Positions 1 through 64,000 of a stretch of DNA of 64,000 nt are shown here, piece after piece. Origin of the DNA: Octopus sinensis (taxonomy: Eukaryota); NCBI RefSeq assembly GCF_006345805.1, contig NC_042999.1:118420001-118484000 (forward strand), in the 5' to 3' direction. Position numbers and translations under genes: made by a program. Position 1 is the stretch's first letter. Every line of letters begins with the position of its first letter. The notes under the pieces were generated by a model that was not told the DNA's origin, searched no databases, and saw only the letters and a list, made by a program, of their open reading frames with translations.

Positions 1-211
1 GTCTGTTGGAAGATGGAGAAATATTTAAGGAGGGTGAAATATCGAAGAAATGGAGGTGAAGTGGAGTGGAGATTTTCTTTATCTTCAATGTCTAAAGGGG
101 AAAAAATCTTTCTCATTATAACTAAGCTGGTGGTCAGTTCTATGTCGGAATATTTCTGGTTCACTACATCTAATCAAGATGATGTTTCATAATGGAAAAA
201 CCATGGAGATA

Positions 212-250
<39 letters not shown>

Positions 251-1452
251 CATAAGGGACAGAGAAATGAGAAAATAAAAGATTATTTCCATCTTATTTT
301 CAACTTTTGTTTTTAATTTTCTGTTTCCTTTCCTTGGTCTTACTAACACAAATATTATTATATTTTTCTCCTTTATTTTTCTTATGCGATCAATATTTTG
401 AAGAGGAAAAATATAAAGAATAAAACAGATGTCACTATATTACTAGCACTTGTTTTATCAACCCTTGAAGGGGAAAAAGGACAATGTTGAATCAGCTGGA
501 ACTCAGAATGAATATGAAATTGGTTATAGTCAGTTATCTAATTGTTAGTGTCTTTGTGTGATTTAATACGGTTATATCTGGTCCAAACATTCCATCTGTT
601 TTATGTTAAAACTGACCAGATCCAATCTCTCATACCTACCCTATAGTGTCATTCTAAAAATATAAAAATACACCATTGAAATCCTGAAGTTAGAAAATAA
701 TGCATGATTAATTCAAAACCATGTGAATAAATAAGCAATTTATTTGACAGAATAATCTAAATGCTAAAGGGTTAATAACTATGAACTGAGTACATTGGAC
801 AAAAGGTAAGCTTTTGGAGAGCTGAATCAGCGACTGAGATTTAATATCCAGTTAAGGCTGTGGCCATTTCGCACCACTTATATCACTAATGTTCTTTAAA
901 AATATATGAATGTCAGATAATCATTTAAATCCTTACCTATTATAAATCCAAATTCAATGGGTTCATGAAAGAAATCAGAATCAGTTAACTCAGCTTTAGC
1001 TTGGCTGTTATGCTTTTAGTAGTATCAACTAACTATGAAATCAAACTAACAACACAATCACGATCTTTAATATAACAAAACATGTTTGACTGTTACCATT
1101 TCAGCAAACTTAATTTTAGAATAAAATTAGACATGATCAAAGACAAGTAAATTTTTGAATTGCTGTTTTTACCATGCTAGGTAAACTGCTTAGTGACATT
1201 TCATCCATTTTCACATTCTGAGTTTAATTTCTGCCATGGTTGACTTTGCCTTTCATTATTTTGAAGTTGATAAATTAACACTATTTGAACACTGGATTCA
1301 ATGTAATCGACTTATCACTTCACCTAAAATTGCTGACCTTGTGCCAAAATTCGAAATTACTAAATATTGCTATTTATATATGTATTTCAATAAATTAAAA
1401 ATCCTCCTTAGAAGATAACCAAGATATATATTCTTTTTTTTTCTTAAATACA

Positions 1453-1602
<150 letters not shown>

Positions 1603-2038
1603 GGGTACAAGACATCAAAAAAGTGAACAAGAAGAGAAACGAAAACATGAAAAACAAAAACATGGAAAAACGAACATATTTTTCTAACAACAAAAGAAAC
1701 AAATAGAGAAACAAGACAGGCAACATAAAGAATATTCCCTTCATCAGTTGTCCCCTGTTCTATCTACTCTGCATTTTGAATGTAGAGACAATTTGAGTTA
1801 GGAAGAAAGAAAGATAGATAGCTAGCTGTTGGTCATGTGTGAGCAACGAGAGAGTCAAGGAGGAAGTGTAAGGGAGAGAGAGGGAATGGTGAAGGAGAGA
1901 GAAGAATTAGAGAAGGAGTGGGAGAGAAAAACAGAAAGGAAGAAGAACAAGAGAGGGAGATAGAATCAAGATAGTTGCAGAATACGCATTGGAATATATT
2001 AAGATAAAACTTACTTGGAAATGGATGTGTGGTGTTCG

Positions 2039-2100
<62 letters not shown>

Positions 2101-2301
2101 CTGTAAATATATATATGATGGACTTCTTTCAGTTTCTGTCTACGAAATCCACTCACAAGGTTTTGGTTAGCCTGAGGCTATAATAGAAGACACTTGCCCA
2201 AATGTCCACACAGTATGACTGAACCCTGAACCATGTGGTTGAGAAGCAAACTTTTTACCACACTGCCACACTTGTGCCCATATTACACAGCCACACCTTA
2301 C

Positions 2302-2531
2302 TTAACCCTTTCGATACCAACCCGGCTGAAACCAGCTCTGGTTCTGTAGTACAAATATCTTGCTTTCATAATTTTTGAATTAAAATCTTCCATCAAACCT
2401 TAGTCACAACTTATGTTCCTAACACTATCTTAATGAAAGCTGAGTTATTTTACTAAATTCTTTGTTATATTTAAAATTAATTGAAAGAAACACAGAGCAT
2501 CTCAAAATAAATACAGTAATGTAAGGGTTAA
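2302..2531 (+). mobile_element. piggyBac-type MITE (about 220 bp, TTAA duplication)
   Basis: TTAA|CCCTTTCG...TAAGGG|TTAA. Copies at 7060-7277(-), 30455-30676, 33112-33340(-), 33776-33982 and 60343-60562. Confidence 0.88.
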
Positions 2532-3427
2532 AGAGTTGCAGGGAGTGATATCAGTAAGCTAGCTATAAGGTCAAGTTTACTTATTCACGAAAGGTACAAA
2601 AAGTTGAATGCTTGCTAAAAATAAAAAATCATAAAATATTCTGTATTTCAAGGCTGTATGGTTGCTCAAATCAAAATATCATTAGTGAGAAATGCCTTTT
2701 TTATGTTGGTTCTCTTACATACCATAATGTAATTTGTGATTGGTGCAGCTTAACCTCAGGTCAACACTGATCAAATATATCTATGTTTAGTGCCATTCCA
2801 ATTGTGACAATCCCATCTCTTTTTCCTATTTCATTATTTTTTAGTGCTGAATGTTTCTAAAACATTCACATCCAATGTATTCCTTTTAAAAAGATGATAA
2901 GGTTTCAGGGAGATTTGACTGATACATTCACACACACACACACACACATACATACATACATAAATACATACATTCACAAAGGCACAATCACATACACACA
3001 CACACTAAGGAAAATGACCATATAAATGCTTCTGCATTAGTTCCTATTAATCAAAGGATATAAATGAGATAGTTAAAGCTTAAAATCTAGGGAAAGGACT
3101 GAAGGGCAAGTTTTAGGTGTTATTGCAAGTATGGTTAATGAGGCAATAAAGAAAAAAATCCGAGAAATTTCCAGATGAACAGAGATAATTGATGAGCTAC
3201 AAAAAGTGTTACACTCAATGCTGATGTGCTAAAATTGGTGTTGTAGTAGCTGTTTTAGGTTTATCAAGTTGTACATGAAGTTCTACCCAATTACAGGAAT
3301 AGTAAGAGATTTTTCTGGACAAATGAGATACTAAAGTTATATGTAACTAACAATATAAATGTTAGAAATATTGCATTTCTAAATCTCTCAAAGAGAGTTT
3401 TGCAGTAGCAGTAGCAGTATGATAAAG

Positions 3428-3918
3428 TGATGGCTTGTTGCCAACTTAATGTGGTAGTCATAGGAAAGGGGAAAATGCTACTGCTATTTAGCTCCAAGAA
3501 ACACTGTTTCTAGTTGGCTATGTGACACAAGCATTCTGTATCCTTAAGTTTTCAAACAGGGGAGATAATCACCTTCACCCAACAAAGCCAGTACCCAGAG
3601 ACTAGTTTCAGGGTAGTTGCTCTTCATCACTCTGGAGTAGCTTGGCTTTGCTGGCTGTCAGTGATAAATCACTGTTGAAAACTTATAGAATTTCAAGTGA
3701 AATAAATTCACTGATCTACAAAATTAGAAATATTGCATTTCTAAATCTCTCGGATGCTAGCTTTGTTGGGTGGAGGTGCTTATCTTCCTTGTTTGAAAAC
3801 TTAAGGACACAGAACGCTTGTCACGTAGCCAACTAGAAACGGTGTTTCTTGGAACTAAATAACAGTAGCATTCTTCCCTTTCCTGGGACTGCCACATTAA
3901 GCTGGCAAAAAGCCATCA
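3428..3918. repeat. Inverted repeat, about 170-bp arms (3428-3601 / 3748-3918), plus a 28-bp direct repeat
   Basis: The arms are reverse complements (e.g. tttctagttggcta/tagccaactagaaa). ttagaaatattgcatttctaaatctctc is identical at 3362-3389 and 3724-3751. Confidence 0.9.
3592..3639 (-). ncRNA. Minimal hammerhead ribozyme fold with C3G substitution (probably inactive)
   Basis: Minus strand reads tactccaga-GTGATGA-agagcaactaccct-GAAA-ctag-TC-tctgggta: stem I ccaga/tctgg, stem II agag/ccct, palindromic stem III ACTAGT, GTC triplet. Confidence 0.6.
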
Positions 3919-4189
3919 GTATAAATCACAGCTGGCAGAAAAGGGAAACGAACATGCAATCCAGTGAGAAAAGTATTAAAAATAACCGTTAACAGATATA
4001 TATATTGTTAGCTGCTAGGAACAATTGATCCACTTACACATTTAGTTTTCATTTGTAAAGGGTTCACTCTATTATTATCCAGTTTGTTCTGAGTAATGTA
4101 AGTTACAAGTAGTAGCTCATAGTCAGGAATTAACTTTACAAGCAAGTGTTCTTTAATTATATTTATTCAGAGTAATCTTTAAGATATGC

Positions 4190-4700
4190 TGATGAAATGC
4201 ATACAGTGGAATTTCATTGTCTTCTTAGAATAACTTTTGCTCAACGTTTAGAAAGGAAGTTAATAGGAATTCATTATTGTGTATTGAGTTGAAACAAAAT
4301 TTACAGAAGCTGTGCAAGATTTCTGTCAGACTGACACAGAGAACTAGAAATTTAGAAATTTAGTTGCCTCTGCTATGGCAACTGGCAGAATATACAACTG
4401 TAGAGAAATAGACAGTTGGTAAAGAGAGTACAAGTTAAAACAGCAAGACTATATTTCTTATGATCATCTACTGTATAATGAAATGTATAGAGCTGCAGGT
4501 TTGCATTCAAACAAGGTTGATAAGAGGTGGATAGATGAGTGAGTCAGTTTTATATAAGTGGTGGCAGTTCAAGACCTGTCTACATCAAGTAATACAAGCC
4601 ATTATGGAGATCATGCTATTATGTAGTCATTCAGCTGATGTGCTACATGCCATAAGCTGGCATAATCAGAGTTGACCTGGAGCTTTATAGAAACAACAAA
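4190..4700 (+). mobile_element. Very decayed RTE-like 3' remnant
   Basis: KRWIDE motif near 4521-4538 and a (CAA)-like tail. Confidence 0.35.
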
Positions 4701-6054
4701 AGAAGACAATAAATATCTTGTGAATTCAAGATAGGTCACCAATGTCTTAATATAAATTGTAAAGATGTTGATGATGAGAGGAATACTTCAGTTATTAGTT
4801 TGTTTTTGTTTTTTTGTTTTTTTGCAAAATAAGATAAATATGTGTGAAGAAATTAACCTAATTGTATGCCACACAGAAGATTGACACAGAGTTTGAAAAA
4901 GACAAACAAGAAAACAACTTTAATAATAACTTTTAAATAATCATTAATTAAAAGTTTTTCTGCATCTATACAAATTGAACAAAGAAAACATGCTCTAGTA
5001 TTATCTCACTAAATAATTGGTGCTAAAAATATTAGAATAATTAAGCATATGAATTCTTAGGTATTTAGCATGGACTCATATTGTTCTGCATTTATGAGGA
5101 AGAATAGAAAAAGTTACTTGAAGTGTAAATGAGAATTAAACAAGAACTAAATTTTTACCAATTTCCTACTTTTTCACGGTGAAAAATTTGTCTCAGAACT
5201 AAAGACATTACAGTGAATTGGTGTTCATGAACTGAAAAAGAATTATAAAGCAGTAATGTACAGTAACAAGAATATTTTGGATGAACAAAATAATGTTCCA
5301 TGTTCAGTTATGCTTGAATGAGCTGCCATTAGAATTGTTACAGTTAATTTGTTAAACCGAAATGATTGAATAATGTTTAAACAGAAAGTTTGGCATGTTT
5401 GCATATGATTATGAACACAAAACAGTATCATAATTATGTGGAAGTGTGTGTGTGTGTGTGTGCAAGTCATTATGCAAACTGGTGGTATCTTCTTTAGCAG
5501 ACTGATACTGACATGGTTAAAGATTTTCCCATCTGTTTATTGTTGAAAATGGGCTACGACTGTCTTGAATTCCACACCAAAATAAGTTTGTTCTATTGTT
5601 ATGTTTCATAACAAAATACTTTTTGTTCTTTTGGGAGAAACCAATTGCTTGATTTATTATATGGGTTCTTTCTTTTATGTTAGAGAATAAAATACATGGT
5701 AACAATAAGAACAAGTCTAGCATAGTTTTCAGCCAATACAAATGTATTTCTAAGTCTTCATTGTATTCAGTTTTGTTTTAATCCAATGGAATTACATCTA
5801 ACATAGTTGAATTCCTTTATTTGTAGCTGAACTATGATTTAAAAGATTATTATATATTTATATATATTATATATATATTATATTATATTTATATATATTA
5901 TATATATTTATATATATTATATTATATAAACTGTTAATGTGAGTCACAGAAGCAAATACGTAAGGATAAAAGTAGTAGAATATGCTACAAATTGCTCAGA
6001 TAACTCCCTAAACATAACTATTAGTTTTTATTCCTCAGATTATTAATCATTTTA

Positions 6055-6469
6055 GGCATAGAAGGGGCTGTGTGGTAAGTAGCTTGCTTACCAACCACAT
6101 GGTTCTGGGTTCAATCCCACTGCATGGCACCTTAAGCAAGTGTCTTCTACTATAGCCTCGGGTTGACCAAAGCCTTGTGAGTGGATTTGGTAGACGAAAA
6201 CTGCAAGAAGCCCGTTGTATATATGTATGTATATATATATATGTGTGTATGTGTGTTGTTTGTGTGTCTGTGTTTGTTCCCCCAACATCGCTTGACAACC
6301 GATGCTGGTGTGTTTACGTCCCCGTAACTTAGCGGTTTTGCAAAAGAGATGGATAGAATAAGTACTAAGCTTACAAAGATAAAGTCCTGAGGTCGATTTG
6401 CTCAACTAAAGGTGGTGCTCCAGCATAGCCACAATCAAATGACTGAAACAAATAAAAGAATAAAAGAAT
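6055..6469 (+). mobile_element. tRNA-derived SINE family A (internal TA/TG microsatellite)
   Basis: A-box-like ggctgtgtggt, B box ggttcaatccc, tail ccagcatagccacaatcaaatgactgaaac; closely similar copies at 11845-12228 and 43544-43957. Confidence 0.9.
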
Positions 6470-9400
6470 CTAGTGGTTATTAAAGGTATTAGTGTCAGAC
6501 AATTTTACTTTTAGTGGAATAAGTAAGGATAGAAGAAGGTTAGTATGATGTTGCTACTTTTTTAGTTCCAAGTGATGCGATCACAGAATAGATTTTGATG
6601 TTCTCACTGTGACAAACATGTCTTTTGATATATTCCATTCAAGGGAGATATGATTACTATTTCTAGTGAGTTGAAGGGCTTTTTTAGTTACTTAACGTTC
6701 AATAAATTATTCTGTTTGCAATAAAATGTCACTCTCTCCTCCCCACCTCACCCCAGAACCATTTGTTAATGTGTGATGATTGGGAATTGATTTGAGGAAT
6801 ATGATGCTTGATTATCTTGATTATGACATGCTAAAGATAAAGTTGCATGAGCAGTGAAGTGCAAGAAAACTGGAACAAAATGGAAATTAAAAGCAACAAC
6901 CAATGTGCACAGGATACAAAAAAATCTCAACTAATATGACCATGTCATGCATATGGATATCTTCTGGCTGAAAACATAAAATGTACTGATAGTGAAAATA
7001 TTCCTGGAGAGAGGAATATCAAGAAAGAAATAGAAATAAGTATCTGTTGATATAATATCTTAACCCTTTTGTTACCATATTTATTTTGAGATGCTATGTG
7101 TTTCTTTCAATTATTTTAAATATAACAAAGAATTTAATAAAATAACTTAGTTATCATTAAGCTAGCGTTAGGAACATAAACTGTGACTAAGGTTTGGTGG
7201 AAGATTTTAATTCAAAACTTATGAAAACAAGGCATTTACACTGCAGAGCCAGAGCTGGTTGGTATCGAAAGGGGTAGGCTGCAGGCTGGCAGAATTGTTA
7301 GCATGTTGGACAAAATGCTTAGCAGCATTTCATTCAGCTTTATGTTCTGAGTTCAAATTCTGCTGAAGTTGAACATGATCATGATAATAATGATTATAGT
7401 GGTAGTGGTGGTGGTGGTGGTGATGGTGAATGAGTTATATTACAGTCTTGCTCAAATCAACCCATTTAGGCAAAAAAATGAACATTATGAAGATAGCAAT
7501 GAGATCAATAATTGTTATTATCCTTATCACCATAAATCATATAAACGTAATTCTAAAGAACTAGCTTTTAATTTTTCTACATCTATATATTTAAGATATT
7601 TCATACTAAGAGACAAAGCCATCATTGCTAGTTTTATTTCATTTAATAGAACGCTTTGTAGTTAATGTAGTGTAACAAAGTAAAATAGTTAGACAATACA
7701 TAAGAAGAACATCACGTTCAAATACAATATTATCTACATAGTATATTCTGATACTATGCATAATAAAATTTTGGGGATATGCTCTAATTCGGTGGTGGAC
7801 TTCCCTTCTGATTAGCTTATCTGTATATTGACAATGTTTCCATTTTAAAATGATGTACAACTCTTTTAAAGTTATCTCTCTAGTTTTAATATTCAACAGA
7901 TGTGATTTCATTTACAGATATTTGTCTATTCTTCCATTTTAGTTAACAAATTTCTTTTCTTTATACTCAGTAAATGGAGATAAAAGAAACATCTTAGATA
8001 TTTAAATACTTAAATATTTAGAAATACTCCCAGTCAGTAAAACATTTCCTTAACAAATCCTTTTCATTGATTTACAGAATCCATTGTTGAGATATATTTC
8101 AAAACCATTTCAGATTGTTCAAGAGATCTTAGCAGCTTATGCCTTTTAGCATAATATACTTGCCTTCAGCTGAATTAATTAGATTTCCTCATTATGTCTT
8201 TGAAATATCGACATTTTATTATCTGAAATGTTGCAGGCATAATAATGGTCATATATGATCACAGATTCTGATGCGGAAACAAAAAGAATCTAAGGAGATT
8301 AATGAGGAATGACATAAACTTTTATTAAAAAAATAAAAACCAGAAGTGTTTGATAACAGACTGTTTGTAATGTTAATACACACTGCTAAGTTACATATTG
8401 TGAAGGTAGACTTAATTCTTTTATAGTTGGCAAATGTCTCCTACCTTACTGTGAAAATATGTATAAGTTAATAATCAGTATTTCTCTATCTTACATTATT
8501 ACCATTAATAACATCAGGTTTCTTGATGTATTTATCAATGGATCATTAGAGTTATTAACTTCAAAAGTATACAAATATGTTGACTGCTGCTGCTCAGTAT
8601 TGCACAGTTACTCATTGAATATCCAGAGCAGAAGAGCAAGGATTATTTTGTTTGGATAACTGATTGCTTAAATAGCTGATTTGATTGTAAAGAAAGAATG
8701 TCATGTACAACATAATTATATAAAATACATGTTTATGAGAATTTAGTGTTTTGGATTAAAAAATATATTCTTGTGCAATCCTGCTTCACATACATCCCTT
8801 TCCAATCCATGCAAGTATGGAAAAACATGTATTAAATGAACAAGTACTTGTTTATTATATGTATGTATTCATATATGTGTGTGTGCATGTAGCACACACA
8901 TATATATGTATATATATATATATGTATATATGTATGTATGTATTCATGTACGTATGTATGTGTGTGTGTGTGTGTAATTTGGTGAAGCAAATAGGGAAAC
9001 AGAACTCAAATAATATGTATAACTCCTACAAAATGTGTTGAGTGCCTTTTTCTTTTGTTTTTCCACTCACATGTTTAAGGCTCAGATGAAACTGTAAGGT
9101 GTTACTCAAGCATTCATCTATGAGTTTCATCACATCTTAAGGTGGAAATAATCATTTATTCCTGGGCCAAATCATCTTGCATGTCACAATTTTTGGGAAT
9201 AGCTTCTATCATAGGATGCTCGTTGTATTGCCAACCACAATACAGCATGTTCTGTATGCATTCTGTAATGGTACCAGCACTAGCGAGGTTATCTTATCTG
9301 TGGCAAAACCTAAAGAAACCTCTATGATCTTTGATTTCTCTGTTCATTCACTAATTGGCATCAGAGAGTTTGTTTCAATCTTGGTAAGACTAAAAAGCAT

Positions 9401-9807
9401 CTCCTCTTTCCTGTGTTGTCATGGTCATTTACATGTTCCTTTCTTTTCCAACCGGCTTGATAGGAAGAGAAACAGAAGAGATCTAGCATGATAGACATAA
9501 GTATCCAAGAGGAGAAAGAGAAAGAGGTACTATGAGTAAGGAGGCTGAATAAAACCATCATGTATATGCATACTGTATGTGTATTTATGTACATGTTTCC
9601 AAACCAAAGTTAAATACCATTTTGTCAATGCCATAACTTAGCAGTTTGAAGAATATTGCTGTTGATGTGAATGACTAAATCCCTTGAGGGTAGTACTTCA
9701 GCAAGGCCAGAGTCCAGTCATTGTTATCAGTGAATGACTAAAAAAGAATGACATTCTATAAATCTCTATTTATGATACATAATTTTCAATCAAAATTATG
9801 GTTGAGT

Positions 9808-9920
9808 TTAACTTTTAGCACACTAGGTGCATTGTGTCACCGTAGAAGTTTTCTCCCCTGTAATAACAGGACAGTGGCAGGGGGAAAATTCTAGAAAAAA
9901 TGCAGTGTGCTAAAAGTTAA
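9808..9920. mobile_element. 113-bp TTAA-flanked hairpin mini-MITE
   Basis: Perfect 17-bp inverted ends ttaacttttagcacact / agtgtgctaaaagttaa plus inner inverted blocks. Confidence 0.7.
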
Positions 9921-10114
9921 TATGCAATATTGGGTAGCAAAATATGTCCTCATCTACTTTTATTAAAAAAAAACAGTATTCATAGTCCTTTTTCCATTTG
10001 GTTTTAATTAGATATTTATATATTTTATATAAAACTAGATAATAAAACTATTATATTGGATTATAGTAGATTATCTGTTTCTGTAGGCATTGTGTAAGAA
10101 TGAATTATATAGTG

Positions 10115-10329
10115 TGGTGAGCTGGTGGAATCGTTAGCATGCTGGGCGAAATGCTTAGTGGTATTTTGTCTGCTGTTATGCTCTGAGTTCAAATTCCACC
10201 GAGGTCGATTTTGCCTTTTATCCTTTTAGGGTCAATAAATTAAGTACCAGTTGCGTACTGGGGTCGATCTAATCGACTGGGCCACCCTCGCTAAAAATTT
10301 TGGTCCTTGTGCCTAGAGTATAAAAGAAT
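10115..10329 (+). mobile_element. tRNA-derived SINE family B with Nin/Deu-like central domain
   Basis: A box agctggtggaatcgt, B box gagttcaaattcc, core gcctttt(c)atcctttt(c)gggtcaataaattaagtacc. Relatives at 1170-1355, 7285-7373, 23731-23945, 33585-33765(-), 34238-34440 and 62025-62362(-). Confidence 0.8.
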
Positions 10330-10333
10330 TATA

Positions 10334-10550
10334 CAGGGTCTCTATAATTTGTCTTTACAACTGAAAAATTCAAGAAACAAAACATGAAAATCTAAGGATA
10401 ACTCAGCAGAATTTATTGACAAACAAATAGCATTTTATTAGAAACATTAGAAAACTTCGAAGTGGACTTCATTGGTTGGATGCAACACATCTAGACTATA
10501 CAATACAATAAATTGTGTAAGTTGTAAAGATAATTTATGAAAACCATCTA
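10334..10550. mobile_element. Tc1/mariner-like MITE
   Basis: Imperfect TIRs cagggtctctataatttgtctttacaact / agttgtaaagataatttatgaaaaccatcta, with TA at both ends. Confidence 0.55.
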
Positions 10551-11088
10551 TACGGTATTAAAATTCAGACAATTTAGGTTTAAAAATTTAGATGCATATT
10601 TTACATGGATTTTCGTAATGCTTTAAATCACTAACCAGCATTCATTCTGTCATTCATTCCAAGTGGTACAATTCTATGATGGCAAAGATTTATGTAATTT
10701 TCTTTTTAGATCAATAGTAACAACATAACTCATTAGACATCATAGTGATTTATGATGGAACATTTTCTATAGTAAAGAAAATCAATTATAAATGTATGAT
10801 ATAGAAGGTTACAAGAGTTAAAAGAAATTATCTATTGTCCATAGATTATGATTATACAATGCTGAAGACTAGGAATGAAAGACATAATAACCACTAGAAT
10901 TTTACTTTGAACTATCAATGTGAGAGGGGGGAATATATCCACACCAAGGAAACTGCCTTGAAATTCATACACATATGAGCACATATATACACACACACAT
11001 GTGCACATGAGTGTGTGTGTGTGTGTGTATCATGAAGAAAAGTTCAATATTTGGATGGTTATGTAAATCAGAGGGGTGAAGGGTGATC

Positions 11089-11196
11089 AGTAAATTCCAC
11101 CATGGTAAATTCCATCATGGAAAATTCCACCAAGTAAATTTCACCATAGGTAAATTCCACCACAGTATATTCCACAATGGTAATTTACACCATGTG
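11089..11196. repeat. Minisatellite, about 7 copies of a 15-bp unit GTAAATTCCACCATG
   Basis: Directly visible tandem units. Confidence 0.9.
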
Positions 11197-11197
11197 A

Positions 11198-11240
<43 letters not shown>

Positions 11241-11243
<3 letters not shown>

Positions 11244-11799
11244 GCCCTGATGCAGTACCAGGCAGTGGTTCTTGTGGCTTCTGATCTTAACTGATTGGAA
11301 GTTTTATCATGTACATTGTTTTGTCTTGGTATAAACGATGGGCTACAGCAAATATTCTGCTCAATACCACAGATTTGCTTGTCAGTTGTTTGACCTTAAC
11401 CAGTTGAGCATGTCCCTTAGTGGCTGACGATATGTGCATCTCTGATCACGAGCAGGAGTATATGGGGGAGCATCATAGCCATGTGTTGAGAGGGATTCTT
11501 TGGGGTTTGAATAATTCACCTCTGGAAACATGGGTGTTTCGTTCAACATCCTTAAACAATCCTTATTCAGGGACCTTTTGAGCGGGATGGGCTACTCAAC
11601 CTGAAGAAAATTCTAACTGGGCCCCACCTGCAAGGTCATGTGCTGTTTATCTTGATTTGAGATCACCATGTCGTGCACATATGGTTGTGATGCATGTGCC
11701 TGGTGTACCCTTATCAGACGGGTAGTCATGATGGGTATATTGGGCTTCGTATATTTTACCCCAGTGTCACTTTGATGGCATGAACTGCTCTCTCACTCA
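11241..11799. mobile_element. About 560-bp non-coding insertion inside an (AAT)n microsatellite
   Basis: Higher-GC block bounded on both sides by (AAT)n in the same orientation; no ORF. Confidence 0.6.
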
Positions 11800-11844
11800 A
11801 TAATAATAATAATAATAATAATTATTATTATTATTATTATTATC

Positions 11845-12228
11845 ATTCTTTTTCTTTTACTTGTTTCAGTCATTTGACTGTGGCCATGTTGGAGCACCAC
11901 CTTTAGTTGAGCAAATCAACTCCAGGACTTATTCTTTGTGAGCCTAGTGCTTATTCTGTTGGTCTCTTTTGCCGAAGTGCTAAGTTACGGGGACGTAAAT
12001 GCACCAGTATCGGTTGTCAAGCGATGTTGGGGAGACAAATACAGACACACACATATACATACATACAATGGGCTTCTTTCAGTTTCCGTCTACCAAATCC
12101 ACTTACAAGGCTTTGGTCAGCTCAAAGCTATAGTAGAAGACACTTGCCCTAGGTGCCATGCAGTGGGACTGAACCCGGAACCATGTGGTTGGGAAGCAAG
12201 CTACTTACCACACAGCCACTCCTGCGCC
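11845..12228 (-). mobile_element. SINE family A copy
   Basis: Full-length reverse-complement copy of 6055-6469. Confidence 0.9.
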
Positions 12229-12279
<51 letters not shown>

Positions 12280-12334
12280 CATCATCATCATCATCATTAT
12301 TATTATTATTATCATTATTATTATTATTATATGA

Positions 12335-12718
12335 TATTATGGATATAAAAAAAGAATGTATGAAAATAATATCAGAAACGTCAATGAATACAAAAAATAT
12401 GAGGGAGAAAAAATAATAAAGGAACAATCACACAAAGAAATACATGGTGAATACTTTAAACACCTGAATAAGGAATCAGTATCAAAAAGAGACTCATTGA
12501 AATTTATAAAAAAAATAGCAAATACTCAATGAGAGATAGAAATATTATACAGTGTTTACAAGACAGAAACAACTACTGTAGAGGGAAAAAAGGCATGCAG
12601 GTATTGTAAAATACAAAGGAAATATCGACCATATGGCAATATAATGTGGAAAAATAGCACACACGAAATATAGAGAGACACAATGAGATAGTCAAGATAA
12701 TCTTTGTGAACCTACTAG
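12335..12718 (+). mobile_element. R4/Dong-like LINE fragment following a (TAT/CAT)n tract
   Basis: KEIHGEY, CRYCK and KYRERHNEIVKII motifs. Confidence 0.55.
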
Positions 12719-12720
12719 AG

Positions 12721-14285
12721 CGTAGCTTCCCAAAGTGGGCGATATCGTCCACTGTTGGGTGATTTCAACTTACAGGTGGGCGATTTGAGATTTTGCTAGG
12801 CGATTATGAACATTTTGTGGTTGACAATGAATTTTTAGAAATTAAGTCTGCATTTACTGATATCTAGGCATGCCTAGAATAAGGATGCACTTTTATCGAT
12901 TTGACAACTCCCATGAGATGTCCCTTTGCATTAAAAACGTGGACTTGTTTATTGATTGAATATTTTTGTCGCAGTCATTGAGATGGTTGTCATACATGCT
13001 AAAAATAGCAGTAAAATACCCCTAGGCCTTAAATCACTCCACTACAATTTTTTTCTTTTTTTTTGGCATAATCCTATGAAATCCCTCATGTAGAATTCAA
13101 ATTCACAAAAATTTCCTGAAAACTCCAAAAAATAAAAAAGTTATGAGGGATTATATGCCGTGCATAATTCTGTGGTTTCATATCAAAGCACAAGTGATAT
13201 TTTCAGGATATTAACAAAATATGCAGTCACGCACAAAATGACAGCTTCGAAATCATGTTTCTTGACTGGGTGAAAATGATCAAACTTTAAAAACATTTTT
13301 CTGGAAAAACTGAATAACTCCAGCAATTTCACTTGGAAAGGTACATTAAAGTGCAAAATTTTCAAATTTTCGATGAACTTTAATTTTTGAAGTGCTGGCA
13401 GCCAAACGAACTAGATCTGTATTTGTTCCAGTAAAGATGTGTCATCTGACTCTGCTCAATTAACTTCTCCTCTTTGGGAATAACATATTGCCTTTCTGAT
13501 GCCATCTGTAGAAATTCGTTTTCACACTTTCACTTTACTGATGCCTCCAGTCAAGAAAATTTGTTGACAGTACAGTAGTGATTATTGATCTTTTGGATTT
13601 ATTCCCTCTCCTCAGAACTGTCAGTTACCAATGTGCCTTCTTTGTGATCAAACATTGACCAACAAAGCAGTGAAACCTTCATGCTTGAAGTATCACTTTG
13701 ATGCAAAACATTCTGAGAAGGACAAACTGTTATCGCAACTGACCTCCTCTTTCACAAAGCTAACACAAACATTCAACATGCTGCTTGAGGAAACTATAAA
13801 CAGGAGAACGACAAGTTGATTGCATCAGACAACATTGCATTGCTTGTTGCTAAGTCTAGGAAGTTTCACAGAATTGCAGAAACATTACTTCACTCGGTTA
13901 TCGAAGAGGTTTTGTCAACCGTTATGCACAAAAAAACCCAATAACATTATGAAGAAGATCCCATTTAGTAATAACACAATTTCTCAATGCATTGATAAAA
14001 TGGCCAACGATGTCAAACATCAGCTCGTTTATATTCTCCAGTGTTCTGAATTTTCTATATAAGTGGATGAGTCAACTGTTGTGGACAATCAATGTTTGAT
14101 AATGGTTTATGTTCGATATTTCAGCGGAAACCATCAACCTTGAGAGGAAATGCTGTGCACAGAGAAATTGCAGCTGGATTCAAGAGGTGAAACTATTTTT
14201 CCCCCCTCTCAAGTCTTTCGTTTTTGAACATAATATCCTACTCAGTAATATTCTTGCCTTTGCATCTGATGGATCCCCTTCGGTG
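12721..14285 (+). mobile_element. hAT (Buster/Charlie-like) transposon remnant, 5' part
   Basis: Terminus-like cttcccaaagtgggcg; BED-finger fragment FGFIPSP..PMCLLCDQTLTNKAVKPSCLKYHFDAKH; later fragments IPFSNNTISQCIDKMANDVK, FSI*VDEST and ASDGSPSVTG. Confidence 0.82.
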
Positions 14286-14287
14286 AC

Positions 14288-14890
14288 AGGCTTGGATGGT
14301 TTACAAACACCACTCCAAAAGGCTAAGCCACTTCCACATGAACTACCTGAGGAAAATTAGCTAGCAAGACAAGGTCCCAAACACAGAGATCCTCTCTTGA
14401 CCTGATCTGCCAAGTACTTACACACTGCCGAGGAGAGAGCAAGTCAGGTGTACTGGCCACTTTGTTCAAATGCCTAGTATGTGACTCCCCAAGAGACTGT
14501 TTTACAGTGAACTGGTGAAAGGCAAGCACATACAAGGTGGACAGAAAAAATGCTTCAAGAACACACTCAAAGCCTCACTAAAGAGCTTTAAGATCAATCC
14601 CAACACTTGGGAATTACAAGCATAAGACCATCCTGCCTAGCAAAGCTGCACCAACAGGAGAGGTGCCACCTCCTACAAACAGAATGGGATTGCTGGAGCA
14701 CAATGAAAATGTTGACTACACAAGTCCAGAGCCAATTCCTTACCTTCAGTACCAACAGACCAATGGTACCCAATGCATGGAAGAGCCTTCTGAACATACA
14801 TTGGACTGATTGGTCTCAACCAGACACACCATGTTTCATTTTCTCTCATGTGATGTTTTTGGTCATTGCTGATAGCAATAGATGAACTAA
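14288..14890 (+). mobile_element. RTE/BovB-like LINE 3' fragment
   Basis: Fragments QDKVPNTEIL and LPKRLFYSELVKGKHIQGGQKKCFKNTLKASLKSFKINPNTWE are typical of the RTE C-terminus. Confidence 0.8.
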
Positions 14891-14940
14891 TTAATCAATT
14901 ATATATATATGATGCACACACACACACACACACACACACA

Positions 14941-15673
14941 CTAGCAGAAATACCCATCATTGACTGGGTTGAAAAAAGCTGCTGAAACTGTACTATGAAT
15001 ATTGAAAGTTATTTTGATTGTGTTGGACATATATAAGAAATGTTTGTTAACTTTCATGTAGACAATAGAGCTGTTTTCTTCTGGCCAATATTATAATGGG
15101 TGCATATAAACTTCTGATCTATGATCTATAGTATTTCAGTCAATAAACAGAACAACATTGTACACACTTTGGCTTATGTCTAGTACAAGATGAATAAATA
15201 AATAAAAGTTCAGAGAAAACTAAAAGCATATGTACTATAATTTATTGAACTTAAGTATTACAACAAACAAAAATACAATTAGCTTTATTTAAACTAATAT
15301 TGTGTGATGCTGACAATATCAATTCAAAGTTATTAATCATTTTGCAAAATTTTAGTTTGTTGATCTCATGGTAAAAACTTCCTGATAGACAATTTTTCAG
15401 GTTTTACTAGTAGGGGCAAAAATTAAAAGATTGTTCTTGCTCCCCACTCTGGTTGTCCCAACATATAACTGACCATGTGAGAAACAGTCTTATTTTAATT
15501 GCAAACCAGCGACTTTCAAAATCTGATGCTAGAGACTTGGGTCCACTTCCATTGTCTTCATTGTGGAATTTTACACAAGAATTAGCTTTTAGTTTTTATA
15601 TCGACACTGTAGTGTTTCTTCCCATAGGCAGACACACACACATACGCACACACATCCATTTTTATAATATAGA
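14941..15673 (-). mobile_element. Complete non-autonomous Helitron (733 bp)
   Basis: Minus strand begins A|TCTATATTATAAAA and ends in hairpin accca-gtcaatga-tgggt plus atttctgCTAG|T, i.e. TC...CTRR inserted between A and T. Confidence 0.75.
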
Positions 15674-15705
15674 TATTTATAAATATATATATCTATACAT
15701 ATTTG

Positions 15706-16010
15706 AATGGACTTGGCACAGTGGTTAGAACATCAAGCTTACAGTCATGAGGTTGCGAGTTTGATTCCAAGAATGGGTTGTGGTATGTGTTCTTGAATAA
15801 AACTTTTTGTTTCATGTTTCCCCAGTTCACTCAACTGTAGAAATGAGTTGCATCAGCACTGGTGCCAAGCTGTATTGGCCTTTTCCTTTCCCTTGGAAAA
15901 CATTAGTTGCATGAAAAGGAGAAATTAGTATGCATGGGCAACTGCTGTTCTTCCACAAACAAACTTACCTAGACTTGTGTCTTAGAGGAGAACATTCTAT
16001 GTGCAATCCA
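15706..16010 (+). mobile_element. SINE family D copy
   Basis: A box tggcacagtggttag, B box gagtttgattcc; colinear with 51045-51355. Confidence 0.75.
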
Positions 16011-16724
16011 AAGAAATCTTTACTATCTATCTATATATATAGTTGAGTTTTATAGAAAAACAAAAGATGAAGACAGGTATATGAACAACAAGCAAGTGTA
16101 TTAGTTTCACACTTGGGAAAAATGAAAAAGTCTTTTACTTCTCAAACTCACACTCTTCAATAAAAAAATATATATGTATATAATGAAATGTAAATGTAAG
16201 ATCCAAGGATCCAAGTGTTGGAAGTGATTATGCTTTGAGCAGTCTTTAGAAGGTACAAAAAATAACTTTCGGAAACAATAGTATTTTATCAGCGTAGAAG
16301 GTTGCACATTTCTCCCACATCGAAGTTCGATAAGCTGAAATAAGTTATTCAATAGTTCTATAGAATAAGTTTTTTACAAGGTTGCTATATATGTGAATAA
16401 AAATCCATATTGAGGGAACAGAATAGGTAAAATCCAGGCTACATATGTTTCCTAGCTATCAGAACCTAGGAAGAATATATTATATATATACATACACACA
16501 CATACATATATGTAAGTGTGCATGTGTATTTGTGTGTTTGTGTGTATATATATATATATACACAAATGGATATGAAGGCCATTTCTCCATGTGATAGGCT
16601 TGAAAAATTGTTAGGATATTTTCCTACTTTTCTTAACATGAAACCAATGGTAGCCATAATAGACAAATAAAGAGATTTGATCCACCAATGTTTTGTTGAG
16701 CACTCACTCTCATCGCTTGACAGT

Positions 16725-16760
<36 letters not shown>

Positions 16761-17446
16761 CATACATATATACATACATACATACATATATATACACATA
16801 TATATAGATATATATATATAAAAATACACACATACACACACACACATGCATAGATGTGTGTGTGTGCACGACAGACAAGACAATATCTGTTTTTCAAAAC
16901 CTGAATATCAATACACAGATGTGTGGGCTGGAAGATCTCCATCTGAGATAATCTAAATTGGAAGTGTAGATAAGTGCTGTTGGAAATCATCCATAATTCA
17001 GATGTAAATTTCTTTGCTTTAGTAAATTATAGTTGCAAAGATTTCAAGAGAAGGAATTAAAGTGATATCATGGGACAAAATTCAGTAGAAATTATATTGG
17101 CACAAAGAAATATTCGCCTGATATTTGACTGGCAAAATTCCAAAATCTGCAAGTGAAAAATTATATAGAAAATGTCACCAAAACTGATGTGGGATATTCT
17201 GATCAGTGTATTTATAAATTAATAGTAGCATTACTTCAAGATTTAATCAATTACATTATGACATCCAATTTCTTAAAATTTCAGTACATAGCTAGCAAGA
17301 ATATTCCATTTAAGTGCACTCCCTATACATATAGAAAATTACTTTTGTTTAGATATTAACCCTGCAACTGAAAGGAAATACTGTTTTAAAAATGGCAATA
17401 TGGCAATATAATGATGTAAGTTAGCCTGAAAGTTTTAATGTATATA

Positions 17447-18647
17447 TTGGGTCTTCCCATAAATAATGCGTTTTTTTTATATTTCTTTTATTTTTCAAAA
17501 TTAAGATAAACAAAGCTCTTTTTTAATCTAAAATATACTCTACTTCATTTTTTGCAATGCTTTTCCAGCTATCTGGTACACTTGCAAGGCTCCTTTTCCA
17601 AATTTCACTTGTCTGTGATGAAAAATATTCCTCCAATACTGTTCTGACCTCATCTAGAGAATTCATATTTTTTCCATCCAAATGATTTTGAAGACTGTGG
17701 AATAAATGATAAATCAGATGGGGCAATGTTCGATGAATATGGTGGGTGGGTATCGTTTCTTATTCAGGCTGCTCCAGCCTTTTGAATGTCATCCTTGCTG
17801 TATTTGGCCGAGCATTATCCTGATGGAAGAACACTTTTCCTCTTGAAACTAAAGATGGTCATTTTTCTTTTAGCGCTGACTTAAGCTGCTCAAGCTACTC
17901 ATAGTAGCTCTTCTTTGTTATCATTTGGCTTCAGTTTCAATGTTCAAAGTGGACTAAACCCTTCATATCCCACCAAATAGATAGCAACACCTTATGTGGG
18001 TGAAGACCTTTTTTAGCCTGTGGTGCCAGTGTTTCTCCTTTCCTTACCCACTATCTTCAGTGCTTGACATTTTTATAGAGAACCCATTTCTCATCACCAG
18101 TCACTATTCGGTCTCAAAAAGGTTCATTCATGAGACAAGACAGCAAAGAAGACACATTCACTCTCTGCACGAGATTAAGCTCGGTAAGTTTGTGAGGAAC
18201 CTATTGACTCAATTTGCTAACTTTTCTGATGACACACATGGTTTGATGAATGACCAAATCCAAGCTTTTCTGCTAGTTCCTCAACACTTACAATGGGATT
18301 TTGTTCCACCAGGATCTATTGTGGAGCTCAATAGATCTTCCAGGATGAGGCTCATCTTCTAGGCTGTAGTTTCCGGCTTGGAATTTCTGGAACCAGCGTT
18401 GACACTGGCTTACACTTATTGTCCAATACCCATGCACTGCATTAATATTCCTTGCCCTTTGCCTTGCCTTGTTGCCTTTATTGAACTCATAAAGCAAAAT
18501 ATGCCGAATATACTCCAATATAGTTTTAAAAAATAACTAAAATTTAACTGCACACTTCAAATCTTGCACTAAGAATAAGTACAAGGTAAAATTACAACCT
18601 AGTAGTTTGCAATTGAAAAAAAACGCATTATTTATGGGATGACCAAA
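17447..18647 (-). mobile_element. Mariner transposon, degenerate full-length copy
   Basis: TIRs ttgggtcttcccataaataatgcg / cgcattatttatgggatgaccaaa flanked by TA; transposase fragments IRHILLYEFNKG..CQRWFQKF..LEDEPHPGR and YHLFHSLQNHLDGK. Confidence 0.93.
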
Positions 18648-19779
18648 TACACACACACCCCCACACACACACACACACATTTATTTATTTCAATAAATAT
18701 AATAGCTGGCATCTTATTTCTACTGATTTAAAATATTAGAAAAAATTGAGCTAACAGATGTAAGAATTCTCAGGTTTAAGTATTTTTTTTTATCTAAAGG
18801 GAACTGTTAAGAAATATCTCTGTATATCAATTCTCTCTCATCTTGTTCATTTCATCATTCAATGCTGTATTATGTTTAGCTATCAACCATTGGGTTAAAA
18901 AGGACTAAATAAAATTGCGATGCTCTAAAGGTCTCACTGTTTTGATTATTTAATATCAGGTTTATCCCCAGGCTGATTTTACTTTGTCTAACATTTTCAA
19001 TAAGAGCATGTTTACATATATATGTGATTTTTATCATTTGTTAAAATCACATATTCAAACTTGTAAGTACACTGAAATATTGGATTTTTATAAATTCACA
19101 TACTTCATTTTCTTTAGAAAAACAATATAACCTAATGTATTTTAAATATTTTGATTATGGATACACTTTCAAATATATATTGTATATTGATTGAATGAAT
19201 CTTATGTCACCACTTCCTAGTAATCAATTTTATCAGTTACTGTGTTTCAAGGAGCCCTATTTCTGATTTATATTCTTAAATGAATCACTTTGTATATGTA
19301 TCTGCAAAAGATAAGCATGAGAAAAACAACAGTGTGGAAAATATAATAGACTATCTTTTAATAGGCCAAGGGTCCAGATATTCATTGTATTTTAGGACAG
19401 AACACTTTAGTCCCTATAATTTGAGTTTACTATCAGAAATCAGTAAAAATGGTAATGCTAACTCTGATGGAACAATATCATAACCAAAGAAAACTTTACC
19501 CCTAATTGGCTGGTGAAATTTGAGCTAAGTCTTGTAAATAGAAGCTAAGAGTACACTTTTATTGTGTTAAAGTAACTGCTTTTTGGCAATAAACATTCAA
19601 ATACAATAAGATTATAAAAACGAAAATACTGAACAAATACAAAAAGATAATACTTCAACCAATTCATATTCCTTTGGTAATCCCACTCAACATCTTTACT
19701 AAATACTTGCTACTTACAATAATGTTGCTTCCTTCAACAGTCTAATTATTTACACACAATATTTTAAAGAAATAATCAC

Positions 19780-21440
19780 TCAGTTCCAATTTGAGGAGTT
19801 CATTGCTATGTTGTCTACTTGCTTATTAATATACTGGACTATTTGTCTCCTTTGATTCCTAAACACCCACATATACATAAATACATAGAAGAAACCCACT
19901 CCATAAATGCCAAAATGCTTAAGATGCTGACATTAACTGGAAATCTCCACAGAAATAGTGATAGCAACACGCTCTACTTAAGAAGAAATAAAGGATGTAC
20001 AGGTTTGAGATTAGTGCAGACAGCCTTCAAATGTCATAGTCTCTTTCAGACAGTATTATTTAGACAACAGTAACAAAAATAAATACATAAACTTAGTGCT
20101 GAAAAGGGAAAAGAACAATATCCTACATGTCAGCACTGAACTCCTCAGGAAGAATTATTTTCTTGATGACATCCACCCCATCTCCATACAACTCTAGAAC
20201 AGCTGAACTAACACACCTCAAAGAAAAACTGTCAGCAGACAAAAAAAAAAGGCCATGCATGGATATGTTCTCTGAATATATGCAGAAGACAGTAATTTTG
20301 ACATGAAGCACAGCCTCTTTTGGATTCGTGACTGCTATATCACATCACATTTCAAAGGTTATGCATTTTCAGTCTAAGAACAGGAGATTGCTACAGAATA
20401 CCTCATAAACAAAAGAGACTGTAAAGCCCTGGAGTTGCAAGATGTCACTGAAAATGTAGACTATATCATATTTCTCTGGAAAGCAATTCACATGATTTGC
20501 AACTGACCAAAACTGTCACCAAGGTACTATTACCTCCTTATGTGACATGATGTTGCTGCAAAAACAATATACAATGTCATCCAGAAAAAAATGGCTATCT
20601 TGGGATACATATTGAGAAAAACCCTGTTATTGAATACATACACATCAAAATACAAGGAATACTGGTGGAACATTCTGATCAAAACATCTGTCAAGAGTAA
20701 ACACAATAGACCAGATACTGTAGCTTGGCACTGACAAGGAAAACTATGTTCCATTATAGAGGTCAGCTGTCCTGCTGTAGAGAACATCTATTTTTTCATA
20801 TTTAAAAGAAAATTTTTTTTTTTATTTCATCTAGTTTCAGCTCACGGGCTGTGGCCATGCTGGGGCATCACCATTTGGTCTTGCTACATAATTTTACTTC
20901 ACAAATGCTTTTTAGCAATTGATATTTGGTGCATGAGAGAGTTTGATGCAGCTTCCCTCATCTGCACCTACTGCCGCGAAGTTGGTTCATCTGGGATACC
21001 TGACAGGAAAAGGTGCAGCTTTATTTTGAAGACACCTACATCCACCCCATGCAGGTCTCTCAGGTCCTTCAGGAGGATATTGAAGAGCTGTGGACCTCTG
21101 AAGCCCAGGCTATTGCAGTATCTTGTCCTACATCTTGATGGTAAATTTGGAGTCCTTGGCACTATGTAGGGGTGCCCAGTTCTAGGTTTCTATTTGAAAA
21201 TCAAAGTGACAGAAGATAACTATGAACAACTGCTTCAAAACCTCTAGCTATTATAGCTAGATTTTAAATTCACATTTATACCAATAATAATCAAGGTACT
21301 TGGTTTTGACAGTAAATTATTAAGTGACAGTCTGGATAAGCTAGGGTTTTCAGAAAAAGAAATCAACCAATTTGCATATTCCAAATACAATTTGTAAGTG
21401 GAACAGTAAATGCATGTAAGACATTTCTCAAGTTTAAAAT
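19780..21440 (+). mobile_element. R4/Dong-like LINE remnant interrupted by a second LINE fragment
   Basis: LHRNSDSNTLYLRRNKGCTGL, HNRPDTVAW, IIEVSCPA; after the insertion, KIKVTEDNYEQLL..FTFIPIII. Confidence 0.75.
20794..21188 (-). mobile_element. CR1/Jockey-group LINE 3' fragment with A-rich tail
   Basis: RYCNSLGFRGPQLFNILLKDLRDLHGVDVGVFKIKLHLFLSGIPDEP; candidate 7-bp TSD tctattt at 20787-20793 and 21189-21195. Confidence 0.75.
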
Positions 21441-22808
21441 ATGACATTGTTTTTATTTTTGTCTATATTCAAACAATGGATCATTGTGTCTTTGTTAGAA
21501 ACCAGCTCCTTCCTGAGAGGAATAATTTAAATTATGAAATCTTTATGTGTGTGAATTTATACTTTTCGAGACTACATGTGTTTATGTGCTTCTAGTCAGC
21601 TACAAAAGCATGTCTGGGCTGTTTGAAGTTTGATCGGCTAGGAGAGTATTACCTCGTTTGGAAAACATGGTGGTTGGTAACAGGAAGGACATCCAGTCTT
21701 AGACAACATACTTTTGTCAAACCCATGCAAGATGATAATGAAGAAATATGCATGTGTGTGTCTATATGTGTATCTAAATACATACATACATACATACATA
21801 CATACACACATCCATACATACACACATATATATACATTCATACACACATATACATGCATACACACATACACACATACACACATACATATATATATATATA
21901 CATACATATATGAATCAACTGAATCAAACAGATTTGTGGTATGTCTTTAATGACAGTTTCATTGAAGGTATTCATTTTCTACCTTTCCAATTCATTATGT
22001 TTGATATGGAAATGTCTGCATCATATGGCAGCTCATTCTCAATGGACACTTTCAAATGATTTGCCATGAAATTCACAAGTAATATTAGCCTTAAAAGAAT
22101 CATTTTACTTTCAAATGACTGAGTATTCCTTTTTAAATTCTCAAATTCACAATAACAAGCAATTTCATTCATTCATTCCTAATGTATTGGTACTTGTTAG
22201 AAAATTTATACCTTAGCAACAGTGAAGCATTTGGGCTTTTATATTATTCATCACAACTTTTATCCAACAGAAAATTTCAGCCTTTTTAATTAAGATGTAG
22301 TGTAAATTATATACTTTCAGATGACCTGTATGTATCCACCACATTTACACAGGCTCTCACCACTCACTGCATTCGCCACCTCTGCTTCCTACTCATGCAT
22401 TTCTCAGCAATACCTTGCCACTTATATTGTGACCCCCATACCTTGAAGGTACACCCTGGAAATTGCCACCATATATCTCTCTTCCTTGCTCTACCATCTC
22501 ATCTATGCTCTGATCCATGTTCCTTATGAGTATACCCTGACACTTCTCCACCATCTCTTCTGCTCTCTCTTGCACTCTTGCTGTCTTCCACTCTCTCTCT
22601 CTCTCTCTCTCTCTCTTCCCTTTGCTCTTCCCTATGGCTGGGTAATCATGTATCTCCTTTACAGCAGCACACTTGTTTCTGCCCTCATTCTTGATCACTC
22701 TCTTTTGCTCTCCTTCTCTTGCTCTTACCTCTGGCTAGGTAGCCATGTATCTTCTTTACACCAGCACACCTGTATCTGTCCTTACTCTTGTTAACTTTCT
22801 CTCCTCAT

Positions 22809-22855
<47 letters not shown>

Positions 22856-22989
22856 CTGGGTAACCAAGTACCTCCTCTACAACAAGATACCTGTTTCAGT
22901 CTTTGTCTCTCTGACATAACATCACCTGACTCAAGCTCATCTCCTCTGATGCCTCCTCCCTTCTCAATGATTCTTTGCCCTCAAATTAC

Positions 22990-23315
22990 TTAGTGACTTT
23001 GCCAGTGCTGGTGCCACGTTAAAAGCATCCAGTCCACACAGTAAAGTGATTGGCATTTGGAAGGGTATCCAGCGGTAAAAACCATGCCATAACTTACCTT
23101 ACCTATGCTGATGCCATGTAAAAGGCACTCAGTCCACACTGCAGTTGTTAGGAAGAGTATCCAGCCATAAACCCATGCCAAAACAGACACAGAAGTTTGG
23201 TGCAGTGTTCTGCCTGGCCAGCTCTTGTCCAACAGTCCAACCCATGCCAGCATGGAAGGCAGATGTAAAACAATGATAATAATGATGATGACAACGATGA
23301 TGATGATGGTGATGA
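22990..23315 (+). mobile_element. Short interspersed repeat family C with (GAT)n tail
   Basis: aagggtatccagcggtaaaaaccatgcc...ccaacccatgccagcatggaaggcagatgtaaaac-(gat)n. Relatives at 24236-24640(-), 30677-30872(-), 32310-32562(+), 47958-48118(-), 52240-52604(+) and 55831-56178(-). Confidence 0.8.
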
Positions 23316-24359
23316 TCTGCCCTATATCAGTCTCTGGCCTCAATATTACTGAGATAATTTTCACATACCTCATTGTTTTTTAGCTTCTTGGCTTGGCATG
23401 AGCAGCCAGACATCTAAACATTACTTCAACGAAATCTTCCTCATGGTGAAGGAGTAATAATCCTCTTTTTGGTGCTATTGTTACAGTTGAGAAATAACAG
23501 TAGGTAACATAAATAGTTTATGATGCTGAGGAACCATTAAGTATTTTTTTGAAGTTATAGAAGGCTAGTATTGGCATTTACAACAGGAAATCATATATAG
23601 CTATACATGTCAATACAGCTATATGTATTAATCATTATCAATGATTTTCATACAAGCATATGGAAAAGAACAAAAGAAACAAATGAAGCTGAAATCATTA
23701 ATATATATCCTTGAGTATATTGCTAGCACAGGCAATGAGCTTGCAGAATCATTAGCATGCTGGACAAAATGCTTCCTGGCATTCTATCCGTCTTTACATT
23801 CTAGTTCAAATTATGTCAAAGCTAGCTTTGTCTTTCATTTTTTTCATTAAATGAATTAAATAACCAGTTAAGCTACCGGTGTTGGTGCAATTAACTAATC
23901 CACTTCCCTCCAATTTTCAGGCATTGTGCCTGTGGTAGAAAGGATAGAACTAGCACATACGATGAAAAATAAAAATGACATCAGAAGCAGTTTAAACCAA
24001 GGAAAATGAAACTAAATGTCATAATATATTTAGTCCATTGTTCTAATATTTATGTTATCTTACCATTAAATATTCATAAAATGATTCAGCAGTAGAGTTT
24101 TTCCAAAAGGCATTGATTTATATATTACCTTGATTTGACATCAATAATAACAATAATAGTACGGAGACCCCATTTGGTCACCAATGACCATGGGATTGTA
24201 CTTAGAAAGTTACCTTCCGAGGCACAAGTCCATGCTGACTTGGGTTGAATGGTTTGACTAGAGCTGGCAAGCTGGGGAGCTGCACTAGATTCCGTCTGAT
24301 TTGGCATGGTTCCTACAGTTGGATACCCTTCCTAACACGAAGCACTTTACAGAATGTGC

Positions 24360-24520
24360 TGGTTGGTTTTATGTGGTGCTGCACAGGTGCTTTTACATGG
24401 TGCTGCATGGGTGCTTTAATGTGGCACCACATGGGTGCTTTTACATGGCACTGCACAATTGCTTTAACATAGCACCATATGGTGCTTTTACATGGTACCA
24501 CATGGGAACTTTTATGTGGA
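24360..24520. repeat. Minisatellite, about 7 copies of a 21-bp unit within repeat family C
   Basis: Unit approximately gtgcttttacatggcaccacatgg; a related array occurs at 32310-32420 in the opposite orientation. Confidence 0.8.
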
Positions 24521-25117
24521 ATCGCCATGAGGGCTTTATACCATCAGAAGGATCAGCCTTAACACTTCTGCTGCAGAGTACAGGTTTTCTTGAATATGGC
24601 AAGGCACATGGCATCTCAGTCCTTTATCATTTCGCCTGAAAGGTATAATTTCTGTTCTTGTTTTAGTTTTCTCCTCAAAGAAGCATGCCACTTCAGCCTC
24701 TCTTCTATGTTTATTGAATTACTTGAAAGACAGAAATCATGTTATTTAGTTTTGTTTGCACTTTCTAATTGTATGTATTTGCTTTCTAATATGAATTACT
24801 AGATATTTTTATAGTTCTACATTGAATATTTTGTAATGGCTTTCTAGTTGCATAAAGTACCAACCTTCCTCCAGAAATCTAAAATGAAAATTGGTCATTG
24901 AATACCATGCTAAAGCAATAGTAAAGAAATCCCTTACATGGCTAATACCTGAAAAAAATAAATAAATTAGATCAAAATTTAAAGAAATAGGAATATCACA
25001 ACACTTGCCAAGAAACACATAACACAAAGTTATAACTGAAGTTCTTGATCAAAACTCAGCATAGGATAAAAGCCTTTGTCATCTGAAACCCCACAAAAGT
25101 ATGTTTCAAGTTGCTTA

Positions 25118-25500
25118 TCTATTATATAAAATCTGTTCTGTCTGTCTGTGTGCATGTCTTCTAGGATCTCGAACATCCTCCATTCGATTGCACTCAAATT
25201 TAATATGTAGACACCAACGGTATCAGGATGTTTAAGTCTTGAAAAAATTACAAAAATCGATTCCAGGTGAGAATGCGATCGATAAAGACGAAGGAACGTG
25301 CATTTGTAAAATCGTTTTTCTTGGAATAGAAAAAAAGTTTATCTTTATTTCTTCTTTTGCTGGTGTCTAAAATTTAGCTTAAATCAGTGTTTCTCAAAAG
25401 GGAGGCCTATGGGACGGTCGGACAAGTTGTTTTGAGAAAATTTGGTTTAACTGTTTGACAACTCAGCACCATCTATTGGACAGGGGGCGTTTTGCTTATA
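25118..25500 (+). mobile_element. Helitron-like 5' end (3' boundary uncertain)
   Basis: A|TCTATTATATAAAA followed by (TCTG)n; no convincing 3' hairpin-CTRR found. Confidence 0.45.
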
Positions 25501-26323
25501 AAGTATAATTTTATAAATATTACTTATGAAGATGTATTCTCACAGCAGGCACCAGATCAAGTCTTTGAGAATGACAAAATAACCATACTTTAGTAAAAGT
25601 CAATCCACAGAGGCAAAGTGATCAAGACTAATCAAATGGATGCTGTTGTCAAATGAAATGTTTCCTAATCATACAATCTGTATTACTTGATGATAATGTG
25701 TCTCGAAAATATGCATAGGAATTAACCAAATATAGATATCTAGAAATGGATATAAGCTGAAAGCACAACTTGAAAACAGAAACAACACCTACAATAATAA
25801 GAAACTTGGAAATGATTAAAAACACATGCCGACATAATGGAAACACAAGGATTTATAAATATGTTGAACATCCAAAAATGAGAGCTACACAGCACATATA
25901 ATGCATAGAGTAGTTGGAATATAAGACACATTGCAAAACTAAAACAAAACACTGCACATAACTATGATGTATAGAGCTGCATTTCTCAGTTCAGGGAAAG
26001 CTTGCTATAAAAATAAGACATTAAAGCAATTAATGATAATAACAATGGAGACTAGTGAAATGTGGATAATGGAAATATCTTTTAAAAGTATGGAGTGTAT
26101 TCCAAATTCCATTCACAAAACATTGGCCAACCCACTGCTATTGTAGAAGATACTTGATCAAAATGCTTCAGTGTAGGGTGGAACCCAAATTGATGCAGCT
26201 GCAAAGTGAACTTCTTAACGAGAGAGCCATGCTTGTGATTACACACACACATACACGCGCATGCACGCACATACACATACATACACACACACACACACGC
26301 ACACACATACATACATACATATA

Positions 26324-29275
26324 TAATCCAGCTACAAAAATGCCTCATGATAATAGCAAAGGAGAATGGGCACCAGCCAGCCAGCCCAAAGGTTGGGCTG
26401 CACCTGCCTACCTGTAAAAGGAAGGTGCAAGCACTTGTACTGGGTTGCGCAAGCATGACTTGCCTTATGATGGCTGATGGCCTAAGGAGAATCTTGGGGT
26501 AAGGTTGTGAAGTTGGAATGTGTGCAGTCTGTGTGGAAGGAGGACTGAGGTGTGTGAGGAATTGAGGAAGAGGAGGGTGGATGTGTGCTGTGTGCAAGAG
26601 GTTAGGTGGAGGGGCCAGGGTGTAAGATTTGTGGGGGTCAAGGGAAAAAGGTACAAGTTGTGGTGGTTGGAAAATAGCAAGGGGACTGGAGGTGTGGGAA
26701 TTTTGGTGAAGGAAGAAATCTGTGAGAAGGTGGTAGAGGTCAGGAGAAAGAGAGACGGAGTGATGATAATAGTATTAGCATTTGAGGAAGAGGGGGTGCG
26801 GGTATTTTGTGGGTATGGTCCACAAAGTGGAAGAGGGATCACTCCAAAAGGGCAGTTCTTTGTTGAAATGGCGAATGAGTGGGACTTACAAAAGGTAGAT
26901 GAATTGGTTTGGGGCATGGGTGATTTTGATGGACATGTTGGGAAATGGATCCATGGCATTGAGGGCATGCATGGGGGAAATGGAATTGGGGTGAAAGATT
27001 TGGAAGGAAGGATGCTGTTAGAGTTTTGTGATGAGAAAGCGTTGTGTGTGGTGAATACATGGTTTAGAAAAACAGAGAAAAGGAAGGTGACTTTTAGTGC
27101 AGGAGGGAATGAGACAGAGATTGATTTCATGTTGGTTGGCAGGAGGCAAAATAGAAAATATCTGAGAGATGTAAAGACAATACCAGGGGAGTTGCAGCAC
27201 AGGTTGGTGATTGCTGACTTGGATAAGAGGGAAGTTACAAAGTGTGTGAGAAAGGGAATGGCTGAGAGGAGAAAGGTCCAGAAACTGAAAGAAGAAACAA
27301 AGCAAGGTTTGAGGAGAGAGTTGGGGAGTTAGTAAGCATTGATGCACCAGAAGTGAGTGGAAGGACGAAGGGTAGGAGAGATCAAGGAAATATGTGATGG
27401 TGGAAGGAGGAGGTGAGGAATGCTACAGTGAGGAAGAAGGAGGCACACAAAGCTTTATGTAATAATAGGAATGAGCAAATGAAAGTCAGGTATAATAACA
27501 TGAAGAAACATGCAAAAAGGGGGTGGTTGTGAGATCTATGTAGAAGGAGGCTGAGGAGAGGTTGAGCAGGCTGGAGGAGAACCCAGATAGAGCGTTTAGG
27601 TTTATTAAATCAATGAAAAATGATGGAAGAGATGTTGAGGGAGAAAGATGCATGAGGGGGAGTGATGGAAGGTTGAATTTTAGTAAGGACAGGGGGAAGA
27701 GTTTAGAAGGAGCATATGGAAGGAATTATGAATGAGGAGAATGAATGGGATCAGAGGGTGGAAATTGCCATAGTGCAGGTGCCAGTGGAGAGGGTTAGTC
27801 AGGAAGAAGTAGTGGAGACAATGAAGGAAATGAAAGCAGGGAAGACAGCTGGTCTGTCAGAAATAAGTGTGGAAATGATAACTGCAAGTGGAAAGATAGG
27901 GATTGTTGTGATGATGGAACTCTGCCAGGAAATGCTGGATGGAAGAGGAATGCCAGATGATTGGGTACTAAGTGTGGTGGTACCAATTACAAAGGGGAAG
28001 TGAGATGTGATGAGTTGTGGGGAGTATAGAGGAGTGAAGTTATTGGAGCATGCAATGAAGATAATGGAAAGGGTGTTGGAGAGGAGAATTTGGAAAGGGG
28101 TAGATGTGGATGAGATGCAATTTGGTTTTATGCCAGGAAGGAGGACAATAGATGCAGTGTTCCTTGTAAGGAGATTGCAGGAGGAATACTGAGATAAAGG
28201 GAAGGAGTTGTACATATGCTTCGTTGATCAGGAGAAGGCATTTGATAGGGTTCCAAGGAAGGTGATTGAATGGGCATTGAGGAAGAGAGGTGTACTAGAG
28301 GTAATAGTGAGAACAGTGATGAGTTTGTATGTGTGAGCATTGAATCAGAGCTGTCAGAGGAGTTTGTAGTGGAAGTTGGTGTGCATCAGGGATCTGTGTT
28401 GTCACTATTGTTGTTTGCAATAGTGGTTGATGTGGTAATGGAGAGTGCAAGAGAGGGACTGCTAATGGAGATACTGTATACAGATTACATTGTTCTGATG
28501 AGTGAGACGATGGAGGGATTGAGGGAGAGTTTTGGAAATGGAAGGAGGCATTTGAGAGCAAGGGTTTGAAGGTACAAATCAGGAAGATAAAGGTGATAGT
28601 GAGTGGGGTGGAAGGAGAAGTATTAGTAAGGTGGATCTATGTGGTGTATGTGGAAGGAGGGCAATGACAAATACAGTGTTGTGTACAAAATGTGAGAAAT
28701 GGATTCATGGTAGATGTATGAAAATGAAGAAGGTGATCCCAAGACTGGCAAGAAAGTTTGTTTGTGGAAGATGAGAGAAAGGAGCTGGAGGGCTGGCAAG
28801 GTCAGTGGAAACACTATGTGATGGGAGGAGACAGTGAGAGGGTTTTGTTAATTGGGAGATAAGGTGGATGTTAGTGGTGGATGTGATTTGACAGCAAGAG
28901 CAAGACTTGGCTGGGTGAAGTTCAGGGAATGTGGAGCAATATTATATGGAAAAAGGTTGAAAGGAAAGGTGTGAGAGATGCGATGCTCCAAGGGTGAATG
29001 GAGTGCAGTGATATGAGCATGTGTTGAGGAGGGATGAGGAGCATGTTCTGAAGAGGGTGCTAGAGTTTGAGGTAAACAGACAGCAAAAGCGAGTTAGACT
29101 GAGGAAAATGAGGACAGGATAGGTGGATGAGGAGATTGGGAGGGTTGGCTTAAGAAGGGAGAATGTCCAAAACTGGAAAAGATGGTGAGATGGTTGCTAT
29201 GGCATTGAGATAGATCCAGCCACCCCCATTAATGGGGACAAAACCCGGATTCAAAATGATGGATGATGATGATGA
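26324..29275 (+). mobile_element. Near full-length degenerate RTE-clade LINE (APE endonuclease + reverse transcriptase)
   Basis: APE motifs VDVCCVQEVRW, GGVGILV, MGDFDGHVG, EIDFMLV; RT motifs YRGVKLLEHAMKIMERVLE, QFGFMPGRRTIDAVF, VGVHQGSVLSLLLF, ILYTDYIVL; 3' hairpin and (GAT)n tail; many stops and frameshifts. Confidence 0.92.
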
Positions 29276-29331
29276 TATATATAAAAAGGATATATATATT
29301 TGCATTGGGAATCACTTCACATTGACAACCG

Positions 29332-29389
29332 GTGATTTCACATGCTGATGATGGGTCAAAATCCAGAAACCCGGGTCTGTGTGTATCAC
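29332..29389 (+). ncRNA. Minimal type-I hammerhead ribozyme fold (Penelope/retrozyme type)
   Basis: Stem I GTGAT-tt-CACATG / TGTGTG-t-ATCAC; core CTGATGA 29345-29351; stem II TGGG-tcaaaa-TCCA; GAAA 29366-29369; palindromic stem III ACCCGGGT; GTC cleavage triplet with C17 at 29377. Folded by eye. Confidence 0.8.
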
Positions 29390-29595
29390 ATCAGGTTGGA
29401 GATGGGAAGGATGGCTTCCCTTTGCAAATACTGATAGGGTACAGAAAGTGTGTCAGTAGCCAGCTGGAAGAGGTGTCTTCCTAGTGCTACAAGCTACAGT
29501 AGCATCCACCCTTAAGGGCTAGCCACATTTCAGTGGCAAATATATTTCATGATGTCATGCAGCTACTGTTTATACCTCACTCAGAGATTTATTAC

Positions 29596-29653
<58 letters not shown>

Positions 29654-31165
29654 CACACACACACACACATATGTATATATATATATATGTATGTATGTAT
29701 GTATGTATCTATGTATGTATGTATGTATACAGGTATGCATGTATAACTTTTAATTTAAAAATGAAGACCTTAATTTCTAAATTAAAAATTCTAAGGAAGT
29801 ATATTTATCCAAAGTAAGCAAGATATATTGACATTCAGGCAAAGAGTCTTCATTCTACTTTACATTTTCCCCTCTAAATCTTTATGGCTCTACAACATTA
29901 AGATATATAAAGAAATTACTTATAATATTCAATGAAAATATATTGTCAAAGCTTCTTTGCATAAATGAACATTTGTCTTCATTTATCAAAAAATCTCTTC
30001 TGGCAACAGCTTTTGTTAATCCATTGAATAATGAACTGCAGTTACATTAGTCGAGGATAAGATGAGAGGTTTTGTTTAAAAACTGAAATTGCTTTAATTC
30101 TCATTATTCATTCTTGTTTAAAATTGGTGGTTAAATTATTTAGTGAGAGCAGTATATTAAAGTTTACTGTATTTATTGATTAAATTACAGATTTCTTACT
30201 TTATTTCTTCACTTTTGAGAGAAAACTACTCCAGAATTTAGACATTTTTTTTACTATATTAATAAAGATGGAGGACCGCACCTTAAAGGGAGATTGACAG
30301 TGTATTTTGTATTACAGAATATGATTGCAAATATGAAAGGGAAAAATCACTGTCTCTGAAATGCACATACTCATGCACAGACATGCCCATGTTTTATTTC
30401 ATTCTAATTCAACTTCATCTTTCTTGGAAGATAATCAGAATTCACTAGTTTTCCTTAAGCCATTTGATATTAATCCACCTGAGACCATCTTAGTTCTAGG
30501 ATACAAACTTTCTGTTTGAATGTGGTCTAAATTAAAACTTCCCATCAAAATTTTGTGTTAATTTATGTTTCAAAAACCAGCTTGATAATTACAAAGTGAT
30601 TTTAGAAAATTTTTCAGTATTTAAAAGAATATAATGGTAGTGTATTTCAGTTGAAATATGGTAACAAAAAGGTTAAATCATCATCATCATCATCATCGTT
30701 TAACGTCCGCTTTCCATGCTAGCATGGGTTGGACGGTTCAACTGGGGTCTGGCAAGCCCGAAGGCTACACCAGGCCAGTCAGATCTGGCAGTGTTTCTAC
30801 AGCTGGATGCCCTTCCTAACACCAACCACTCCGAGAGTGTAGTGGGTGATTTTATGTGCCACCGACACAGGCACAAATATAGGTATTTTTTGTTTGGTAT
30901 TATTTCTTCTGGTTAAAACATACAATACATGTTGTAATCTAATGTTGGTCTGTTATAACGTCCACTCCAGTATAGCAGTATATTTAGTCAGGTAAGACAC
31001 GACTATCTATGACCGACTCCCCCAAATTCTCCTATGTCAAAGTATTTGTAATGATTATTACATACCACTCATTGCATGGGGGGAGTATTCCATTATTATT
31101 ATCATTTCCATAATGATCTATGATTAATATTTTCTCTCAGGTCTTTTATATAAACAAATGCAGAT

Positions 31166-31207
<42 letters not shown>

Positions 31208-33111
31208 CACTATTTATATAATGTTGTTATTGCTGTTATTATTGTTTATCTCCATGTCTTGGTGATCCTGCCATTTTGTTAAACATAGTGTCCCTCGGAC
31301 TGCATTATTTAAAGTGTCATTCCTTTCTTTAAGACAGCAAGATATGATTTGAGGTGGATTTAACAACTATTTCTAACAGTTAAATAACATAAAATCTACA
31401 CCTTTGGTTTCTTTTGCATAATGCTTTGAATACTATCAAGAGTTGTTCAGCTTTGAAACTCAAAATATTTATCTTAAAATGTCAGAGGTGTTCAAGTGTT
31501 TTGATATTTCATGGGAATCCTTGAAACAGGAAATTTCTGTATCTCTGTTTGTCTGTAAAATGTCCTTGCACTTCAAAACTGTTCAGGTTCTTATAAGTGG
31601 TAAATGCAATTTCTTTTGCTCTTTTTTGCCATTGCTAACACCAACACTAAAATTGTAAAGCAGGAATTTATGCAATTATCATGTTGTTGAATCTGAGAAA
31701 GCTTTCTAGATAAATACGCAATCCCTTGTCACCAATAAATCTCAAGAACAGCTTTAATTCCTGAACAGGATTTCTTTAAAACAGATCTCTTTGGCTGGGG
31801 ATAAGCAAACAGTGCAAGAGATATGTTTATATTTGTTTTTAAACAACAATGTTTCTGCAAACATCAGCAATAACATTAGTCTCTGTCTGTGAGTCTGAGT
31901 ACTACACAACAACTGAAATGCAAATAATGATTGCAGAATTTTTTTTTTATATTACATCATTTACTTTTATTATAGTTCTGTGTTGTCTAACACTCTGGAA
32001 TCAACTCAAATATCAGTGATTGATCTTGTTCAATAGATTATAAAACACTGTGGAGTGTAATCCAAGCAGGAGAAAATATTTTGTTCCTTTGCAACAATAT
32101 GTTTAGTCAAACATTCTTTTGTTTCTATTTAACTTTATTCTATACACCACTTTGTCAAAGATAGCATTCAATCAATTAAATTAAACATATGGAAGGGAAA
32201 AAATATCCTAAACTATCATTATCAGACCTATTATTTAGCATTTCAGCTCAGCTAATTGCTCTCTCCACCCACCCCTCTTCCTCCTCTCTCTTCTTTTTAG
32301 AAAAACATACCGTAAAAGCACCCATGCAGTGATGCATAAAAGTGTCAGTGCAGTGCCACATAAAGTTGCCTGAGCAGCACCACATAAAAGGACCCACATG
32401 GTGCCACATAAAAGCACCCAGTACACTCTGTAAAGTGTTTGGCATTAAGAAAGGCATCCAGCTGTAGAAGCCATGTCAAATCTGACTTGAGTCTAGTGCA
32501 GCTCCCCAGCTTGCCAGCATGGACAATGGATGTTAAATGATGATGATGATGATGATGATGATCTACTAAGTTTCTCATTTAGCTCAACTTTTCTTTTTCT
32601 TTTTTTTTTTCAATTCTTGATTTGTGAAACCAAAATTAAACATTTTTTGCACTAACTTCATCAATTAGCTTTGATTCCAAGTTTGACAGATGGTAAGAAC
32701 GTTATGAGCACTTACTTTTTTCTTCTTGTTTTTTGGTATGAAAACAATATCAAAGACACACTAATGATGAGGTGTCTATGCTGCATAAGTCTGAGAATTT
32801 AGAAACAACAATAAAAGATCATTTCCAAATCCTAACTCTGCCATTTTCCATAACTGAATATGACTCAATAGCAGCATGCACCGTGACTTCAATCTGTTTT
32901 AGATACTCAGACACTGACATCCTTTTATTGTTTGCACATTAGGTCCAGGGAATTCTTAAAATGTGACAGCTGGAGGAAGAGACTGTTGTATCCCACTACA
33001 TTGATTAATACTTTTTTATATTACTTCTTTAAAAATGAAAGGCAAAGCTGACCTCACAGAATTTAAAATGTGAATGTTAAGAAGTAGAACAAAGACAGCA
33101 AAGCATTTTAT

Positions 33112-33340
33112 TTAACCCTTTTGTTACTGTATTTATTTTGAGATGCTCTGTGTCTCTTTTAATTAATTTTAAATATAACAAAGAATTTAGTAAAACAACA
33201 TAGTTATCAGTAAGCTAGTGTTAGGAACATAAATTGTGACTAAGTTTTGGTGGAAGATTTTAATTCAAAACTTATGAAAACAAAACATTTGTACTCAGAG
33301 CCAGAGCTGGTTTCAGCCGGGTTGGCAATGAAAGGGTTAA
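33112..33340 (-). mobile_element. piggyBac-type MITE copy
   Basis: TTAA|CCCTTTT...AAAGGG|TTAA; reverse complement of 2302-2531. Confidence 0.88.
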
Positions 33341-34619
33341 TGCTCTAGCAAATATACTAATCCATTACCTGGTTTATACTTTACATTATCAGTCCTGAGA
33401 GGTGAAAAGCAAAGTTGACTTTGGTGGGTTTAAATTCCTAACAGTAACCAGCAACCATTTTGTCCACTGCTCTAACAATTCTGCCACTCTACAACTTAGG
33501 AGCAATTCTTCCAGTTCACTGTCCAAATTCTACCCTATTATCTTAAATTTAAAAAATGATTCATAGGAGAAATATCAATATCAAATTTTGGTACAAGGCT
33601 AGTAATTGAGGTGGGGTAAGTAGTCAGCTGGTATTTATTCTATCAACCCTCAAAAGGATGGAAGGCAAAGTTGACATTGGCAGAATTTCAACTCAGAACA
33701 TAAAGACAGACAAAATGCCAGAAAGCATTGTGCTTGACATGCTAATGATTCTGCCAGCTCACCTTCTTATACTCATTAACCCTTTCGTTACCAACCTAGC
33801 TGAAACCGTCTCTGGCTCTGTAATACAAATGTCTTGTTTTCATAAGTTTTGAATTAAAATCCTCCACCAATCTGAGTCACAATTTATATTCCTAACACTA
33901 GCTGAGTTATTTTACTAAATTCTTTGTTTTATTTAAAGAAACACAGAGCATCTCAACAGAAATACAGTAACGAAAGAGTTAAATAAATATCAGCAAAGAT
34001 ATAGACTGACAAGATGGGCCAGGATTGAATGAATACCTTTGATTTGAAGTTTGCTTGAAAAAAACTTATCTAAGCTCAAACAACAACAATGTTCATGATG
34101 TCTGTAAGAATAACAGAGTTTTTAATTTTTAATCTTTGCCTCAATATGGATGTTTAAAGCTATATGTGTAGAAATAATCAATGGTGTGATGATCATTTGA
34201 ATTGATGAAGCCTCTTGCCCTACAAATTTTAAAGTTTGAGCAATGGACTGGCAGAATCATTTGAGCATCTACTAAAATATTTTGCAGTAATTGTTCTGGC
34301 TCATTACCTTCTAATTTCAAATTCCAACAAAGGAGCCTTGTCTTTCTTTCCTCTGAAGTTGATTAAAATATCAGTCCATCACTGGGGTCAATATAATCAA
34401 CTAACTTCTCCCTGTAAATTTCAGGTACTGTATATTTGTTGGAAGTAATTATTCAACAAATCATCACCTCCACTACTGCTGCTGCTGCCCTCCTTCTCCT
34501 CCTCCTGCTGCTACCACCACCACCACCGTCACCACCACTGCTGCTGCTGCTCCCCCTTCCTCCTCCTGCTTGTTTAATGTTCAGTATGCTTAATTTTATA
34601 GTGTGGTTTCACTGCACTA

Positions 34620-35340
34620 CATAGCAGTGTTTGGTTTTAGTTATATTCATTGTATTAAAGGTGTTTCATATAACGAGCTTGTAATATCTAACATGACCAT
34701 TTTCTGCATGTTATGCATATTTGTAAGTCCTGTGGTTTTGGTTATTCATCTGCATGGCTTTTTATCATCCTAAAAGCCTCCACTATTATAGGATTGTTTC
34801 TGATTGAAGTCAGATATGTTTTGAATGCACCACATATGGTCGTTATACCATTCCTGAAGCATTCCTGAATGCACCATATATGGTTGTTACACCATTCCTG
34901 TTATACCATTTCTTGTGTATGCTTATGCTGTCCATTTTCCATTTGGCATTTCTTTGTGCTGGCACAACTTCCGCAACTTCCACTCTATAATGTCTGTGGA
35001 CATTCTTTCTTAGCTAAGACTGGAAAGTCAGACACAATATGATTAATTGTGTCTTCTCCGTCTTCATATATTCTGCAGTTGCTTAGTGTGTATTCTATTT
35101 CATTACATTGATTTTGGTGGTTTCTAGTGGGGTGACTTTTGGTACACAATCAATAACTCTTTATTCTCTACTTTATATCCCTCACTTATCAGCCAGTATC
35201 AGGATTTTCTTCATTGACTTCCACTTTATTCAGCTTTTTCTATGACTGACTGTGAGATTTTCTCCTTTCATTACTTTATCATGACATTTTGCAACTTCCA
35301 TTTTAGCTAAGATTTTTTTTGTCAATTTCTGATATTTCTC
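34620..35340 (-). mobile_element. Older R4/Dong-like LINE 3' remnant
   Basis: Decayed CRIYEDGEDTINHIVSDFPVLAKKE zinc-knuckle region. Confidence 0.55.
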
Positions 35341-35475
35341 TTTTTTTTTTCCTCCTAACTATCTATCATTGAAGCCTCTGATGGCTTCTTTGAAGACAAA
35401 GCAGTTTTTGATTTTATTTATGATTTGTAGCGATTTGTATAAATTTATCATGATTCTGCACAAGATATATTATTA

Positions 35476-35506
<31 letters not shown>

Positions 35507-35751
35507 CATCTTCTTTCAATTCTGTTTCTGTTTCTTGCCAAGTGTCTTCCTGACACCTAGGGCAGAGAAACATACTGTATACATTTTAATGGTGGGCCAT
35601 TAAAATAAACACACCAGATTGTTCATTTACAATGTCATGTGATAGAGAAAAATGGGAAGATAGAGAGAAAAAGGAAAAAATAAAAAATAAATGGAAAAAA
35701 TAAAAAAAATAAAAAGTAAACAAATAGAAGTGGGGAAAAGGAAGGAAATTT

Positions 35752-38500
35752 CAGAGTGACAATGTTCTTCTCAATATGTAAGATGTACCAGTTAAGACAA
35801 TCTTTTGCACTTCCTGAAGGATGGTAAGCCAGGGATCATTCTTAAATAATTTTCAGTTCCTTTTTTGATCATTCCAAGTGCTCCTGCAATCACTGGTATT
35901 GTAACTATCTTGAGACGCCACATCTTTTTGATTTCAATTAGCAAATCTTTGTATTTTCTGATCTTATCAAATTCTTTTGCCGAGATGTTCTTGTCACAGG
36001 GTATGCTCATGTCAGACTTTACTGTTTTGGTCTTTCACAACAATATCTGGTTTATTTGCTTTGATGGTCTAATATGTACATACTGGGAAGTCCCAAAGAT
36101 TACTTACATTTTCTCCCTCAGTTACAGCCACAGGGTGGTGCTTGTACCATTTGTCAGCAGTTTTGATTTTATTGGGTTGGCAACTAAGTCCCTGCTGTTT
36201 TTTTAAATTAAAATTTTTTAAAAAGGTTTAATAAAAAATAACAACTAATTAATCAATAATGTATTCACCCTTCTTGTTTACAACTTTTTCCCAATGTTCA
36301 ACAAGATTTTCAATACCTCGTTGGTAGAAATCACCCGATTTCGACTCAAAAAATGAATCCAACCATCACTCAATTCTGCATTAGTGTTGAACAAAACTCT
36401 GCACATAGCATTTGAAAGAGATCGAAATAGGTGGAAATCTGTTGGTGCCAAATCAGGAGAATACGGCAGGTGTAGCAGCACTTCCTAGCCATGCACTTGA
36501 ATGACTTCCTTGGTCATATTAGCGACATAAGGGCGGGCATGGTCGTGCAGCAGAAGACCTCCATGCTGCCGATTAGGTCGTTTCTCTTGAATAGCCATGT
36601 TGAGTCGTTCCATCTGTTGAACATAGAGTTCTGCATTGACTGTTTGGTTCCGTTCAAGCAATTCATGAATGGATAATCACTTCCCAGTCCCACCATACAC
36701 ACAACATTGTTTTACGCAGATGAAGATCTTGTTTCATGTGCGATGTTGCTTGTTTACCAGGGCTTACCATTCCTTACACTGCTTCATATTGATGTACAGG
36801 CACCATTTTTCATCGCCAGTAATGATTCAGTAATCAAATCGTTGCTTGTATCCATGAGTTGAGTGGTGATGAGAAAGCAAACCAGCAGAGATTGTGGATT
36901 GTTGATTTTTGTAGTCACCTAAAGCATGTGGAACCCATGCTTCATACTTCTGAACGTTTCCCGTCGAATGAAGATGCTTCTCTATAGCAGTGTGGGAGCA
37001 TTCCATTTTCTCTGCCAGTTCCCTTGTCGTTTGACAAGAATTTTCGTGCAAATGTTGGTTTAATCTCTCTTCATCAAACTCAATTGGACGGCCAGAACGA
37101 AGTGCGTCTGTGAGGTAAAAATTTCCATTTTTGAACTTGGCATACCAATCACGAGCGGTTCTTTCAGCTATGGCACCCTCTCCATACACAGCACAAATGC
37201 TGCAAGCAGCTTTTGTTGCTTTAGAACCTTGATTAAAAACAAAAAGAAGGAGGTGTCGAAAATGCTCATTTTTCTTAACTTGACATTCCATTTTAATGAT
37301 CTGAAAATAAACAAAAATTAACTAAAATTAACTAGAAAAAAAAAAAAACAGACTCCAAAATGATTCCAAAATAGAATTCTCGAAAAAAAAAATAGATTCC
37401 AAAATTTACAAAAGCAATAAATTCCAAAATTTAAAAAAAATTGGCGGAAACTTAGTTGCCAACCCAATATAATGCTGATACACATTATCAAATGTAGATA
37501 TTGGCCAACTCTGTCATGTCTTGATTTGTACTCTACAGGTGCTAAAGCCTTACATCCTGAGATTAGGTGGTCCACTGTGTCTACCTCATTGTTGCAGTAT
37601 TAGCACTTTGGGTTTACATACACCATTTTTCATCACATTAGCTTGATAGTTCAAGATCAGTAAGTTCTTTCTTGGGTAGCCAAGATAATACCTTCACTCT
37701 CTGCCTTTAACCTGGAGCTCCATAGCTGCTGATGGGTGTGCTTCTGGTCTACATCAGTGTGTTTGCTGTGGGCCACATATTTGCCATGCAGAGGTTTTTG
37801 TTCCCACCTATCAGCCAATTGTTCAAACACATTTTGCTTTACTATTGATTTCACCTTCTTTGCAACTACAGTTGCTGCACTTCCATCATATTGTTCAACC
37901 TGGGTATTATGCATAAACTCACTTGAAAATTTTTTGCTCTCCTTCATAACAGAATGAAACTTCTTAGGTCTTTCATGATTTTCAACGAGCTTTAGTATCC
38001 AGTTGTTAGATGTTTCAAGATATTTTGCCAGTGCAATTGTGGTGATTTTGCAGGAAATTTCAAATTGAATCAAGCCTCGAACTCCTTGAGCTCTGGGTAG
38101 GTAAAGACAATCTGTGTCTGCCTTTGGGTGGTGCATCTTATTGCAAGTCAGCAGCTCACAGATTTTCCTGTCAATCTTCCATATTTCATGCATATTCCAG
38201 TTCAACACATTGAAACTGTAAATAACGACCAGAACTGCTAAGGAATTTATAGCTAACACCTTATTATGTGCATTTAACTCAGATTTAGGACTGCTTGAAC
38301 TCTCCTGGAACACTCCTTCCTGATCATCTCTTTCATACTTGCATGTTGAATGCCAGAGCCCTCACTTATTCCGAGGTATTTGAGATCTTTTTGACTGTGT
38401 CAACATCCAACATCACTGAATGTAAGTTCTTCAGTTTCCCTTTCTAGAAAGTGCCCTTGGCACGTCTATCAAGACCAAATTCCATTCCAATGTTATCACT
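35752..38500 (-). mobile_element. R4/Dong-like REL-endonuclease LINE remnant, split by a mariner
   Basis: HHPKADTDCLYLPRAQGVRGL, KPLHGKY, zinc knuckle ..DHLISGC..YKSRHDRV, REL domain NKPDIVV..DMSIPCDKNISAKEFDKIRKYKDL..IPVIAGALG. Confidence 0.88.
36172..37467 (-). mobile_element. Mariner transposon (second family) nested in an R4/Dong-like LINE
   Basis: Perfect TIR ttgggttggcaactaagt / acttagttgccaacccaa with TA duplication; ORF fragments FRHLLLFVFNQG..WVPHAL and HLPYSPDLAPTDFHLFRSL. Confidence 0.95.
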
Positions 38501-38539
38501 GAATGCTTTCATTAAAATTATTATTATTTGCCTTTGTAA

Positions 38540-38740
38540 GGCAGAATTGTTAGCATGCTGGATGAAATGCTTGCAGTATTTCGCCCATTGCTATGTTTTG
38601 AGTTCAAATTCCACTGAGATTAACTTGCCTTTCATCCGTTTGGGGTTGATAAATTAAGTACCAGTGAAACAGTGTGGTCGATGTAATCAACTAGTCCCCT
38701 TCCCCCAAATTTCAGGCCTTGTGCCAATAGTAGAAAGGAT
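38540..38740 (+). mobile_element. SINE family B copy
   Basis: Colinear with 10115-10329; ends in a (TAT)n tail. Confidence 0.8.
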
Positions 38741-41325
38741 TATTATTATTGCCGTCATCATCATTATTATTTTAATTGTTGTTATTGTTATTCTTCTTGT
38801 TATTATTATCAACTAACAACTAAGTCTTTACATATGACTGGCAATGGTATCTGCTATCTTCTATAAATACTTGGTTTTCCTTTGTGCATTTCAGATAAGG
38901 TGACCTATGACCAGTGCCAATGGCCTATTCAGGTCTTGTCAGTCTGCTGATGTTGATGTAGTTGCTCCTCAGATTCAATTTTTACAATTTATAGTGTAAG
39001 GAAATTCTAAAAATTGCAGTTTTAATTGGAAAGGTTTAGGGCACAAAAATTAGTGTGAAGTTTAGGAGTATGTTACAGCAAGAAATAGTAAAAAGTAAAT
39101 TTGACAAATAAACTGAAAGGTAAATTCAAGGAGCACAGTGAAGGGTAAATTAGATGAACTTGTTCTGCTAATTCAGAAAAGCAAAATCTGTTGTAATAAC
39201 AGTAGGGAATTCAAAATGAGGATTGAATGTTTCTAATTACAAGGATTATAGTGCATATGTAAGAAATGATTGGTCAGATGACTTTTATTTTTAAGTGGAT
39301 ATCTAAAATGCTTGTACATGTGTAGTAGCTGCCGTGTTCTATGTATGTGAACAATGTTCTAATATACACATCCAGCTGCTGAAATAGTTTCTGATTTTGA
39401 AGAGAAATTCTTTGAAATGCAGGTTTGGTTGTGAGCTTTAAAAAAATGAAGAATATATTAAATAGCATAGCCTTGATACATTTTATCTGAATCAAAGCTG
39501 GAATGGTCACCACTACTAGAACACTATTAAGAATAGGTCTACTTAATCACAGCAACAACACATTAATACTATTGATTGTTAGTTTTTAAAAAGAATCTTG
39601 CACAAAGTAAACTATTTCAACACAATGACATACAAATTCATTCTTAATATGTCCCAACAGATTTGGACATGACTATGCTAATTGTTGTTATTTAGCATAT
39701 TCCCATTCAAATCTGGCTGAATGTATTAAAACTGAATCTGTACATCAGTGTTTTGATTCTCTCTGGTCTCTTAGCACATGATAATTTATTATTGGCTTGG
39801 CAGACATCAGCACACATCAGCAAATAATTTGTTTTGTTGAATTCTATAAACAAGAGCTCTAATTCTTATTTAGATTCATCAATTCAGGCATAGCCTTGAG
39901 TGAAGTGACATAACAGTGTTGAAACACAGTGGTGTCTCAAAGATCCTATACATCAAGGAATCAAGTGTGTAATAAAAACACACTATCTGAAAAGTTAGGG
40001 TGTTCTCTAGAGATGTAATACATTAGCAATTAGCATATTCATGTTTGAATCTACTGGAATGTATTCATGTTCAAATCTGCCAGAATATTTACATCATTTA
40101 CTTCATTCTCACAGTTGTTTGTGCACATAATTTATAATCTCAAAAAACCCATCATTTTCACATAAAACTATTTATTGACAACAATAAGCTATAGTAACTC
40201 TGCTATAGAATATTTACTACTGCTATCATATTCACCCTAATCATTCTAATTGCGATCATTATAATCTTGTTCCTTATTTATTTACTTTCGTGATAATTTC
40301 GTGTCATTGATGATATGTTAGTGTGAGGCATTGCCAAAGTAGTATCTGATTTTACTTGTATTGAATGTTACTTTCATCAGCTAAAAGAAAATCTAAATGT
40401 CTCTCATATTCATCAAAACTTCTCTCAGACTATATTTTCTCCCACAGTTGTCTCACAGACTTCAGGTGGGAATAGTTCTCAGATCTCTATGACCCAACAA
40501 GGCACCAGGTGTGCACAGTTACTTTCCATAACCCTCAAACAGTATTCCCCAGATCTAGTTCCTTGTTCAAAATCTCTTCGATATTTCCCATGACGACAAA
40601 GATATATTTCAAGCAACAGGAATACATTAGGATGGCTCCAGTCAAAATGGCAACCTATCTATCTTTAACATTAACTGATGTATTCTCCTCATTACTAAGT
40701 TCTCCATGATGAGAGATAGTCAAAAACAATCATCTCCTTCACTCCTTTCAGCCTATTTTCATCTTTAGGGTTTACCATCCAAGCTAAGTGTCATACCTTT
40801 GATCTCCATCTTTCTATTGTTTCTTACATTGGAAAGTTCTGGTCATACCACTTAATTTTAGGGATTTTTCTGATCTATACAATATCAATGTTGGTGTTAT
40901 CCTAAGGTTGGGTTTTGTCACTAACAGTCTTCTTATTGCATATTAATGACATATTACTATCACTGTTAATACAGTAAATACACTGCCATTCCTTATCCTT
41001 CTGTATACATTATCAACAGGCCACCTAAGCAGTTCAGGGATGAATTGCACTACTTCTTTGAGCAAAGACCTCAAAAAACATCTCATAGAACCATGACAAT
41101 TCAGTATCCACAATAAAAACACCAAATTTCGACCACAAAGTTTTCAAAGAAGCACTAGCAAAGTTACTACAAATGTCAAACTTTACAATCTTTTACCTCT
41201 CATATTCAGTTATGTTACATTGACAAATATGAGTCTTTCAAACTATATTTCTCATTGAGGTAAGAATAGTCTTCAACTCTGATCAGTTGCTAACTTTCTG
41301 TATAACTCGGGTGAAACTTATATCA

Positions 41326-42601
41326 TTGGGTCATCCCATAAATAATGCAGTTGTTTTCAATTGCATCAAAGAAAAGTCAGACAGGGGACAGCATAAACTA
41401 CTTGCATCAACTTGCTATAAAAGCAGGTAGTAATTTTACCTTGTACTTATTCTCAGTGCAAGATTTGAAGAGTGCAGTTCGATTTTATCAGTTAATTTTT
41501 CAAAGCTATAAGGGAAGTGACAAAGAAGCATATTGGCATATTTTGCTTTATGAGTTCAATAAAGGCAACAACGCAATGGAAGGTGTGAGGATTATTAATG
41601 CAGTATATTGGGATCGGACAATGACTATAAGCCAGTGTCAACAGTGGTTCCAGAAATTCTGAGCTGGAAACTACAGCCTAGAAGATGAGCCTCATCCTGG
41701 AAGATCTGTAGAGCTCAACGAGGGTATCCTACAAACTCTGGTGGAACAAAATCCCATCGTAACTGTTGAGGAACTAGCAGATAAGCTTGGATTTGGTCAT
41801 TCAACCATTCATCAACACCTACAAGCCATTGGAAAATTCAGTGGATCAGTGGGTTCCTCACAAACTTTCCAAGTCTGATCATGCACAGAGAGTGAATGTG
41901 TGTTTTTCTTTGCTGTTATGTCTTATGAATGAACCTTTTTGAGACCAAATAGTGACTGGTGGTGAGAAATGGATTCTCTATAAAAATGTCAAGCACTGAA
42001 GACAGTGGGAAGGGAAAGGAGAAACACTGGCACCTCAAGCTAAAGGTCTTCACCTACGTAAGGTGTTATCTGTTTGGTTGGATATGAAAGGTTTAGTCCA
42101 CTTTGAACTTTTAAACTGAAACCAAATGATAACAAAGGAGATCTACTATGAGTAGCGTGAGCAGCTTATGTCAGCATTAGAGGAGAAACGATCATCTTTG
42201 GTTTCAAGATGAAAGGTATTCTTCCATCAGGATAATGCTCGGCCATATAAAGGGAGGATGACATTCCAAAGGCTGGAGCAGTTTCAATGGGAAACGATGC
42301 CCCAAACGCTATATTCGCTGGACATTGCACCGTCTGATTATCATTTATTCTGCAGCCTTCAAAATCATTTGGATGGGGAAAATATGAATTCTGTAGATGA
42401 GGTCAGAACAATACTGGAGGAGTATTTTTCATCATGGACTACTGAAATTTGGAAGGAGTGGGGCCTTGCAAGTCTACCAGATAGATGGAAGAGCATTGTA
42501 GAAAATGCAAGAGAGTATATTTTAGATTAAAAAATAATTTTATCTTAATTTTGAAAACTAAAAGAAGTATAAAAAATTGCATTATTTATGGGATGACCTT
42601 A
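41326..42601 (+). mobile_element. Mariner transposon, degenerate full-length copy (same family as 17447-18647)
   Basis: Same TIR; fragments WHILLYEFNKG, IVTGGEKW, FHQDNARP, YSLDIAPSDYHLFCSLQN. Confidence 0.93.
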
Positions 42602-43543
42602 TACAATATTGATCATATATTTGGGTTAAAACTGGTGTTTCACACACAGATATCTTAGATAATGTCCAAAAGAAAATATGACATAAGGCTGAATTGCTTC
42701 ACTAACATGCTACAGCTGTTCTTACTTTACCATTCCCATACTACAGTCATCTTGAGAAATATCCAAGTATATATCCTTACTGCTGAGTCCTATGTGACAC
42801 ACATCTCCCTTTTTCTCATCTCTTGTATTTTGGCTCCCACCCAGAATCATTATTAAGTACTCTACTCAGTCAATTGTTTCTATGAACTATTTTCTCTGAA
42901 ATACTCTCCTTTCTCAGATTTTGCCTGCAGATATTGACATACAAAGACTTTTACTGCTACATTTCAACTAGTTGCTAACATTTGTAAAAGTCATTGACCC
43001 TACCTCTGTTATTCTGAATAACTGATAAAGGAAACAAAAAACAAAAAGTGAATTTACATTGCTCAGAAGCTATAAGAGTTATTGATAGATTTTTAATTTC
43101 ATCATTCTTCTCAAAATTTGTAATGTAAAGTTTAAAATGTTTTTATTAAATGTCATCAATTGATACTAAATACAGCCTGAAGATGGAATGCCAACAGAAT
43201 GTTTAAGTTTGATTGTTTGAAGAGTAACTGAAAGAAAGCTAAACATTCAGGAATTTTCATTTGTGGCAATACTGTGAGTGTCTTGGGTTACTTCTGTTGA
43301 TAGAAGAAAAGAAACAATTTCTTATCGGTGTATTTTGATTTACATGTAGGTGGATATGTTTGTGGACATGTGCACGTGTGTGAGCATGTGTGGGAGTATG
43401 TGTGTGTATATGTGTGTGCGTGTGTGCAATGTAGTATTATAAATAACTACTGTGATTCAATGAGAAATCAATTCTCCTTTAGATGTACATTACACACAAG
43501 AGAAAGGAAACAAATATAAACGATATATATATATTTTTTCATA

Positions 43544-43957
43544 GGCGTAGAAGTGGCTGTGGGATAAGTAGTTTGCTTACCAACCACATGGTTCTGGGTT
43601 CAGTCCCACTGCGTGGCACCTTGGGCAAGTGTCTTCTACTATAGCCTTGGGCCGACCAAAGCCTTGTGAGTGGATTTGGTAGACGGAAAATGAAAGAAGC
43701 CCGTCGTATATATGTATATAGATATGTATGCATGTGTATGTGTTTGTGTGTTTGCGTTTGTCCCCCCAACATCGCTTGATAACCGATGATGGTGTGTTTA
43801 TGTCCCTGTAACTTAGTGGTTTGGCAAAAGAGACCGATAGAATAAGTACTAGGCTTACAAAGAATAAGTCCTGGGGTCGACTTGCTCGACTAAAGGTGGT
43901 GCTCCAGCATGGCCACAGTCAAAGGACTGAAACAAGTGAAAGAGTAAAAGAGTAAAG
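43544..43957 (+). mobile_element. SINE family A copy
   Basis: Full-length copy. Partial copies also occur at 2118-2279(-), 26097-26232(-) and 55640-55792(+). Confidence 0.9.
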
Positions 43958-46900
43958 AGAGAGAGAGACTGAAATGTTATTATATTCCTAGAGTAATTTC
44001 TGATGACTGAAATATTGAAATTTTGCTTTAAATCTAAGATCATATTTTACTAAAAATATTAAGGTATTTTATTAAAACAACCTTCCTGGGAATGGCTTGT
44101 AGTGTCTCAAAGCTCCAAAATTCTTTGTTCACCATATTTTAAAAGTGTAATAGTGTACATAATTTTATAAAAGTTTGTTTAATTCAAAATATTTATTGTC
44201 TATGATTAAAGTTTTGTCTCTATCACTCAGTGAGTCAGTGTATTAATTATTTGATATTAATGAGAATTTTGGACAGTTATTATTGATTGGATTTTCTTGT
44301 TCATAAGTTGAATTAAATTACTGAAGTTCTTAAATTACTCTCTTTGAATATACTGGTCACTGTGTCATTTCATTCACAAAACCCATTATTCAACACCATT
44401 TGTTTAAACTTAATACAAATTTTTATAAACTGATATAGAAACTTAGTGCATAGACAATATCATATAGATAAATGCTTTTGTCTGTTTTAGTTGTTTGATC
44501 TCACTTAGAATAATCTTATCTTGTCATTGAGTGATTGTTAAAAGAAATAATAACCAGTCACAGTTATAACTTCATTGTGATTTGCATTTCAAGATATAAT
44601 TTTAAGTTTTGATGATTATAACACTTTTATATTTGTCAGTTCTTGAGTTTATTTCATGTAAAGTTTTCTTAACATAAGTATTACATATGTCTTATTTCAT
44701 TATCTACTTCTGTCTCATCTATTAATTCTTGAATGTTAGTCTTTTGCAGCCAAGTTTCCAATACTTTTCAAAAGAACTTTACATCTTATTTACCTCTCAC
44801 ACTTTCCATTTGACTTATCGCTACAGCTTGCATTACACACTGTGAGCCTTTATTAAGTAATTTATCTTTCAAGTTGTTACAAGAGTTTATGTGATAAAGT
44901 AGAGAACCAAGTATTCAATCTCTCTCATGTGCATGCACACGTGTGCACTGTCCTCTCAATATCCTTTTCTATCACTCTCTCTCTCTCTCTCTTTCTCTCT
45001 GTCATAAATAACATTCTACTATCTTAAAAACAAAAAGGACACTGAATAATGTGGTTCTAAATATAGTATCTGAATAAAAGATTGGATGCCACAGCTGGAA
45101 CAGTGTTGATTACAAATATTGGTAAAGAATATCTTGGCTCAAAAATTCAATAGCTGTTACGTTTATATTCTGATCTTTTCAGGCAACCGTAGCTTTTGTC
45201 ATACTTAACATAAAAGGAAATGATATTGGTAAATGACCAACATCAATATTTTTTTGTTTTATAGTTATGTTTTTAATACTTACCTCATTGAGTATGTAAT
45301 ACTAAGTCAACTATTGTTTCCTTTTTCTATAGGGACAGTATCTCTAAATTATTGTCTATGTCACTAAATGTTTTGGCTATGTAATTCATTCATCTATTTT
45401 TCAACAAGTGCAGTGAAAGATATATTTTGCGGAGGAAGTCAGAATAGAACTGAAATATGTTCAAATTTGTCTCCCACATTTGCCAGTAAAAGAAAATGAT
45501 ATTATTCATGACTTGGATTTTTTTTTATTTCATCACATATTTATTTCTAGTTTCCTTTTATTGTTTCATGCTTTAAATATGTTAATACTAACCTGTTGAC
45601 CTAGCTTCATAATAATTGACTGTAGAAGTTATATGCTGGGTAGAATGCTGATTATTTAGCAACTTTCTTGTCTTACAATTCAAAACCTCTATAAATGAAT
45701 GATCTTTTATCAATCTAGTATCAGAAAATTATGTTAGTATTTTCTTTCAAAACAAATTTTGCAATAAGATTTGCATTCATGCAGCACTCAGGTATTACCT
45801 GAAATATAGATGTACACGTTTTATTTCAAAGTATGAATGAATTTTTTTCTTTTTATCAGTAGCTAACTATGGCTATTGGTTAGCAAATTCTTCAAGCAAA
45901 ATATTCTACTTAGTTTTGTTAAGTCAGTGGAAAACAAGTACTTACTCTACTCACTTGATAATAAATTTGATAGCATCAAGCAAATGTATTTTTCTGGTAA
46001 GTCCCTATTCCAAAAATCCAAGTAGAGAAAATGTTATCAGTCATTGATCAATATTTTCTGTTTTTCATTGCATATGTTTTACAGCACATTAGATATGTTT
46101 GCACTAACTTTACTATAATTTTTTATAGAGATTGTGTCCCTAATTCCATTATCTTCTGAACAGTTTTATTTTCTGTACCACTAAGCATACAATCTTGTAT
46201 ATTTACTTGATAAGTCATTCATATCTACCACAATGAGTCAAAGATCTTGTTTTATAAAATTATTGTCTTTGTTCATTCATCTCATTTGTTCTAATTCAGC
46301 TTTAATCATCTGACTTTTTGTGTTACATTAATTTATTTCCTCTAGAAATTTAGTCCTGATTTGAGCTCATTCTTTATCATCATTTTGCAAAATTTATCAT
46401 ATCATTATTTATTTGGAGGAGGAGGGGAAGTGCTAATGACATTTGAAGACACTTGTAAACAATTTAGTTAGTACAGCTGATGTTCAGTTTAAACTTTTCC
46501 AACTTGTTTTCTGAAGAAAAAAACATCAGCAGAAGGAGAGTTGAATATTTTTATAGTCTTAAAGAAAACTGATAATGAGAACATTTTAAGTAGTGTCAGC
46601 AACCAGATACATCAATTTAATTGAAATAATCAGAAAGATATAATCAGGGATCCAGTTGTTTAGCTCCAGATCCCTTTAGTAAAGCACTGTAATTTAGTGA
46701 TCTAAAGAACTAAAAAAGTTTGTTAAAAATAATTTATGAACTAGAGCCATCTCATTTATTCAATGAGGTTGTAGATTACATTTTGAGTAGAAACTGATCA
46801 GACCAAACACATTTACACCAATACAGTGCTATCTCTAACATAATGTGTCCCCAACGTTTTACTCCTAAGATTATTAACAAATTTTATCTTCTTTCTAACA

Positions 46901-47646
46901 CTTGAATATAATGGTACTCCATAACATTTACTTTTGTTGTTTTGCATTAAATTACTTGCCTTAAAAACAGGGAAATACTGTGTGACAACAACTAGTCAAT
47001 CTATAACCATCATATCATTTCCAGGAATAACATATCCAAGTCTGTATTATCCAATGTAAGATGATAGAATATGTCAAGCAAGTCAAGCAACTACAAGGAG
47101 GTCCCAGTTTTAAAGATAATAACAGTATTAAACTTATTAGTAATTCATGTGGCTCAATACAATCTGTAAATGATTATTATGTTTAAAACATATTTAGTTT
47201 TGGAAAATCATCATTTATTGAGAGATGTCATGAGGGACACAGCTTTAAAAATGTTATGTTTAAGAGTATCATTACAAATGAATGTTTAGCTATTACTTAC
47301 AAATAATTAGTTGTTTCAATAATTAAAGCTATTACATGACGAAATATAAATATTTTTCAGTTGCTGAAGACATTCAGATTAGTTTGTGAGAAATAGTGTC
47401 TCCTCTATTGTCAACTAGGATATATAATTAATGAGAAACATAGATAATCATTATAAAGTAGCATTAATTTCTTCACTTAATTATTTTCTTATTTATCTTT
47501 TGCTTAGCTTCATAGGACGATGTTAAAAGTGGCCTGAAAGCTTCAGTGTTTAAGATTTTGATGATAAATTTATCAATTCTAAAAATCTCTTTTGTATTTT
47601 ATATTCATAATTAAAGAAAATAGCCATTGCACATTAAGACACATAC

Positions 47647-47761
47647 AGGCACATCTTTCAACTTAGGCATTATTGGATTTACAAACCTATGAGACACTTT
47701 CGTAGATGACAAACAGACATAACAGTCTTGATGCTCAACATATTCATACTCATCTGGTTGG
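47647..47761 (-). CDS. Candidate isolated 115-nt coding exon of an unidentified host gene
   Basis: Acceptor aaaacttctAG, donor GTATGT, open frame QPDEYEYVEHQDCYVCLSSTKVSHRFVNPIMPKLKDVP, in repeat-poor DNA. No homology recognised. Confidence 0.3.
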
Positions 47762-48499
47762 CTAGAAGTTTTGCATGGAGAAGATATAATCAATATTATT
47801 GACATTTTCTTTTTATCAATTCTGCAGCATCTACCAAAGCATTTAAAATATGTGATCCTTTTACATGCAAGAGGTCTATTAAATCTCATATATTTTCAAG
47901 TGAAGCTGGCTTGTAGACTTGAAATAGATCTTTGCAGTATACAAAGATGTATATATCATCATCATTATTTAGTATCTATTTTCCATGTTTTGACTGCAGC
48001 TGGAGAGCTGCTCAAGCTCCATTTTTCTGTTTTCGTATGGTCTCTATGAATGGATACCCTTCCTAACACCAAGCACTTTACAGAGTGTATTCAGTGCCTT
48101 TAACATATCACAGGCACGGATAACTTAGATATGCCACTTCATTTTATATTTCTTCAGTTTATTCAGCTGAAAAATGTGTACCAGGTCTCAACAGGAGGAG
48201 GTTGAGAGGATGACAATTTCTGCTCATGGCTACCTAGTTACCAAGCATAGTACCATATCATACTTGCTTGTGTGTAATAGCTGTATCTATAGTAATAAAT
48301 TAATAAAATTAAGTAAACTGAGCCATACTAGACTGCAAGAATGTCCACAACTGAATTTCTTTCTTTTTTCTTTTGTGAGTCAACTTGTTATTCAAAACCT
48401 TTCACTTGAAATTTAACATTTTAGGGATATGGCATTTAGCTGACTTATTAGTAGATCGGTGATTGTTTCAGATGCATGATTGTGATTTAAAGTAATATT

Positions 48500-49704
48500 C
48501 AAGGGGATACCCAAAAGTAACTAAAAACGTTCTCCGTGGGACAAGCCCGTTGAAGTTCGGGATTTTGCCCCTAGAATGATGTGACCCTCAGGCATCATTC
48601 TGCCAAGCAGCGTCGTTGAGTCAAGTTGTACTGCCATATGTCTTTGTCTTGCAGTGCTTCTCCCCTGTTCATCGATTTTTGTGATGGCTAAAATGAAGAG
48701 AAAGCATGCATCTGTGAAACTCTGTTATCTACTGAGGAAAACAGCGGCAAAAACAGTTCTCATGTTTCAAATAACTTAGAAGAGCAATCTCATGAGCAAA
48801 ACACAAGTTTATGAGTGGTTTTCACACTTTGGGAATGGTTACTTGTTGCTTGTTCAGGGTGACCATTGAGCAAATGAAAATTCATGAACTGATCTTGGTG
48901 GACCATAGCTGAACAATTGATGAACTTGCTGACATGATTGGTATGTTCTAGAGCTCTTACCAACGAATGGGGAATTTCGAATAAAAAGAGTTGCATCAAA
49001 ATTTGTGCCGAGCTTGCTCTTGGAAGATCAAAAGCAGCCACGACTGAATGCATGTCATGAACTGTAAGAACAGTTGGAAGTTGATCTGGACCTTTTTTCA
49101 AAGGTGTCAAAGGCTGGTGCTGTTGCTACGACCTGGAAACGAAGCAGCAATCAAGTCAATGGAAGTATTTAATGTCACCAAAGAGTACAAGAGAAGTCCA
49201 ATATCAAGACAAAGTTTATTTGTTTCATCGATGTGAAAGAAATTGTCCACACAATATTTGTTCCTCCTGGTCACACTGTTAACCAGACATTTTCCTTGCC
49301 AGTTCTGAAGTGTTTGCGCAACATGGTGAGATGGAAATGCCCCAACCAGTGGCAAAGTGGGAAGTGGTAGTTTCATCATGACAATGCATCTTCATACATT
49401 GTCTTGATTGTGAGACAGTTTTTGACAAAAAATGGCATGACCTTGTTTACCCCCTCCCTATTAACCTGGTCTTGCTCCCTGCAACTTTTTCTTGTTCCCC
49501 CATTTGAAAAAAGTCCTTAAAGGAAAATGTTTTGCAGATGTGGAAAAGGTGAAGAAAAATACAACTGAGGTGTTAAAAAGCATCACTTTGAACAATGGAA
49601 TATGCTTCTGAACCGATGTATTGCTTCAAATGGAAAATTTTTAGAAGGCATTAAAAGTGTAAAATAAATAAAATAAGTTTGGAAAATTCCGGTTTCTTTT
49701 GGGC
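48500..49704 (+). mobile_element. Mariner transposon (third family), highly degenerate
   Basis: Fragments MSKTQVYEWF, CYDLETKQQSSQW, FHHDNASS, LAPCNFFLFP; decayed terminal repeats. Confidence 0.82.
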
Positions 49705-51044
49705 TTTAGTTGAGAAGTTGTTCAGTGATATTCAAAACCTGTTAATACAGCAGAAGGTAAAATGAATTGTCTTTCAGAAAGTAATGAAATGTTAACTGAG
49801 TACCCTTAGATTTCTAGTTTTTTGTTATAAGAATTATATAAGCTGATGAGTAGGTATTTGGATGACTGATACAATCAGGAATAATATAATATAGGAATAT
49901 TATATCATTTTTTAAAATTCTACTAACAATTATTGTGTTTTATTTCAGGCAAACTTGTAATCACTTTATATATACAAAGCAAAAGTACTTGGCCATTGTT
50001 ACTGTAGTACAACTTAAGCTTTATAACTAAATCTATACTCCATGTCACTTCATGTATAGTTGCATAACAAATATGAAACTACTTATTCAAAGCTTTAGGC
50101 AAATGAAAATACTTTGTGAAATCCATGAAATGCACAAGTTATTTAAACTTTTGTTATTTGCCGCTGCTTTTCACTTGCCTTCTTTCTATTTAACTAGGAA
50201 AGGTTATATTCAAAGATCAACAGCAGAAATGAGATAAAAGCTCTCATCGTATGATCTTTGACTATGTAACATTAATAAGGAAGGTGTTTTATGAAACAAA
50301 ATTCAAGTTTATTATTGTAAGATTTAATTTTATAGTACTTCATTGAAGTAGGTTCAATCCTCAGACGTGATAGCTCTTATGATTCCAAAGAATACTTCTA
50401 AACACAACTTAGTTTTGTAATCGTGCTACATTAGCTAATTAATTATGAATATTTGGAGTTCATTAATTTTATAACTGTCATTTTGAAAAATGTATTACCA
50501 AAAATCAAATACCAACAAATTCTTCTCCCTGTACTTGAAATGTCACATCAATTTTTGACATTTCTCTTTACTAATTCAGAAATAATGACAGGTGTTAATA
50601 TTATTGGTATTTAAATAATACAATTAAGTTCTATTATAATGCTGTCAGAATATCTGAATGCAGTAATTAAGAAAGCATTTCGTTTTAAGTAAATGATTGC
50701 ATTAAATAGTTGGTAATAAATTAGATAACTATTTGAAAATTTTATTTGATATTTAAGATTATAAAATGCGGTTTAATAAAGATTTGGCTGTTATTTCTTT
50801 CATACAAAGTGATCAAACACAGGCTCTCTCATTTAAACATAATATTTTGCTTCTTTTATGCATGCATTCATGATTTTATAGGTATTTTGGCATGATAAAT
50901 AAATAATTATTGATTATATCTATGCACATTTTATTCGTCTATAGGAGTAGCATGCCTAGAAAGACTAAACCTCTTTCAAATGGCATGTTAATAAGTACTA
51001 CGAGGCCTTTAGCATTCAGAAACCGCATTATAACAGAGTAAATA

Positions 51045-51355
51045 ATTCCTTTGGTCATGAATGATCATGGAATTGCATTTAGAATGTTCCCCTCTGAGGC
51101 ACAAGTCCAGGCAAGGTTGTTTATGAAAGACCAGCAGTCACCCATGCATACCAGCCTTCTCACTGCATGCCAGCTATATTGTCCAAAGACCTATACAGCT
51201 CGGTACCAGTGATGCTACAACTCATTTCTATAGCTGAGTGAACTGGAGCAATGTAAAATAAAATGTCTTGCTCAAGAACACATCACACAGCCTGGTTCAG
51301 GCATGAACTCACTACCTCATAACCCAACACTTTAACCACTGAGCCATGTGCCTTC
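51045..51355 (-). mobile_element. tRNA-derived SINE family D
   Basis: Minus-strand head ggcacatggctcagtggttaaagtg..gagttcatgcc; core tccagttcactcagctatagaaatgagttg. Another copy at 15706-16010(+) and a 3' piece at 24160-24236. Confidence 0.8.
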
Positions 51356-51614
51356 CCAACATAACAAAACTACTGTTATAAAGAGAGTCTACAGTAGAAG
51401 TAGAAACTATTATATATACATACAGGTAACATACTAATAAAATTCAGTAATACTACCTGTGTTATCAACAGTACTTCTGGACGACTTTACACATAAAGAA
51501 TGAAGTGCTTTGAATTTACTAATTTAAAATTGATGTTAATCAATTTCAAAAATCTCTTTTACTATACTTCTCTTGCAATTCAAAGAAATAGCAATTGTAG
51601 ATAATTATATATAG

Positions 51615-51905
51615 CTCATCTTTCAAGAAAACTCAGGAAAACTACTATGGGCAAGTTAAATGAAACTGCAAAGCAATAAACTGAAGCCACATTGCAAACA
51701 TAAGTTTTTGTGTATTTTTCATGAGCTTATTTTCATCGTTCAGTATAAATGCAGATGAATTTGTCGAAAGAAGAGCAATAGAGAATACAGGAATCTCATT
51801 CAGCAAAGGTCTTAAGTGCCTTGGTTTTACAGAACTGGCAAAGAAAAGGGTAGTTAAGGTTATTGAATAAACCACATAGTGACTTTGGATTAAAAGAATT
51901 GATCC
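51615..51905 (+). mobile_element. Hero/NeSL-like REL-endonuclease LINE 3' remnant
   Basis: Plus-strand reading FVERRAIENTGISFSKGLKCLGFTELAKKRVVKVIE*..LWIKR resembles the VEVGARG...WLWIKR terminus of this group. Confidence 0.5.
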
Positions 51906-54298
51906 ACATACTTTGGCTGCTTTGGCTGCTGAGATGCAACTTAGGGTCTGATAAATCTTGGCTGGGTTACCTGGGTAAAGGGGAGTGATGTTGAAAAAGT
52001 TCAAACACAAGATGATGTTGAATCACATCACTAATGTCTTGATTCATGTCATCCAAATGTATCTGGTGCATTATTATTTTGCAAATAGCTAACACAGTGG
52101 GACAAAATAATTCAAAGGAAACTTGTGCTCAACTAAAATATGTCTATGGAATGAAGGTATAATATCAATAGTAATGTGATTATTTGAATCGACATTCCAC
52201 CTCAGTAAAATTGAATTCTGACAGAAATCATAATTGTAGCCATTGATGGTGTCATGTAAATGGCAACTGTGAAATCATGGCCACTGTTGGTAGCATGATC
52301 TTTGACTTTTGAGCCTATTGGAGGTGATGGCAAGTGACCAGGAACTTGGTGATATTCTGTGCTTGAGAAAACTTGTCAAGCCAAGTGAAATCAGAGTCAT
52401 GACCATTGCTGGTGTTATGTAAATGACACCCATGCTGGTGGCATATAATAAGCAACCATTACACTCTCGGAATGATTGGCATAAAGAAGGGTGTCCTGCT
52501 GTGGAAACCATGCTGAATCAGACTGGAACCTTCGGCTTACCAGGTCCAGTCAAGCCATCTAACTCATACCAGCATAGAAAGCAGGTGTTAAATGATGATG
52601 ATGATAAACACACAGATACACACACACACATATGTATGTAAGTATGTGTGTGTGCAAAACTAGGCCCTTTGACCAATTTCTTTCCTGCTCTAAACACTTC
52701 ATTATTCATTACCCTATGCTCCCCAAACTACAGCACTTCTCTGATAACACCTACTTTTCTTATTACACAGAACCATTTCAAATGCTATCCATCCTTCATC
52801 CATTAATATTGTTCTCTCCTCTGATACTTGCTCTAACCACAACCACAACCTCTGAGTTACCACATTATCTCTCCTCCTCCACCATTATACATCATTAACC
52901 CTCTTCAGACATCATTCCTGCCTATCTCTTCCCCACTCACTCCTGCAACTTACTTAACATATCATCATTCTTGTCCTCATTTCTACACTGTCTGCCATAT
53001 CTTACTTTCCCTTATCCCCACTTGCACTGTTGATGGTTTCCAACTTCTCCTTCCCTCATTCATTTTCCATTTCTCCCCCCTATACTCTTTTGCAGCCTCC
53101 ACCCACTCACCAACACACTTGGTCTCTTAATACTATCATTTTCATCATTTTCCAGCTCCACCAAATGCACAATTGTCTAGATGCTCACTAACTGGAACAC
53201 TCCCAAGAGATGATTATCTGATTCTTTGTTTATGTATCCTATATGGGAAAATATAAAGGGAAAATACGTGTGTGTGTATATATGTGTGTATGCATATATA
53301 AGTGTATGTATCTAAATAAAGAGGCAATTGTGCAGATAAACAAATTAGATATATTAAATATAACAGTTTGGGTATGAAATACAAACATGCATAAAGAGAA
53401 AAAGTAGAAAGTGAAAACTTTCAGACAATGAATATTTAGGTATGAATATATATTTATTTTGATAAATCCAACTCACACAGAGTACAAACAACAGAGAAAA
53501 GTAAAGGGGAGGAAGAAAGGTACTATAAATCCAACAGCTGTTTTTGGGGACTCAGCAATCCATAATAATGCTTGTAGATGTAGTTCATCATAATATGCAG
53601 TCATAAGGGAAGCAATCAACAATGGATAAACTGAGCCTCCGTCATCAGAGTAGAGAAGATCTTACATTTCAGATCATTATGCAGAGAAGTTGAAAGTGGA
53701 ATGATTAAATGTGGAGACCTAGCTGTATTAGAGCATATATGTGTGTGCATATGTCTTTTAGTTGTTTCAATCATTTAATAGCAGCCATGCTGGGGCATCT
53801 CATTGAAGGGTTTTAATCAAATGGATTGACCCCAGAGCAGTAATTCCACCAAGATAGCCCCTTTCCTGAACATGAAATCTGAACACACATAGCACACAAG
53901 CTCCACACATGGAAGAAATATTCCCCAATGACAGACTACCTCAGTACACAAGTATAAGAACTCTACACCCAGAATAAAAAAAAACAAAATAATGGAAACA
54001 AATTGACCACACAATAGTCTGCCCAAAAGACAACTCCAAGGGATACAAACATTCAAAAGATGCTAACCAAGAGTAATGTCCCTTGATTCATAGATTTATT
54101 CATAAGAATTGATGAGAATCTCCCCGAACTAATGGAGGCAGTGTTTTCCAAAATGGTGAAGACCTTTCTCCATGTGATTGGCGTGAAAACTTGTTGAGAT
54201 ACTAGGTTATTTTCCTACTTTTCTTCACATGAAACCAATGATAGCTTGTATTCACAAATAAAGAAAAAAAAATGCTATATATCTCTTTCTCTCTCTCG

Positions 54299-54332
<34 letters not shown>

Positions 54333-54424
54333 TATATATATACACACACACATATATATATGCATATATATATACATACATATATATATATATATATATA
54401 TGCATATATATATATACATACATA

Positions 54425-54455
<31 letters not shown>

Positions 54456-54799
54456 CAATCGATAACAATCGACTTCTGCCTTTCAAATTCAAAATGGCTG
54501 ACAACTAGCATCATGCTTGAAACTACCAATAAATTTGAATCAAACTGTTTTGATCCATATATATATATATATATACACATATACATATATACATACATAT
54601 ATATGCGTGTATATTGTGCTCTTGAGCCCACTCACGTGAAGATGTAAAAGTACACAGCTATTGTTGAATCATATTAATGCTAGAATGTGTGTAATATGTG
54701 AAGCATTCAGCAATTACCAGCTGATACTAATACACAGAAACAATTGCGGTGATTTGGTTTAAAGTTTACTCATTCTATCTTCCTTGAATTATAATTTCT

Positions 54800-54832
<33 letters not shown>

Positions 54833-54937
54833 TATATGTGTACGTGTGTGTGCATGTGTGTGTATACATAGATACATATATATATATACACACACATATA
54901 TTTAAGTATATACACATATACAGACACATAGTTAATG

Positions 54938-55789
54938 ACACAAAGCATCTACGTCTCTAGCTCTTTCAGTTCATTCATCTCCAATGAATACCTATACCAA
55001 ATTAAAATGTATTATCTTTTAATGGACAGTCAAAAAATTGCTTTTCATCACTCTTTTGTTAGAGAACAACCACTTTATTATCCAGGCAAAAATGCTATAT
55101 TTGCAATTTTACATTCTTGTTACAACACAATATGTATACAAACCTACATACATACATATGCAGTCAAATGCAGCTAAATGAAGATCTTTTCATTTAAACC
55201 GACAGATACAAGGAAAGATTGATTGGAATTTCTCTAAAAAAAAACAGTATTAAATTACTTCATCTCAAATATTTTTGTTGTAAATTATATATTTCCGATA
55301 TATTGATTTTATTGCAAGCTATTACATTTTGCATGTAAGCATGTATATATCCTATTATCTATCCATACATATATATATGAATGTATGTATGTATATATAC
55401 ACACACATGCATATGTATGTATATGTATACCTGGCCAATTTAGAAATGTAACCCCACATGGACAGTTGGAGATATTTTTCCTCCTTCTTTCTTCTTTCCC
55501 TTTGGGCTTCCCTGTTTTTTCCTGTTTCCAAAGGAGAACTATACTTGAAACATAAAACAACCACTCTCTTTCTTCTCTGAGCGTCTTATTAATACATTGT
55601 TTCTGCTACGTCCTCATGTTTGTTTGTTTCTATTTTCTACTCTGTGACATCCCCATAACTTAACAGTTCAGCAAAAGAGAACGATAGAATATGTACTAGG
55701 CTTACAAACATAAGTCCTAGGGTTGATTTGCTTGACCAAAAGTGGTGCACCAGCATGGCTGCAGTCAAATGACTGAAACTAGAATAAAA

Positions 55790-55833
<44 letters not shown>

Positions 55834-57320
55834 TCCTCATCATTTAACGTCCAATTTCCAAGCTGGCATGGGTTGGATGGTTTGCCTGAAAACTGGTTAG
55901 CCGTAGAGTTGTACCAGGTTCCAATCTAATTTGGCATGCTTTCTATGACTGGATGCTCTTCCTTATACCAACCACTCCAGGAGTGTAGTGGGTGCCTTTT
56001 ACATGCCACCATCATGGGTGCCATTGACGTGTCACCAGCATTGGCCATAACTAGAATCTCACTTGGCTTGACAGGTCTTCACAAGCACAGCATATCGTGA
56101 AAGGTTTCAATCACTTGTCACTGGTTCTGTGAGGCCCAACATTTGGCAGGTGCTTTTTATATGTCACCAGCATGGGTGAAGGAAAAACGGCATTAATAGA
56201 TTTAAGCGAATACCTAAGCAAGTAATTTTAGCAAATATTTAAGTGAATAAACTCTCTGTAGTTATGAAACACAGCTAACTAAATTGTCCATCAAATGCCA
56301 CAGTAATCCCCATAGATTGTAAATTCATTTTCAGCTATCAGTACAATTTGCGACTCTGAAGTTCAAACACTCAGTGCATTCAATTTGAATTCAATGTATA
56401 AATGTTGAGTATAATAGAAAAGATGCACACATATGAATGGAGATTTATAAATGAATTATCGGCTGTATCACCAGTGGTGATATAACTTTGATAAGAATAG
56501 GATGGTGCTGAATTCCTCTGTCATATTTTAATTAAGCACATATAGAGTCAATTAAATGTGCTTAAATTTTACATTGCAGAATTTTGAAATATGCTGTTCT
56601 ATTTGAAATGTATGCTGCTAATAACTGATGAATAAACCCCTATTCGTTTGTGTTATGTATGTAAGTATATATGTATGTATATGTTATATATGAGTGTGTG
56701 TGTGCACACGTGTGTGAGTGTATTAGAACTGAAGTTGAGAAATTGTGCTGCAATTTTTATTCCAGTGCAGTCACCAAAGTCACAGCTTCAGTTTTAGAAA
56801 AAATTACTTTCTCTGTAACACGTATTGATCACTCCTTTCTCATTCATCCAACATTGAGCAATGTGCATTTACACACACACACACGCAAACAGAGGCAAAA
56901 ATCAAACATTGAAAACTGATGCAGCGGTAACAGAAAATTTATAGAATCTTTTTCTGCTGTTGGTCCCATTTGACTCATTCAAATAAAACAGATTTTTCTA
57001 AACTATATCTACAATATTTGAGTTAAATCATTGTTCATACATCTGCAAAATACTTCCTCAAAGATCTTATGCAAAATCATTGAATTTGCAAAACCACGCA
57101 ATATATGATATCTTGTAATAAAATCCATATATAGGAAATATATTATTACTACAATTACAACAAATAGATTTGAAATGATATAATGTAATGTGTTTTTCAG
57201 AAATTTCAATCAATCTTTCCTTGTATTTACTTGTCTAAGTGAAATGATCTTCATTTAGCTATATTTGACTGCAGTTGTTTATATACATATATATATATAT
57301 ATATACATATATACATACAT

Positions 57321-57357
<37 letters not shown>

Positions 57358-57592
57358 CACATACATGTGGGTGTGTTTGTGTGTGTGTGTGTTAATACAT
57401 ATTTTGTTGTTACTAGAATACAAAATTGCAAATATAGCTTTCTTGGCAGGATTAAAAAACTGTTTGTTCTCTAACAAAGTGTAGTGAAAAGCAACTTTTT
57501 TTACTGTCCATTAAAATCATTTATTTTAATTTGATATATGTCTGCATTAGAGAAAGATGAATTAAAAGAGCCAGAAAGATAAATGTGTTGTG
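54938..57592. repeat. Diverged inverted repeat (54938-55330 / 57095-57592)
   Basis: ttttaatggacagt, ttgttagagaacaa, gctatatttgcaatttt, tgcagtcaaat and acaaggaaagattgattg all recur reverse-complemented in colinear order. Confidence 0.85.
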
Positions 57593-57652
57593 ACTAGTAT
57601 GCTAATTTTGTGGGTGTGCATGTGTGTGTGTGTGTCTCCAGAATGAAGACGA

Positions 57653-57808
57653 ACACCATTCCTCCATGTGATCGACTTGAAAAATTGTTAGGATATTCAG
57701 ATATTTTCCTATTCTTTTTAACATGAAACCAATGGTAGCCTTAATTCACAAATAAAGAAATTCTATCCACCAATGCAGTGTTGAGCACCCATTTTCATTG
57801 TTTGACAT
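57653..57808 (+). repeat. Unclassified dispersed repeat (about 150 bp)
   Basis: ctccatgtgat..gaaaaattgttaggata..acatgaaaccaatggtagcc..acaaataaaga; also at 16577-16725 and 54160-54265. Confidence 0.75.
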
Positions 57809-57848
57809 TTATGTATGTGTATATGTGTGTGCATATATACATCATACA

Positions 57849-57887
<39 letters not shown>

Positions 57888-57898
57888 TTATCTATCTC

Positions 57899-57945
<47 letters not shown>

Positions 57946-57972
57946 GTGTATCTATATCTATATATATATATT
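57849..57972. repeat. (TATC)n tetranucleotide microsatellite
   Basis: Directly visible. Confidence 0.95.
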
Positions 57973-58644
57973 TGTTGTAAATGTAGTAATAATATATTTC
58001 CTATATATGGATTTTATTTTAAGATATCATATATTGCATGGTTTTGCAATTTCAATGATTTTGCATGAGATCTTTGAGGAAGTATTTTGCAGATATATGA
58101 ACAATGATTTAACTCTGATATTGTAGATATAGTTTTTAAAAAATCTCTATCTTATATGAAAGAATCAAATGTGATCAATAGCAGAAAAGGATTCAATAAC
58201 TTTTCTGTTACCTTTGCATCAGTTTCAATGATATTTAGGCTTCATAAATTAGTGTTTGATTTTTCTTCATTGCATGAGTGCATGCATGTCTGCGTGTGTC
58301 TGTGTATCTGTGTCTGTGTGTATGTGTGTGTAAACACACTTTGCTCAATGTAGAACGAATGAGAAAGGAGTGATCAATACGTGTTGTAGAATAAGTAGTT
58401 TTTTTACTAAAACTGAAGCTGTGACTTCATCTGATGACTGCACTGGAATGAAAATTGTGTCACAAATTCACCCCTTCAGTTCTAATACATTCACACACAT
58501 ACACACACACACGTGCACACACATATAACATATATATATATTGGTAAAAACGGTAAGATAACAGAAGAAAGAAAGAGACCTCAATATTATGTAAATAGAG
58601 AAAATATATCTATAAAATAATATGTTACAATTACTCAATAGTCA

Positions 58645-58707
58645 AGATAAAACTCTGAGTTTCAGATGCCGAAGTGGAAATCCACAACACCATCTCTTCG
58701 GTTATCT
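58645..58707 (-). ncRNA. Variant hammerhead ribozyme fold (CCGAAGA core), left arm of palindrome
   Basis: Reverse complement reads agataa-CCGAAGA-gatg...catct-GAAA-ctcagag-TT-ttatct, a mirror copy of 58946-59008 with one difference inside stem II. Confidence 0.6.
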
Positions 58708-58945
58708 GGCCATCTGAAAAAACACTATGAAAAAATACTGTTATATAAAGGGAAATTACTGTGTTATAATTCTGCTACTTATATAAATCAAGATTAAAAG
58801 TTCATAGTAAACACGTAAACATGACTAGCCATGTTTACATGTTTACTATGAACTTTTAATCTTAATTTATATAAGTAGCAGAATTATAACACAGTAATTT
58901 CCCTTTAAATAATGGTATTTTTTCATAGCGTTTTTTCAGATGGCC

Positions 58946-59008
58946 AGATAACCGAAGAGATGGTGTTGTGGATTTCCATTTCGGCATCTGAAACTCAGAG
59001 TTTTATCT
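58946..59008 (+). ncRNA. Variant hammerhead ribozyme fold (CCGAAGA core), right arm of palindrome
   Basis: Stem I AGATAA/TTATCT; core CCGAAGA 58952-58958; stem II GATG...CATC with one extra T; GAAA 58990-58993; stem III ACTC-a-GAGT; GTT triplet with position 17 at 59002. Confidence 0.6.
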
Positions 59009-59033
59009 TGACTATTAAGTAATTGAAACATAT

Positions 59034-59065
<32 letters not shown>

Positions 59066-59066
<1 letters not shown>

Positions 59067-59533
59067 AATGAATAGGAAATGGAGATGTATATCAATTGGC
59101 AATGCAAAAATTAAAACTTGATATTTATTAGCATAATAGTATATTATATTCTTATAATAATACAATATAGTACAATATAATAAGTAATAATATTAAATAT
59201 AAATCACATACAAATGTTTCAATTCTTGGCCATAATTAAATTAGAAAAATTCATTGTTTTGGGGCCAAGAATCTCCCCGATGTAATTTCTTATGTATATT
59301 AGGATTCACATTTCCAGTAAGGCTGAATTTAAATCTATCTAATTAAAAGTTTGAGTGATATTAATTAAAAAAAGAAAAACAAGAATTGAAATATTTGTAT
59401 TTGATTTATATTTAATATTTATTACTTATTAGTTTGTATAATACTGTATTATTATAAGAATATAATATAATATACTTTTATGCTAATATATTTTAATTGC
59501 CAATTGTTATACATCTCCATTTCCTATTCATTT
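59066..59533. repeat. Inverted repeat, about 160-bp AT-rich arms (59066-59228 / 59380-59533)
   Basis: aaatgaataggaaatggagatgtat...tttcaattcttg is mirrored by caagaattgaaa...atacatctccatttcctattcattt. Confidence 0.9.
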
Positions 59534-59665
59534 TTATAATTTAATATATACCCAGGTAATCTGTGAAGTTTTTTTCTCTGCAAAATTGGGTTTTTGACTG
59601 TGAAGCCAGTGACATATTGTATATTTTTCATTCCCATTTTCCTTGGATTATTCAATAGATATATG

Positions 59666-59748
<83 letters not shown>

Positions 59749-59865
59749 ATATATATATATATATACGTATATATACACACTCACACACACACACACATAT
59801 ATGTGACTGTGTGTGTATCGTTGACGATTTTCATTCTCAGTCTTCCCTTCTTTGGACTTTTTCTA

Positions 59866-59901
59866 TATTTCTGATGAAGAGCTCCACTCGAAATGTGAAA
59901 T
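59866..59901 (+). ncRNA. Degenerate hammerhead core in a Penelope-like terminal repeat fragment
   Basis: attt-CTGATGA-a-GAG-ctcca-CTC-GAAA-tgtg-aaat. Both core boxes and stem II are intact; stem III and the cleavage triplet are degenerate. Confidence 0.45.
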
Positions 59902-60099
59902 CCTCTTTCTTTTCTTTCCTTTCCTGAGCGTCCAATAACACTGTTCTTATTCCACATCCTCGTGTTGTTGCTTTTTGTTACACACGTATATAATGTTTTC
60001 TCCTGCTTTTAATTATTTGAACCCTTCTTGTCAGTAAGGAGTTGGTTTCTGACATAGACACAAATCTCCATCGTTGGAATGAAGATAACTAAAACAATC

Positions 60100-60655
60100 T
60101 TACATCCTGAAAACTCTTGCACATTTTTACAGTTCTGCTTCCAGTCTGTTTATATAATATGCAAGTTAGCTGGTTGATTTATTTTTCTGAGCACCCTAGC
60201 TTTTCTTGACTACCTTTTAGCTACTTATCAACAAAATCAAGTGAACCAATTATTATTGAAATAAATATAAATTTATAATCTTGATATAACAGCTGAAAGT
60301 TTCGAAGCAGTTGTTCATAGTTATCCTCTTTCTCTCTGATTTTTAACCCTTTCAATGCAAAACCCCCTCTGGTTCTGTTGTACAAATGTCTTGTTTTCGA
60401 AAGTTCTGAATTAAAATCTTCCACCAAACCTTAGTCACAATTCATATTCCTAATACTAACTTAATGATAACTAAGTTAGTTTACTAAATTCTTTGTTACA
60501 TTTGAAATTAATTGAAAGAAACTCAGAGCATCTCAATAGATATATGGTAACATAAGGGTTAATGAGATATTCACATCAGCAGGGTAATTGATCTCTTTAG
60601 CAGTACACAATTTTCTTGTCTGTCCCAGAGAACTTTATCCAGCTTATGTTTGTAC
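60100..60655 (-). mobile_element. R4/Dong-like LINE 3' remnant (related to 19780-21440), split by a MITE
   Basis: PADVNISL + KIREKEDNYEQLLRNFQLLYQDYKFIFISIIIGSL becomes contiguous once the MITE at 60343-60562 is removed. Confidence 0.7.
60343..60562 (+). mobile_element. piggyBac-type MITE copy inserted in a LINE remnant
   Basis: TTAA at both ends; removing it restores the LINE reading frame. Confidence 0.88.
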
Positions 60656-60964
60656 TTTATTTTTTATTTTTCACTTGTTTTAGTCATCATACTGTGGCCA
60701 TGCTGGGGCACCACCTCAAAGAATTTTTAATCAAATGTATCAACCCCAGTACATGAGTCAATATGAATGGGATAAAAGTGCAAGTTGAGCAAGTAAAATT
60801 CAGACTATATATGTTTCCTAGCTAGCAGATCTCTGACGTAATAGTTACTCAACGAAGGGTACTTTTCTAGCTACTCATCTGGTTGAAGTTACCTTAACTA
60901 TATAAAGGTTTTATCATCTTTAAGGCATCTCAAATTAACTCACCAAAGATATAATTTTGATATA

Positions 60965-61030
<66 letters not shown>

Positions 61031-61072
61031 ATATTTATATATATATATATATATATTTATATATTTATATAT

Positions 61073-61115
<43 letters not shown>

Positions 61116-62364
61116 GAATATTTAACACATACATATGTGGCGTTTGGTAACAGAGTGTCATAAGAGCCAACATTTTCAAGGTTATTGTATCATTTTCTTT
61201 GTCTCAACGTCTGGAATCTGAAGAAGTTGGGAGGGAAAACCAGTGAGGCTTGCAATAAGGTCGAAAATCCGGCTGAAAAAATTGTACCTTGATGTTGTTG
61301 ACATGACACTCACTCAGCCAAACACGGACCAGAGAGTTTAGTAATACACCATCGTAAGCACATACACTCAATCAATAACTTTGGTGTGGTTCCTGTATTG
61401 TTGTTTACAGTGCTATGGCTCATTTTCCAATATTCCTCATTACCATCGTAATGATAATGGGCTATTATTATCTTACTATCTTGTCTTACTTACCTCTTAA
61501 AGATACCTTAGTATATTAAAACACAAACAATACCTTTGGGGTGGTTTCTGCATGTTTCTTTTAGGTATTATGACTAAAATATGCAATATCATTTCATAGT
61601 ACCGGTATATTCTACAAATGAGAAAGATGCAGTCATTGTTTCGTCTTTCACATGCATGCATAAATATATAATTTCACATATATGGAATGATTAGAGGAGA
61701 TCTTCACAGTCATTCTAAGACCAAAACCAGCTTCCTAACTTCAATCCTTGCTGAGACATTGCTTTCTGAAAGTCTTGAAACTTCGACTGTGTTTTTATTG
61801 GTTTTTAAGTGGTGGCCCTTATGATAGTCTGTTACTAAATGCCTCATATGTATCATATATTCATGTTTTGAATATTTTCCTGTTTGCATTGCCAAACCTA
61901 TATTATGTGTGTGTGTGTATAGTTAAGTACGTGTGTGTGTGTGTGTGCATGTGTGTTTGTGTATACTCATAGAATATGCTATTGCAAAGGAGAAAGATTA
62001 ACTCTTACATATGCTTGTACTTAACTAGTACTTTATTCTGTTCACGATCAAGAGATGAAAAGCAAACTTGACCTTAGCAGTATTTGAACACTCAACATAA
62101 AGATCAAGAACAAATGTTTCAACACATTTTGATCCTGTCAATCCATCCTGCTCAAAATAGGCACATGGGTAGAAAGTGGATGAGTAGGGGAGTGGAGAGT
62201 TGATTATATCAACCTCAATAATTTTACTCATACTTTGTTTTATAGACTCCTGGTGGGTATGTAAGTCAAAGCTAATCTTGGGAGGATTTTCACACAGCAA
62301 GCTGCAGAAGCAAATAACTCTAGGCATCTGTCTGACACTCAATTTTTCCAACCCACCACCCTTT

Positions 62365-62433
62365 AATAACAACAATAATAATAATGAGGAGGAAGTAGAT
62401 AACAATGACAATGACGACGACGACGACGACGAC

Positions 62434-62466
<33 letters not shown>

Positions 62467-62488
62467 AATGAGGAGGAGGAGGAGGAGG
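62365..62488. repeat. Compound trinucleotide repeat (AAC/AAT/GAC/GAT/GAG)
   Basis: Directly visible, adjacent to a SINE B head. Confidence 0.9.
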
Positions 62489-64000
62489 CTTAAAATGACT
62501 ACAACACTATTCTCATTAATATCACTAAACATGATTACAACTGACTTCCTTATGCATACACAAATTGCAACTTTAATAAAACAAGTTAACACAAATATAG
62601 ACTAACCATATTCAGAAAAAAAAACAAAACAAAATAACAAATGCATTTACCTACAATAAGAAATTAACAGGAATTAATTATAGAATTAATCAATTAATTA
62701 TGAAACTACATTAAACTTAACAACATCATTTAACAGTTTTTATTAATGATTTCATTGATTGTCATTCAGATTTTTCAGATGTTAAAATTTAATAGCAGCA
62801 AACCTGGTTTTCGATTTGTTATTGAATCAAACTTTAAATAGAATTAATCAAAGCACTGAGCATTAAAAAGGTAACTAGAGACTTTCTGGTGACAGGAAAT
62901 CTGTATTAGTAACTGAGTAATGATATTCTAATAGTTCAAGTAAGTATGGAAGACAATTCCAATTATGCTTCAGTTTTAGTACATCTTCAACAAATTATTT
63001 ACTTTACTATGCTTTACCAAATCAATGATGAGAGAATCCTTATGTAGAGGAACAATATTTTATACTATCGGGACCCATGAATATTTCATGGGACTAATGG
63101 TAAACATATTGAATTGTTTCTGAAAACTTTATCCAAAAAACTTGAAAGCGTAGCCTGTGTTTTGTCTGTATCAAAAAAATAGTTGCTTATCTGCTAATCA
63201 TTGAAAAGTGAAGAAAATTGGAATACAATAATTACTTAATGCACTTTATATATACACTCAATATACTTTATGCACAAATTTATAGACTTAATACACAACA
63301 CTCTCCCTCTTTTTCTCTCTCCTTTTTCTTTTGCTCTTTGTCTTTCTTTCAACTAATTATGTGAAAGCATTATAGACAGGTTAAGTAACAGAGAAAAAGC
63401 ATAGTCCAAAAAAGAAAACATTACACATTTCACTTACCACCACCTCTCCCTCCCCCCCATATAAACCCCTCCCCCTGTCTCCTCCCACTAACATATCCCT
63501 CTCCCACTTCTCCCAGTCTCCCTCCTCCTTAACTAATCATGTAGAAGTGTTACAGACGGGCTAAGTAATGGAGTGATAAGCAGAATTATTTTTAGATTTT
63601 TTGCTGCGTCAATTAGCATAATTTTATCCATGCTTTGCAGTTGATGTTTAATAAGACATTCACTTCAAAATACTTGTTTCTTCACGTTTAAAAGCATTAT
63701 CCATTCCTCAGTTTAATGGTTAATATTTTATCATCTCTAAGAATGGGTGTAGCAGAAATGATAGATAAAAATTTGATATTAAATTGTACCCATTTATTTT
63801 GGGATCAACTTTGCATTTCATTTTTCTGGGGTCAACAAAATGAGCACCTTTCATTATAGTGTAGCCTTATTTTAATTCTATACTTAATTCGTGATTAAAA
63901 TTAATGCAATGAGATATATATAGATGTACAGTGTCTTACAGTGATTGTAAATCTTTGTTTAAATTTTGAATTTACAATAAGAAATTAGACTTTATCAGAA

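What the first reader, a model, noticed from the sequence alone, without database searches (positions are those of the whole stretch)
29290..29546. Canonical-looking hammerhead ribozyme in a 250-bp unit with short inverted ends
Seen: a complete type-I hammerhead at 29332-29389 (CTGATGA, 4-bp stem II, GAAA, palindromic ACCCGGGT stem III, GTC site, extended stem I with an internal loop). It lies in a GC-richer unit bounded by imperfect inverted ends atatatttgcattg / cagtggcaaatatat, immediately downstream of the RTE tail on the same strand. Known: palindromic stem III is typical of dimer-active minimal hammerheads in Penelope-like elements and retrozymes. Inference: a small non-coding self-cleaving retroelement, possibly still catalytically competent, which could cut any plus-strand transcript after 29377.
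Basis: partly seen in the sequence, partly recalled or inferred. Interest (0 to 1): 0.8.

Follow-up and report, generated by a model that had tools for sequence, protein, structure and literature searches.

The report
Penelope-mobilised hammerhead retrozyme family
This is an old, partly decayed copy of a 355-base repeat present in thousands of copies that carries a hammerhead ribozyme motif (predicted to self-cleave), and the family's insertion ends and hybrids with Penelope-like retrotransposons show the pattern expected if those retrotransposons copy it into the genome, likely from a small RNA circle.

Summary
The type I hammerhead is real (core 29345-29377, predicted cut after 29377). The '250-bp unit with inverted ends' is not: the element is 29283-29598, 316 nt of a 352-357-nt monomer with at least 2,360 copies. 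The window copy belongs to the oldest subfamily, is solo and CpG-decayed. Younger subfamilies (1.5-2% divergent, arrays up to 7 units) keep the core, show compensatory stem changes, hit Rfam Hammerhead_1 and fold as strongly paired circles. This is a non-LTR retrozyme. The added value is at family level. 3' ends fall at two fixed sites about 43 nt apart, mostly into (TA)n. 64 of 65 classifiable inverted pairs use one site each. That is the 'tail' signature described as unique to Penelope-like elements (PLEs), and this genome's PLEs show it too. Three of 182 loci join age-matched PLE coding DNA directly to the retrozyme. No similarity to the sampled PLE termini was found, so it looks like a parasite rather than a PLE fragment. 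The neighbouring LINE is a chance neighbour. Cleavage and circular RNA were not tested; this particular copy is probably weak or inert.

The parts
29283..29598 (+). Retrozyme copy, oldest subfamily (A): 316 nt of a 352-357-nt monomer, 5'-truncated, ending at the distal ('tail') 3' site
   Evidence: 20 of 289 columns differ from the subfamily majority, 8 of them at the 20 CpG columns
29326..29398 (+). Type I hammerhead with extended stem I; stem I proper 29339-29344/29378-29383; loop 1 lacks the family's G
29345..29377 (+). Catalytic core: CUGAUGA 29345-29351, stem II 29352-29356/29361-29365, GAAA 29366-29369, stem III 29369-29376, GUC with predicted cleavage after 29377; all 11 conserved core letters and C17 intact
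29547..29553 (+). Proximal 3' end site of the family (site S, monomer phase about 269), read through in this copy
29554..29598 (+). About 43-nt PLE-type 'tail' between site S and site T (phase about 312-316)
   Evidence: tail described in Frangieh 2024 and Craig 2021
29599..29646 (.). (TA)n target microsatellite at the 3' junction; a short TA run (29277-29282) lies at the 5' junction
29294..29546 (.).
26400..29275 (+).
   Evidence: Pfam PF03372 at 26511-27329; frames; 0 of 19 other copies are followed by the retrozyme

Best explanation
The window holds an old, solo, CpG-decayed copy of an abundant non-LTR retrozyme: a 352-357-nt non-coding repeat with a type I hammerhead, which is likely transcribed from tandem copies, predicted to self-cleave into monomers that likely circularise, and is likely copied into (TA)n sites by the reverse transcriptase/GIY-YIG protein of Penelope-like elements (PLEs). 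Shown: family, copy number, subfamily succession, conserved core with covarying stems, tandem and inverted copies, two fixed 3' ends, (TA)n targets, three PLE-retrozyme junctions. Inferred: transcription of arrays, cleavage (probably best as dimers, given the 2-3-bp stem III), ligation to circles, and target-primed reverse transcription. In that step the PLE protein would prime one target strand at site S and the other at site T on the same RNA, run round the circle to give tandem units, and sometimes switch to its own mRNA. The window copy is likely a dead-end product with weak or no activity.
For: Copy number: 3,040 first-look candidates; 2,360 exact matches to a shared 24-mer; exact cores 50 (A), 210 (B), 654 (C). 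Divergence from own majority: A 8.3% (59 copies), B 2.0% (41), C 1.5% (32). Covariation: 93.6% of 1,272 cells paired, 8 of 24 pairs with two-sided change, e.g. stem II G-C 28 / A-U 23 of 53. Core in old copies: 5 of 364 non-majority letters against 512 of 9,143 elsewhere (p 8e-5), equal for singletons (p 0.84), so source lineages spared the core and inserted copies decay neutrally. Circular fold z -6.8 to -8.8 for 4 young monomers. Ends: 159 of 187 arms and 84 of 93 arms end at S or T; (TA)n follows 118 of 159 and 82 of 84. Inverted pairs: 64 S+T, 1 T+T, 0 S+S, 21 with an unclassified end, of 86 (p 2e-11 for the first set). Young PLEs here show the same two ends and TA flanks. Frangieh 2024 ties the tail to two RT start sites, unique to PLEs. 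Direct PLE-ORF junctions at L085, L262, L291, each age-matched. 115 of 159 arms (18 of 37 in the unbiased subset) cross the cleavage site with no pile-up of 5' ends there, and private variants are shared by all units of arrays (7/7, 5/5, 4/4) and by inverted arms.
Against: No cleavage, RNA end or circle was observed. The one complete old-subfamily monomer folded was not better than shuffles (z -1.2). 16 of 32 variable pairs in the three-subfamily circular fold are broken in at least one subfamily. The commonest old-subfamily 10.1-11.1 pair is a C.A mismatch, and one lineage carries U4C in at least 6 copies, so selection on catalysis was not absolute (U4C is reported to keep in vivo function in a viroid). 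The hammerhead fold lies 5.9-8.4 kcal/mol above the local minimum, worst for the window copy. Most rare variants in arrays are single-unit (32 of 40 in C, 83 of 94 in B) and some are partial, which fits later mutation or assembly error but also heterogeneous multimer templates. In the one PLE tested in vitro, ribozyme cleavage was not needed and uncut RNA was the main substrate. Only 1 of 9 frog retrozyme dimers cleaved in vitro. The three junctions could also be insertions beside an existing PLE with a deletion. The structure counted was drawn from these sequences and cells are not independent events.
Confidence: 0.8

Rival explanations
1. Same family and same PLE helper, but the template is the uncut tandem transcript; the ribozyme is not needed for insertion and circles play no part.
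For: Frangieh 2024: hammerhead mutants insert normally in vitro and no reads end at the cleavage site. Arms cross the cleavage site freely. Some array variants are partial (3 of 7 in L219).
Against: Core spared and stems covarying across subfamilies 11-22% apart. The whole monomer folds as a closed circle. Variants private to a locus are shared by all its units. Mussel, coral and axolotl retrozymes accumulate as circles.
Confidence: 0.2
2. The monomer is the pseudo-LTR (or a direct derivative) of an autonomous PLE family that I did not sample, as proposed for frog retrozymes.
For: PLE-type architecture; Li et al. 2026 found 24 of 57 frog retrozyme families homologous to known elements, nearly all PLEs, at their termini. 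Only 150 of 5,029 GIY-YIG candidates were scored.
Against: No similarity between the monomers and any sampled PLE locus (the one hit, L053, is an independent neighbour). No shared coding 5' extension among 75 free 5' flanks. The three PLE junctions involve three different families (69-74% alike), at different ORF positions, and those families have their own termini and other hammerheads.
Confidence: 0.1
3. This particular copy is a working ribozyme that cuts host or LINE read-through transcripts and may be kept for that.
For: All 11 core letters and GUC intact; stem II closed by U-A; perfect stem III palindrome with the strongest self-duplex of the three variants (-14.9 kcal/mol).
Against: 27 of 32 equally old copies also keep an intact core, so intactness is expected at this age. 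The copy shows ordinary CpG decay, two wobbles beside the core and changes in both tertiary loops. It is solo. No host-gene Pfam match above cut-off in the 8 other long window ORFs scanned.
Confidence: 0.06
4. A MITE-like element with short terminal inverted repeats, or a 3' module or SINE partner of the upstream LINE.
For: Imperfect inverted match in this copy; TA flanks; same strand as the LINE tail.
Against: Homology continues past both arms; copies are permuted tandems with random 5' ends. 0 of 19 other LINE copies carry it behind their tail. Family ends lack the LINE's (GAT)n tail.
Confidence: 0.02

Closest known systems
Metazoan non-LTR retrozymes (Cervera and de la Pena 2020, PMC7229834), closest the mussel family of about 350-390 bp
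   Same: Monomer size, GC under 45%, canonical type I hammerhead with short stem III, tandem copies, thousands per genome, highly paired predicted circle, no ORF, PLEs in the same genome.
   Different: Mostly dispersed 0.3-3-unit and inverted copies (longest seen 7.1 units). Two fixed 3' ends, (TA)n targeting and PLE junctions are not described in the passages I read. Cleavage and circles not shown here.
EN+ Penelope-like elements, Neptune/Nematis type (Craig et al. 2021; Frangieh et al. 2024, PMC11167929)
   Same: 5' truncation, partial tandems, inverted 5'-truncated arm, 30-45-nt tail on one end, AT-rich or microsatellite targets, hammerhead.
   Different: No ORF; canonical rather than minimal hammerhead; no sequence similarity to the sampled PLE termini.
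Frog non-LTR retrozymes as pseudo-LTR derivatives (Li, Clavereau and Pollet 2026, 10.64898/2026.07.22.740005)
   Same: Monomers, dimers and multimers; inferred dependence on PLEs.
   Different: Their link is co-occurrence and pseudo-LTR homology. Here no homology was found and the link is insertion anatomy and hybrid loci.
Rfam RF00163 Hammerhead_1
   Same: Youngest subfamily matches the full model, E 3.3e-6.
   Different: 32.2 bits is under the gathering score of 34; the window copy gives no hit at E<=10.

Membership tests
Type I hammerhead ribozyme | Conserved core CUGANGA / GAAA / NUH between three helices, open at stem I | tested here: met
   covariation; Rfam hit for a young copy
Type I hammerhead ribozyme | Purine-pyrimidine (usually G-C) pair 10.1-11.1 | tested here: inconclusive
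   G-C in subfamily C; A-U, U.U or G-U in B; C.A in A; U-A in the window copy. U.U is known in natural hammerheads.
Type I hammerhead ribozyme | Self-cleavage after H17 | not testable with these tools
   needs an in vitro assay or raw RNA reads; only contigs were available
Non-LTR retrozyme | 150-450-bp non-coding monomer with canonical type I hammerhead, GC under 50%, no LTR layout | tested here: met
   352-357 nt, GC 0.42-0.44; permuted tandems, not LTR-flanked. PBS and PPT motifs were not searched for.
Non-LTR retrozyme | Tandem copies with a complete ribozyme in consecutive units | tested here: met
   family: arrays to 7.1 units; the window copy itself is a solo monomer fragment
Non-LTR retrozyme | Highly self-paired circular RNA fold | tested here: met
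   z -6.8 to -8.8 for 4 young monomers; not for the 1 old monomer tested; prediction only
Non-LTR retrozyme | Accumulation as circular RNA in tissue | not testable with these tools
   no run on record as RNA, contigs only
PLE-mobilised element | Two adjacent RT start sites leaving a 30-45-nt tail on one end; inverted 5'-truncated arm | tested here: met
   64 of 65 classifiable inverted pairs are S+T, about 43 nt apart
PLE-mobilised element | AT-rich or microsatellite targets shared with co-resident PLEs | tested here: met
   (TA)n after 200 of 243 S/T ends; same for PLEs
Autonomous PLE or its pseudo-LTR | RT plus GIY-YIG ORF, or homology to a PLE pseudo-LTR | tested here: not met
   no ORF; no similarity to sampled PLE loci; sampling of PLE families incomplete
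Minimal PLE-type hammerhead | Long helix II, short helix I, little or no helix III, bulge before stem II | tested here: not met
   6-bp stem I, 4-5-bp stem II, 2-3-bp stem III against the definition
MITE / TIR element | Termini defined by conserved inverted repeats | tested here: not met

The most novel reading that the evidence does not exclude
This genome holds a still-active retrozyme that is not a PLE fragment but a free-standing RNA parasite, passed between several Neptune-type PLE families over time. A dimeric PLE reverse transcriptase copies one ribozyme-made RNA circle twice, from two fixed start sites about 43 nt apart, one per target strand, and sometimes switches to its own mRNA. 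The hybrid loci name the helper proteins, so rolling-circle retrotransposition of an animal circular RNA could be rebuilt in vitro.
Probability: 0.45. Interest if true: 0.75.

Novelty: new member of a known kind. Interest (0 to 1): 0.55.

Why it matters
Which autonomous element moves animal retrozymes is left open in the papers I read: PLEs are 'a strong candidate' and the mechanism 'remains to be elucidated'. This family carries the PLE-specific tail signature, strict S+T pairing in inverted insertions and direct hybrids with age-matched PLE ORFs. That turns a co-occurrence argument into anatomical evidence and points to specific young PLE proteins and a young RNA to test. The strict pairing also constrains how PLE insertion itself works (both target strands primed, at different sites). 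The single copy in the window matters little: it is one decayed member among thousands.

Tried and rejected
Rfam on the window: nothing at gathering score, no hammerhead at E<=10 around the locus. RNA: no RNA holder listed. Contigs of four runs only guessed to be RNA hold pieces of the young subfamily; contigs cannot show ends, strand, level or circles, so this is not used as evidence. The window's unique flanks had no cover in three such runs while a DNA-like run covered them; a blank, not evidence. L053 (retrozyme beside a 775-aa PLE ORF) first looked like the parent; 0 of the 30 loci of that family (about 4 kb each, centred on the ORF's 3' end) carry it and microsatellite separates the two: rejected as chance. 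Four other young loci lie near PLE pieces but are separated by microsatellite or other DNA (L266, L268, L280, L315): not counted as hybrids. A second hammerhead-like string near 29430-29455 was noticed by eye and does not pass the descriptor. Core statistics used a biased classifier or mis-set positions and were replaced. Earlier findings by sequence: none. Literature searches for a prior description in the suspected host group found none; supplements of PMC7229834 and of the bioRxiv papers, Repbase and Dfam were not seen and may list this family.

Full report
1. The motif. The sequence at 29326-29398 forms a type I hammerhead: stem I 29339-29344/29378-29383, CUGAUGA 29345-29351, stem II 29352-29356/29361-29365, GAAA 29366-29369, stem III ACCCGGGU 29369-29376, and GUC with predicted cut after 29377. 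A strict descriptor finds only this site in the window, against 0.01 per window in 200 shuffles. Rfam does not find it.

2. The element. A search of the own genome (G000, 2.7 Gb; from its repeat landscape I guess an octopus-like mollusc, recalled and untested) gave 3,040 candidates, 40 scored, 54 matches at 84-91% apart from the self hit. Homology covers 29283-29598 and continues in other copies into a head-to-tail monomer of 357 nt. A shared 24-mer has 2,360 exact matches, a lower bound. There are at least three subfamilies, 78-89% alike: A (window; 8.3% mean divergence, 59 copies), B (2.0%, 41) and C (1.5%, 32); 14 copies were left unclassified. Exact core counts are 50, 210 and 654. Arrays reach 7.1 units. 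The upstream LINE ends in its own (GAT)n tail; 0 of 19 other copies are followed by the element.

3. Selection on the ribozyme. On 53 chosen copies (of 110 aligned), 93.6% of cells pair and 8 of 24 pairs show two-sided change, above 499-500 of 500 shuffles. The structure was drawn from these sequences and relatedness inflates the counts. The main events are stem II G-C to A-U and outer stem I G-C to A-U and C-G to U-A. Shared variants at N7 (U/C) and H17 (C/A) fall on tolerated positions. In old copies chosen by overall similarity, the 11 core positions carry 5 of 364 non-majority letters against 512 of 9,143 elsewhere, but singleton rates are equal: source lineages spared the core, inserted copies decay neutrally. 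Against strict selection: the C.A pair at 10.1-11.1 in A and a U4C lineage of at least 6 copies. A young copy matches RF00163 at E 3.3e-6. Four natural young monomers fold as circles with z -6.8 to -8.8 (40 shuffles each), the one old monomer at -1.2. Across the three subfamilies 81 of 113 circle pairs are unchanged, 9 compensated, 7 one-sided and 16 broken in some.

4. The window copy. It differs from the A majority at 20 of 289 columns, 8 at CpG sites, and lacks the G of loop 1. Both stem I pairs next to the core are now wobbles, loop 2 has U-to-A, and the U-A closing stem II is a CpG-site change from C.A. The core is intact, as in 27 of 32 copies of like age. It has no neighbour unit. That loops 1 and 2 must interact for efficient cleavage and that short-stem-III hammerheads work best as dimers is stated in Cervera 2014. 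I infer weak or no activity.

5. How the family moves. In 122 loci, 159 of 187 arms end at one of two sites, phase about 269 (S) or 312-316 (T), and 118 of these run into (TA)n. In 60 further young loci taken in listed order, the figures are 84 of 93 and 82 of 84. Of 86 head-to-head inverted pairs, 64 are S+T, 1 T+T, 0 S+S and 21 have an unclassified end; 12 of 13 pairs in the unbiased subset are S+T. The genome is rich in PLEs (5,029 GIY-YIG candidates, 147 matches of 150 scored; RT plus C-terminal GIY-YIG; a Cys-rich linker as in Neptune/Nematis, clade not tested by tree). Their young copies end likewise at two sites into (TA)n (16 S, 12 T, 3 read-through in 30 loci). Frangieh 2024 showed that a PLE protein cuts both strands of AT-rich DNA, is predicted to be a dimer, and starts reverse transcription at two internal sites whose spacing is the genomic tail, a signature it calls unique to PLEs. 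Three of 182 loci join sense-strand PLE coding DNA directly to the element's 5' side. At L085 (subfamily A) the PLE piece is 92-94% like its family. At L262 (C) it is 97-98%. At L291 (C) it is 99%. The retrozyme parts differ from a family copy by about 9%, 2.3% and 1.3%. Template switching in one event is my reading; insertion beside an existing PLE with deletion is not excluded. The monomer shows no similarity to any sampled PLE locus, and 75 free 5' flanks share no coding extension.

6. Template form. 115 of 159 arms (18 of 37 unbiased) cross the cleavage site; 5' ends do not pile up there (3 of 159 within phases 88-106; 3 of 93 within 92-102). So cut linear monomers are not the main template. 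Locus-private variants are shared by all units in L219, L231 and L228 and between inverted arms in several B loci; within-locus divergence is 0.7% against 1.6% between loci in C and 1.7% against 2.7% in B. This fits repeated copying of one circle, but also homogeneous source arrays or later local homogenisation. Most rare variants are single-unit.

7. Comparison with what is known. It works like, and meets the testable features of, the non-LTR retrozymes of Cervera and de la Pena 2020 (seen: passages and section 14), whose mussel family is 350-390 bp. Li et al. 2026 (seen: parts 1-3 of 5) link retrozymes to PLEs by co-occurrence and pseudo-LTR homology. Craig et al. 2021 (passages) describe the tail and inverted arm for PLEs. 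Cervera 2014 (parts 1-2 of 4), Perreault 2011 (passages) and Frangieh 2024 (parts 1-2 of 4) supply the ribozyme and mechanism background. Six searches listed no paper that by title or opening abstract describes this family or the two-site signature in a retrozyme; supplements, Repbase and Dfam were not seen.

8. Verdict. The locus is an ordinary decayed copy and the kind of element is known: new member of a known kind. The family evidence for PLE-driven insertion addresses a stated open question and names testable partners. My odds: retrozyme family 0.93; PLE mobilisation 0.88; circular intermediate 0.65; this copy active in vivo 0.1. Interest 0.55.

Noticed in passing
window 58604-59049: Head-to-head inverted pair of 223-nt arms, 95% complementary, no spacer, TA-rich at both outer ends; looks like another PLE-type inverted truncated insertion.
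   Followed up: no
window about 30680-30870: Very high-copy short repeat after an (ATC)n run; far deeper than the retrozyme in all four runs laid; probably a SINE.
   Followed up: no
window about 36300-37400 (- strand), inside a broken ORF region 36000-39500: Decayed mariner-type transposase (PF17906, E 3.5e-19), apparently nested in another decayed retroelement ORF.
   Followed up: partly
L097-L126, L217, L218: Very young PLE family (98-100% identical, 775-aa ORF) whose terminal hammerhead carries U4C in all 37 hits, while an older relative (L059) has U4; the same change marks one retrozyme lineage.
   Followed up: partly
L318-L328 and L330-L340: Two young PLE families whose termini read as minimal hammerheads with the U3-A8 core variant and a palindromic stem III (read by eye; variant described).
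   Followed up: no
L054-L057, L220, L221: A young PLE family with 762-781-aa ORFs whose 3' region holds about 93-nt repeats with CCAAT- and CRE-like words; no hammerhead found in the first 750 nt after the stop.
   Followed up: no
L066 (- strand, about 7867) and L034 2621 / L066 4667: Further hammerhead-like motifs of other families near a GIY-YIG hit.
   Followed up: no
   Followed up: no
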